From assembly GCA_001244265.2 (NCBI GenBank), contig CDLV01000007.1, positions 62,001 through 126,000 on the forward strand: DNA of 64,000 nt. Direction: 5' to 3'. A model generated the notes under the pieces. The model searched no databases, was not told where the DNA came from, and saw only the letters and a list, made by a program, of their open reading frames with translations. This document shows positions 1 through 64,000 of the stretch, piece by piece (positions within the stretch are counted from its first letter, which is position 1; each line of letters begins with the position of its first letter). Position numbers and translations under genes: made by a program. Source of the DNA: Microbotryum violaceum. Lineage: Eukaryota.

Positions 1-2
1 TA

Positions 3-161
<159 letters not shown>

Positions 162-2662
162 TCATCACCTGATTGTGTCCTATTCTCTGAAGTGCGACTT
201 GACTTCTGATAAATCGCACTTTTCACAATGCATGCATGACCAGAAATTTCTCGCATGACCCTCAGCTGCGCACCCAACACAGCATCGGACAGTGCAGTAG
301 AAGGCTGTGGGCAAATTGATGGGCAGTGCAATACAGAGGGCAACTGGTAAATCTCAGGTTCTATCTGCCATGTGGAGACCCGAGTATTCAAGACGATTTC
401 GATCGCAATGTTGACCATCGGTGGATTTTCCCCGCGCCGGCGGGTACCCTGACTCAAAAACCGAGCCACTTTCAGTGCCACTACAGTACGATCTGGTGAT
501 GACCCCCATTCTTACAAAGAAGATTTCAAGCAAACAGAACCAAGGAGACCGATTGAGATACCACCAGAAGTGTCATCTGCAAAGGCTTCCTTGGTCGACA
601 GTGGAAACAGTCGGAGGCCAGCAATAGCTCGCAGGCCACTCGTGCACTCTGATGCGAGGAGGAATAGCAGAGTACTACGAAGAACAACATCGTGATCCTG
701 ACTCAATGATGTTCGTCCAGGTGTATACACCCCACTTTTCTGTCCATGGCTAACTCTGAGCTTCTGTCTTTACGATGTAACAGTAGTACATGTACCGGTG
801 AGAGCACGCAACAGATCGGGTCACACGGCAGAGAGCACATGAAAGGCGCAGGTGTGATTGGCATCAAAGTCACCTGTTTTTCAGCACCGGGGCAGATATT
901 ATTGGTGTATTGTCAAAATCATTCCTCAACATCAAACTAGAATGAGTTAAATCATACACAAACATCTTGCCAGGGGTATTGAGTACGTCGTCATGTATCT
1001 GAAATGTCGAGAGTCCAATGTCGACGCAAACGTACAACTGTCTTAGTGGCTGCTGCGTGGCTTAAAGTGGCCAAGACAACACCATTGACAAGCACCGAAA
1101 AACAGATCGAGTATGGGACCAGTTTAGCCTTAGATCGAGTACACATTAGAGTGTGGGGGTAAATGGAGTCTGATAATTAGCAATGTGATCTCTGCTGAGA
1201 TCTCAGGAAGTATCAACAAAGACCAGGCACGGACTTCGGGCATCTGACTGGCCTGACTGCGCACGCTATAAACACCAAACGCACTGGCAGAAATTTGAAA
1301 GCGCACTCACTAAGCGCAACCAAAAAGAATGCCCGCTTATCTTATCGCCAGCAGCAGAGGACATTCCTCCTGGATCTCTAGCTGACCTGTCAGACCTCCC
1401 GCTGCCGGCACTACTGCTGGGCAGTAACTTTTTCAAGCGGGCTAGAGCGCATTTAAGCGGTAGCCAAGCCCTGCCAGCGTTGGTTGCCTCTCGGTCGTAT
1501 GGTTGCTACTTTGCATTCCCTGCACTTCCGGGGGAGGGCAATATTGTATGACATGAAGAGACACTATTCAATGAAAAGGCAAAAGCACGCGAGCGCTCGC
1601 ATCATCTGTTTGGATTGAGGCTTTTGGAACAAGAGCCTTCGATTCTAGCCATTAAAAATTTCACCAAGTTTCGTCATCACTGCCATCATCTTCCGCATTA
1701 AAGTCCCACTCCTCAAGCCCAAATGCACCGTTGTCTGTGGCTTCGATAGAGTAATGACTCAAATCGTCGCTCGAATGATCACTCATGTCAAGTCAACTCC
1801 TTCGTTCGTGTTCAAGTTGTCGTCCGTCTCATCAATTGTGTCACCAGGGCTGCGGGCAAACGAAGTCAAATCCGGCAGGCCATCCGCTGTCGTTTGCTGA
1901 AAAAGTTCAGGTTCGTCGGTACACCAAAGCCGAAGGGCCACGCACCCTTCCATCGGTTGTTTGCCCGTGTCTTGGGTGCACTGCCACAGGTAGTAATCAA
2001 GGCTCGGGATCGATAGCTCCCGGGCCGATGGAGGAGGGCTCCGAGTCGGTCGACGGTCCGGACGCGGCCTCGTTGGGTTGCCGTGAATACTGTGGTACTC
2101 GGGATCCGGTCGCATCCGCTATTTCAATTTCTCAAGGCTAATAGAAGTCGTAGCGTCAGTAAGTTCTGGACTTGGGCCTCTCGACGACGAGTCATTTCTG
2201 GCGGTCACGAGAGGAGGGAGGCTAAAGCCGGCTTACGGGACTCGGAGGGAGAGGAAGAGGATGTAATTTTGAACGGGCCTTCACTTTTGCGCCGCAAAGA
2301 CTCGGAAAATGACGAGCGTTGGTAGGATCAGTAAGGCAGGATTTGGAAGGAAGAACGCGCCCGATGTGCGGATGAAGCGGTGAAGAGGAATGAACAGAAA
2401 GCAGCGGTTTGAACTGCCGGGACGTTTGAGGGGAGTTTTCTTCTTGTTTTCAGGAAGACTTCCAGGATCAAATACACATTTTTACTCGTCACTCACTTTT
2501 TGCGTGTTTCAAGTCTCGTTTGGCATCGTCTCCAGTCTCCGACGGACCTCAGCGTTTCGTTTTCGAACTCGGTCTCGCTTCGATTCTAACCCCCACTGCA
2601 GTCTCTCGTGTCTCGCCTTGGTGTCTTGAAAGTTCTTCGTCATACCTTAGCCTTTTCTTATC

Positions 2663-2710
2663 ATAACATCTTTGATCGATAACATCTTTGATCGATAACA
2701 TCTTTGATCG
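2663..2710. repeat. 16-bp tandem repeat x3 (ATAACATCTTTGATCG)
   Basis: Three exact adjacent copies read directly. Confidence 0.95.
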
Positions 2711-3338
2711 CTATACCATAATGCAAGCAGCGTAGCCGGAGGATTTTACAAACGCCTCGCTCTTCGGGGACAAGACTGGCTCCTTTCTCGTTCTCGCACG
2801 GGCCATGACCTCATCTTGTTCTTTTTCTTTTTCTTCTTCGCACCCTCCTCTGATCCCGTGGTCGCCCCGCTCTTGATGATTGTGTCAGCCGCCTTCTTCT
2901 TCCTCCGCCTCGTGAATTTCTTACGCTTGGTCTTGGTGTCTTTTTCCTTGTCTTCCCCTACTAGGGACGCTGGATTTGCTTGTGGTAGTGGCGGTGTGTG
3001 TCGCAGGGAGCCCATGCTTGAAGCGATGCCGATGAGTGCAAGGCGGTGGGGGAGGGTTGAAGCTTGAAGGTGGGGGTGCCAGCTGAGGCAAAGGGCCGAT
3101 TAGCGTAGGCGAGTTAGCAAGTGCACTACTTAGCCGCTATTATTCTGCCTCCAGGCGCGGGCCATTGGGGGGGGGGAATGGTATACCATGGCTGTACCAA
3201 CGTTTTTCTGGGCCAAATTTCAAAAAAGCTGCCTTAACGCGTTGCACGCGACCTAGTTTTTTTGGCAGGCTTAATTTGACCCGCATAGGTGTCGGCTTTT
3301 GCTACAAAGGATTTGACGCGCCGATTCAGGCTCGCGCG

Positions 3339-3368
3339 CACGGACCCTCTCTCCCCCGTGGATGCTAG
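3339..3368 (+). mobile_element. Possible Helitron-type 3' terminus
   Basis: Short stem CACGG...CCGTG followed 4 nt later by CTAG|T; the LINE-like reading frame begins abruptly right after CTAG. The stem is only 5 bp. Confidence 0.35.
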
Positions 3369-3990
3369 TGGCCAACAGATCTCACAAAGTCGCAGAAGCA
3401 ACAATTCTGGATTTGGCTCAACAGTCAATGGGCAACAGCGATCGAAAAGGACGTTCACTGGAAGCTGATCTTCGGGGCGACGCCGACATGCGTCCTGCAA
3501 CATCACCATGGTCACGCTGCATCTGATGGGTGTCCACAGTGCGGAGAACGAGACACCTTCATGCACTTCTACTTTGAATGTGACCATTCACGTGAGTTCT
3601 GGCGCCTGACCTTGCAGCTGCTGAGGGTTGCCCATCGCTCTCCAACAGCCAGAATTACGAAAGATCGCTCCGACGACGGTCACGACGCGACCCGGTATTA
3701 ACATCGCGTCCGCTTTGACAGCCGGCCGCTTGGACCCTGCGAAGGTCCCGACGGCTTGTCGGCTCGGCTCCCTCCGTCTGCATTGCCCCTCTCCTCGCCA
3801 GCATGCGCAAGTTCCTTCCGAATCGGGGCCAAGGACGCTGCAAGGACCCCTTTGAAGCTTTGCAGCTAGCAATATCGCGCTTGTGCCTGTGGGTCCAGGA
3901 CTCACCAAGTGTTGCCGTCGAAGCCAGCTGGGGGCTCAACGGTCTGTATGCTCGAGTTGTAGGTGTCAAGGCAGCTGACGACCCGGTGAC
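3369..3990 (+). mobile_element. Non-LTR retrotransposon (LINE) ORF2 C-terminal fragment, zf-RVT-like
   Basis: Manual translation from 3369: WPTDLTKSQKQQFWIWLNSQW...HWKLIFGATPT...CPQCGERDTFMHFYFECDHSREFW, the typical post-RT CCHC finger. 3' end approximate. Confidence 0.75.
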
Positions 3991-5828
3991 CATTCAAGAA
4001 GAAGATTCGAGCTTGGCCGCGGCTGTTGCGATTGGTGAAGAGTCTGAAGACTTCGGAACTGGCTTGCGTAGGAAAGAGCTCCTGAATCACGGCACGATGT
4101 TGGAGACGAGTCCGAGGGATTTGGTGCTCTCAACACTGCAGGGAGGCATTGCTGGTGACGGATTTGTGTAAATATAGCCCACTGTGGTGCATACAGACGA
4201 CGTGATGAGCAAGTTTTCTCAATTGCAGTAAGGGGGTTCGAAATGCAACAAGCAAGGTGCTTGCCAGCTTGAAGTACGCGGCGTCGCGTTTGTCATTGAC
4301 CTCAACATTGCTCAGCCAATCAACGTTATCCGAGATGGTTGACTTCAGCTGCTCGACAGAGTCCAGATGTTGCCAGAATGCTTCGGAACTGATTGGCATG
4401 TGTTCCACTATCGACGTGCAAGGGGATCGAACCTCGATGGATCGATAGCCGGTGGCGTACAATTCTCGAGGATCGTGAGTCTTGTTGAATAATGAGCGGG
4501 TGGAGCTATTGGGGCGAATCTGATGCGGATGGAATGTTGGCTCGAACTCGGATACGGCGAGCGTTGCGGTCAGGTCAGGCCGGGTAAATTTGAACGCGAG
4601 AAGCTCGCCGACAGTGAGCTCGGCAACAGGAGTCAGGAGACATCATGATAGCGGCGAATTGCTCATCTGGAATCTCGAGCACGTCGTCTAAGAGCAGTTG
4701 AATTCGTGTATCTGGAGGGGCTGCTGTAGATGACATGCTGTCCTCTTAACCCTCAGCAAGGACACGCAGGGAAGTGCGCAGAACGATGCTCGCGACGTGG
4801 CACAAGGTGAGGGTGGTCAGAGGCTGTCAGGCGCGTCTATTGGCATTTGTTTCACTTCCAGCGCCCTTGATTTGGTGAGCGTCTGTGAGCTCTGTGAGCG
4901 TTCGACTCCTGAGAAAAACCCGCCCTCCGTAACAAACGGAGGGTTTTCTAAACAGGAGTTATGAACAAGTAGGGTGGGAGGGAGGAGCTCAAAAAAAAGG
5001 TCGATCGGCTTTGCTCAAAGAGCGCAGGTCTGATTAGTAACTAAACACTGCAACTGACTTTGGGGCATAGGGCATACCTTTGCTCGAAAAGCGCAGGGCG
5101 ATGGCAGGGGAGGAAGGCGACGCGGTAGGTAGACGCGGCCAAACGAGGTCTGTATACAAGGTAGCCCCATGAGTCAACTTGCCCAACAAGGACAAGGAAT
5201 TTGGCAACATGCCCAACAAGGACAGTCGTGATCCGGAATGCGAACCTTAGCTAGAAACAGCGAGCCGCGATAGTGCGAGTCTCGAAAAGTTCGCCCTTGC
5301 TCTAAGCAGTGGGTGCGATACGACCTTGCAAAGCAGCGGGTACGGCGGCTGCTTACAACGTAGTGGCAGGCTAGCTCACTCAAAGTGGGTAACATCCCTC
5401 GTAAGCCCTCTGCCCTTGTTGGACAGTTGGACTGATGATTAGAGACTGGCAGGGGGGTGCCGGAACCACAACACGAAATGCTGAGGCGTGCGGCACGACG
5501 AGGGAGAGGAAGGGCCCGCGCGCGCCAGCGGGTGAGCAAGGCGGGAGGCCCAAGGGGCCGAGAAGAGTGCGTGCTGGCACAGGGTCCAAAGAATGCGTGT
5601 TCGAAGAGTGGAGCGCGAGCGGGCCCCGTTAGGCCGAGACCAGCGCGCTTGAGCTGTCCGTGTCAAAATCTTGCAGCAAGGCCGAAAAGACTAGAAGCAT
5701 TTTTTTGCATTACAATCGGCTCGCGCGTCCAATTTCGTTCCGTTCAGAAACTCATTCAGACTAATGGACGGCCAGTTGGCCCGCGGCGCGCGCCTACTGA
5801 TATACTGATCCCAGATCGCCGCCGCTGA

Positions 5829-7710
<1,882 letters not shown>

Positions 7711-7864
7711 TCTTGCGCGAAAAGAAAGCGATCGGGCGAAGCTGAGAGTCGACGGTCTGTGAGAGGATAGACGCATCGGACTCGATGACGCAAGGCAGCG
7801 CAGGACCGTAGTACCGAAGAATGACATCCGAGGCGAAGAGCGACTTGAGGTGGTCTAACGCAGC

Positions 7865-8450
7865 AGCAGCTGAAGAAGTTTTTCAACGGCGGCCACACGT
7901 ACCCATCTCTCATCTGATTCTTGTTGAACATCGAGACAAAGTTCTCCATCATTTCGGTTTCAATAGCAAGTGAGCTTTTCACCAAACGCTCTCCGCCTTC
8001 GACCTCTTCCATCCAAAGCTCGTACCACCCCGGCCCCCGAGTCAGGCTGGCCCGTCGTCTCGTTCGACTCGCGGAACGAGATGACAAGTGCGAACGGGAG
8101 GGTGCAGAGGTGGCGAACCAGGTCTTGTATGACGGTACGTAAAAAGATAGTAAAGCGACTTTGAGTAGTGTCTTCTTCCTCAATAATCTCGCGGTCCATG
8201 AAGCGCTGAAGGCCAGCTTTAGCGAGTGGTGGAATCGGTGAATTATCGTGAATGTCGTGCGCCACAAAGCCCGTTTCGAGTGCGGCCAGTACTCGTGAAA
8301 TCATATCGTGTACGACCGATGAAGCCCGCACGTCCGGATCGGGATCGGGATAAAGCGGCCGATCTTGTCTTTCTAGTCTTTCCATTCGATCCATACGAGG
8401 CTACTAGTCCTTGGTACAGGGGGTCGACCACTCGTCGGCGGCAACGGGAC
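7865..8450 (-). pseudogene. Relic of a putative PD-(D/E)xK nuclease-family gene, distant paralog of the 45-59 kb cluster
   Basis: SSVVHDMISRVLAALETG..SPIP resembles SICHDSSIADRVLAALSKG..STLP (ORF 45167); downstream GQPD...LAIETE after a frameshift; truncated by the Gypsy fragment. Confidence 0.45.
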
Positions 8451-9073
8451 GGGCGGCGTAGTACTAGGAGCGACGGGGGAACCGATCGCCCACTGCAAAA
8501 GGTGTGTGCAGTGGTCCGAATAGTAGTAGTCGACGGGCACCTGACCCAGCAAACGCAAGACCGTGCGTTAAAAGGTGTTGTGATCGGTCGGGGGAAGAGG
8601 AAAGGAAAAAGGAGAGCGTTCCGAGTCACCGACGCTCTGCTTGGCAACCGCACATTGTCGGGCTGACTTGAAAAGGGGGTTCAGAGCGCGCCGTGCGATC
8701 GAGCGGTCGGGCCGTTCGCCGCCACTCGCCGCCACTCGCCGCCCCTTGGGGTTGCGTTCCACATCGTACCGGCTCAGCCCCACCATCGGTGTCGAGTTTA
8801 CCTCCGTCACGGTAGGGCTTCGAGGTGAAAAAGACCACGTCGGACCAACCCTCATTGATCATTTATTGCTCAGATTAGGAAATCAGCTGAGATCGACTCA
8901 CGCACGAGTCGCTTCGTTCTCTCGTTCAAAAGGTCTGCAGGTGCTTAGGCTTATTCGCGAATCGAAAGCTATAGAATGTAAAAGCTCAGTCTCGTCGATC
9001 TCATTGCAATCGAGCCTAAAAACCCCGAGAATTGCACACAAAAAACAATCGTCACGACCCTTGTGACCCTCGC

Positions 9074-12000
9074 TCATGCCGACTGAGCTTTCCTGAAGAA
9101 TTCCGTCACGTCCGTCGCCGAAAAGTCCAACCCGACCTTGTCGTCCTACAAAAAGAGGAAAAGCCAAATCAGAATCAACACCCTCCCCGACGAGAACACC
9201 CAAATCCTCACCCCAAGACGTACCGAATAACATCTCTCCAACAATGCCCTCCAGCCCCCGGACATTCTCAACATTTCGTCTTCGCACGCCTTCCAAACCG
9301 TCTTGAGCACCTCGGAATGTTGCGCCGCCTGATGCGTAACTTCCCCACCGAAATGTTTATCGACGCGCTTGTACAATCCATCGACCGCTTTCCTGACGTC
9401 CTTGGCGCGTAGGTCACTCAGCGCTCGCCGGACGGCGGCTTTGGTGTAGGCCGAGTGGAGGGATACTTCGTTCGGCGGGGTCGTACGTAGCAGTTGTTCG
9501 AGGCCGGTGAAAAAGTCCTGTGGGGGGGCCAATTTGGGCAAGTGACGAAGTCAATTCGACTGATCGCAGCGATCACCTATAGGCTGCACAATTATGAACG
9601 CACCAAAGCGCGAGCCAGAGGTCGTCGAAGTATGAGGCGGATGTAGGCATCCAGATTCTGCGTGTACTTCTCCTTCGCTTGCCCGACGAACGGTTCGAGC
9701 GCAAGGACGCGCTGCTGCTCCGAGAAGACGGCGATGATGTGGTGCATATTTTCTATTCGATGCGGTCAACAAGTAATCGTCAGTCACTTCGCCCGAGCTC
9801 GACGCTCGTGCCGAAATGCAGGCTCACCAATAAGAATGACATGATAATTCAATTGATCCTTGCCCTCCCCACCCTGACCCTCCCCATCCATCTTGGCCAT
9901 CTGCTGCAAACAATCCATCATCGTACTCGTGACGCTCTCATAATGACCATCCACCACGTCCCTAATCGGCAAATCATCACAGCCTTCGAGTTGGGCCTCG
10001 AGGCGTGCAACGAAGATAGGGAACACGCGCACGAAGGGTACGACGCCTTTGCGCTTTTTGAGCGTGAGCTTGGTTTGTTCGATGCCTTTGATTTGTTCCT
10101 TCTGCTCGTCAATCGCAGGATCAACGTGAGGTCAGCGGTGCGCTCGATCCGATCGTAAAGGATGGAAAACCGAACGTACGATCTGCCGCTCGAGCGACGA
10201 GATGGATTTCGAATGCTGGCGTTGAAACAGCCTTAACAAGAACTCAATCCTCTCCGCTTCGCATTGCAAGATGAACCGATCGAGCGCCGCAACGATCCCA
10301 ACAATTTGCCTGTCCCCCCCACACACAACGTCATTCAATTAGCGCACAGATCTTCTTCCTCCTTGCTCAGTCGAAAGAAACTCACATCGGATCCATCCTC
10401 AACACCCCCTCAATCCATTCCTTCAACTCATTCTCCAAGAACTTGAACACCAACTCCATCGACCCCTTGATATCCTTCATCTTGCCAAAATTGGCATTCA
10501 AATGCCGCGTAGCCCCTCTTCGGAAAAAAGTCTCGAGCATCATGTAGTCAGCAAAAGTGATGGAAGCGTCGAGGGAGTTGACGTGTAAAAAGTCGGCAAG
10601 GAAGCCTTGTTCGCGTTGAACGTGGGGTACGATTTGTTCTAGCGCTCGACCAAACGCCTGCAGACAGAATCGCAGCACAATGTTCAGCAAAATGGGTTCT
10701 CCCCCATCAACGTACGAATCCCATCCACGTTATCGCTAGCACTCACCTCACTAGCACTCATCTTCGCCTCCTTACTACCCGCACTATCCTCCCTCTCCCT
10801 CTTCCTCCCCCCATCCGCCGGATTTCGATTAACCAGCGTCCCAGGCCTCCTTATCGAATGCTGCCTCAACGTCGGCGATTCTTTACCCGCAAAGTGCATC
10901 GCTTCCAATTCGTCCTCGGGTGTCTTGCGGATCTGCGCCTTGAACGAAGCGAGAAGTTCTTGAATTTCCGAACGGTAAAGATCAGACATGACAGAGTGAT
11001 AAGTCTGCGACAAAACGAAACAAAATCTTCAGTGCCTCGTAAGACCCGACAAAGAATGCCCGCGGCCCCGCAGGTCCCCGAAAGAAACATACCGAACAAA
11101 TCTCCTCGTACCGTTCAAACTCAATCTCCTTTACGAAAAGCATGATGCCGCAATACCTACCCAAGAACTCTTCCAATTGTTCATGGCCCGGTAACCTCCC
11201 TTCCTTCTTCACCTTGGGGTCCTTGGGATGCAGTACCCCATCCACTTGGAACTTGAACATGATGGTGAGAAAGTCCAAAACCCTCTTTGAAAACCTAGTC
11301 GCCGTCGCACGATATTCCGCCACCCTTTCAGACGCAACTAGCATCTCCGTATCCCTCGTCGATAAGAGCGCTTTATACAACGATACTGCCGCTCTCTCCA
11401 ACCTCTCGATTCCGGAAGTAGATTCGAGTGATTCTTGAGCCAGGGCGGCCAGGTCTTCTTCGGAGATGTGGATCGTCGACATGAGCTTGTCGATCTCGAA
11501 TAAGAGTTGTCGTTGGTTCGAAGTCTGGACTTGCAAGCCTCGATTCTGGGACTCGATGTGCGCAATATCGTCCGTCATCAACTGCGAGAAAGAAAAAAAT
11601 ACACACACTGGAGGTGAGTCCAAACATTCACGCGTCACGCGCGCACCCTGAATCCTCCTACACTCGATTCGGTTCGAGTGACTTGACTTACATTCAACTG
11701 AGTCTTGTACGTTCCCATGGTCAACTCCATAACCTCCAACTCTGCCAAAGTCTGATCCAAACATTTGACGACGTCCTCTACACGATCGTCCGATTCCATG
11801 ATCGCATGAATCGACGCCGCTTCCAAAGCCTTCAATTCCCCAATAAGTCGTTTCTCAATCTCGTCCGCCCTCGCAACACCATGTCTTCTCACGGAGGAAG
11901 ACGCAAAAGAAGTTCCGTCACCAGAGGATATACCAATCCCCGCTCCCCTCCATTCGAAACCCTCCAACATCTCCTCAACATTCATCAAAACAGTCTCATC

Positions 12001-13917
12001 ATCAACCATCTCATCCGCCGTCTTGAGTTTCTTAACCCCAACCCCGACCGTACCCGGCATCTTGACCGCACTCGTACCTCCAATCCCAATCCCAACCCCA
12101 TCGAATTGTAAACCCGTCGACGACGAACCCGGCAAACCGGGTGGTGTACCCGGCAAACTCTTCGGTTCCAACTCCCCTCCTGACATCCCTCCGGGTGGTT
12201 GATTCGCTCTAACAGCCGAAATCTTCAACCCTTGCGCCGCAGCGACGACTGACTTTTTCCTCTCTCCCAACCTAAACCTAATCTCCAACTTTTGCGAATT
12301 CGATTTCGCCGCTGCTGCTGCTACGGTCGCCGCCGCCGCCGCTGCCGACGACGACGAAGATGACGACGCGGACGCGGACGCGGACGGGTTAACGACGGAC
12401 AAGGAGTTGGTTGAAGATGCCATGGGTGGTGCTTGACCAGTTGGTCTTCTAAAATTTGACGAGTTGGTAGCTATCGGTATTGTCGTAGGTCCATTCGAAA
12501 AAGAAGCGGAAGGGGAAGGGGAACTAAGGAGGGTTGGTCTCGCTGAAGTGGAAGGTGATGAAGGTCTTCTCGCATTTGGAGCGAGTGCAACTCCTCCGAA
12601 GGAATTTTGGAAAGTGGGTGTCGAAGTGGAGGATTGAATCGGTGGTTGTAGATTACCTATGGGTGGTGGTGGAGGGGCTTCGATTCGATAATTGGATTGA
12701 ATTGAGAGATCTCTTGAGCGTGGACCTTGGTTAGGTGCGGGACCGGGAACGAGGGGAGACGAGGTGTTGGAAGGTGGCATCATCATCGCTGCTTGAACGG
12801 GGGACATAGGAAGGGGGGAGACGTGGGCGTGGTTAGGTTGGACGGGGGGTCGCCTGCCGCCTGCGTTAGGGACGCTCGAAGCTGATGAACCGGGTCGATG
12901 AAAGTCGTGGCCTGGACTGGGGCCGGAAGGGGTTCGAGTGCGTGGGCTCATCGCTGACGGTGGTGGAGCGCCTCCGAGATGAGGCGAGGCGGAAAAGGTG
13001 GACGGTTGCGAATTGTCGACAGCGAATCCGAGCAAGACCAGATCGGGTTGACCTCGACCTGAAAACGGCGCATGTGGAGGTGTCGGTGAGCTCGTGGGGG
13101 TCAATCAACGAGACAAGGCGGGCAGCTTACCGTTCATGAACCTCCTCCAGCATCGTACGATGGTGACGAGAAAGGCGGCCTGTTGGGACGAGGGCATGTT
13201 GGTCTTGTATCGGTAGGCTTTACCGGTGATAGTGAGGACGAATTCGAGCGGCTGCCGAGGGGGGGACAGGGGGGTTTCTGTGTGGTCAGTTGAGGCCCGA
13301 AGCGCCATGTGGGGGGCACTGACCTGCGGATTTGGGTATCCCTCGACCATACGCTGAGGCACAAAGCTGCACGATCAGCATTTACAGTTTGAACTGAATC
13401 TTATGATTCGATTTGGCTCACTTTTGCGACCTCGACCTGAGTGAGCTGCTCGAGCGGCCAGGTCTTGCCGATCGAAAAGGTGCCATTCGAGTTTTGTTTC
13501 GCCTTGTGCAACTTGAGTCGGCCATCCCTCGCGGCTGATCAAGCGGCGAAGGGAAAGACGAGCGGATCAGCGCGGTGTGGGTTGCTCTGGATTGCCGAGG
13601 TTCTCTGTGGTGGTAGGAGACGGACCGGAGAGGATGAGGAAGCGCGCTTTGACCTGGGGTGATTGACCCGGCTGAGCGTTGACGGGTGGGACGACCTCCC
13701 ACGTCGGACAATACGCGACGTAACTATCATTCGCTGCGGAAAGTGTCCGGAAAAGGTATCCTCAGTCTCGCTGAACGGCCAGGTCTGATAGCGTCTTCTC
13801 CAGCGTCTCTTGAGCGTCTTTCCGGCGTCTCTCGGGCAACTCACGTGGCGCGCTCGATCCGGGCGGAGGCGTGAACAGTGAGCCAATGATCGCTCGTGAA
13901 TGGTCCTGCGTGGCCAT
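9074..13917 (-). CDS. SEC3: Exocyst complex component Sec3 (multi-exon)
   Basis: N-terminal PH-like exons (YVAYCPTWE...KARFLILS), Pro/Ser linker, then NVEEMLEGFEW, RLIGELKALEAASIHAI, IAHIESQNRGLQVQTSNQRQL, LYKRVDKHF; GT-AG introns; ATG 13917, TGA 9074. Confidence 0.9.
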
Positions 13918-14198
13918 GCTTGCCCTTGATCTTGATTGAGGTGCGCAGTCGCAGTCGGGGCCGGGTTGTGCGGGTTAGGGGAGTGGGATCGAGGGGGAAG
14001 CTGTTATCGAGCTTATTATAGAGCGAGTTGAACCGGTGGTGAGCGCGTCACAGCTCCCGCACGACGCGCGCTCATGTTAGGCATTTCGAGTCAATTGAGC
14101 ATTAGTCCAGTACAAATGACCGGGCCTCGCTCGCTCGAATTACTCAATTCCAATCTGCCAAGTCCGCCGGTAACCCCCTAATTATAACCCCCCCACCA

Positions 14199-14270
14199 TC
14201 CACACCGTATTCCACACCGTATTCCACACCGTATTCCACACCGTATTCCACACCGTATTCCACACCGTAT
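14199..14270. repeat. 12-bp tandem repeat x6 (TCCACACCGTAT)
   Basis: Six exact copies ending 6 nt before ATG 14277. Confidence 0.95.
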
Positions 14271-14276
14271 CGCACC

Positions 14277-15419
14277 ATGTCCTCCACCGCGTCCAACCCC
14301 ACCACCTCCACATACGCCAAAACACCTTTACATCTCCTCGAAGCGCTCAAGCAACTCTCCACATGCGAAGTAAGTGGCCATCCGTTCCTCTGCTCCGACT
14401 CGTCCCCCCCACCTTGACCCCTCCTTCCTGACTCTCTTCCTGCAACCCGCACCACCTCACAGATCTCGGATGCGCTCATCAAGCTAAAAACCCCCTCCGG
14501 AGGTTACGTACCCGATCTAGAACCTTTCGGGGCGTTCCCCACCTCCGAAAAGGACAGACTCGTCGGTGAAGTTTTTACCGTCCAGGTCCGTTTCGCGGGG
14601 GTAAAAGTCACCCAGATCGACCTAACTCCAAACTGATCCATAGCTCTGGGTCTGGCTCACAAAATCGACAGTAGATGGTCGATGCGAACGACTCACTGGC
14701 GCCCAAGCTAGACGGAGGACACTTTGTAGGTACTCTCGCTTCCCGAGTCGGCGCCGTTCAAAAGAGCAGCAACTCATCCCGTCTCTTAATCACAGGTCGA
14801 CCAAGCCCTTCCAGGCTGTATCGTCTTTATTTCCTCTCCTCATCGTAAGCACTCGGCAGATAATTCTACCACCGCCTTCGGACTTCCCTTCTGACTCGCG
14901 CGTGGTGACGAGTAGATATCAAATCCGCTTCCCTCGGTGGCCTCCTCGCCGCCGGTCTGCACGTCAAAGCTGTACAAGCTGTCGTCATCGATGGCAGATG
15001 TAGGGATCTACAAGAGATCCGAACCCTGGGGATGCCTGTGAGACTTTAGCCACTACCGCAACTCGGATCGACCCCCCCACCCCCACTTTCACTAACCGCC
15101 CCTCTCCTCGCCATGTAAATAGGTCTGGGCCAGCTCTCACTCGACTCTAGGTCAATCACCCTTCACCCGACCCTCGACCATCCAACAACCACTCACCATC
15201 ACCCACCCCAACTGGCCCACTCTCACCATCTCCCCTCACGACGTCTTGATCGCCGATATCGACGGCGTCGTCGTCGTACCCTCTGACAAAGTAGAACAAG
15301 TGATCGAATTGGCGATCAAAGGAAAGCAAGTAGATCAAAAGTGTATGAACGATATCCTCGAAGGGAAAGGGGTAGCCGAAACTTTCGCGAAGCATCGAGG
15401 TCAGACGGGAAAGCATTAA
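14277..15419 (+). CDS. RraA-like / HMG-aldolase family protein (multi-exon)
   Basis: Spliced translation STCE/ISDALIKL...SASLGGLLAAG...VVIDGRCRDLQEI...STLGQSPFTRP...DVLIADIDGVVVVP. Confidence 0.88.
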
Positions 15420-15507
15420 CGTGGACGCCGGAGCTTCGTATAAGCGTGTAGCGGTGTCAATGAAATTTTGTTTGCGACTGCAATTGCACTTGTTTCCCCC
15501 CTAACCC

Positions 15508-17420
15508 TTAGAACTGATACAAAATCGAACCGTGCCTCAATAACTTTTCCCTCTCCCTCTCCTCTTCCTCACTGGGCACATTGACCGCACCGACTCCGCT
15601 GCTCAAGCCTTCCTTCCTAACCCTCTCCCTCTCCTGCCTTTCAAAATCCTTCCTCCCCCTCTCCATCTTGAACTCTTCCATTTCCCTCTCCCCCTCCCTC
15701 GAACCTCTCCACTCCCTCCGCCTCCCACCATCACCCCTCCTCTGCGCCTCTACAAAAAGACCTCTTAACCTAATCTGAACTTTCTGCCACCTTTCCTCCG
15801 TCAAAGGAACCAATTCGAACGCATTCATTCTCGACGACGACGACGAAGGCGGCCCCAAACTTCTTCCCCCTCCCCCTCCCCCTCCTCCTCCTCCTGCTAC
15901 TCGTTCATTCCTCGTACTCAACCCTAAAGCCAACGTCATAGGTAACCCCATCAATTGTAGTGCTTTATCCTTCTCACTCAAACCGCCCATCCCCATCGAA
16001 CCTAAACCCCCTCCAGCACCCAACCCCATCGAACCTAAACCTAACCCTGCACGCGTATTCTCAATCGGGGAAAAAGAAGAGGGAGAGAAAGAAGAAGCTG
16101 GCGAGTGAGTCGTCGAGTTTGGTATGAGCGACGATGATGGTGTTGATTGAAGTGTTGTCGCGATTAGGTTGGGGGAAGGGAGTAGGTATAAAAAGACTTG
16201 GATGAGCGATTGCGCGATTTCTAGAAATGGATTCGAGGGCGTTTAGTTTTGACTTTGGACTTTGATCCGACCATAGTCGAGTAAAACGAACCAGTATGAT
16301 CCTCAACCTGACCCATCGCCCAACCTTCTCCCAAAACAACCACTTCTTCCCCCTTCTCCACCTCCCACAAAGCCTTAGCCAACCAAACCAAACCCTCCGC
16401 ACAAACCAAAGCAGGCCAACTCAATCCCACCATCGTCCTACCCAAATCAACCCCTAACACAAATACCAATTTCGCGAATCGTTTGTCCGTTCCAAGGGAG
16501 AGACATAATCTCACGATAGCGGTGAATAAATCGGTTTGGGGTAGGTTTTCGGTAATGGTTGGATCGAGTGAACGATGGAGGTTAAAGTTGAAGGAAAGGG
16601 ATTGGAGTAAGAGGCGTTCGATCGCTATCAATCGTGGACGATGAGCTTCGAGTGCCTGTGATTGGAGGTCGAAACAACCAAAAAGGAGATCGTTTTTTAA
16701 GCGAGAGGTTAGGTGTCGTTATGACCCCAGACGCGCCAACTCACTTGGGGGTCCCCTTCGCCTAGACCATTCCCACCTTGAACGATCTGGTTGACTTGCG
16801 ATCCGGCGATTTGAATCTCGCGTAACTTTTTGAGGGTGTCGTGTAACTTGGAAGCGACGAGTAGAGCGGCCAAGCTGACGTCCTGATGAAGGAAGAGGTA
16901 TAAGTGAACTTGTACGCCTAGTAGTACTAGTAGTAGTAGTAGTAGTAGTAGGAAGGTGACGTACCTGATAGGCGAAATCCTTGAGCGGATGATGAAGATG
17001 AAATCTATGCCAACACAATTGAGCAGTCGCGATCGTCCTCCTCGGACTTTTAAAAAAATCGAGCCCGAACGACGATCAGCTTTGGTGCGATTCAAAGAAA
17101 AACGGCGGAGGCAGGTTGCAGAAGACTGACAAGCCCAACCTCATTCCGACCCTCTCTATGAAGCCCATCGCCACCTGTCTCATCTGCTGTATCCTGACCA
17201 AGCTCATCTCCTTCCTTTCCCAACTGCCTTCTCCTACGGGTACGCGCAAGTAGGCTTGCAACTGAATCAGTTGGAGCACTTCGGAGGGGGCATAGTACGG
17301 TCGAAAACGATGGGTTTGGCAGAGGGGGGCCACGGCGGTCGAAGTGGGTACGGGTACGGTTACGGTTACGGGTACAGATGCAGGTGCAGGTGGGCCGGGG
17401 TGGGAAAGGGTGGCTGCCAT
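15508..17420 (-). CDS. RNA pol II CTD-kinase cyclin (CTK2/cyclin K-like)
   Basis: FRPYY...GFIERVGMRLG, IATAQLCWHRFHLHHPLKDF, ALLVASKLHDTLKKLREI, AIERLLLQSLSFNF cyclin box; low-complexity tail. Confidence 0.82.
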
Positions 17421-17691
17421 CGCTGCACGAGTGTGAGGGTCGGGAAAGCAAAGAGGCAGTGAGTGAGTGAGGCTGACCAGGCCGGGCGAGTCGGGCCGGG
17501 CCCATGCTTCGTCTTGCAATCATCACGAATACTAACCGCGAACTGGTCGAGTCTAATCCCGCAATTCGACACGTGGCGCGCTCTCACTCGCTCTCGCCAT
17601 CGCGCTCTCTCCCCCCGGTCGCTGCTCACTCTCGCTACCTCTAATAGCCACCTCAATACGCCCCAACGCACCCTCATCCCCAAGCGCCAGG
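17421..17691. promoter_or_regulatory. Short divergent promoter region shared by the cyclin and eIF2B-alpha genes
   Basis: 271 bp between head-to-head ATGs (17420 minus, 17692 plus). Confidence 0.55.
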
Positions 17692-20419
17692 ATGGGCTCC
17701 CCCCGATCGCCACGCACCCCGTCCTCCCCCCTCGCAGCAGGAAGCGACGGCCCGTACTCGTTCACCTCGTCGACCTCGACCCCGCTCGCAGGAAGCTGCA
17801 GTTCCCTACCGACTCTCCACGAATCAACGACGCTCCCTCCTCGAGAACCGATGGACGTCGTCACTTATTACGCCGATCTGTTGGCGAGCGATGATGTGAG
17901 AGCACACTGACACTACACTGGAGGGGGATCATCCCCGACACGCGCTCATGATCTCGCGAAAAAACTGACAGACTCGCTTTCCCTGCCCTCCTCCCACAGT
18001 CCCTAAGCATGCCCATAGCAGCTATCGAAACCCTAGCCCAACTGATCTCCCAATCCGACACTTCCACCACCACGACCGAGCTCTTCTCCCTCTTGGACCA
18101 AGCCTCGACCCGTCTAGCTCAAGCAAGTTTCAATCCCATCTCCTTGACCTGCGGAACCTCCTTATTCGTAAGTCCGCGCAACCCGTTCACTCGAATTCAA
18201 TCCCTCCTATTTCATCTCAACTCTAAAACCACCTCCATTTCTAATCCCAGCTACGTTTCCTAACCCTCCAACGACCGTCCCCCGATACGTCCTTCCAAGA
18301 ATTCAAAGCCGAACTCGTCGCCCGCGCACGTGAATTTGTTCACGAATCAGGTCGGTGTCGTCAATTGATTTCTAGCGGTATGAATGAGTTCGTTAGAGAT
18401 GGCGCGGTGAGGGTTTTTTTTTTTTTTTTTTTTTTTTGATGCAAGGGAATGAAGATGGGGTCTAGCTACATGGGAGTACTGATCATATCGTGGGGTGGGC
18501 TTTTGTCATGCGGGGTATGGTCGCGCAGAATATTCTGATTCACAGCTACAGTGTAAGCTTTGATCGTGCATCAGCTGTACGCCTGTACCAATATTTAAGC
18601 CTCTAATATTACTCTTTACAGCGAGTCGTCGTCCAAGCCCTACTCCACGCCGCGCAACAACAAAAAAACTGCTTCCAAGTTTACGTCACCGAGTCAAGGC
18701 CCGTAAGTCCCGCCGCCCCTCTCTCTTCCAACATTCCCATTCCTCAAAACCACTGAAACAAAAACACCCCTCCCTTACTCATCTTTCCCAAAAACAAAAA
18801 AGTTCGGCCTCGGATTAAAAACGCAAGCGATCCTCTCGAGAGCCGGAATTCCCTGTATCGTCGTACTCGATTCGAGCGTGGCGTACATCATGCCCAAGTG
18901 CGATTTGGTCATCGTAGGCGCCGAGGCGGTGTAAGTGCCCCCCACCTTTTTTTTGGTAGTGGTGTGAGAAGAGCGTAACAAAGTTAGAGAACTGATTGTT
19001 TCTTTATTCTGGTGGACTTGTGGTGCGCAGTTGCGAGAGTGGTGGATTGGTCAATTTCGTACGTCAGAGTAGCAGGAGCAGGAGGAGGGGGGGGGGGGGG
19101 AACGGCTCGATGACTCCTATCCCCATTTCCATCAACAAGAAGATACCTCCGCACTGACCTCATACGAAAAAATACTTCCTCTCCTTACAGATCGGGGGCT
19201 ACCAAGTTGCCGTCGTCGCTAAAGCCATGGGAAAGCCCTTATACGGTAAGTAGTCACCTCACAACCCAAAAACTCATCTCAGATCCCACGATTCTACCTA
19301 TCCATCATCGAACACTTCGTCACGAACGATACTCGGTCCCCCTTCATATAATACACCTTCTCTCCTTCTAATACCCCGCAAAGTCTCGATGCGTTCTCGA
19401 ACGCTGTCATCGGAGTAAGACAGGCTCCTTCCGAACGTCCCACGCGCGCGCGCGGGTCACCGTCCCGAATGGGAAGGCGAGGACCGGTGCGCACGTGTGT
19501 GTCAGGCTGCCTTCTTCGTCGGTACGGGGGTTTGTGAAAAGGGGCGCGATGATAAGGGGGGCTGATGCATCGGGCGCCGTGTTGGTGATGGGAGCCGTGT
19601 GACTGACTGTTGAAACTTCTTATCAATGATTATCCCCTTGCGCACCCGACTTTCGACCCTTCTTCGCTGTTCGAAACCCGATCCCGATTTCGAACCCCAC
19701 AGCCCTCGCCGAATCCTTCAAATTCACTCGCCTATTGTAAGCCCATTTTGTTCATTTTATCACGGTCTCCTTTCCAACTCGTCTAACCTTACCCCATCTG
19801 ACCCCCCCGCCCCCTCCCTCTCCCCTCTCCCACAGCCCCTTGTCGCAATACGACCTCCCAACAAGTTTACCGAACCCACCGCTCACGTTCCCCGACCTTA
19901 CGAACACCTCCTCATCCATACCGGACGCACGTGAATCCACCACCACCACAACGACAGCCTCGGACTCCACACTCGACCCCTCCTCCCCCTCCCCCTTCTC
20001 CGAAGCAACAAGTTCCTCGACGCCACCCCCTCCCACTCCTTCACGACCCATGATCAACAGCGCGATACCCCAAGCTCTAGAAATGACTGACCAAATGATA
20101 AGGAACAACCCTACATTAGATTATACGACTCCAGATTTAGTACGTTCCCTCCTTTTTTCAACCTTTTAAAAATCCAAAGCAAACTCGTGCGGTATTTTTT
20201 GACCTCAACTCATACCTTTCTTTAGATCACTTTAATCATCTCGGATTTAGGATGCTTGACACCTTCTGTAAGTTTTGATTCATTCGTTTCCTATAAGGTT
20301 CCAAATCGTGTGAGATCGATCATTAACGAATACTCTCTCTTTTCGATGTTGTAAATTAAAAATAAAAATGAATGCAGGGCGTTTCGGATGCGTTATTGTC
20401 GATCTTTGGAGGGACGTAA
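17692..20419 (+). CDS. GCN3: Translation initiation factor eIF2B subunit alpha (many short exons)
   Basis: SMPIAAIETL, NPISLTCGTSLF, ILIHSYS, VYVTESRP, VIVGAEAV, ESGGLVNF/IGGYQVAVVAKAMGKPLYALAESFKF, LDYTTPDL, ISDLGCLTPSGVSD. Confidence 0.92.
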
Positions 20420-20873
20420 ATAGGGTTTCACATCTATAGCTGAACGCCAGTGTTTAGGGGGGTAGAGGGTTGAACCTTCCCTGCAACTTATGATCGTACT
20501 TATGATCGTACTTGCAATTGCGTCGAGTTCGTTCCCCCACCCCTTCCCCCCCCCCCCCCGAGTCTGCCACTTAAACCCCCTTTTAGTCGACCATGAAAAA
20601 TCTTGTCAAAGCTTCTCTCGCACAGAGGTACCAAATCGACCCCCCCCCCCCCCACCCCAAAGCCTCGTTTCCGATCCCTCCACCACGAAACAACTAATCA
20701 AAAAGTCATCTCATACGTATTCTGGCTCGAATTAGTACGCTCGTCAACTCGTTAAACGCGGAATCCCCCCCCCCTCACCAACGCACACGAAAAGTCAACG
20801 AAGCCCCCCCAAATGTTTTCGAGTGAGTATTAGTAAGTGTCTGCTGAACATGCGGACGTGCGGACGTGCGGAC

Positions 20874-20952
20874 GCATAGCAAAACCCCCCTGAAATGGGA
20901 CGAATGGGACGATCCCGGGATGATACAGGTTATTTATTTTTTTTGCTATGCG
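20874..20952. mobile_element. Tiny MITE-like element with 12-bp terminal inverted repeats
   Basis: CGCATAGCAAAA...TTTTGCTATGCG; internal CCCCCCTGAAATGGGACGA/ATGGGACGATCCCGGGAT motif recurs near 37130. Confidence 0.5.
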
Positions 20953-21754
20953 GCGGACGGCGGACGGCGGACGGTGACCGCACATGGTGGCAAGCGGGTG
21001 CCTTACGGGGAATGCGTCGTTTATTTGGTCGATTGGTCCTTCCCTAAACGTTGAAACGCCGGGCCCACCGAACCTCAAAAAGCAAAAAGGGGGTAGAAGA
21101 AGAAGAAGAAGAAGAAAGCAGCCACCCCAGCTCACCAGCTCACTGCACGCGCTCACTAAACGGCTTAATGCCAATAATGCCACCCCGAAGCTAATAATGC
21201 TCTTGTCATAAGGCGAGAGACTCGGGATTTAAAAACTCCCTTGGCGGTTCAAGTTGGATCCTCCTCTTCCCCCAAGGTACACTTCACTGCACTTCCTGAC
21301 CGTGACATTTTTTTTTTTTTTTTGAACAAGCCAGGACTTTTATGATCGATTGCTAAAAATGCTAAGGAATCCGGAGAAGACGAAAAGCTGACTTGGGGGA
21401 AAAGGGGGGAGACGGGATCTACGACAAAAAGACATGGGAAAATAGTAGAACTCGGTTCGATTGAAAACAAATCGGGGCAGGCGTGTCGAAAACGCGGGCG
21501 GCCACAACGGTGAGCTTGAACGGATTGATCGACGGTACAAATCGACGGCCAGCGTTCGAGGGGACAGCCAAGTCGGACGTCTGTTCACTCATATGCCTTT
21601 CGGGCTAGGCTAGCATCCTTTGGCGGCTAACCCAATTGCAAGTGGAGGGAGCTTAATCAGCGACGATACAATGGTGTGCATGCCCCGCATGACAGTTTAC
21701 GTGGTGTGTAAGCCGTGTGGCTGTGCTATCAACCGGACTCACTGAGGGGATTGC

Positions 21755-22284
21755 CTATGCCGTCGTATCGCAAGCCATCCCTATAGTACCCAAAGCACTC
21801 CTTGCAGCGATTTTGCCTGTCTTTGGCGATGTCGTGCCCCCATAATTTGTGGTTCACTGCGAGACGCCGGATTAGACAGTGCGTAAGCTACTTGAAGACC
21901 ACTAACATCACATGTCGATTTCAGGGAAGCGACCGACCGTTATTGAGGCAGCCGTCGTAATATGAGTACCATTGGTCATTTGCACAAAGGCACTGAGCGT
22001 CGTACTGGTCCTGCTTATAGGTCCAATCACTAAGCCCCTGACTAAGTTCTGTACAGTTTGGCTGCTCGGCGGCCAAAGCCAAGGCGGTCAGTGGAGTCAG
22101 TCCAAATGACAAGTGTGCTCGGAAGGACCGCCAGGAGAACGCCAGCACGCACGAGGCCCTTGATGAGAGAAGGGGCCTTCTGGTCGGCATAAGTTTTACA
22201 ATCTGCGTCGAAGCTTGCTCGCGCTGAGAGGAACTGGATCGCGAGCCCGACTGCGATGAGTGCAAGCAGGTGGAAGGGGACCAT
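21755..22284 (-). CDS. Small secreted cysteine-rich protein (~118 aa, 3 exons), candidate effector
   Basis: Signal-like MVPFHLLALIAVGLAIQFLSARA; two GT-AG introns with branch-like sites give a product with 6 Cys including CLC. Third exon phase is inferred. Confidence 0.7.
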
Positions 22285-23679
22285 GTTTCGTGCGTTGGCT
22301 TGGAGGTTCAAGTGGGACTTTGATGGGTGGAGATTAAGTTATGAGAGCACACAGGAAAAGGAAGGAAACAGAAGAGCGTGGAGCGCGGTGGCACGGATTC
22401 AGGCTGACCAAAATTGATTTTGAGCACGCCAGCTGGACAACAGGGGAAGAGGGCTAATTCGATCTGGACGTCGCCCGGGCCGGGTTTTGCCACGTTCAAG
22501 GGGGCTGGCGACTCTGTTTTAGAGCAGGCACCTAGGGTCGTTGTGATCGCACCGATCGACCGTTCGGAGCTTCCAGTATTAAATATCCGTCGATCCTAGG
22601 CAGTGTCGCTGGGTCGGGCGGGTGATGCACAGACCTAGTAAATCAGACGATAAACAGCTCTGCCTTGAGACAGTGCCTTGAGACAGTTCCGGCGGCATAT
22701 GTGGCAGGTGACACAGAGGAATTCCACTGATTTTTATAAAGATCTCAAGCATCTGATCAGATGCCGAGGTTGGCGTCCGTTGGACCGCTGGGTTCGAGCG
22801 GGGAATTTTCCTCGCACCTACAGCCCTGGCGGCGTCGACCCCTTTAGCCGCGACCATTTCCGAGACACCGAGACGCTCGAGTCTCGTCCGAGTCTCACCT
22901 GAGCGTATCTGACCTAGGTCTTCAAAATGCTTGCTCCACCTACCGTCTTGGACGATTAGACCGATTTTGCAATGGATTGAGAAGAAAACCTCCTGAAACT
23001 ATTCCCACCCAGCGTAGTTTCACTAGCGCCTGGGCCTCGGGCGGACGGACCCTTTTTCTCATACTAGGTTCGGCGGCGGGCGGAACACCTCACCACCGAA
23101 ACCGTTGACCCGGTGCAATGTGACGTACTTTGCTGCAACAGCTGCGGGACTGTTCAGTAACGGAAACCGAGTGGTTGAAGCTGGGAGAGGAGCGCGGGAG
23201 GACGATCAAATGTACAGAGCCTTCATATCATCACTGAACTACTTTTTGTTCTCTGGGAGCCCGATGATGGGCTCAGACCCGTCATCGAGACTCGCGTCGA
23301 GTGTGGACCTTTTCACGGGTGTCGCAAGCTTGACTTGCGAGCTGCCACGGGACGGTGAGCCGCAATTCACGGAACCAGAGGCCTATTTTCTGCGTGATTC
23401 GTTTGTTACAAACTATCGGTATTCTTGATGTTATTCATCTGTAGCGATGGCAGTGAAGACCCACATTTAGTGTCCCATGAACCCGGACTCTCAGTGGTAC
23501 AAAGTCAATCCTTCCGCCTGTACTTTCCCGTGGCCTTTGACGTCTTGACGTCCACGCACTGCTGTAAGGCGCCGCTCCGCTTACGCCTCACAACGACCTC
23601 GAGCGAACCCTGCGGCCTCACGCTTGCCCTCGCGCGCGGCGCCGGGACCCTCGTTGTGCAAGTAGGGCGTCCGCATCGA

Positions 23680-26400
23680 AATGGAAGAAGGCCGCTGCGA
23701 GTTCAGCAAGGACGGCAAGACGTTCGCGATCGCTCAACTAGTCGGATCAAAATACATCTTCCAGGCTCGTCTATCTACTCCCAACTCCACCGAGGCACAA
23801 TCGCTGACGGTCTCCGTACGTTCCAACTCCGCAGATCGCGAAATTTGGCATCAACAATTCGGTCATCTGAATATGCCTTATCTGCTGGAGATGGAACGAA
23901 AGGAGACTGTTATGGGGTTGAGCATCAAGGGAGAAGATTTTGACGTAGCAAAATGACATGGTTGCATGCAAGGAAGAGGTGTTCACGCCAATATCTCGAA
24001 AGGTCCGGCTTCCCGCGCCGATAAACCACTCCACGCCATTCACGCCGATCTCTGTGGTCCGGTGCGCCTCGAGAGTTTCGCCGGCGAGGTCATGGTTTTG
24101 GGCCTGGTCGACGACTACTCGCGCTTCCGATGGAGTTTTCCGATCGGAAAGAAGTCCAGCGTCACTGCTCTCGTCGTTGAGTTCATTCAGCGAGTCGAGC
24201 GAAGTCGCGACTGCAACGTGGCAATATTCCACTCCGACAATGGCGGAGAGTTCGTCAACAACTCGCTGAATGCATTCTTTCGGGAGCGGGGCATCGAGCA
24301 CAGGACCACAGTTCCTTACGCCCACTATCAGAACGGCGTCATTGAACGAGGATGGCGCACTATGTTCGAGACGGTGCGGATCTGGCTCCTGGTCTCAGGG
24401 TTACCTTTGTCCTTCTGGACCTTCGCAGCGAACGCATTTACCTATGTGAGCAATCGTCGATCTACCGCCGCGTTACCCGGTTCGACACCCTTCAAAATGT
24501 ACCACCTTCGCAAGCCTAATGTCTCGCGTATTCGCGTATGGGGTTGCGTGGCGTACGTCCGGATCGCGCCAGAACGTCGTGCCTCGAAGATTGAACCGCC
24601 AAGAGTCAAGGCTCGTTTCATTGGCTACGCGGAGCAGGGATGGATGTTCTGGCGACCCGACACCAACACTGTGTTCGTATCGGATGACGCGAACTTCGAC
24701 GAGAGCTCATTCGAACTTCACCGGGGGGATTCGGACGAGGCTGATCTTCGCGAGGATTCGCCAACTAGTCGAACAAGATTTTGCTCTCGACGGGGCCGGT
24801 CGAGCTCAGGCTCCTGGCACCGACGATCGAGCGACGGCTCCTATTTCTGCCCGTAGAGCGTTGGCTCCGGGTGGCGACAGTCGAGATAACACCCCTCCTC
24901 CGGTCGGTCGAGCAAAGGCTCCTGATCGTGAGTACACTCCCGCTGCGCCTGGTCGCGAGCGCGTTCCAGGCGACGGCGGTAGAGTTCAACACAGCAATGG
25001 TCAAGAGCTTGGTCCCATTGTTCCCACCCGTCGAGCACCGGCTCCTGTTGTTCCCAACGGTCGAGCGCCAGCTCCTGTTGCTGGCGACGGTGAAACACCG
25101 CCTCCCGTCGCCTCCCGTCGCCCGTCTCCTTTTCTTGACGACGATGCTGACAACCACCCACCTGATCCGAATCAGATTCCTGATGGCTACGAACCGGTGG
25201 TACCTACGACGGAGCGGACCTCCGAGTTAGCCGAACGCTGGGGTGCTCTTGCAGGGTCCCGCCGTCGAGGGTGGGCAGAGCAGCAAGCAATGTTCCTCGA
25301 CATGGGGACCATCTTGGGAGACGTGATTCCCCTGAACGAGCTTCCAGAATGGGAACAAGTCCTCAACGTCGTCGTCAACCTCGAAGAGTGCAACGGTTGG
25401 ACCAACCTTTCGTCGATCGTTCAAGGATCCACCGAGGGCATCAGCGGAATCGAGGAACTTGAAGCGTACCAGGTCTGGACCGGAAGTCCCGACGAGCCGA
25501 CATACAAGCAGGCGATGGCCGGCGAGGATCGCGAGGATTGGTCCATTTCCCTCATGACCGAGTACTCGATTCTGAACGGCATGAACACATGGGACAAAGA
25601 GGCCACCGATCCGCCGCCAGAGGTTCGAGCAATCCCAACGAAGGTCGTCCTCACCCGCAAGCGGAATGACAAAGGTGACATCATCAAGTACAAGGCAAGG
25701 ATCGTCGCACGGGGAGATCTCCAGAACCATCACGGGGAAACATTCCCACCGACAGCTCGAATCGCCTCCATCCGGATGATCAACGTCATAGCTCACGTCA
25801 AAGGGTATCGGCGGCTTCAGTTCGACGTCAACAGCGCATACCTTCACGGCCACATCACCGAACCACTATGGATCAAGCTGCCGGACGGTTCCACCCATCG
25901 ACTGCGCAAATCCCTGTATGGTCTCAAGCAGTCGGGTCGTGAGTGGAACAAGGCCTTGCATGCTGCGCTCGTCGATCGCGGCTTCAAGCGAATGGAGGAG
26001 GATTTTGGGGTCTACCGAAGGGTTCGCAACATCGGGGGCGTCGATCGCACGACTCCTTGGCCATCTACGTTGACGACGGTCTTCTCGCCGGGGACAACGA
26101 TCTCGAAGGGTTCCTCAGCGAGTTCGACCAACAATTCAAACTCAAGCGAGGCGAGGTCGAGTTATTCCTGGGGATGAAGATTGCCACCGACGACGCATCG
26201 GGGATCATGACCATTGACCACTTCCACCAGATCGAGACCATCCTGAACAATCACGGGTTTGCGAACGCTTCCGCGGTGGCAACCCCAACCTCCGACAGCG
26301 ATCAGCACTCAGATGGAGGTACTGCTCATCTCAAGCTCAACTATCGCCAGGTTGTTGGTGAGCTCCTCTGGGTCTCAGGATGCACAAGGCCCCCGATATC
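23680..26400 (+). mobile_element. Truncated Ty1/Copia pol (GAG-pre-integrase, integrase, RT), no LTRs found
   Basis: WHQQFGHLN; HADLCGP, VDDYSRF, SDNGGEF, QNGVIER; KYKARIVARG, QFDVNSAYLHG, LRKSLYGLKQSGREW, IYVDD; stops before RNase H. Confidence 0.95.
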
Positions 26401-27693
26401 AGTGCAAGGTCTACTAACACCTTCAACAATCTCGTGCCTTTCAACTGCCTTGACATGACTGCGCATACGTCCCCCACCCTCAAAATGGTGTGTGCGTACA
26501 GCTCAGCATGCCCGTCAATGTTTACAGGTAGCGGCGTAGCGTAATACTTTGCTACTTTTCGGCAATTGAAGCTTCCTTCGCGAGCGTTGTTGTAGAACAT
26601 GTGGTATTTGTTCGGATCCGTGTCGTTGTCCCAGGCAGGCTACGCTGGGTGCCCCCACCCCCCCCCCCTTTCGGGAAAAGGGTCACCTCCTGTCACTGAC
26701 GTCCAACGTCGGTTTTTCATATCAATCTCCGTCTTACCTAAGACTGCACAGCCATGTCAAGTGATAACTCACGCATAGAGTGTCACCAGCTGATGAGGTA
26801 AAAAAACAACTCGAGGGTTGACATTCAAAGAAGACGTATTGAAGGGAATTGCCGCTGGGTGGTTTTCCATTAGCTCCTCAACAATCCCACACCAAGAGAA
26901 CAGCTCGTGAAGTTACTTACTCGAATCCGTAGCTATGCTGCATGCGGTAGCCATTTCCTGAGAGAATTTGTCCCGCCTGTACGCTCTCTACCCTCTCCTG
27001 GATCGCCCTAGTCGCCGGCACCAAACTGACGCAGGAATCGTACTAGCTATCTCCCGCGGAGTTTCCTGGAAGCTCGTTCAATTGTATTGACGCCCGCGCT
27101 ACGCCTGGCAAAGTTATGCTACGCCGTACCTCTGTCATAGTTGTCCCACATTTTTTATCATCCCCGATCGCTACGCCTCGCAAAGCAATCCCTCTTCTTG
27201 AGCTTCCCGCCCGCTTTCCCTTCCCTATTTACACTCTCACGTCTATAGTTTACTTTGATAATTTACTTTGACCAGTGAAATCCCGTTGAACTAACGGGCA
27301 TATGATTTCAAATAGCAGGAGAATTGAACGGTATAATGACGAAAGACAACAGAGAAACTATTTTCTCATCGCGGCCAAGACTTTCGCCTTGAATGAGTGT
27401 CACAAAATTTGATGAGTGTAGGAGGGAAAAAGAAAAAGTTAGAGGGAGTGGCGCGGGTTTGTTCACAGGGTGTGACTTGTTATTCAGCACCTGATGCCGC
27501 TGCTCGGCTGCCGGACTGACACTGACACCGCTGGCGCGCCGCATCACGTGACTGACATCGACAGACGCCAGCCCTTGCCCCGCCTGTCAGGCGGAGCTCT
27601 GCTGTAGAAGCAATGTCCTACAAATCCACGCTAAATAGAATATGGGTTTAAGCACTGTTATACGTCAATAAAAAAGGAAGAAGAAAAATCCTA

Positions 27694-28194
27694 GGAGCGT
27701 TGTAGCTTCGTTGGAACGGCGCGAAAAATACAAAAGTCACCACAGAGCTTGTACATGACTTCTGATCGGAACATGAGCACCATAGGTAGGTGCGGCAGAC
27801 AAACCAGTATGCTGGTACATCTACCAAAGGCGGCCCGGAACTCAGAAACAGCGATTTTAGGTACATTCCTTACCTCACATTTTTTTTATAGAGGTAGTAT
27901 ATACCTCTCTGTAGTAACCGAGTTGTTACTTACGAGGGAGCGCTGTAGCTTCGTTGGAACGGCGCGGAAAATACAAAAGTCACCACAGGGCTTGTACATG
28001 ACTTCTGATCGGAACCCCGACACCACAGGCAGGTGCGGCAGACACAACAGTATGCTGGTACATCCACCACAGGCGGCCCTCCGGGCCGCAACCTAGTTAG
28101 AAACGGCGATTTTAGGTACATCCCTTAACTCACCTTTTTATATATATAGAGGTAGTAAAATACCTCTCTGTAGTGACCGAGTTGTTACTTACGA
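27694..28194. repeat. Diverged tandem duplication of a ~240-260 bp non-coding unit (27694-27935, 27937-28194)
   Basis: Both begin GGAGCG(T/C)TGTAGCTTCGTTGGAACGGCGCG and end CCGAGTTGTTACTTACGA; each contains the hairpin AGAGGTA-N5-TACCTCT. Confidence 0.9.
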
Positions 28195-31100
28195 CACAGT
28201 CCCTTTCGGCCGAGCTCCGCTGCAACATGGGATCACCTCCCTCGCTAAAACTCACTGTGCAAGCGGCTTTAAGAGAAACCCAACTTTCGGAAATGAATTT
28301 CGTGCCAGAAGTAGAATGAGTGAGATCGACGCCAGCCTCACGAAGTGAGCAAAGAGAAACTTTTGAGAGGGGTCGTTTTTGGAGGGGTCGATCCGCTACG
28401 TAGCGTAGCGGAGTAGTGGCGAACTCGGACGTACTACCCGAAGAGCTCAAGGTAGTAGGTACAGCCCCTTTTGGATTTGTTCTGGTCTCCACTTCTACTT
28501 AGCTCGCAGGTGAAGGGTGTGCACCGCCATTGGCGGCACCTCGGACCACTATGCCCGGCCGAAGTGGGTTGGTTCGCCGATGCTTATTTTAGTTTGTCTT
28601 TGGCTGTAAGGAATCTATGAGAGCGTTGACAGGAAATGGAACAATATTTCTGAAGCGCGGAGGTGTCCAATTGAACTTGCACATACAGCATAAAACTGCA
28701 GAGGTGAACAGCCCCCATCTCGATGGGACGATGCGCCGGTCGTTCCCTCAGAAGCGCGACTCCTGTGTCGGCTACATGCGGGTCTTGCCAAGACATGCGT
28801 CAGTACAGGGCTTCGTTGGTCCCTTTTGTACCTCGCAGGAACTTCTCGGCCAGCCAACGCATCATAGTCCCATACCCTGGGTCTAATTCTGCAGCCACTC
28901 GGTCTGCGCAGCTTCTTAGAAATTCTCAGATTGACGGAGCCTTGATGCGAGCCCCTCGGAACCGCAGGATCTTCACAGTAAAAGTGGTTTAATACAAAAA
29001 AGAACTAACCATAAATAGGTGCACTTAGCGTAGCCAAGTGGCACCCGTTTTCTCTCTTGTCGCTCCCTAGACAACGGTGCCCGCAGAGTTGACGCTTGCC
29101 TCGATGAGATGTTCGGTCCGCGCACAGACAGCGCCAACTCTCTCTCTCTCCGACCGACCGACCGACCGAAGCAGTCCCAGTCGTAGGCTCTTGTTCTCGC
29201 CATCGTTCGGTGCATTTCCCAAAACGAGCTTGAAACGATAGCTTGGATCGATGTCTCAGGTGTATGAGAACCAACTCGCAAAACCTAAAGTGTACTTTCG
29301 GTTCTCCGATCCTTGAAAACTGTAAGTTCGGTCACGGGACCCTGCACTTCATCCTCAACTCGAAGTTCGACGAGTGCGCCGGCTCGTTTGGGTCGGTTCC
29401 GAAGCCAACTTTATCGCCGACGGCCCTGGTCCCGTACGGGCTCTGCAAGACGTCATGTTGTCCAACCCCTTCATCCAGTCATCACCGTCGTCACAAAAAA
29501 AAAATCATAAATCATGAAGAGTGAAGTTTAATTTTTCTGCCTCGTGCAAAGTAAAATTAGAGACAAGTCTTTAAGTTCGGTGCAAGAGCAGAACGAAGAG
29601 AAGAAAACGTGTAGTCGACGCCGAATGCGCTCTAGCCCGCCGCGTTCCAGGCTTGCGCTTGGACCTTTCCCTCTTTTGGACGGGCAGCCGTTCTTCCCTC
29701 CACCTGCAACTTCTGAAGCCAAACCAAAGCTGACTCTAGTACAAAGTCCGAAATGAGCTAGTGAAAGGGGGTTAGAAGAGGTAAAAGTAACGGAGGAGAT
29801 TGATGATAAGACTTGTGGCGATAACAACCTTTTTGCTTGGGGCGTGACTCGCTGCGGCGTCGAGCATGTCTCGGACATGATCGCGTTCACCTTCGGCTTT
29901 GCCACATCCAACGGGCACGTATTTTCGAATGTGATTGTCTTTATAAAATCATTAACTCAACAAAATGAAACCAGAGTGCGAGTAGAGCAACCGTAAAATG
30001 CTGCCTGCATCGTTCATGGAATTCAGCCGCCAGCTCCGAATTATGGGACGTCTCGGAACTTCGAGCCTCGACTGCTTGAACAGGGTTGATGGTTGATGGC
30101 GCGGTCCAGTCGATAGCACAGTTGGTCACTTGGGCACACGTCTGGCCAAATGACGAGATAATGGGTGATGAATCAGCAACTGCAGAGGTCATTCTGGCAG
30201 CTTTTTCACAGACGTCAGTGGCACTTTGGGCGCGTGCGACAGCAATCAGGCTCGGGTGATTGCTTGCCTGCGTCGCGCGAGAGGGGGGTTTGCGCCTAGA
30301 CCACTCCAGCCAGCTGTAACCAGCACGAGCAAATGCAGCGATTCATCATTTGCTGTGCAATCTCGATAGGCTGCTTCGGCTTGTAACTACTTGGTACTGT
30401 AATCAGTTCTAAGCATTTGCTATCTGGGCGGCGGCTACATAAATTCGATCGCAAATCCTCTTTGCCGCAAAACCTGTTGGCAACCGAGCATGACGAGGCG
30501 CAGCAATCGCAAATCGCCGAAAGGGGCAAGTCTGCCTCGACCGAGATGGAGAGGTTTTCCGGACGCCCGCATGCGACAATTGAAACGCATTTGAAATCCG
30601 CGCGCGCAATTGTACTCCCATGTGATAAAAAATTGTAATTGCGCTAACCCTTTTATGCTTTAAAATGCGTACAAATCGCCCGAGTCATCCCGATTTTGAG
30701 GGGGATCCTTTTTTGGAGCGGTCAGCTGGCCCGAGCACAAATTGAGAACGTGCTCGCGAGACATGTGCACCTAGAGCCCTGGGAGCGGGCCTCGAGCAAA
30801 GTACTCATTACAGAATTGGAGCTTTCATTACGAAATCCCGGAGATTGTAATTGGTCATTTATTCAACGGGCGCGCACGGAGCCCGCGTCTCAGCTGTCTT
30901 CTCTCCTTCCGCTTTGAGCAAGTGTCGCAGTCCCGGCCCCGCCGGTGTTCTCCTTGATGGTTTTAAACCTCGACGGCCAGCGGACTGGAATTTCGACATT
31001 GATTGACTGGCGACGGGCAAACGCATCCGTAATCTCGAGCAGAGCGCAACCTTTGAATTCGAGATTGTCGATTCCCGCTTCAATTGGTCATCAAGATTCT

Positions 31101-31918
31101 CCGTCTTTCAGCAAGGTCAGTTGACCTCGATGAACCTGGCCGGCTGCGGTAAGTAATTTGAAGCGCGCTGATGGCCTCGACGTCGCAGGAGCTCTTCTCT
31201 CTTCTGTTTCTCGTCGGCTCCGATTGATTGGGTTCGAAAATCCTACGCTCACTAGGCTCGCGGCTCTAAACGATGAGTCATGAGCCCACGTATCCACGAC
31301 TTCGCTCCGCCATCATCGTACCTTGGGAGCCTCACTATCGCTCGTGCTCGTGGGCCCAACCGATAATACTGCGCCGACCCGGTCCCCAGATTTTATAAGC
31401 ACCGGAGCGAAGCTCGATTCAATTACTAGGCTCCGAGCGCGTACCTTCCAACTCGGGATATTTTTAATTATGCGCTGCGGCGCGTGGCCGGGGCGCCTGG
31501 CGTGGTCGTGTCGACTTTAAGGTTCGGCTCGGAAGGAGTCGGGGCACCAAATATCTGGGGCGATTTTGTGTGCCTGGAGGTACAGAGCTCATCCTGCTGG
31601 GCAGATGTGTACCTTAGCTGCAGTCGAGACCCTGCCGTGGCGTGCTCGTTCCAGGCGCACTCAGACTTGCGCTTTCCACCTCTCCCCTCTCTCCTCCTCC
31701 ATCTTGCCCATCTCGCTACCGTCATCGCCCACCCCCGATCTGTTGTTTGTTCTTTGTTCGTTTCACTTTCGGCCGCGCTCGTCTCGACATTCGACCCTTG
31801 AGTCGCCTACACTCATTTGTGACCACTGCGAGCGACTTGCCAGAGCCCACCGCCTACGAGCTTCTTATTGCCTTCTTCTCGCGACCACGACGTGCATTAA
31901 CATCTATACTTCCTCGAC

Positions 31919-33732
31919 ATGGAGCTCTCCTCGTCTTCAATGACTCGTCGCCACCCGGCATCGCTCTTGCCTCGATTCATGCACGACCCTGCATTGCTCG
32001 AGCTCGTTTGCACCTCGGTCACTTCCGAGATGATATGTAAGTCGGCCCTGTCCGCGGGATCCTCGGCAACTGTTGGCTTCGGCGCGGGTGCGCCGCGGTT
32101 CCGTCAGGCGCTGGGCGCGCCGATCTCCCAGGTGGCGTGAAACCAACATATATGAGGCCGCGACTGACTTCTTTCTTTCGTCGTGTGCTCATTTCGCTCT
32201 TTACAGCCTACATCGCCGACAAGGCTTGCGAGGTTATCGAATGCGCCCCTGTCCCTGTCTCGCGCGGCCTCCCCTCCCCTCCGACGACGCCGATCCGGTC
32301 AAAATTTCCCGCTTCGACTTCGTCCTCGACTACACCCGCAGGCGTTGAAATTCCTTCCCTCACCGAATTCATCACGAACCTTGTACAAGAGTCGAATGTA
32401 CATGTCCCGACGCTGTTGTGCACGCTCGTGTACCTCGATCGATTACGCTCGCGCCTGCCCAAGGTTGCGCACGGCATGGAATCGACTCGGCATCGCGTCT
32501 TCCTGGCCACGCTCATCGTCGCAGCCAAGTACCTCAATGGTAAGTCCGATGTGGATAGTCTTCCCCATCATCCGTTAGCTTGCTCTGTCGGGGGGTGCGC
32601 ACTCCCCCCTGGCTCCGGGCTGTCTCGCCGCCCATTCGGCCCGGTCACCGATGTCTTAGATGGACTGGAACACTGACGCGCTTTGCAAAAACCTTGCTAT
32701 CATCCCCTCTTCTGATACATAGACTCCTCGCCGAAGAACAAGCACTGGCAGAGGTGAGCTTTTCTTGTCTTTCTGCATTAAGAAGATTCTTCCATGGTAT
32801 ATCTTGCTGACCATACCAGTCCAACGTCTTGGCCCTGCTGCAGATACGCCGCGATCTTCCCGATCGCCGAGGTCAACCTGATGGAACGGCAGCTATTATT
32901 CCTGCTCGAATTCGACCTTCGCACCGATGACCAAGAGGTTAGTTTGATCACACCATTGTGTCTCAGGTTATGTTTGTGCGCCCCTCCGGATCGTGCGATC
33001 GGCCCGAAGGCTGCCCCACACGCTGTTCTCATTGATGAAACCTGGGGCAGTCGCTACCTCGGCCGATCGCTGGCGATGGCGGCGCGCGCGTGCGCAGGGC
33101 AGCCTCTGGATCGCCGCGGCAAGCCTCTGGATCGGCACCTGACACTGACCACGATGTCTCGCTTTGTGGTTTCACCTAAACAGCTCTGCGATCACTTCGC
33201 CCCCTTCTTGAGCCATTCCGGTCCCGTTGCATCGACGTCGTCAACCCAAGTCGGTACCGAACCCTCGACTTTTGGGGACCTTTGCGCCTCGACCTCGACC
33301 CCTGTGAGCGCCAAGGCCAGCGGACGCAATGCCGCGCCTCACTCGCCGACGGCCTCGCCGATCACCAACATGCAATCTCCAACTCTTCGTCGGCTGTCTC
33401 GTAACCCGATGCAAAATCAACAGTCCCAGTACTACCACTTTCGAGGCTCCAATTTGTCGTCCAAGGTATCACCTTCCGACTCGGAGTCGTCGGCGTCGAC
33501 ATGTTCGCCCAAGACGCCTATCGACGAGCTGCCATGTTTTGCTCTGAACACCATTTCAATGGAACCAATACGGCGGTCGTCGTTCGCCAAGATGTTTGAA
33601 GCTGGCAAGGAAGTGCTTGGGTTCACACAATCCGCGACGGCTTCAACAACATACATGAAGCCAACATATTCCTCATTCATCCCGTCAATGCGATACACCA
33701 ACACCGAAGGGATCGAGATGATGCAGTATTGA
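31919..33732 (+). CDS. Pho85-type cyclin (PCL1/2-like)
   Basis: [84 protein letters not shown]. Confidence 0.9.
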
Positions 33733-34116
33733 TCATGCCACCTCCTCTATTCTCTCGAGGGGTCATGTTCGAACTTCTTGCCACGCCATTGCATTATCTT
33801 TTTTCCATATCATCTCCAGTTCCTACCTTCACTGCACGAACCTTCCTTTCTACTGTATCACTGCACCCCCTTGTGCCTTTTTAGAGATCGTGGCAGTGTG
33901 CCCAGTATCCATGTAGCTACTTATACATCCTAGCTCTATATCCTTAGTATGTAGCAATAACAGTTTGAAGTGGTACAGCAACAGCTCTCGAGAAAAGTTC
34001 TTGAGAGAAAACTCTTGCAACTTACCTTGTCTCGCGTCCTCACCTGCCCTCACAGGCTGGGTCATCCGCTTACCCTTCCGCACCAAGTCACCTGACCTGA
34101 ACCCCATCCCCCAACG

Positions 34117-34966
34117 ATGCCATCGACGACGGCCCTCCCGCAAAAGAAGTACCGATCCTCTGGTGGCGAGACCGTTCGTCGGGCCAAGAAGCAGCGCTTT
34201 AACCCCGTTCCACGACCTTTGTCGAATGCGACTCATCACAACGGTGTAGGAGGAAGTAAAGGGAAGGGAAGGGTGACGCCGGTCGCTGCGAAGCCGTCGC
34301 CTGTGAATGCGCGGACGACGCAGTCGGACGAGGAGGAAGAAAATGCGTTGGCTGGCGAGGAAGACGACGAAGTAGACGTTTCGAAAGCACCAGTGGCTCC
34401 TCTGAAGAAGCGCAAGATGACGGGAGGGACGGGCAAAAAGGGCAAGAAGTTTGTCGAGTCGCAGGTGAGCGCAGAACACACGTTTTCAGCGACCAGACGA
34501 TCGCCTCGGAATTAGGATCTGACTTGTAGTTCCATATCCGTCAAAGAGTGATCTTCTCTCGCTGGTACATTCCATAACGGGGGCTCATGAGATCAAGAAG
34601 AAGAGCAAGGTGCAGAAAGTGGTCAGTCCCCGCCGCTCCGCTGAGCGAGCTCGGACAAAATACGAGCCAGCCTCTGATGCAAAGTTTCACCGAAAACAGA
34701 AACAGCCAAAGGCCCCATCTGTCGAAGCTCAAAAAGCTCAAGAACGAGCAAACAAGAAGCAAGCGCAATTGGTACGTTTATGACCTCATTGGTCTGTCGG
34801 GCCATTTCGGCGACTGACTTCTCCTTGCTTGATTTTGTCTCCACAGGAAGCCGCAAAAGCCATCGTTGCCGCTCGTACCAAAGCCAAGAAGGATCGGGCC
34901 AAAGCAGCAGAAGACATGGCCAACTCGGACCCCCAGGATGGAAGGAAACGGGTGTCGTTTGCTTAG
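34117..34966 (+). CDS. Basic nucleolar-type protein, LOC1-like (3 exons)
   Basis: Lys-rich; KKGKKFVESQ/SDLLSLVHSI; C-terminal RKRVSFA; GT-AG introns keep frame. Confidence 0.6.
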
Positions 34967-35133
34967 ATCCTCCCGTAGATCAAGGAAGGTTTGGCTTTTT
35001 TTCCACCAGTAGCACGTCGTCGCAAACAATGTTGTAATCTTTGATACTTCACCCGTTAGATGATATCACTGTTTATGGCTCTAATGCGTGCGTGTGTTTG
35101 AGAGGATCCAAAATGTCCCGGTTTTGTACATGT

Positions 35134-36927
35134 CTATAACCCTTTCGTCAGGTCCGGTGCCTCACTCCCTGGCGTCGCCGCTTCGTCATGCAACTCCTCT
35201 TTGATCAACTTGAACCCAACCGTCTGCTCCATCCCTTTGACCAAGACCATCTCATCCCCCACTTGGGGCCTTTTGGCGACCGCCCCCGGATGTGCACCGA
35301 CGATCTCCGCGGCCCTTCTCGGCAATCCATCATCCGCCCTCTCGATCTCCCTCAAGAACTCCAAGACAGGCTTCGAGATCCACCTTCTGGGTCGGAGGAA
35401 GCCTTCGAACCAGCCGAGATGACCACCGTGTTTCGTGCGCGCAAAGATGAGATTGGGGTTCGATTGCGCGAGTTGGTCCGGAACGGTGGCGCTCGCCACG
35501 ATCGGATCGTCGATGGCGGAGAACGTGAGAGTGGGTACAGCGATCCCAGAAGCGTTTTGGTTCGCCGATGCCCATCGGTAATAGTGAACCCCCGATCGCT
35601 GCGTTGCAAAAGGGTCAGCGACTCGCTCACCTTAGCAACGCTCCTAAACCTTCAGAGCATACTCACGAATCCGAATACAGGGCCGGTGAAGAGTGAATCA
35701 AACTCGTACCTGTACGATGAACACATGCTGTTCTTAGTGGCGTGCGCTTAGACGGCCGCCTACCTCGAGGAGCTGAGATACCAATGACCTACAGCGTCTG
35801 ATAGGGGTTGCCATAGATCGCGTCCCAGTCGACCTCTTCAAGAGGCTCGAACAGAGCCTGATGCGGTTTGAGGATCCTCCTCAAGTTCGCAGCCATCGCC
35901 CTCGAATAGATCAACCTTAACCATGAACTCGACAGCACGACGTGGCCATCGACAAAATCCCACGGAGCGCCGAGGACAAGACCGGCTTTCAACGCGGTCC
36001 GCTCGCCTTCGAGACCGAGGTACTTGGCCAGCTGGTTCGCACCCAGCGAGAAACCAATTCCATACAGTGGGGCTTGGGGTGCGAGACGTCCCAGGAAAGC
36101 AAGAGCGCACCGCAAGTCGTCGGTCGTGCCTCCGCTGTAAAGTTTTGCGCTCGTGACGGGTGTTCCAGCGCAACCTCGAGAGTTGACGACTAAACCCCGC
36201 CATCCTAGTCCGCCTTGATCTTTAGGTTTGGTGACTCGCGTCAAGACGTCCCGGACGTAGGATTCGTGCGAGCCTCCGGTGAGACCATGGCAGACGACAA
36301 GGATTGGCTGGTCCTCGATGATGGGCGAGTCGGCCCTGATGGGCGGTGTGATGTCGAGGCACAAGGTTCCTCCATCGGGCACACGAATTGTATGCCTCGA
36401 GTAGATGAGATGATCGCTGTGGATTCCGATTCGAACCGAAGACATCGCGACGGAAGCGGGCAAGCGGAGGAGCCGAGGAAGAATGCCGAAGGAGAAGGAA
36501 GGTTAATGATCAGCGTTCGGCAAAGTGAAACACTTGCACATGCGGCAGTGTGGTACTGACTAGTCAAACTTGGCGATCGTGCACCAGATTGTTGCCAAAT
36601 GACCACTGCGAAGATGCGCATCAGCCCTAACGATCAGCTTGCTGCGACGCGCCAGCAGCACGAAATACGGCGACGTCAATTTACGATCAGCGGCGGGCTG
36701 CGAGCTCACCTGCTGAGCCAAGCCGTAGGCGTGTACCAGCCTCCGTCGCCGCTGAGACTCTTGCACCGTTTGATTACCTCGTCCAGACCGGTTTTGATCT
36801 TGTCTCCCGTCTTTGGATCGATCTTGACGAGCACCCGCGGTGACGGATGATGGACGATCTCGACCCGGCCCGACAGGCCGACGAGCGCCAAGACGCGGAG
36901 GTACAGCAGCCTCAACCGTGAGAACAT
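35134..36927 (-). CDS. Alpha/beta hydrolase, EHT1/EEB1/ABHD1-3 family
   Basis: PDGGTLCLD, HGLTGGSHESYV, NSRGCAG, GFSLG nucleophile, DDPIV, HGGHLGWF. Start codon uncertain. Confidence 0.9.
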
Positions 36928-37121
36928 CTTGGCAGAGGCCCCAGTAGCTGCGAATCCACACCACCAGGCTCTTGAAAACGCAACGTGGGTATCGTGCGGT
37001 CCACGCGTGGCGGTAGAACAGTGTAAAGAAGCGGCGTGAGGCCCGGGCGCTTGCGAACGAATGCACGCCGCACCCATACGCGCACGCTGACGTCGCCGAA
37101 ACCCGACCCGAAACAGCGCGT

Positions 37122-37165
37122 CATAGTAACCCCCCCCCCCCTGAAATGGGACGATCCCGGGATCG
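37122..37165 (+). repeat. Second copy of the terminal motif of the 20.9-kb MITE-like element
   Basis: CATAGTAA-C12-TGAAATGGGACGATCCCGGGAT versus CATAGCAAAA-C6-TGAAATGGGACGA...GATCCCGGGAT. Confidence 0.6.
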
Positions 37166-38341
37166 AGCCCCGATTTCAAATCCCGCATCGCATTTGAAAT
37201 GCATTTGAATGCACGATTCCGAATGTGTTTGAAATCGCTGCAGTGTCGGATCGTGCGCCGCCCGTCGCCGAATCGGTGGACTCAGCGATGCTTCAGCTCA
37301 GTGGAGAAGGGAGTTTAGCGGATGCCCAAACTCGATCTAATAATACCGGTAAAAAAAAGGTCAAGCGTAGAATAAACAGCAAGGTAAAACAGGCAAATAG
37401 CTAACTTGTTTCTCATTTCTAACCCAGTCTCTGCCCTTTACCTTTTGTTCCGAAGAGGGATCTTGCTCAGTTCAGGCCTCTTTCGTACGACGTGGCGCTG
37501 TAGAGTGTATAGCTGGACACCCACAAACACCAAATACTCGAAGAAAGGCCAACTCTTACCAGAAGCATAATCGCATCACTTGTCTCTCGAACTGCCAGCT
37601 GCCGACTCGCGACCGAGGATGCCACGGCCGTCAGCAGAAACCAAAGGGCCGCATCTGCCGCCCCTATCGCGATCGCTGCTAGCCGCACCGAGTCGCGCGT
37701 TGCGTAGCGCGTTTCACCTCGACTTCGAGCGCTAGTTTCGGAATCGAAGCTTTCAAGTTCGGTTAGGGTCGATCTTGAAGAAATGTTTTAGCTCCCATGT
37801 CTTTCCTGCGTAGGCGCTTACCAATGTATAGTCGGGCGGTGGAGCTGCCTGCTCAGCTGCTTTGAACGGTGGCGGTTGATCGCGAGGAATTGAGACATAC
37901 GGTTACCGGAGCACACGTTATCACAGCACATCTCAATTCATCTCAACGAGCTTGGACTCGGAGTTTTGGGGGACCCACATGGCGTGATCGACGACCTCAG
38001 CACCCGGTCGCTAGTCCAGTATCGTAGCGCGATTCGAAGCTGTGAATCGACTAACGGAGGGGCCCCCGTCGACCTGTCCATTTTGGATTCCGAACTCTGA
38101 CGGCCGAAAATACGATCCCCGGGAAAGCTTGCGACTCGGGGGTCCTTCCTCTACCTCTCTCTCTCTCTCTCATCTCCAACCCTAGACTGAAAGAGCCGTT
38201 CGGTCCCACATTAACTCTCTTTCCGGCTTCACATCTAGCAACTCTTACGTGCGGCCCACTTGCTGTCGACGTCTCCTTTCCTTCCATCTGAACCCCCATC
38301 CTTCACCCGGTGTACCTCCGCCCCGCCGTTTCCTCGCAAAA

Positions 38342-40392
38342 ATGCGAGTCCCCTCGGCCTTGTTCGCCCTCCTCCCCCTGTTGGGCCAACTTACGCAAGC
38401 CCACCACGATGCGGCCCCTCGCCACCACCAGCCGCGCTCGTTCAAGCTCGAAGTCAGGACTCCGCAGCGCAGTGACCTGCTCCGCCTTGATGGAACTATG
38501 AACGTGGAGTGAGTACTGCATCGAGCTATGCCTCAGTCATCTGAAATCCAAGCTTCTCCCATCCTCGTGCTTCGAACCCCTCAACTCGGCGAATGAGACC
38601 CACGGCCCGGGGGCGCCTTAAAATTGGTCTCCTGGCGTGCGCAGCACTAGTTCGAGGCTCGAGCGCTCGGTTCCGGTCACGCCGCACCCTCTGCTTTCCA
38701 GTTCCCCTCCAAGTCGATCTAGTCTAGACTATAAACATGCAACTTACTGACGCCCCACAATACCACCTCTTCAATTTCGTGTCCATCTCCGTAGACTCGT
38801 CAAGCGCGCCGTCAAGCAACATCATCAACGTCGCCAAGCTCAAGCCGTGGCCGCCACTAGAGACCAAACTGCTCACTTGAATGTCTTGAAGCGAGCTCAA
38901 GAGACGGAGGACATGTTCCATGCAAAAAAAGCGAGGGTCATGGGAAGGGCCTTAAAGACGGGAGCAGCGCCTGTGAAACCTCACGCAGACGGCTCCTGGA
39001 GCGGAACGGTTGGGCTTGGTCCCGGCGGGTCCCAAAAAATCCTCAATCTCATGCTCGACACGGATGGCCCCAGGTAAGTTCCCTGATTATGCTTGTCAGA
39101 TTAGGCTATAACCGCTGAAAACTGACATGCGTTTCTGCATTAACTCACGCGCCAAAGACTGGATATTTTCGCCAAAGGGTCACCCACGAAGTGCAATACT
39201 ACCTACGATCCGACCAAATCGCCTCACGCTATCAAAGGGGCCTCTTTCACATCCAGAGATGGTGAGGACACCCCTAAACTCTGACGACATAGCTCCCTGG
39301 CGTTCGCTAATACTAATCTTGGCCCTCCTGACAGGCATAGCGAGGGGCGACTACTATCAAGACTCTGTGACTTTTGGTGGCTTGGAGGTTGCAAACCAAT
39401 TCTTCAGAGTTTTCACCAACACATCCAATGGAATGAGCCTGGAAGATCACCTGCTCTTGCTGGATGAGGCTTGTGGCTTCTTGGGTCTGGGCTTTAACAC
39501 GATCCAGCCGACCTTGGTGCAAACCCTCATCAGCTCCCACGCGATTGCCCGGCCCTTCTTTGCCGTTGCTCTCAACAATAAAGGCGGCTCGGTCGATATC
39601 GGTACGGTCGATACAAGAGCTTACAAGGGCCACGTAGCGTGGGCTCCCCTCGCGTATGGCGCGAAATCGACGTCGTGGACGATCAAGACCCCAGCCTTTA
39701 CGAAAGATAAGCAGCCTGTCGCGAACAGCAGCAACCTGACCGTTTCTTTCCAAACCTATTTCAGGTAAGTCGCCGTCGTTGCGGTGATTTGTGCTTGAGC
39801 TGACAAGGCGAACGCGTAATTCGCGCAGCTTCACGATGATCCCACCCTGGTTCGGGCACCAACTTTTCGACGACATCGGCGGCTCCGTCGATAAAGAAAA
39901 CTTCAACTTTTACCGGGTTAGGTGCGACGAGATTAAAAAAAGAACATTCGGCTTCATTATCGGCGGTCAGACCATGGAAGTGCCCCTGTCGTCGATCAAC
40001 ATCGGACGTAAGCTTCGGTCCACGTCCCAGGCTATCTTTCGGTCCGAACTTGCTTGCCCAAATCCGGCCAGCTGACCCGTTATGAACATGCTACGTTCTT
40101 TATTAGCCTACGATAACGACACGAGCAAGTGTTCTTTAGCAATCATACCAGCACCGGACACATTGGATGAAATCACATTTGGAACTCTGGCACTGGAGGT
40201 TGGTACAAGCGCTTTGATCTAGTCTCCGACCCGCGATGCCAAAAGCACGTCACTGACCTCTCGTGCGACATCTCGTCGTCGTGGCGACCTTCGTTTTAGA
40301 GCTTTTACGTTGTGTATGCATTCGCGCGCCAAAACATGGGCCCGGCTGTCGGCGTCGCCGAGGCCAAAACTGTCCCCCATCCGCCTTACTAG
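38342..40392 (+). CDS. Secreted pepsin-fold (A1) aspartic protease homolog, predicted catalytically inactive
   Basis: Signal MRVPSALFALLPLLGQLTQA; YDPTKS, YYQDSVTFGG, GFLGLGF, FFAVAL, IGTVD..YKG, YRVRC, FYVVY..AVGVA; active-site motifs read DTDGP and QTYFS. Confidence 0.85.
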
Positions 40393-41085
40393 TTCGACGC
40401 CTTACATGCCGCCTCAATAAGAGGCCCTTACCTCCGTTCTGTGACTGCTTCTTTCTGCCGCTCCAATGCGCTCTCCTTCCCCGCATCCTTTTCACATCGG
40501 TCGTCATTCTCACACCACCAGATTACGGGGCCCTCTTTTGCTGCAATTTGCTTTTCTGTGGAAGCACCGCGTGCAACCGTGCTCCAGAAACAATAGACAG
40601 GATCAAGTGGTAGTAACCCACCTCTAGAACCTCGGGTCAGTGACCTAACAGCAGCCAAGAGAGGTTCCAGGCTCGCGCGAGCTATCTGAACTAAACACGA
40701 TTTGCATCGCCTTCCATGGGACCTCGGGCAACGGCTGCGATACCCGTTTATTTGGAACATCACACGCATCGCTCAGCTGAGCCGTGGTTTTATACCCTAT
40801 CCCGGGCCATCAATTGGCTGCACTCCGACTTCATCGGGAGTTGCACTGCTTCTCAAAGGCTCTTCCCGCGAGATAATCCATATTCCAACAATGTGCATTA
40901 CAGCCATTCCTTCCTCCCACACCGTTAGGAATAAGCGCTATACGTCAACAGAGGTTGAGGATTACCAGTGGGAACCCGTTAAATGAACGGGAGGATGAAA
41001 TTCAAGAACCGAACAGTATACATGATTCTAGCATTTTAGCAGAGGCAGAACAACACAATATGAAGTACAGCAACGAAACGATTCT

Positions 41086-43100
41086 TCATTCATTGGAAAA
41101 ATAGCCTGCACGTTGCTTGTTGCCAAAACCGTCGTCACAGAGTCGGTTCAGCTTGGCTTCAAACACTCGTACAATGAGATCCGGATGGTTGCATGCTTTG
41201 TCGTTCGGCCACAGTGCAGCCTTAATTTCCGTCCATTCGGGAGCGCACGTTACCGTGATGAAAAGCAAAGGCTTTCCATGTTTGACAACGCAGGCCATCG
41301 CATCCTGGTAACGCTGCATGATCCCGCGCGGTCTCTTCTTGAACCTCACGCCTAAAATCACCGAACGTCCAATCTGATCCGGGGTCAAGCCGTTGGCAAC
41401 AGAGTCGTTGATGCCTTGTGCCGTAGTGAAGCGCAGGGTTTTTCTTGATGTAACCGGATGTAGTTGAGACGAACGGTCTCGACTTGGGAGTATCCGTCGA
41501 TCACGAACTCGAAGAAGAGACGCTGGGCGCAATGCGGATTGAGAAATAGTCGTCGTGATCGTGCGAGTAGTACGCACAGGAATGTGAATGCGACGGGTCA
41601 ATTCACCTCGACCGCGTTTCCATGACCTTCTTCATAGATATTCAAACATTCTATGTCAGTCTGTGCTTGCATTTCAACAAAATGGAACACGTGAGAGAGA
41701 GCCGAAGACGCTTATCTTCACCTTGTCCATCACCATTCTCTTCGTTTCCTTTCTCGCGGTCTTCATCCTCATCGTCCCGGTCTTCTTCCTCCTTCGTCTT
41801 TGTCATCCAGACCGAGACCGGCAATTAGCTCGCGCAATCGGACACCATTTCCGCTCTGCTCTCGGTTTCTGGCGATGGGAGGCCCAGCTTGGTTGAACTC
41901 GCAAAGAAGAATGTTGGGGTGGAAGCCATCTGCCCCCGCGGGGAAGAGTAGTGGGTACCGGAGAGGCATCGCGAACGGATGGAGCGAGCTGACGATTTGG
42001 TATACTTGGGCCGACCATCGGGACATCGATCACCGTGCACCTGGAGAATAAGGTATTGCGGTCCACGATCTCCCGTGTTGGTGTCGGAATCGCAGATAAG
42101 CCTCGCCATTTCCGTGCTTGACGGAGGATGGTTGTGGGTGCGTCGGCGTCGGCCTAGTGGTATACAGAGTTGCAGGATCCACTCTTTGGCCATATCCCAA
42201 CCTGCGCGAGCTTTTGTCAATGCAAACAGCCTCACAAAGCAATTGTCGGTACGCAATTTGGACTCGAGCTTGGTCAAGTAGATCTTTGTATGCAACTGTC
42301 TGCGCCGTCAGGTCCCAGTCGAGTGTCGGTGGCCTCGGCCAGGTCGATGAGCCATGTCTGAGCAAAGACTGGGCGTTGATTCACGGCAGCGATCAGGGAA
42401 CCGAGTCGGTGACCGAGGCGACCGAACAGGCGAAACACGGGGGTTCCTCAAGTGCCCAGTCGTGTCTGGTCGAAGTGAGCGGCGAGCGAAGTGAAAGACC
42501 GCGCGGTTTCGTGAAATGCTTTAGCTTCTGTGTAGGTGGGTCGCACAGTTCAGCATGTGGGTCTACTGGAGACGGAAGTTGTTGGACGGAGCAACTGACC
42601 GCTATCGGAGCCTTCAAGTAGCTGTCATACTCGGTATTGGGCTGGGGAGGGAGAGGCAGCTGCACCTTGCCCTGCGAGCAGCACGTGCTAAAGTGTCCGA
42701 TCGACTTTGACCTTTCGCCCTCCCAGTGTCGAGCCATGGGTGCACACGGCCGTCTGGGGGCCGAGGTCGTCGCGGATGGAAATGTTGGGCTTGAGGGGTT
42801 TGAGCGCGATTCGAGGCCTGTGCACTTGCTCTGCGCAGGCAGAGGTGGTGGTGCGGCGTGGGGGTCGCGCGTGAGGCGGGCGAGGGCAAGCCAGGCGAGT
42901 CGAGGCGAGCACTTTCGCCGATTTGCACACTCCAACTCAGGAAACAGTCGCGTTCAGCGTCGGGTCGGTCATCGCGCTGACTCAGTCTCTGACCACGCTG
43001 TCCGTTCTGCACAGCTGCACGGCGGGCTCGTATATGTGTCGCAATACCAAGATCGGTTGGGCTGTTGTCATGGCGCGCGGGGGGGCTGATTCTGTTGATC
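41086..43100 (-). mobile_element. Helitron Rep (N-terminal/HUH region) relic, fragmented
   Basis: ARHWEGER..STCCSQGKVQLP; LRYPLLFPAGADGFH; RYQDAMACVVKHGKPLLFITVTCAPEW..PDLIVRVFEAKL; no PIF1 helicase part seen. Confidence 0.9.
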
Positions 43101-45166
43101 GGAGCGGGACGAAGAGGATGGTCGAGCAGCGGGGTGGGCGCTTGAGCAGGCGTATGCTGATGCCGCCGAAACCGGATCCCGAAACCGGATCGGGCCGAAA
43201 AGACTACCGGCGCGTGCCCACACTTGGTGAGAGCCTTGCGACTCGATCGTCGATTCCTGTCTCGGCGTTTGCACACGAGGGTTTCTCTTTCAAGCGCTGA
43301 AAGCAGGCAGGTTGTGAGGTTTTTTTGTCCTTCCACTCGCTAACACCGACAACTACAGGAAGAGTTTCCTGGGGTAAGAGGTCTATTAAAGGGTCACGAT
43401 CATTGATCTCCGACAAGCTTCGCCGTTGCAGCTCGCAACCGATCGGGAGGCCTGGATGAAATTCCAGCGTTGCTCCTCCAAAGTCTATGAGCGCCCTCGA
43501 GTGCCCCCCGCTGCCTGGGCAGTCGGCGAGAGGCCGTTGAATTTTCTGCTCGTCGGCCTCGTCGCCATCAAACCTTGGCTTGTTTCCTGGGTCTGGAACC
43601 AAAGATGTCCCTCTCTCAAAACCTTAGCTTTTCAGCGCTTACGTTCGTAGACTCCGGTCGAGATTGTCCAGAAGTGAGGTCAACAGGTCCCACGAAGGAG
43701 GGCGATCCTGGCCAGCCTGGGACCAGTTGCACTTCCAATTCGGTCATTCGGCGACTCTTGAGTCCGCCGTGAGGGCTCGTTGCAGCATGTATAACCCTTT
43801 ACCTCTTTTAGCTCCCTGTATGACTAGTTTTCATTCACTCTACACCTCCCCTGAAGTAATCAGATAAACATCGGGGTTTCACTTATAGTTCCTGTAGGAG
43901 GGCATTGCGACGGACTCAAAGGCTGCACTCGCCATGATAAGATCGACGAGGAAGGTCGTCGGCATCCCGACGATCCCGTCACGTGCGTTCGTACCGATGC
44001 CCTTTGACCAAAACCCCAAGCATCACTTTACTCCCGGTAGAGGTGACATATACACTCTTAATGATAGGCGCCTTGATGACGTGGATGGTGATAAGGTCAG
44101 TGTCTCCTACATGGCTTCAATATCCAACCCGACTGCCTCGTCAAGGGCCCCGCCGAGAGGAGCGATTTCGCCGATTGCGAAGGAGACTTCATGAGGCTGA
44201 GTTTTCAAGGACTCCCGGCTGCTGTGATGAAGCATTGAAGCTAAGACTTAAGGTGCCGTCCCAATGATTTGTTCCGAGCTGTTTTCGACTGTACCGAAAC
44301 CTTCGTTTCCTGCGCATTGCAAGTGAGCGGCGGTTCGAACGGATAGTGCGGTGGTGCACGTGATCAGCGATCTAAAGTATCCTCGCCTTGATATTTTCTT
44401 GTTCTCTGATCAAGTCGTCACCCGTCGTGTGCTGAACTTTTCTACGTCCAGGAATATATTAGGTCCCGGAAGCTTCCGAGTTGATGACCAGATCGAGAGG
44501 GCGCAGTGGTCATCGCACGTAAGTTGCGGCCCGCGCTGAACAATTGTGGGGGTGGCATGTGGGGGATTTGCGACGCGTCACGCAAGCGGACGCCGCGCAG
44601 AGCGGAGTCTGACCCCTCGGTCTCACCGTTATACTCGTGACCTCTCGACGCGTACCCAAAACCACTTGGCGTAAACCAGACAAGCCCCCCTTTTTTGGCG
44701 CTAAAGGTGTGAAGACCAAATCAGCGAGCGACTCCAGGCGAGCCTCCAAGATACGCCCACACTCCAATGTCGGCTTTCGCAAGCACTGCAGCCGGGAGTC
44801 TCGGAGCTCCCTCCGGGGAGTCCGACTCGCGGCTTGGGCAATCTTCCCAAAGAGCTGATAAAGGAAGTCAGCCCGGTGTTGAAGCAGAAAGAAAAAGAAA
44901 GGACGAGTACCATCGAATTATGAACACCTGCTGCACTAGGTCTACCCTTCCTGCAGCATGCGTTGCATGCCTCGCTCACCCCGGCCGCTGGTATTGATGG
45001 CTCCGAAAGCATGGATTCGAGACGCTCAAGCTCAAGTTCGGCACACCCGCTGGCGACAGTCTAGTCCGGCGACCTGCCCTGCCACAGGCGGCGGCTCGTC
45101 GCGGCGTCGCTCAAGTCCATTGCCGAGCTGCCAGATCAAGCCCATCCAAGGCCCAAACCCGAATCT

Positions 45167-47592
45167 ATGGCTTGGAACATCGATGCGCCCTCGACCTACA
45201 GAGACCTGCTGCACTGCGTCTACCCCTTCCTCGGCTTGCGTTCGGTGCCTTGCTGCAACTCCGCCAATGGCACCGACAGCACGAACAAGCTCACTTTCGG
45301 CACTCAGCGTGGGCCAGGCGAGCACTTCCTGGGCCATCCCCTGACCAGCATTTGCCATGACTCGTCTATCGCCGACCGAGTTCTTGCAGCGCTCAGCAAA
45401 GGACTAGCAGGCGCTGACAAGCTCGAGTCGACGCTACCCTTCTTGACCCGCGGCCTCCTCGAGAATGATCTTCAACCCAAGCCCTGGATCCATGAAAAAA
45501 CCGGTGCACTCATCGCCTGGTCTAGCATGTTGCATGCCATTCCTACTGAAGTACTCGAAGAATGCCATGATCAGCCTGTCTGCTTTGCAATCCGCTCCTC
45601 GTGGGGCCCACGCGCGAGACTTTCGGATTCAACGTCTTATGCCAAGAACGCATCGGTCTTCAAGCGGGATCGCGCGGATGACCGCGAGAAGGGTGGCCGG
45701 AATGGGATCCCGAATTCGTATGAGGAGATCAAAACCGTAGCATTCCATATACGCATGGCTGACGAGCTCGAGGCTTGCTACTTTGGAGAGGACGGACTCG
45801 AATCCTCGGATCCGCTCGACCTTCGACTGATGACGGTCACTGGCGAGCCGCGCGAACTCCAGGGTGGTTGTGCACTTGCGGCAATGGTAGGAAATCATTC
45901 GCAGAACCAATCAGGATGCTCGCGATAGGTATTGCATTGCTGACCCTCATTTCCTGCCCACCATCTCCAGCTTGCTCTTCATATCCAGCTCACGAAACAC
46001 GCTCGATTCGGCATCGTCTTTGGGCCGCCGTACTTTGTTCTGGTCGAGTTGGGTGCGTCGCCCTGTGACGCCCTTAGGATGGGACCCTGGCGTGCCTAAT
46101 GGTGTTCTTCCGGCTGATTCGACGTTCTTCGTCTTCCTCAGTTGTCGTGGACGGAAGTTCGCACCTGCTCGTCGGCGACTTGCATTCGATCGTACTCGAT
46201 CCCGAGGAACCACGTGCTACGGTGAAGCCGTTCCTCGCGATTCTTCTCGCGCTGTTCATGGATCACTGTGACGACTACCACATCGAGGGACCAGTTCCGC
46301 ACATACTCGATCAGATCGCGGTCTTTTCTCGATCGCTCGATCGTACCTCTCTGGCCCACGATAAAGGGCCCAGGTCGGAACAGCCATCGGATCTCCCTGC
46401 CTCTTCTCAGTCGTTCTGTCGATTTGGCGAGTCGATCGTCACGGCCAATCACTTTCCCGGCCGAGCTGTGAGTGCATCGCTGGTTTCATACCCTCGCGGC
46501 AGGTCAGCTGCCCTAGGCTGGGTCTCTGGCGCTGACCGACTGCGCTTGGATACCTGGACGCCGGTCTAGATCATCTGCGATGCAAACGCGCTCCCAAACT
46601 CTCGCATGCTAGCCAGTCCGATCGAGTTGGAAGCTGAGATGGCGCCTTCTTCGGACACGCCGGCCTCGTCTTCACCGTCAGCTCTCCCATCGGCCAGAAA
46701 GAAGATTTGCCTCGACTCGGATGCGAGCCACCGGTCCAAGCTAGCGACGACTCTACCCAGGGCAATACAGCTCGTATTCAATCGCTCGTCGATGGCACGG
46801 GCCGAGTACTGCCCTGGTCCTCTACTCGACCTCGACTCGACTCCCAGCCTACGACTCGATCTGGTGCGTCGAGTTGGCCATGGGGCGACGAGCGTCGTTT
46901 GGGAGGCCGAGTGGGTGACGCGTGTCGCAGCCAGTTGGCAACCGGAGATCTCGTGCGCCGAGGAGGGGCCTTCGCCTAGCCCACGCACTGGGACGCCACT
47001 CGCGACGACACCAGCGACAACTCCAATATCAACACCAGTGACAACGCCAGCATCTATGTGGGATCCATCGAACACTCCTTACACGTCGCCCGCCTCGAGC
47101 ACGAATTCAGCTGTTGACGGTTCGAGCCCTCCACGGCGGGAGTCGGACAGGGAAAGCTCATTGCCAAGGTGGTGCCGTCCGATTTTGTTGGCTCGGTCGC
47201 AAAGGAATACTTTGTGTACACCTCGATCGTTCCTTTGCTGTCTCCTAAAGCGCGAGGGTACTTCCCGGCTTTCTATGGCCTCTACCGCAGTGGGAGCGAT
47301 GGACACGCCTACGTCTTGGTGATGGAGGATACTGGCTCGGCGATCACGGAGGAACAGCTGGAGTCAGACATCGAGCTCAAAGCCCAGGTCGAGTGAGTCG
47401 GATCAGTCTCCGCGCGATTCGCTTGGGATGTAACTGATGTCTGCCCACTCGTGCACTTGAGCGTACAGTGCCGCGTTGACGCTCATTGCCGACGAGGGTC
47501 TCGTTCACGGGGATCAAGGCGCACGGAATGTGTTGCTTCGACCCGACGGTCGGATCTGTCTCATCGACTGGGGTGAGGCGCAATTGAGATGA
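45167..47592 (+). CDS. Copy A: putative nuclease-fold + minimal protein kinase fusion (5 exons, one frameshift near 47130)
   Basis: Kinase motifs VGHGATSVVW, LIAK, KEYFVY, FPAFYGLY, LVMED, HGDQGARNVLL, LIDWG then stop; N-half LSD...EEIKT...LALHI..RFGIVFGPPYFVL. Introns GT-AG. Confidence 0.75.
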
Positions 47593-47826
47593 ACACATCG
47601 TCTGGACGCTTGTACTTTTGTGATCTTGTAGCTGCTTCAAAACAACGTCCGCAATAAGATTTGACTGGGGTCTCTTCGTGACCAGCTCACTTTTCCGGGC
47701 GCGAAGGTCCTGTGACGTTGAGCCGGTTGTGGACTTGTAGCAAGTCTGGGTTCGTCTATGTCGAAAGCATACACGTGATGTTATTCGAATCGTCAAAGCG
47801 ATGCATAACAAGACACATGCGGCCAA

Positions 47827-48156
47827 TGTCGTTTGATATGTGTCTGTGCCTGTGGTATCTGCGCGGATGCGCGTGCGTTTAGTCATTAGTCACTTTGGTA
47901 TTGTAGTTTGATCTGTTTAAGTTAGGGAGCGCGCGGGGCTTTCTTCCAGCGCGGCTGTTTACTCTTGATAGCTTTCTCATCACTCGCTCTACATTGTGGT
48001 CCTGACTTCTCGGCGTCGTGCACCCTCACCTATCGGAAGGTTAGTTACTGGAATACTTATCATCACTCGCTCTACATTGTGGTCCTGACTTCTCGGCGTC
48101 GTGCACCCTCACCTATCGGAAGGCTTTACTTCCGCGCTCGCATCTTTTCTGCGTTA
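47827..48156 (+). repeat. 5' LTR (330 bp, TG...TA) with internal ~63-bp direct repeat
   Basis: Matches the 3' LTR except one G in a G run; CATCACTCGCTCTAC...TATCGGAAGG occurs twice. Confidence 0.95.
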
Positions 48157-48168
48157 GGTTATGAGTCC
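48157..48168 (+). promoter_or_regulatory. Primer-binding site, copia/Ty5-type (internal region of initiator tRNA-Met)
   Basis: GGTTATGAGTCC abuts the LTR, resembling the GGTTATG.GCC half-tRNAiMet PBS; contains the gag ATG. Confidence 0.75.
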
Positions 48169-51100
48169 AACGGGTAGCGTAGGAGGCCCGGGTCAGCAAA
48201 GCGATTCACATCGCACCACCAACATCGGAATGGACACCGAAACACACTCTACCGAAACGAGTGAACGTGGATTACATGTCCCAATTCTTCGGGCAGCCAA
48301 CTATATGGATTGGCGTCGACGTCTGATTGGTCGTCTTGGGTCCAAGGATTTGCATCTTTGCGCCTCGAGGCGGATGAGCCCGGCTGCGGAGGCTGTTCTC
48401 CAAGCCGCAATCGACGATCGATCGCGTGGCTTCCACTCGCCCCTCGAGCGGCTCGACTTCGCAGCTATGGACGCGAAGATCGCCAAGGAGCTAAAGAAGG
48501 AGGTTCGAACTCAAGCTGAAATCATTCAGTTTCTCGATGAGGCCAATCTTCGCTTGGTCAGGGGTTGTTACACGTCTTACGACATACTCGACTCGCTGAA
48601 CACGTTCTACCTCGGAACGATGAGCGCTCAGATTTCCGCCTTGACGACTGAGCTCTATTCGCGCAAGTTCTCGTCTGGCGATCGTGGGCAGTTACTGCAC
48701 CACTTGATCACCATTCATGGAATTTTGCAAGATCTTGAGGCGTGTGGCTCTGGGATGCCACCAGCTCAGCAATCGACGCTGATGCTCGATTCCGTCTTCG
48801 ACTCGCAACACGAGTCGTTCACAAGCTCACTGCGTCGACCTCTGGCTCTACCTTCGGAGATTGTTTCCGAGGCACGGTCTTACCAGTTCAAAGTCTCGCT
48901 GGCAAGTCGAATCAATGGACTATCTGCCACGACTTCCGGACGCGCCATTGCTCAGTCGCCTGTTCCTGCGCTCGTTGCGCAAGGCGAATCGCAAAAGGGA
49001 CCGCGTCGCAAAAGAGGTCACAAGAAAGGCAATCGCGACGGTCAAGGAAATCGCCGTCCTCCCGATTCTACCTGTCATGCGTGTGGAGCGAAGGGACACT
49101 GGTCTAGCGATGCAGTGTGCCCGGAAAACCGTTCAAAGTCATCTGCAGCCCCCGCGTTGGTTGCAATGAACTCCCATTCCCTTTACCTTGCTGGTTCTTC
49201 CTCGAGAGCTCCCGATACCGACTCCGTTTGGATCGCGGATACCGGAGCTGGTCACCACTTTGTTGGCGATCGCTCGCTGCTCTCGGATTTTAAGGAATCC
49301 CCGATTCAAGTCCAGATGGCCGACAACTCGCTTGGTCAAGCCATTGGATACGGGCGAATGTCTGTTAAGACTTCGCAAGGTCACCTTCTCAAATTCAAGG
49401 AGATGTACTACCTCCCTGGATCGAGGTATGGTCTAATCTCAATGTCGTCGCTCCGCGCTGGAGGCGCGAAATTGGTTTATGGCCATGGGGGAGATACTCA
49501 ACAGGTTTGGCTTGACGGCTCTCTCGTCGCCGAAACTGTCAAGACGAAGGCCAAACAACCAAGTTACGTCTTCGATTTTGAGATTGTCTCTCCACCCTCG
49601 CCTGTGCTCGTCGCATCTACCCGTGCTTCCGTTGGAGCTTCGCTCATGGAATGGCATCGGAACTTCGGACACATGGCACCCTCTTCAATTCTTCAACTCG
49701 TCAAATCCAAGGCTATCGTTGGAATTCGTTTACTCGACAAGAAGATTGAAGACTGTGAGCCGTGCATTATCGCGAAGGCGCGCGCGGGCTCTCACAATCA
49801 TGTCAGTCGAAAAACCCGAACTTGTTCTTCAACGGGTTTCGATTGATCTGGGATTCGTCAACGATGACGATACCAATGGACGATCCATCTACATGGTTAT
49901 CGTCGACCAACTTTCAACCTATAAGTGGGCTTTTCCACTTGGTTCGAAGTCGGCATCTGAAGTCCTCGAGGTCTGGCGCGGCTTTCAAGCGCAGGTCGAG
50001 AGGCAGTCCGGTCAGAAGATCAAGTTTGTTCGTTCTGACAATGGAGGCGAGTTCGTCAACCAACTCCTTGGCGGCGAATTCAAGGCACTTGGCATCACCA
50101 TGAACTGGCTGCACGCTACACGCCGCAGCAGAATGGTCAAGTGGAGCGCGCGAACGGCTCTCTCTTCGCGCTCGTCCGTGCCATGCTCAAGGACTCCGGA
50201 CTTCCCAAGAAGTATTGGTTCTACGCATTGGAAGCGGCTGTTTTCGTTTCCAACCGCGGTCCTCACCCACATCTCAAGGGCAAGACTGCGTTCGAGGTCT
50301 TCTTTGGCAAGCAACCCGACGTTTCGCATCTTCGCGCGTTCGGATCTACTGCCTACGTTCTCGTCCCCAAGGCGATTCGTAAGAAGCTCGATGACCATAC
50401 TGTCAAGGGTACTTTCCTCGGCTATTCGGGGGAGTACAACTACAAGGTTCGCGTCGAACACGGTCGGTCTTTCAAGATCGTCGCCTCTTCCGATGTCACC
50501 TTCTCCGACAAGGCTCCTTCGATTGCGGACTCGGCTGTCGAGCCTCGCATCTACGAAGTTGAACCTCTACAGGAACACGAGTTAGTACACCAACTACCGT
50601 TTCCTGGCTTGGAGCAGATTCCGGCTTTACGGCCTGCTCCCCTACCCGAGGCAGGTTTGGCTTTTCAGCCTGCGCTCTTTCCCGAGGCAGAAGTTCCGGC
50701 TTTACGGCCTGCGCTCGTACCCGAGCTTGGTCCGGCTTTTCGGCCAGCTCCCGCTCCTCTTCCTCGTTTCCAACATATGGACGATGACGACGTTGCTCCT
50801 CCTCCTTTCCCGGCTGTCGGTCCATTGGCCGAAGACGCTGAAGTTGAAGAGGACCCGATCGATCATCGACGCGAGGAAGCTGTTGAGGCTATCGGCAGTG
50901 ACGACGACGACAGCCCTGCGGAACACGATCAACCATTACCTCCTGAGGATGGTTACGAGTATCGACCTTACCGTGTCGGCCGCAACCCTGGTGCGCTCGA
51001 GAACGTCGATGCAGGTAACATTTTACCGACTCGCCTGCGTGCTCAGCATCACACAGGCGCCCTTCGTGTCGTGTCTACTCGCTCGGTCTACCGTCATCCA

Positions 51101-53014
51101 CCAGAGCTCATTGCTATGGTTTCGTCTCGTCACCCCCGCTTCCCAAGAATTTTGTGGAGGCGATGGCCTCTCCTGAGGCCAAACACTGGATGGCCGCTTC
51201 TGAAAAGGAGTTGGGCTCATTCAAATTGCACAAGGTCTTCAAGCTTACGAGGCTACCCACCGGGGCTCGCGCCCTGGGCTATCGTTGGGTGTTCACTCGC
51301 AAAGAAGACGCTGAAGGCAATATCATCAGCTACAAGGCTCGGCTCGTTATCCAAGGCTTCGCTCAACGACTTGGGATCAACTACAACGAGACGTTTGCTC
51401 CTGTCTCGTCGATCACGACGATTTTGTTTCTCATTGCCATCTCTGCCGCTCTCGACTCGTCCTCGAACAGTTTGACTATGATTCTGCGTTTCTCAACGGG
51501 ATCATGGAGGAGGATGTCTACATGAAGATTCCTGAAGGATGGACTGGTGGCTCTCAGCCCGGTCACGCTCTCAAGCTCCTTAAATCTATGTACGGCACCA
51601 AGCAGGCTCCTCGGCAATGGAACGCGGCTCTCCACAAGCTGATGACGGATCGCGGCTATACGCGCTCCAATGTCGATGCTTGTCTGTACTTCAAGTATCA
51701 TGGCAAGTCGTTCGCAATCATCACTTTGTACGTTGATGATGGGCTTGCTGCATCGAACAACCAGGCTTTTCTGGACTCCGAGATTTCGGCTTTCGATGCG
51801 GTCTACAAGCTCAAGCGACTTGGCCCGGTCAAGACGTTCCTCGGTCTCGAGTTTATTCGTACCAAGGATTTCATCTTTGTCCACCAGTCTAAGTACATTA
51901 GAGGCTTACTCGAGCACTACACGTTCGAAAGCAAGTCGAAGAAGCCGGTCGCGACTCCAATGGAGGATCGCGTCGTTTCGTCTTCTACTGCTCCGTTCGC
52001 CAACATTCTCGTTTATCAATCGGCTGTGGGAGCGCTTCAATATGCTGCGCAACGTGTTCGTCCCGATATCGCGACTGCTGTTCGTGCGGTGGCGAAGTGC
52101 GTGGCTGCTCCAACCGAAGGAGACTGGATCTGCGTCAAGCGAATCTTTCGCTATCTTTCTGACACCGTCGACTATGGGCTACTCTACCGCGTAGGCGGTT
52201 CTACCAAATTCGAGGTGTACAGTGACGCGTCGTTTGGTTGCGATCACGACAACGGAAGATCTGTGGGAGCGTATGTCGTCATTATGGCTGGCGCTGCCAT
52301 TTCCTGGAAGTCGAAGCAACAAACGATGGTCGCTTCTTCTACAGCAGAGTCTGAGACTCTGGCTGCTTCAACCGCAGCAGAGAAAGCTATCAAGAGTAAA
52401 CAGCCGCGCTGGAAGAAAGCCCGCGCGCTCCCTAACTTAAACAGATCAAACTACAATACCAAAGTGACTAATGACTAAACGCACGCGCATCCGCACAGAT
52501 ACCACAGGCACAGACACATATCAAACGACACTCCCCATGCCAAGGTAGCCAGCGAGACCATCCCGAGTCCCTCGCGATGCGTAGCGAACTTGAGTTTGGG
52601 CAGGGGTTTCGTGAAAATGTCGGCCGTGTTCAGATTGGTCGGACAGTAGCGGAGATCGGTCTTCGCAACCTGGCGTCCGAACTTCGCATCAATCAAGGTC
52701 AATCTACTGTTCTGCACGAGGACAACCAACCTTGCATCGATTTGGCGAAGAATCCCGGAGCTCGAGGTCGTACACGCCATTGGAATGTGCATCATTTCTA
52801 TCTACGCGAACGAATCGAGGTTGGCGATATCGATCTCCGCTACTGTCCGACCAATCTGAACACGGCCGACATTTTCACGAAACCCCTGCCCAAACTCAAG
52901 TTCGCTACGCATCGCGAGGGACTCGGGATGGTCTCGCTGGCTACCTTGGCATGGGGAGTGTCGTTTGATATGTGTCTGTGCCTGTGGTATCTGCGCGGAT
53001 GCGCGTGCGTTTAG
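48161..53014 (+). pseudogene. Copia gag-pol, about 4 frameshifts plus an inverted insertion in RNase H
   Basis: CHACGAKGHW knuckle, WIADTGA protease, [56 protein letters not shown]. Confidence 0.9.
52380..52658 (-). repeat. 279-bp inverted copy of 52831-53109 (pol end, PPT, start of 3' LTR)
   Basis: Reverse-complement match with one mismatch seen; interrupts AASTAA|GLRNLASEL. Confidence 0.95.
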
Positions 53015-53287
53015 TCATTAGTCACTTTGGTATTGTAGTTTGATCTGTTTAAGTTAGGGAGCGCGCGGGCTTTCTTCCAGCGCGGCTGTTTACTCTTGAT
53101 AGCTTTCTCATCACTCGCTCTACATTGTGGTCCTGACTTCTCGGCGTCGTGCACCCTCACCTATCGGAAGGTTAGTTACTGGAATACTTATCATCACTCG
53201 CTCTACATTGTGGTCCTGACTTCTCGGCGTCGTGCACCCTCACCTATCGGAAGGCTTTACTTCCGCGCTCGCATCTTTTCTGCGTTA
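52959..53287 (+). repeat. 3' LTR (329 bp)
   Basis: Preceded by GGGGAG, followed by TSD GCCAA. Confidence 0.95.
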
Positions 53288-53779
53288 GCCAAGAGCCTTT
53301 ACTTCGCAGCATCGTCGTTGGTCCGCTCGGCGCTTGAGCATTAAAGCCGAGGTCTACCTCCACTTGTCTGGGGCCGCGACCGATACATTCTACTGATCTT
53401 CCACAGGAGGGGATTACCGTGCCCCATGAAGTCGAGCCATAAGCATACCACCAGCGAAAAGAAAGCGTGGGAGCGGCGAACAATACGCCATTCGACTCCT
53501 TTTTTCGGTATTTGGAGCCTTGGCACTGGCGCCCCTGTCGAAAGTGTTTCGTGACCGCAGGGGGGAAGCTGACGCGCGCGGGCGAGGAACATCGCGCTGC
53601 GGTAATGCGCAATCGACGATCACCTCGCACTGGCAGTGCGCCTCGCCCTTGCTTCGCTTCATTTCGTCTGGTATCTGCTACACAGTAAGTACGTCCGAAA
53701 AACACAGCTCTTCTCACCGTCGTTCTTTCGCCTGATTACTCCGAGTCGGCATGTCCTTGCTCATTTCCACTCAGACGAG

Positions 53780-54945
53780 ATGGACATCGAGACCGCATTG
53801 AGCTTCGTTCCCATGACCTACCGCGGCCTGTTGGGCTTCGTGCCCCCCGCGCTCGTAACCATCCTCAAGACTACGTCGAAGGTGACAAAAGACTACGTTC
53901 AACAGACCAACGTCAGGGAGGAAGAGGTCCCATTGGCACCGTTCGAGTCTGCCCGTCATGACGGCTCAAATACGGCGAGGGCTCTTGGCGCCCTGCACCG
54001 AGGCCTGACCCAGGCCGGCAGGCTTGAATCCCCAGTGCCTCACCTCGTCCGCGCGAATTTAGCTGCAGCAATCAAAGTTCCATGTTTCATCCACCAAGAG
54101 AAAAGCATGGTTGGCCTTTGGACCTGGTTCGTCGTAACCATCGCTCGACCGCTCGTCCAGGACCTTTTTGGCGATAACTCGGACCCCGTCGGCACGGATA
54201 TCTTCCCTTGCGAGGTCAAAGTCGGCCAAGTCGGGATGGCTATGCCTGCCTGTATCGCGATCGGAGATCGAAGAGCGCCAAAAATCCCGCCAATGGTTAC
54301 GACATAGACGCCTTCGAGATCTGTACCTCTTGTCCGGTCGAGCCAAAAACATTTGTACAACCGCCAAGCACAGCTGGCGTTTTTGGCTCGACCGGACAAG
54401 AGGTACAGATCTCGAAGGCGTCTGTGTCGTAACCATTGGCGGGCTTTTTGGCGCTCTTCGATCTCCGATCGCGATACATGCAGGCATAGCCATCCCCGAC
54501 TTGGCCGACTTTGACCTCGCAAGGGAAGATGTCCGTGCCGTGTCGCGGCCGCTGTGCTTCGCCACCACGCGGAGAGTCTTCAACAGCCAGAACTCGACGT
54601 CCGCCATCTTGGCGAGCCCGGTACCGAGCTCAAACTCGTAAGCGGTGCATCCACTTTTGCCAAAGTAAGTGAAATGCTGTCTCGGACATCACAAGCCTTC
54701 CTCGTGTATTTCCCCTGGGCTGAGGATGGATGGCCACACTTACCATCTTGGCGAGCATATGAGGTTTGCTCCCGGACCCGATGAACTGGCTCGCCGACGC
54801 AAAGGCATGATTTTAGGTGGCCCTTACTTCGTGCTGACGCAGCTACGTAAGTGCAGTTTTAAGCCCTGCAGCCTGAGAGTCTGACGTCCGGGTCAAGCGC
54901 TTCACAGTGGTCGACAACGGCAAATCGCATGTCTCTTGCACGGGG
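53780..54945 (+). pseudogene. Copy X1: kinase-less nuclease-domain paralog disrupted by a fold-back insertion
   Basis: MTYRGLL, HDGSNTARALGALHRGL..LESPVP, GDGY...PVEPKT, LDVRHL..GASTFAK|gtaagt, GMILGGPYFVLTQL|gtaagt, VDNGKSH; motifs and two intron positions match copy A. Confidence 0.7.
54190..54540. repeat. Inverted repeat, ~160-bp arms (54190-54350 / 54379-54540), 28-nt loop
   Basis: Reverse-complement arms with about 5 differences seen. Confidence 0.95.
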
Positions 54946-55009
54946 GTTTACACATATGTCTCTTGACTCTGCTCATCCCAACCCCCCTTCCTGCCCACCC
55001 TTTTCCTCA

Positions 55010-55870
55010 CTACACATAGTTTAGTATGAAGTGAGGCCGGCCAGAACTGTGCCCGGCCTCTACCTCGGCGAGCCAGTTCTTGAGGTCCAGGAGCGAACTC
55101 ACTCTTTCGGCTGAATACTCGGCGGATCCTCACTCGTTTTGTCTAATCAGACGAGAAGGACTCCGAAAGAGAAGGAGGTACCGTCTTTCCCATTCAAGTC
55201 GGGACACCACGACGGCTCGAACACGAAGAGGGCGCTTGCAGCTTTGCAGCAAGGCTTGACCGCGGCGGGCAAGCTCTCTTCAAGGTTACCCGACCTCGTG
55301 CGCTGAAATCTGGCGAATAAGCTCAGATCTCCATACCTGATTACCAAGGAAGAAATCATGGTCGAGCTTTTGAGTTGGTTCATCGGCACGATCGCCCAAC
55401 CGCTGGTCCAAGACCTCATCTACCGCAATCAGACCGCATCGACGAAGAACGAACCGGCTGATGGGTGGGCAGGGGGTCATGACCCTGCGGTTGAGTGATC
55501 GTGCCAACGAACAACCCAAGAGCTCGCCCGTGCTCTTTTCCTTGGCAACCATATACGGAAATCTGAGCTTATCAGCGAGAGTCCAGCGCACGAGGTCGGG
55601 TAACCTCGAGGAGAGCTTGCCGGCCCTGGTCGAGCCCTCGCCGCACGTCGATGCAAGGGCCCTCTCCGTGTTTGAGTCGTTGTGGTGTGCCGAATTGAAC
55701 GGGGTAGGCGGCACCACCTCCGTGTCCTTTGGATCGATTTGCTGTGTGTAGTGGGCTCTGCAGCAGAGAGGTGGTCTTTGCGATCGTGATAAGCGCGGGG
55801 CAGAGGAAGCCCAATAGCTCGTAGTAGGTGCAGTGGTGGGGAAGAGGGTCCACTCACTTTCAAAGTCCAT
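55010..55870 (-). pseudogene. Copy X3: frameshifted paralog (55870-55480 plus exon-2 relic ~55110-55010), interrupted by X2
   Basis: MDFES..TYYELLGFLCPALITIAKTT..HHNDSNTERALA..GKLSSRLPDLVRW; FAPGPQELARR matches X1 FAPGPDELARR. Confidence 0.7.
55147..55430 (+). pseudogene. Copy X2: internal fragment of the same family
   Basis: HHDGSNTKRALAALQQGLTAAGKLSSRLPDLVR*NLANKL...WFIGTIAQPLVQDL. Confidence 0.75.
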
Positions 55871-56582
55871 CTCGACTGAGCGGGGACGTACCAGGTTGTG
55901 AATATAGGAGGAGATGAAGCGAAGCAAAACGAGGCGCACCGCGGGTGCGAAGTGGTCGTTGGTCGCGCATGACCACAGCGCGATGTTTTTCTCCCGCGCG
56001 CGTCAGCTTCCCGCGCTTGCGGTGACGAACCGCTTTCGACAGGGGCGACAGCGCCCAGGCTCGAATCACCGAGAAAAGGAGTCGGTATTCTTCGCCCCTC
56101 CCCCCCTTTGTCTTCTCGTGTCTTCTTTAACCTCATGTCTCGACCTCGTGGGCCACACCGTTGCGATGATCTTCTTCGGTGCACTGACCATTAGTAGAAT
56201 GTACCGGTTGCGGCCCTTGATAACTGGAGGTGGGCCTAAATCCCGAGGCTCCAACGCCGAGCGGACCACCGGGGATCGACGATGCCGCGGAGTGAGCGTT
56301 CTTGGCCGCAAGCGTTTTTTTGTATGCATCGCTTTGACAGTATAGCATTCGATGTTCGGCATTTTTGCATAGGCGTATTTGCATATCTTTGCATAAACGT
56401 ATTCCAAAATTAGGTACAAGGCCACAACCGGTTCGATGTCACAGGAGCTTCGCGCCCGACGCAAGTAACGTTGAAACGCAAGTAACGTTGAACTCGTCAC
56501 GGCCCCTTAGTCAAATTTTATCGCTAAGATTGTTTTGAAGCAGCTACAACATCACGAAATTACAAGCGTCCGGGTGATGTGT

Positions 56583-58926
56583 TCATCTCAATAGCGCCTC
56601 ACCCAGTCGAAGAGACAGATTCGACCGTCAGGCCGAAGCAGCACATTCCTTGCGCCTTCGTCCCCGTGAACGAGACCTTCGTCGGCAATGAGCTTCAACG
56701 CGGCACTGTAAGCGCAAGAAGGTATGAGTTGCATCTCAAGAGTATCGGTCGTCACTCGGAGACAGTTTTGGACTCACTCGACCTTGGCCTTCAACTCGCT
56801 GTTCAATTGTAACTGCTCGGGCGAAATCGTCGAACCGGCATCTTCCATCACCAAAACATAGGCGTGGCCCTCTGTCCCACTTTGGTACAGGCCATAGAAA
56901 GCGGGAAAGTACTGACGCACTTTAAGGGATAGTAAAGGAACGATCGAGGTGTAGACATAGTATTCTTTCGCAATCGAGGGGGCAAAGTCCTCTGAGACGA
57001 TTTTGGCGACGAGCTTACCTTGCCCAACTCCGACACATGAAGACCTTCTCGTCACATGCGGTCTTCCACTTGCGACCCCCTTTCGCACCCACTGGACCTG
57101 CCATACTGTGCTGCTTGCTCCTCGACCGATCCGACGAACGAGATCAAGTCGCGAGCCTGAGGGAGGAGCGAACTTCACCTTGAACTCTCGCTTGTGCAGC
57201 ACGAAGGTTGATGCCCTTTTGAACAGCTGCTGTAGCTCTGGAGATAAAGCCTCACTGACGAGGTTTGACCGACGGCTCGCCTCCGCGTCAAGACGAATCT
57301 TCTTCTTGGCTCGTAGTGTCTCGGAAAGGGATGAGGAAGCGGTCTCGTATTCAAGTCGGAGCTCGATTGGCGAGGCCGCCATTCGAGAGTCGGGTATTAT
57401 CTTCGCATCACAAATTATCTGAAGTCGAAGCCGATGCAAGCGCAAGTGGGATAAGTACCCCGATCCAACCGAGCGCAGTCAAGCTCATTGCGTACTGACC
57501 GTTTGGCCAGGAGCCAGATGGAGGGTAGCAGTCACTCCGTTGCACGTGAAAAGCTTTGAGGGTCCATCTGGCTCGCTCCGGGCGTTTTTCGATTCGGCGT
57601 TCTTTACTGAATCGTCATCACCTGGGAGGCTCGCATGGCAAGCTCCAGGCGAAAGGCGGAAGGGGTCGTCGCTGCTGTTCGAGCTCACGATTGGGGATGA
57701 TCGAGCGCTGAGGCGTTGTCGGCTTCGGGCGCCGAATCAAGCGATCGGGAATACCTCACGACGTTATTGAGTACATGTTGAGGGGGGAGGCGATGCGATA
57801 GTCAACGTGATGGTTCATCAGAAGGGCGAGGAAGATCGCGTTGAAGGGTTTAACTGTTGCGCGTGGTTCGTCGGGATCGAAAACGATGGAGTGCAAATCA
57901 CCGACGAGCAAGTGCGACTGTCGGTCAACGACGACTGAAGATGAGGATTGTAGTGGAGTTTGGTCAGCGGTCCAAGGTTGTAAAACTCCTCCCATTCCCA
58001 GAGACAGACCTGAGGCTACACACCTGACTCCACGAGCACAAAGTACGGCGGAGCAAAGATGACGCCGAAGCGAGCTCGTTTTGCAAGGCGGATGTGCAGA
58101 GCGAGCTGCGAGAGTCAATCGTGCAGTTCAGCGGTTGGAGGAGCTCAAAAGACGTGATTGAAAACGTGCACACCTTTGCAGCGATTGTACGACCACCACG
58201 AAGATCATGCAATCGGCCCGTCGAGGCCACGAGTCGGATGTCGAGCAGCTCGGAACCGAGACCTGCGGACGTACGATCGCCGTTCGAGCTGGACGGTGAG
58301 TCGAAATAGCACGCCTCGAGGTCGTGGGCCATGCGTCCATGGAATGCAACCGTGGTTAGAATTTCATTCGTTTTGATCTCATTCTGTAGCTCCGCGTCGT
58401 AGCATCTGACGATAGAAAGGCTTTGGAGGCTCTGCAGCTCCGAGTCGGGGCCTAGATCTGTCGTCGTCAGAGACGACTCGGACCATCTGACTTGCAAGTC
58501 ATCTTGCTCCAGGTCTTCAATCGTGTACTTTGCAATTGATTGCTTGATACATTTGAGGGCATATGAAGCCGTCTTTGGGCTGTCGAACTTGGAAAAGTTA
58601 AAGACGCGTTGGGCCTCGAGGTCCATTTGTGTGGTTTTGGGAAGCGGAGTGTGAAGCATTCCGGACTTGATGAGACCCTGCAGCTGGCAAAGGCCAGCCA
58701 GGGCCCTATCGACGATCGACGAGTCGCGGTAGACGCTAGTCAAAGATTCTTCGGAAAGCACGTACTCGCCCGGACTACGACGCTGGCCAAATTCTGCCAC
58801 TCCTTGACCGGTCTCGGAGGTGAAGGGGACGGCAGCACGCCAGGACTATCTAACCGACTATCACAATGGGTAAGCGTTGTCGAGCAGATCAGCATATGTG
58901 ATGGGCGGACTGCTGGTCAGGACCAT
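56583..58926 (-). pseudogene. Copy B: full-length paralog of copy A with early in-frame stops and a terminal frameshift
   Basis: PITYADLL..YPL followed by TGA TAG; DSSIVDRALAGL, TVAFHGRMAHDLEACYF, IGRGASSTVW, LVAK, FPAFYGLY, HGDEGARNVLL, FDW; same exon layout as A. Confidence 0.78.
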
Positions 58927-59428
58927 GAGCCGCCGAGCCGAGAAGCTTGGAACAAGAGCGCTGTAAGGCCGGAAACCGGACCGCGGTGAGACGTCGTAGG
59001 GAAGCCTTGATCTGCCTTGATCGCGAGCGCGCACGTCACGTGGTGCCTCCGAGACCTTGTCATCGGCCGTCATCGGCTATCATCGATGTCATCGGCGGCG
59101 GAGGGCGGCGGTAAGAGACTCAAGTCACGTGAGGTTGCTCTCGATCGTACATCTGCTTTACTTACTACTCTTTGCGACAACGCAACGCGTGGCTGAGCAG
59201 AGACTCGATTCAAATCTTTGCAAAAAAACATCGAGTTCGCCGAGACATGCCCGAGCACTGCATTTAATTGAGGAACTTCCCGGCCGGCGGGCGCGCTCAT
59301 GATCACTCGGGGAGACTCTCTGCTGCTGAACTCTGCTCACTGCGCTCGCGTTGGCGACGGCCTGCCTCTCTCTCTCTCCCTCAGCCCGCTCCATTCTAAT
59401 AGACGCTGAACTCGTGGCTGCCGCGACG

Positions 59429-62400
59429 ATGCTCGAGGTCAGCTACTCGAATTCTTCCGCTCTCTCAACGAAGCATTACAAGCTCGTCAACGATTTAGAG
59501 CATGCTCAATCCGACGAGGTCAGTCATCTTTCTTCCTCCTCTTCCAAAACTGTAGGTAGGATAGCGACCGCTCAGCTGACCCTTTCGGCACGTGACCTTG
59601 GTTCTTTTTGAACGCTCGTGCGCAGGAGACTCTGAGGATTCTGTTGAGATGTCTCGGGGAGATTAAAGCGAGTTGGAAGAAAAGATTGAACCTCAAACCT
59701 GTACGTTTACCCCTCCCTTTCTTCCGTCGTCGTCGTCGTCGTCGTCGTCGTCATCCGATCACACGCAGTGTGGGGACTTTTCTAACTCAAAACCCACGTT
59801 GTCACCCCCAACAGTCGATCATGTCACACGACCTCATTCTCGTTCTCTATTGCTATGAGACGATTCAAGGCTTGGAACGAACGCAATTGACTCTGGAGGA
59901 GAAGGGGTGTTTGAATTGGGAAATGTGGTTGATTGGGGCTGTGCAATTGGCTGGGAGGGGTTTGGGAACGACGGAGGAGGAGAGAGGGGTCGGTCAGTTC
60001 AAACATGGCGCTAAGGAAAGAAAAAAGCTAACCCTGGGCCGACGCTGATCAGTTCATTCTTGGTGGGAAGATGTAGGTTATCGCGTTTGTGATGGATTGT
60101 TCCCTCCAGTACGCTCGGAGGGAAATGATGGGACCCCACATGATGATGATCAAGAAGCTCAACATCCTCTCAAGCTCTTACTCGTCAATACCATCAGAGC
60201 GGTAAGCTCAATTCGCACCACGTGCACTCTTTGCAAGAAGTTACTTTTTAAAATCTGACGCAATTCATCTCTCACCCCCCACACGTGCAGGACCTCTTCA
60301 CACCGCTTTCCTACCCCCGAGCCGAAGCGCGTTGGGTCTTGGGTCTTCGAGCGGCTGCTTCGGACCGTATTGCGGGACCCGAATTGGTACCTGCGATCGC
60401 GGGGAGGGTCGTTGAATTATTAGGAGGTGTAGAAGGTATCAAGTAAGTTGACATCAGACCCATCCTTTAAGAAAGACATTTGATTCACTGAGCCAAGCGC
60501 TTTTCGTTACCTCGCTCAGTTCTTCGATTCGTCGATTGGCCCTCGAAGCAATACAGAACTTGCTCGAGGTGGGACCGAATGCACGACTACTCGAAAAAAC
60601 GAGGAAGATCATTCACACTTCGTTGATGGAGTTCTCACCTGCGAAGGGGAATATAAGGGAAGAGGCTTCGGAGAAAACGAAAGGTAAACGACGAGCCTTC
60701 CTTGAGACGGATCATGAACTGGAAAGCGTGGGGTCAAAGAAGACGTTCGGATCGATGAGGGGAAAAGAACTCGATCCGAAACTCGTGTTGGCATTCGTAA
60801 GAGCGACGAGCAGAAGGACTAAAGGCGGTCTGTACCCCATCTTCGGAGGGGAGCAAGAAGGAGGGGCGATTATGGAGGTTTGTTTGGGAATAGTAGGCAA
60901 GGTGGTAGATCCCTTGTCAGAGAGAGAGGGAGCTGGTTGGGATGACAAGGCTTTCGAATGTGGGGGATTGAAGTGCGTTTGGTTGGCTCTAGGGGTTTTG
61001 GAGAGGGTTGTGGAGGAACTTAGGGAGGGGGTCGTCTCGGAGGAGATGATGGGGAGGATCGCGTGGGAGGTCGTGAAAGTTGCCAAATGGACCGAAGGGG
61101 GTAGGAAAGGTGTTAGGGACGGTGAGTGAGAGTCGGTCCATTGCAAGACATTCACTTGTGGAAGCCAATGCTGAATTCCAAACACGTGCACTCCCTAAAG
61201 CACTCCTCCTGACACTCAGTGAACTTTTATCTCTCCTTCCCCCATCCAACCTCCCCAGTCCATCAGACCTCGACTCCCTCCTAACGCCCATCGCACGCTC
61301 ACTCCAAGCCGCTTCCACGAACTCTCGTCTATTCGCCCTGCGAGTCCTCTCCCTCCTCCCAACAATTCTGTGGTCAACTCTGTCGGACGAATCAAAAAGC
61401 TGGGGTCCACAAGCTTGGTCCGCCATTATGCGTGGATTGGACGACGCTGATGCGCAGGTGAGGAAGGCGACTGTGAGGGTGCTGAGAAAGGTTGAGGGGG
61501 ATTTGGTAGGAATGTATTGGGGTCGGGTCGCGAAGGGGGTTAAAGGCGCTGCTGCGGGAGGGGATGGAAAGGGGGTTGGGCTGGGTGTGGAGAGGTTGAT
61601 GGAGGTGATTGAAGTGACTAAGAAGGGTGGGGAGGAATGGGCACGGGCAATTATGGAACTTATTCGACTGGTTTCGGGGTTGGGAGGAGTGAATGGGCCG
61701 ATGGGGAGATCGTCCTCCCTACGATCGAGAGGTTTACGTATACTTCGGACAAGAAGGTTAGACATGAGTTCGTCAAGGCTTTATTGGACGAGCAAGAGGT
61801 TTGGTCTGGCCAGATCACGCTGGCTTTGATTATCGCCGCCGTTGTTCATGCACTTGCTTCACCATCCTCATCAGAGGAAGGGGACGGGGATCGAGCGATT
61901 GTGGACGCGTCAAAGAAGATGCTCGCTTTCCTGGACCAAGTCCTCCCCTCGCTCAAGAACTTCAAGAACCTTTCCTCGTCGCCCTTTTGCGCCTCTCTGG
62001 GTCCATCGTCGACCTTCAAGTCATGAAGGAACTTCACTCGTTGGTTCAAGGGTGCGGAGAGCGAAGAGCGACGTTCGCGACGAGGCCTTTGTTCGAGACG
62101 CTTAAGATGGGTTTGCAAGAGGGATCGGTAGAAAGGGGGGTGGTGAAGGGGATGAGTGGGAGTAAGAGGTATGAGGGATTGACGTTGCCTGCTTGGGAAG
62201 GGGTCTTTAGGGGGTTGGTGGGGAAAGCTCGGAGGGATGAAATGAGGGGCGAGGAACGATTTTCGACCTCCTCGCCTATACAGACAAACGCGACCCAGGG
62301 TCGCAGTACACCCCTCAAATATGACCCTTACACCACCTCCAGTGTAGACTCGCGCCCCTCGACCCAGACCCTAAACCTTTCCGAATCCTCAACAACCACC

Positions 62401-62598
62401 TCCCTCGCCGAGCAAATCGGCATTTCTCCTCGCGCCTTGGCCAGGGAACGCCAGGACCTTCTCCGTGATCGTATTGAACGAGGTGGGAAGGGAGGAATGG
62501 GGGAAAGTTTGATGTTTGAGGTGGAACGGCAGGTGCAGGAAGACGAAGGAAGAGAAGTGGGATCGAGGGACGAGGGGCATCCGTTTGGGACGGGCTGA
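59429..62598 (+). CDS. Adaptin large-subunit-like ARM/HEAT protein (AP-4 epsilon-like); two apparent frameshifts
   Basis: HYKLVNDLEHAQS, LILVLYCYE, AVQLA..ERGVGY, LLLVNTIRADL, LDDADAQVRKATVRVL, LKYDPY; frame changes near 61680 and 61945 in G/C runs. Confidence 0.65.
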
Positions 62599-63005
62599 GA
62601 AGAGTTGGTATTAGATGATGGAATCAGTCCGACGTTTCCTCATGCGGGAGAAAGATTGATGCCTGCTGGTAGGCTTCTTTTCGGCTCTCAGACAAGAGTG
62701 TAACGCTTTCGGGTCGTGGAGAACGGTCGCTGGTTTTCTTGAGGCGAAAAAGGCGTGAATTTATGCACAACATTAATTCGAAAGGAGCAATAAGGGTAGA
62801 ACATATGACAGAATCGGCTTGCAAGCGCTATTGTCTTGGAAAAGGCTTGTAATTTGACAAACTGGTCCAACGAGGAGGTGGTGGTTGGGCAAGGACTTGT
62901 TGCTTCGTAGCCTCAACCCGGCGGTCCTCGTCATTGTCTCTCCCCTCCTCTCCGCTACCTCCGCTCTCCCCACCAGCCCTCTTCCCCCCCCCCCCCATCC
63001 TAACC

Positions 63006-64000
63006 ATGTCATCTCAATTCTCCACCCAATTCTCCACCGCCAACTCCTGCAGCACCTCCTCAACCTCCCTCGCCACGCTCCTTCACCGAGCGGACCAACT
63101 CTCCACCTCGTTCAACTCGCACCACCGTCATTCGCTCAACAACGTCGAGGCGATCCAATCCGCGCACGTGCAGTTACAGAATTTGTTAAGTATGCCGACT
63201 GGGGGTATGGTGACGAGGAATAGACCGGGTGGTGGGTTGAGGGAACGTGGGATAGTCAAGGTACGCTCGGATACATGAAGAAGCTCCTGCTGAGCGGTTT
63301 GCTACAAGTTGGGGTGTCGGTTCCGAGTGGATTGTTGTACCACAGAGCTAAAAAGACGCTGATCATGGACCTTCTCACCCCTCACCCAGGTTCAAGAAAC
63401 GGTAGAAGAAGCGCTTTCCTACCTGCGCGAAGACCTCTCCAAAATGGAGACCGACGTCGAACGCCTCTCAGCGCTCCTCTTCGAAGCCGACGTTTGGCTC
63501 GCGGATCCTACAACAGCGTTGAAACATGGGTTGAATCCCAAAGAGGCGTTGAATCATGTGGGAGGACTGTTTGGGAGTTATCAGGCGGAATTGAGTGAGT
63601 GGAAGCTGCGAGCGAAAGGGGAGGCGTAAAGGATAACAGAAAGTTGCCGAGCTAACGATTTTCGCCTATCACGTGCTCCCTATTCGTTCTGTGTGATCCT
63701 TGGCACAGTTCGATTACGGTAATTCCACCAGTTCAGAATTCTTTTCATCCTTCACAACCACTGATTCATCCTTTACCCGATCGATCATCTCCCCTCCTCG
63801 CCTAACCTCTCTACCCGAGCTCAGAGAACTCCTCGCCGATTTCACCTGCGAAGAAATTACCGTTGACGACTTTGCTTCCGAATGGAAAGTCATGAAAGAA
63901 GTGGACGCGGGAGCCGAAGCGGAATTGTCGGATTTGGTGGATGTGTTGGGCAAGTGGGCGGGCGCTTCGGGTGGTGGGGGTGGCGGGGATTTGTTTGAGA
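63006..64000 (+). CDS. Hypothetical helical protein, multi-exon, runs off the window
   Basis: ATG 63006; exons MSSQFSTQF..QLQNL / VEEALSYLREDLSKMETDVERL.. / RELLADFTCEEITVDDFASEW joined by GT-AG introns; no family recognised. Confidence 0.6.

Follow-up and report, generated by a model that had tools for sequence, protein, structure and literature searches.

The closest described systems are the Spok spore-killer proteins of Podospora and the Crinkler (CR) effectors, together with several kinds of small kinases. According to the accessible parts of Vogan et al. (2019, PMC6660238), in SPOK3 a domain of unknown function is followed by an alpha/beta nuclease domain and by a kinase of ~160 residues (~539-700, with D667 as the catalytic residue); this kinase is nearer to the Kdo-type ELKs, frameshifts near the 3' end are tolerated, and a kinase-dead Spok allele is toxic. 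In the accessible part of the summary (PMC5289972) of Zhang et al. (2016), Crinkler effectors are described as having REase plus kinase C-termini.

The DNA analysed here (the window) is a stretch of 64,000 nucleotides from Microbotryum violaceum, in which five pieces (A, X1, X2, X3, and B) had been predicted, from the sequence alone, to form a cluster of Crinkler/Spok-like nuclease-kinase fusion genes. A profile built from 10 family proteins was run against all the 1920 stop-to-stop ORFs of the window, and all five pieces turned out to be members of one family, even though the match of X3 is weak (E 0.013); the observation of a family cluster is real. Copy A was matched in pieces at 45191-47589 on the plus strand (E 1e-73 to 7e-23) and copy B at 58794-56603 on the minus strand (E 1e-36 to 2e-19). 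The original prediction of a paralogous, TE-embedded, birth-and-death cluster is supported, as are the kinase and the lack of a visible signal peptide; the nuclease motif is not, and the Crinkler headers and the Spok Cys/His cluster are absent.

The family comprises 19 proteins from four Microbotryum species, and none was found outside this genus. When 1.84 billion representatives were searched with A exon 1 (phmmer), seven matches were obtained, six of them from Microbotryum, the seventh being a repetitive bacterial protein and spurious, and at E <= 0.001 the word-indexed searches returned Microbotryum proteins alone; judging from these searches, the family appears so far to be confined to one genus. 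Intact members are 590-745 residues long, and open full-length genes are present in four species. Other family clusters, recognized from locus tags and shared contigs, are formed by C010g06093 and C010g06094, by BQ2448_1947, _1952, and _1965 (on a single contig), and by MVLG_01742 and MVLG_01757 (also on a single contig). Copy A corresponds to MVLG_06224 of M. lychnidis-dioicae; its identity to the M. silenes-dioicae counterpart is 61, 53, 85, and 100% over successive segments, and the 61% of the first segment is to be set against 96-99% in the other ortholog pairs. The family may have undergone a mosaic evolution, with N-modules swapped between its members.

Copy A (45167-47592, plus strand) consists of five exons (45167-45886, 45971-46052, 46142-46467, 46570-47392, and 47469-47592), onto which the protein P0001 maps exactly, with 100% identity over exon 1. 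The four GT..AG introns are confirmed by a single spliced contig of 2543 nt (run X13), which contains the joints with 0 differences. Across the end of the gene, the contig is unspliced from 47469 to 47693 and runs over the stop codon (47590-47592), so that there is no exon past DWG. The 3' untranslated region (47593-47739, the contig ending at 47693) is homologous (74%) to the stretch lying downstream of B (56590-56415). However, one nucleotide is deleted behind 47126, so that the kinase is not in frame; run X20 carries an extra C at this point, and the ortholog P0002 is in frame. Since the deletion shifts the frame, the ORF that begins at the ATG meets a stop at 47320-47322, short of the kinase Lys, while the kinase codons (47130-47592) are open in their own frame with all the catalytic residues present. 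Copy A is transcribed and correctly spliced, yet its kinase is severed.

Copy B (56588-58926, minus strand, ATG at 58926-58924) is broken at the 5' end by three in-frame stops (58863-58861, 58860-58858, and 58848-58846, i.e., codons 22, 23, and 27) and further on by two frame slips. Beginning with the internal Met at 58659, B equals MVLG_07136 (P0012) residue for residue, provided that one extra base is supplied at about 57783 and another one at about 57694. As this is a comparison of one assembly with one annotated protein, and the slips are single-base differences, the first lying within a C run, they could be assembly errors. Because one nucleotide is lost in a GGG run, B ends ...FDWVRRY*, without the Gly of DWG; it also reads YRDSS where the family has HDSS. 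Judging from the exact mapping of P0012, its four introns lie at the protein positions of those of A, and the intron positions originally described as shared were thus borne out by the spliced contig for A and by this mapping for B. The deletion in A and the three stops of B, as well as the diverged type of X1-X3, had escaped the first reading. The locus is decaying, no copy in it encoding the whole two-domain protein.

The C-terminal ~165 residues of the family correspond to the N-lobe and catalytic loop of a eukaryotic-like kinase of the Bud32/Kdo/WaaY type; the Gly loop, the Lys, the Glu, H-x-D...N, and DWG are all present. The catalytic K, E, and H are kept in 16/16 sequences, D in 15/16, N in 17/17, and the Asp of DWG in 16/17, the 17th row of this count being P0001, whose sequence is out of frame at the kinase. 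Among 18 members, 12 have APH as their best Pfam family (lowest E 6.5e-05), and the Bud32, Kdo-kinase, and LanKC models give weak matches over the hinge-to-DFG stretch in 6/6 proteins; no curated family cut-off was reached, save that of APH, at exactly 23.2 bits, in 1/18 proteins. The alignment to E. coli WaaY (hhalign) has a probability of 70% and an E of 4e-05, and the Atlas language-model feature search gave residues 470-661 a score of 0.98 with small fungal kinases of the Kdo/APH type. Foldseek, run with a poor whole-protein model (mean pLDDT 51), returned kinases only, i.e., at least 500 PDB matches at E <= 0.001, with 46/46 of those listed being kinases; among the matches listed, most alignments span about 170 columns at about 4 A.

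The prediction that the kinase ends right after DWG holds both for the transcript of A and for the family, the C-terminus lying 4-27 residues past DW(G) in 16/16 members having one (4-9 in 15/16). The likeness to Bud32/PRPK, Kdo kinase, WaaY/WaaP, RIO, and APH resides in the H-(G/N/D)-D-x4-N loop and in the lack of an activation-loop signature, and the kinases of the Bud32/Kdo/WaaY/APH type are the best, though weak, profile matches. Unlike them, the family ends 50-60 residues sooner (beyond its end, WaaY continues for 51 residues and the Bud32 model for about 60 positions), and unlike minimal kinases it is fused to an orphan N-part of ~400 residues. A kinase core of 165 residues is not unheard of, since some kinase domains measure about 170-200 residues; HopBF1 is a very small bacterial effector kinase, and a 171-residue Uroviricota cluster is among the Atlas matches of the kinase part. 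These phage and bacterial mini-kinases, however, stand alone, and the likeness to them seen here is limited to the general kinase fold. The kinase domain of the Crinkler CRN8 is reportedly a full-length protein kinase, whereas that of the family stops past DFG; devoid of everything beyond this point, the latter may be inactive.

In the N-module, the invariant or near-invariant residues (P0013 numbering) are R56, E60, D73, R79, D219, R221, R253, P261, Y262, E267, H276, D/E281, and D318-Y319; a conserved hairpin, AIICD...M.A..EL, forms a further part of the family proteins. Some of the motifs originally listed, TY..LL, HD.S...R.L..L..GL, and G...G/A.PYFVL, recur across the family; G....AK (AAM in A) and D...E.KT do not. 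The latter had been taken as the catalytic D...E-x-K of a nuclease and is not supported as such, its Lys occurring in 1/16 sequences (A alone) and the sister-species ortholog having N. The nuclease reading fared no better with the searches: no PD-(D/E)xK family was matched in Pfam, NCBIfam, or PADLOC; the PDB-sequence profile search gave essentially kinases only, the few non-kinase rows (E 0.5 or worse) including no nuclease; and for HsdR and Mrr, which are PD-(D/E)xK enzymes of E. coli, the hhalign probabilities were 0.1 and 0.4%. Neither a conserved QxxxY, nor a Spok-type Cys/His cluster, nor the Crinkler header motifs LxLFLAK and HVLVxxP were found in any of the 19 proteins. The family resembles the Crinklers, as far as the accessible part of the summary describes them, in the order of a proposed nuclease-like module and a kinase and in an N-part apparently exchanged by recombination next to a conserved C-part; unlike them, it has neither the headers nor a REase match. 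A signal-peptide-like hydrophobic run in the first 35 residues, looked for with a crude regex, is absent from 18/19 proteins, the exception being the chimera P0020 of M. intermedium, in which a copia RT is joined to a family member's C-terminal half. In one subfamily (subfamily 1), the basic motif PAKKIRLD is invariant and resembles a nuclear localization signal, a reading for which we take its likeness to the PAAKRVKLD of c-Myc as the basis. The two AlphaFold models have mean pLDDT of 30 and 51; in the latter, values below 50 at 148-181 and 191-237 coincide with the variable middle of the N-module, so that part of its "fast evolution" may reflect relaxed constraint rather than conflict.

On the whole, we consider it reasonably probable that this is a Microbotryum-only family combining a variable N-module with a minimal kinase, decaying here in a split palindrome, and that its role is one in genetic conflict rather than in housekeeping, as its restriction to one genus, its occurrence in clusters, the exchange of N-modules among members, and the frequency of pseudogenes would suggest. 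The proteins would be intracellular, those of subfamily 1 probably nuclear, and a still-constrained, ATP-binding phosphotransferase half would be coupled to the variable N-module, which is probably enzymatic or target-binding, judging from its conserved charged residues alone.

A Spok-like single-protein toxin-antidote is rather unlikely, and is regarded here as a lead and not as a finding. It would require that a nuclease-like N-module acts as a toxin in the nucleus and that the mini-kinase neutralizes this toxin, be it in cis or in trans; as a selfish element, the family would spread and decay, possibly distorting tetrad segregation. As far as the accessible parts of PMC6660238 go, the domain order is parallel: a single polypeptide with an N-part of unknown function, an alpha/beta middle, and a short (~160 residues) ELK-type C-terminal kinase, which in Microbotryum too ends just past DFG, followed by a variable tail; also shared are the multiple copies, with pseudogenes among transposons, and the intracellular location. 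Moreover, the predicted core of the N-module (a helix, three strands, and helices) contains, at 234-313 of P0013, the helix-strand-strand-strand-helix order of a restriction-endonuclease core (model confidence 60-76) together with invariant acidic, basic, and His residues, and the motif of subfamily 1 would agree with a nuclear site of action. In the Atlas search with the N-part, 4 of the 30 listed matches come from clusters with PF27653 SPOK2_N, the highest of them standing at rank 19 (score 0.91, 174 shared features), but the first 26 are unnamed clusters and the method is uncalibrated for protein parts; this feature match and the small ELK kinase may be considered a fair lead, neither of them showing membership or toxicity. 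Unlike Spok, the Microbotryum family, which is not known to cause drive, displays no N-terminal coiled-coil repeat, conserved PD-(D/E)xK Lys, or QxxxY, the cluster C-x3-C-x13-C-x5-H-x7-H is missing from 19/19 proteins, and a nuclease was matched by no sequence search. Its host belongs to the Basidiomycota, whereas the accessible parts of PMC6660238 report Spok relatives from Ascomycota only. Lastly, A is transcribed without its kinase, while the kinase-dead Spok allele is toxic; therefore, the N-module of A is harmless, covered in trans, or untranslated.

It is less probable still that the protein is a circularly permuted kinase, in which the C-lobe (APE, alphaF to alphaH), lacking at the usual place, would be represented at the N-terminus by the first ~150 residues (RRxPGE, 12 residues, a D-x-S...R helix, and two further helices), so that the "two domains" would be one kinase with an alpha/beta insert; such an arrangement would be compatible with either of the readings above. 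It would account for catalytic residues kept in proteins that end so soon after DWG. The 12 residues between PGE and Asp (E60 to D73 of P0013) are close to the APE-to-alphaF-Asp spacing of protein kinases. Within the N-module, model confidence is highest at residues 66-110 (pLDDT 62-79), and helices are predicted at 76-91, 101-112, and 123-146 with loops of ~10 residues between them; nevertheless, none of the sequence searches yielded an alignment of the N-terminus with a kinase C-lobe.

Returning to the preferred reading, that of a decaying conflict family, the interval is an imperfect palindrome of old date (A -> X1 ... X3 <- B), which has since been split by a copia element that is very young. 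The latter is a Ty1/copia LTR retrotransposon (47827-53288, plus strand), delimited by repeat comparison, with gag-integrase-RT ORFs named by eye; it is inserted 235 nt downstream of the stop codon of A, its LTRs (about 331 nt each) are identical but for one 1-nt indel, and its interior contains an inverted partial-LTR duplication (52380-52671 versus 52818-53109, 98%). Exactly where it ends, upstream of X1, the left arm of an inner inverted repeat begins (53289-53668, 72% to 56305-55908). X1 (53816-54160, plus strand, E 2.6e-08) covers profile positions 3-120, i.e., the N-terminal ~120 residues, and its reading frame is cut off by a near-perfect palindrome of 351 nt (54190-54540, 91-98%). X2 (55145-55300, plus strand, E 1.7e-08, profile positions 31-82) resumes in a different frame at 55307-55420 and forms an inverted pair with X3 (55532-55720, minus strand, profile positions 40-101), the region 55173-55719 being a self-palindrome at 75%. 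X1, of the "X type", shares at most 33% identity with any full-length family member; X1-X3 are of this strongly diverged type and not pieces of A or B, and they are old relics of the N-terminal part.

That the family is functionless debris, here or altogether, consisting of pseudogenes and fragments scattered by transposons and inverted duplications, would agree with the disruption of each of A, B, and X1-X3, with the copia element inside the locus, and with the P0020 chimera, but is improbable given the conservation of the kinase catalytic residues and of about 40 N-module columns across two subfamilies only ~30% identical, the open genes in four species, and the transcription and accurate splicing of A. 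Another N-terminal relic, the sixth piece and likewise of the X type, is absent from the first list; it lies outside the interval considered there, at 8068-8328 on the minus strand (E 5.5e-05), next to reverse-transcriptase-like ORFs. Upstream of A, a possible direct-repeat remnant of 67 nt (44910-44976, plus strand) is 72% identical to the first coding bases of A (45188-45254), lies 278 nt upstream of them, and may be a chance match.

The window's 1920 stop-to-stop ORFs were all searched with a profile built on ten family proteins. The search recovered the two damaged gene copies, A (45191-47589, forward strand) and B (58794-56603, reverse strand), as well as three short relics located between them, i.e., X1 (53816-54160, forward strand, E 2.6e-08), X2 (55145-55300, forward strand, E 1.7e-08), and X3 (55532-55720, reverse strand, E 0.013). 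The five paralogous pieces of the original prediction were thus all retrieved and extended by a sixth one, located at 8068-8328 on the reverse strand (E 5.5e-05), indicating that the paralogy is genuine and clearly exceeds chance. The relics X1-X3 and the piece near 8 kb are similar to each other and have a common end point (...PLVQDL), and their identity to any full-length member ranges from 22 to 45%. They are old relics of a third type, rather than pieces recently broken off A or B.

In its first exon, copy A matches the M. lychnidis-dioicae protein MVLG_06224 (P0001, strain p1A1 Lamole) at 100% identity. The exons of this copy, on the forward strand, are located at 45167-45886, 45971-46052, 46142-46467, 46570-47392, and from 47469 onward, as read from a contig of the sequencing run X13; this contig, 2543 nt long, shows no differences from the window and skips four GT..AG introns and, being spliced, led to the run being treated as RNA. 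It continues unspliced to position 47693, past the stop codon at 47590-47592. Transcription of copy A and its annotated splicing are thus confirmed, and no further exon exists beyond DWG, the version of the kinase DFG motif found in this family. An additional exon reached through a GTGAGG...TGTAG stretch was considered and discarded: the frames of A and B would differ, the stretch is lost in the sister species (which carries DWD), and it is unspliced in the transcript contig.

When copy A is compared with its M. silenes-dioicae ortholog (P0002), the reading frame shifts at 47127-47130, and the run X20, obtained from a relative, carries an extra C behind position 47126. The runs X5, X11, and X13, belonging to three different studies, match the window at this 1-nt lesion, although X5 may come from the source strain. 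As a consequence of the lesion, the annotated MVLG_06224 finishes with 60-odd out-of-frame residues. The kinase codons downstream of it are open in their own frame and keep every catalytic residue, suggesting that the lesion is recent. Programmed frameshifting at the deletion was also considered, and no slippery heptamer was seen in the sequence. As for the remaining sequencing runs, the cover of X20 is absent over 45000-45868, which is not evidence on the locus; X17-X19 and X21-X24, which have the same organism codes, hold 0.68 and 0.00 (next to none), respectively, of the words sampled from A, possibly because strains differ at this locus; these low shares are not evidence of a presence/absence polymorphism.

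Copy B opens with the ATG at 58926, but its codons 22, 23, and 27 are in-frame stops. These premature stops (TGA, TAG, and TAG) all fall inside 18 nt (58863-58846); they may have arisen through C-to-T hypermutation, a RIP-like kind of which has been reported for Microbotryum. From an internal Met (58659), copy B corresponds residue for residue to MVLG_07136 (P0012), allowing for an extra base at ~57783 and at ~57694. Either the window's B has suffered two 1-nt deletions, or P0012, which is recorded on a 16.7-kb contig, represents a near-identical second copy, or one of the assemblies is wrong at these places; the contig of P0012 may also be redundant. The four introns of copy B interrupt the protein at the same positions as those of copy A, and at its end a 1-nt loss in a GGG run converts ...DWGEAxxR (stop) into ...DWVRRY (stop). 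A match of DUF7638 to the first exon of B (E 0.13) is absent from the other members and was regarded as noise.

The two copies are separated by a Ty1/copia element (47827-53288) inserted 235 nt downstream of the stop codon of copy A. Its LTRs (47827-48157 and 52959-53288, ~331 nt each) differ by just one 1-nt indel, so the insertion is very young. Inside the element, part of the LTR together with the end of pol is, unusually, duplicated in inverted orientation (52380-52671 versus 52818-53109, 98%). Once the element is removed, the locus reads as an old, imperfect palindrome: the 3' flank of A (47585-47739) pairs with the flank of B (56590-56415, 74%), 53289-53668 pairs with 56305-55908 (72%), and two self-palindromes are located at 55173-55719 and 54190-54540. 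The latter lies immediately after the relic X1 and is a near-perfect palindrome of 351 nt (91-98%). The best-supported reading of the window is that of a decaying palindromic cluster of the family, interrupted by a young copia element.

The family itself appears to be confined to a single genus. The comparison of the first exon of copy A with 1.84 billion representatives yielded seven matches, six of which were Microbotryum proteins; the seventh (P0003, a repetitive bacterial surface protein of 7341 residues) is spurious, and the family profile gives no match to it. Word-indexed searches with the exon, the family alignment, or the kinase part alone returned nothing outside Microbotryum at E <= 0.001. 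In total, 19 proteins were collected from M. lychnidis-dioicae, M. silenes-dioicae, M. saponariae, and M. intermedium; they form two subfamilies sharing ~30% identity and, judging by locus tags and shared contigs, are often neighbors. Their identity is unevenly distributed: successive segments of A and of its M. silenes-dioicae ortholog share 61, 53, 85, and 100% identity, the N-termini of other ortholog pairs share 96-99%, and the tandem neighbors P0010 and P0011 share 49% in the variable segment (which, according to the models, is probably in part disordered) and 94% in the middle. Similarly, in the run X20, stretches without differences alternate with one bearing 19 differences in 329 nt. 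This mosaic pattern points to an exchange of N-modules between paralogs. The relics X1-X3 were considered as recent donors; given their 22-45% identity to full-length members, no recent donor was seen among them.

The C-terminal domain is kinase-like, of the small eukaryotic-like kinase (ELK) kind, and truncated. Two AlphaFold models were built: the first (P0005, 10 sequences, mean pLDDT 30) was unusable, and the second (P0013, 18 sequences, mean pLDDT 51) reached 60-80 in the kinase part. With the second model, Foldseek returned at least 500 PDB matches at E <= 0.001, all of them kinases among the matches listed, and most of the listed alignments spanned ~170 columns at ~4 A; when the whole model was compared with PDB and BFVD, kinases alone were present among the matches listed. 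Sequence matches are weak but consistent: the APH family was matched by 12 of the 18 members, one of which (P0002, 23.2 bits) reached the curated cut-off of 23.2 bits, and weak matches to Bud32, Kdo kinase, and LanKC were obtained in 6/6 proteins, with scores below the cut-offs for Bud32 (21.7 versus 125 bits) and Kdo kinase (19.6 versus 142). hhalign gave a probability of 70% with E. coli WaaY and nothing with E. coli WaaP, and Atlas, a language-model feature search, assigned a score of 0.98 to small fungal Kdo/APH-type kinases. The family possesses the kinase signature, from the Gly loop to the DFG-type Asp. Among the 16 sequences that are in frame, 15 or 16 retain its Lys, Glu, H-x-D...N loop, and Asp (that of DWG).

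In all 16 proteins with a C-terminus, 4-27 residues follow the Trp of DW(G), and in 12 of them no more than six. The domain ends 50-60 residues before WaaY and Bud32, and the C-lobe helices that should follow DFG are missing (51 WaaY residues and ~60 positions of the Bud32 model are unmatched). The ending right after DWG noted in the original prediction is thereby confirmed, in 16/16 proteins as well as in the unspliced end of the copy A transcript, and its presence in all 16 proteins identifies it as a conserved family trait rather than an artefact of the copia insertion. A predicted complex between the N-part (60-405) and the kinase part (455-624) scored 0.01, which gives no verdict and is evidence neither way.

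The N-terminal module did not match any entry of Pfam (in a library without PF27653, SPOK2_N), NCBIfam, PADLOC, or the PDB sequences. It had been proposed to be a nuclease on the basis of a catalytic E-x-K; this motif fails, the Lys column being occupied by K in 1/16 aligned sequences and by N in the sister-species protein, and no other invariant acid-x-Lys exists among the conserved columns. The conserved polar residues are (P0013 numbering) R56, E60, D73, R79, D219, R221, R253, Y262, E267, H276, D/E281, and D318-Y319. In the second model, a helix (234-249) is followed by three strands (252-259, 262-271, and 274-283) and then by helices; this predicted order, over 234-313, would be compatible with a restriction-endonuclease core, without being proof of it. 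Fold searches with the whole second model were swamped by kinases, and a crude hhalign comparison with two PD-(D/E)xK enzymes of E. coli gave probabilities of 0.1% (EcoKI HsdR) and 0.4% (Mrr). The motif PAKKIRLD, invariant in subfamily 1, may be read as a nuclear localization signal, given its likeness to that of c-Myc.

According to Vogan et al. 2019 (PMC6660238), SPOK3 consists of a coiled coil, an unknown domain, a PD-(D/E)xK domain (K240, QxxxY), a Cys/His cluster, and a kinase (~539-700, catalytic D667) closer to Kdo-type ELKs, and tolerates frameshifts near its 3' end. The Microbotryum family shares with it the short ELK kinase (~160 residues, with the catalytic Asp) and the overall domain order; on the other hand, the essential Lys corresponding to K240 has no conserved counterpart, QxxxY occurs in 4/19 proteins at unrelated positions, and C-x3-C-x13-C-x5-H-x7-H, searched upstream of the kinase with loosened spacing, is found in 0/19, where no C-x3-C exists at all. 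That stretch contains only a single near-invariant Cys and a single near-invariant His. Neither model shows a long helix resembling the Spok coiled coil within residues 1-45, a part in which both are of low confidence. In the Atlas search with the N-part, clusters carrying SPOK2_N (PF27653) ranked 19th (score 0.91), to be taken as a lead only. The Crinkler REase-kinase effectors (PMC5289972) have in common with the family the idea of a nuclease joined to a kinase; in Microbotryum the kinase-like portion exists in truncated form, no REase match was obtained, and the header motifs LxLFLAK and HVLVxxP are found in 0/19 proteins.

The best-supported interpretation is that of a Microbotryum-restricted, clustered, and mosaic family, in which an orphan N-module is coupled to a conserved minimal ELK kinase. 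The proposal of a nuclease of the Spok/Crinkler kind is unsupported by any test run. The Spok parallel remains a reasonable lead, even though we judge it unlikely to hold, and a simple toxin-antidote reading is at odds with the transcription of copy A without a kinase, whereas kinase-dead Spok3 is toxic (PMC6660238). In its full form, which appears rather improbable, this reading would give Basidiomycota their first Spok-like toxin-antidote family, with an exchangeable N-terminal killing or targeting module checked by the minimal ELK kinase, and the window would be a decayed palindromic cluster in which A, although still transcribed, would only recently have been deprived of its antidote half. 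In the literature searched (PMC8092012 included), no such family is described for Spok in basidiomycetes or for meiotic drive in Microbotryum; six of the locus tags retrieved no paper, and supplements may list these genes.

If the Spok-like reading were true, single-gene toxin-antidote drivers would be extended to Basidiomycota, with a candidate testable through ordered tetrads. Haplo-lethal, mating-type-biased strains have long been described in Microbotryum, and a toxin-antidote function would offer a molecular handle on them and on segregation distortion. If the family is merely a lineage-specific kinase fusion, its kinase core would be among the shortest conserved ones known: everything after DFG is absent, yet all the catalytic residues are kept across both subfamilies. 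The family would also illustrate how paralogs exchange modules in a fungus that serves to model the evolution of sex-chromosome-like regions.

Elsewhere, the window contains ordinary genes (Sec3-like, alpha/beta hydrolase, and aspartyl protease) and another copia reverse transcriptase, whose ORF (24450-26177, RVT_2, E 5.7e-28) is distant from the family cluster. Two reverse-transcriptase-like ORFs (5829-7193, forward strand, and 7400-7882, reverse strand) adjoin the sixth relic; long peptide stretches are identical between the two ORFs, which run in opposite directions, so the region 5829-8400 may be another inverted TE duplication. Lastly, in the M. intermedium protein BQ2448_1965 (P0020), a copia RT/RNase H is fused to the C-terminal half of a family member (from ...IICDAE... 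through the kinase), which suggests that copia insertions beside or into family genes recur in the genus.
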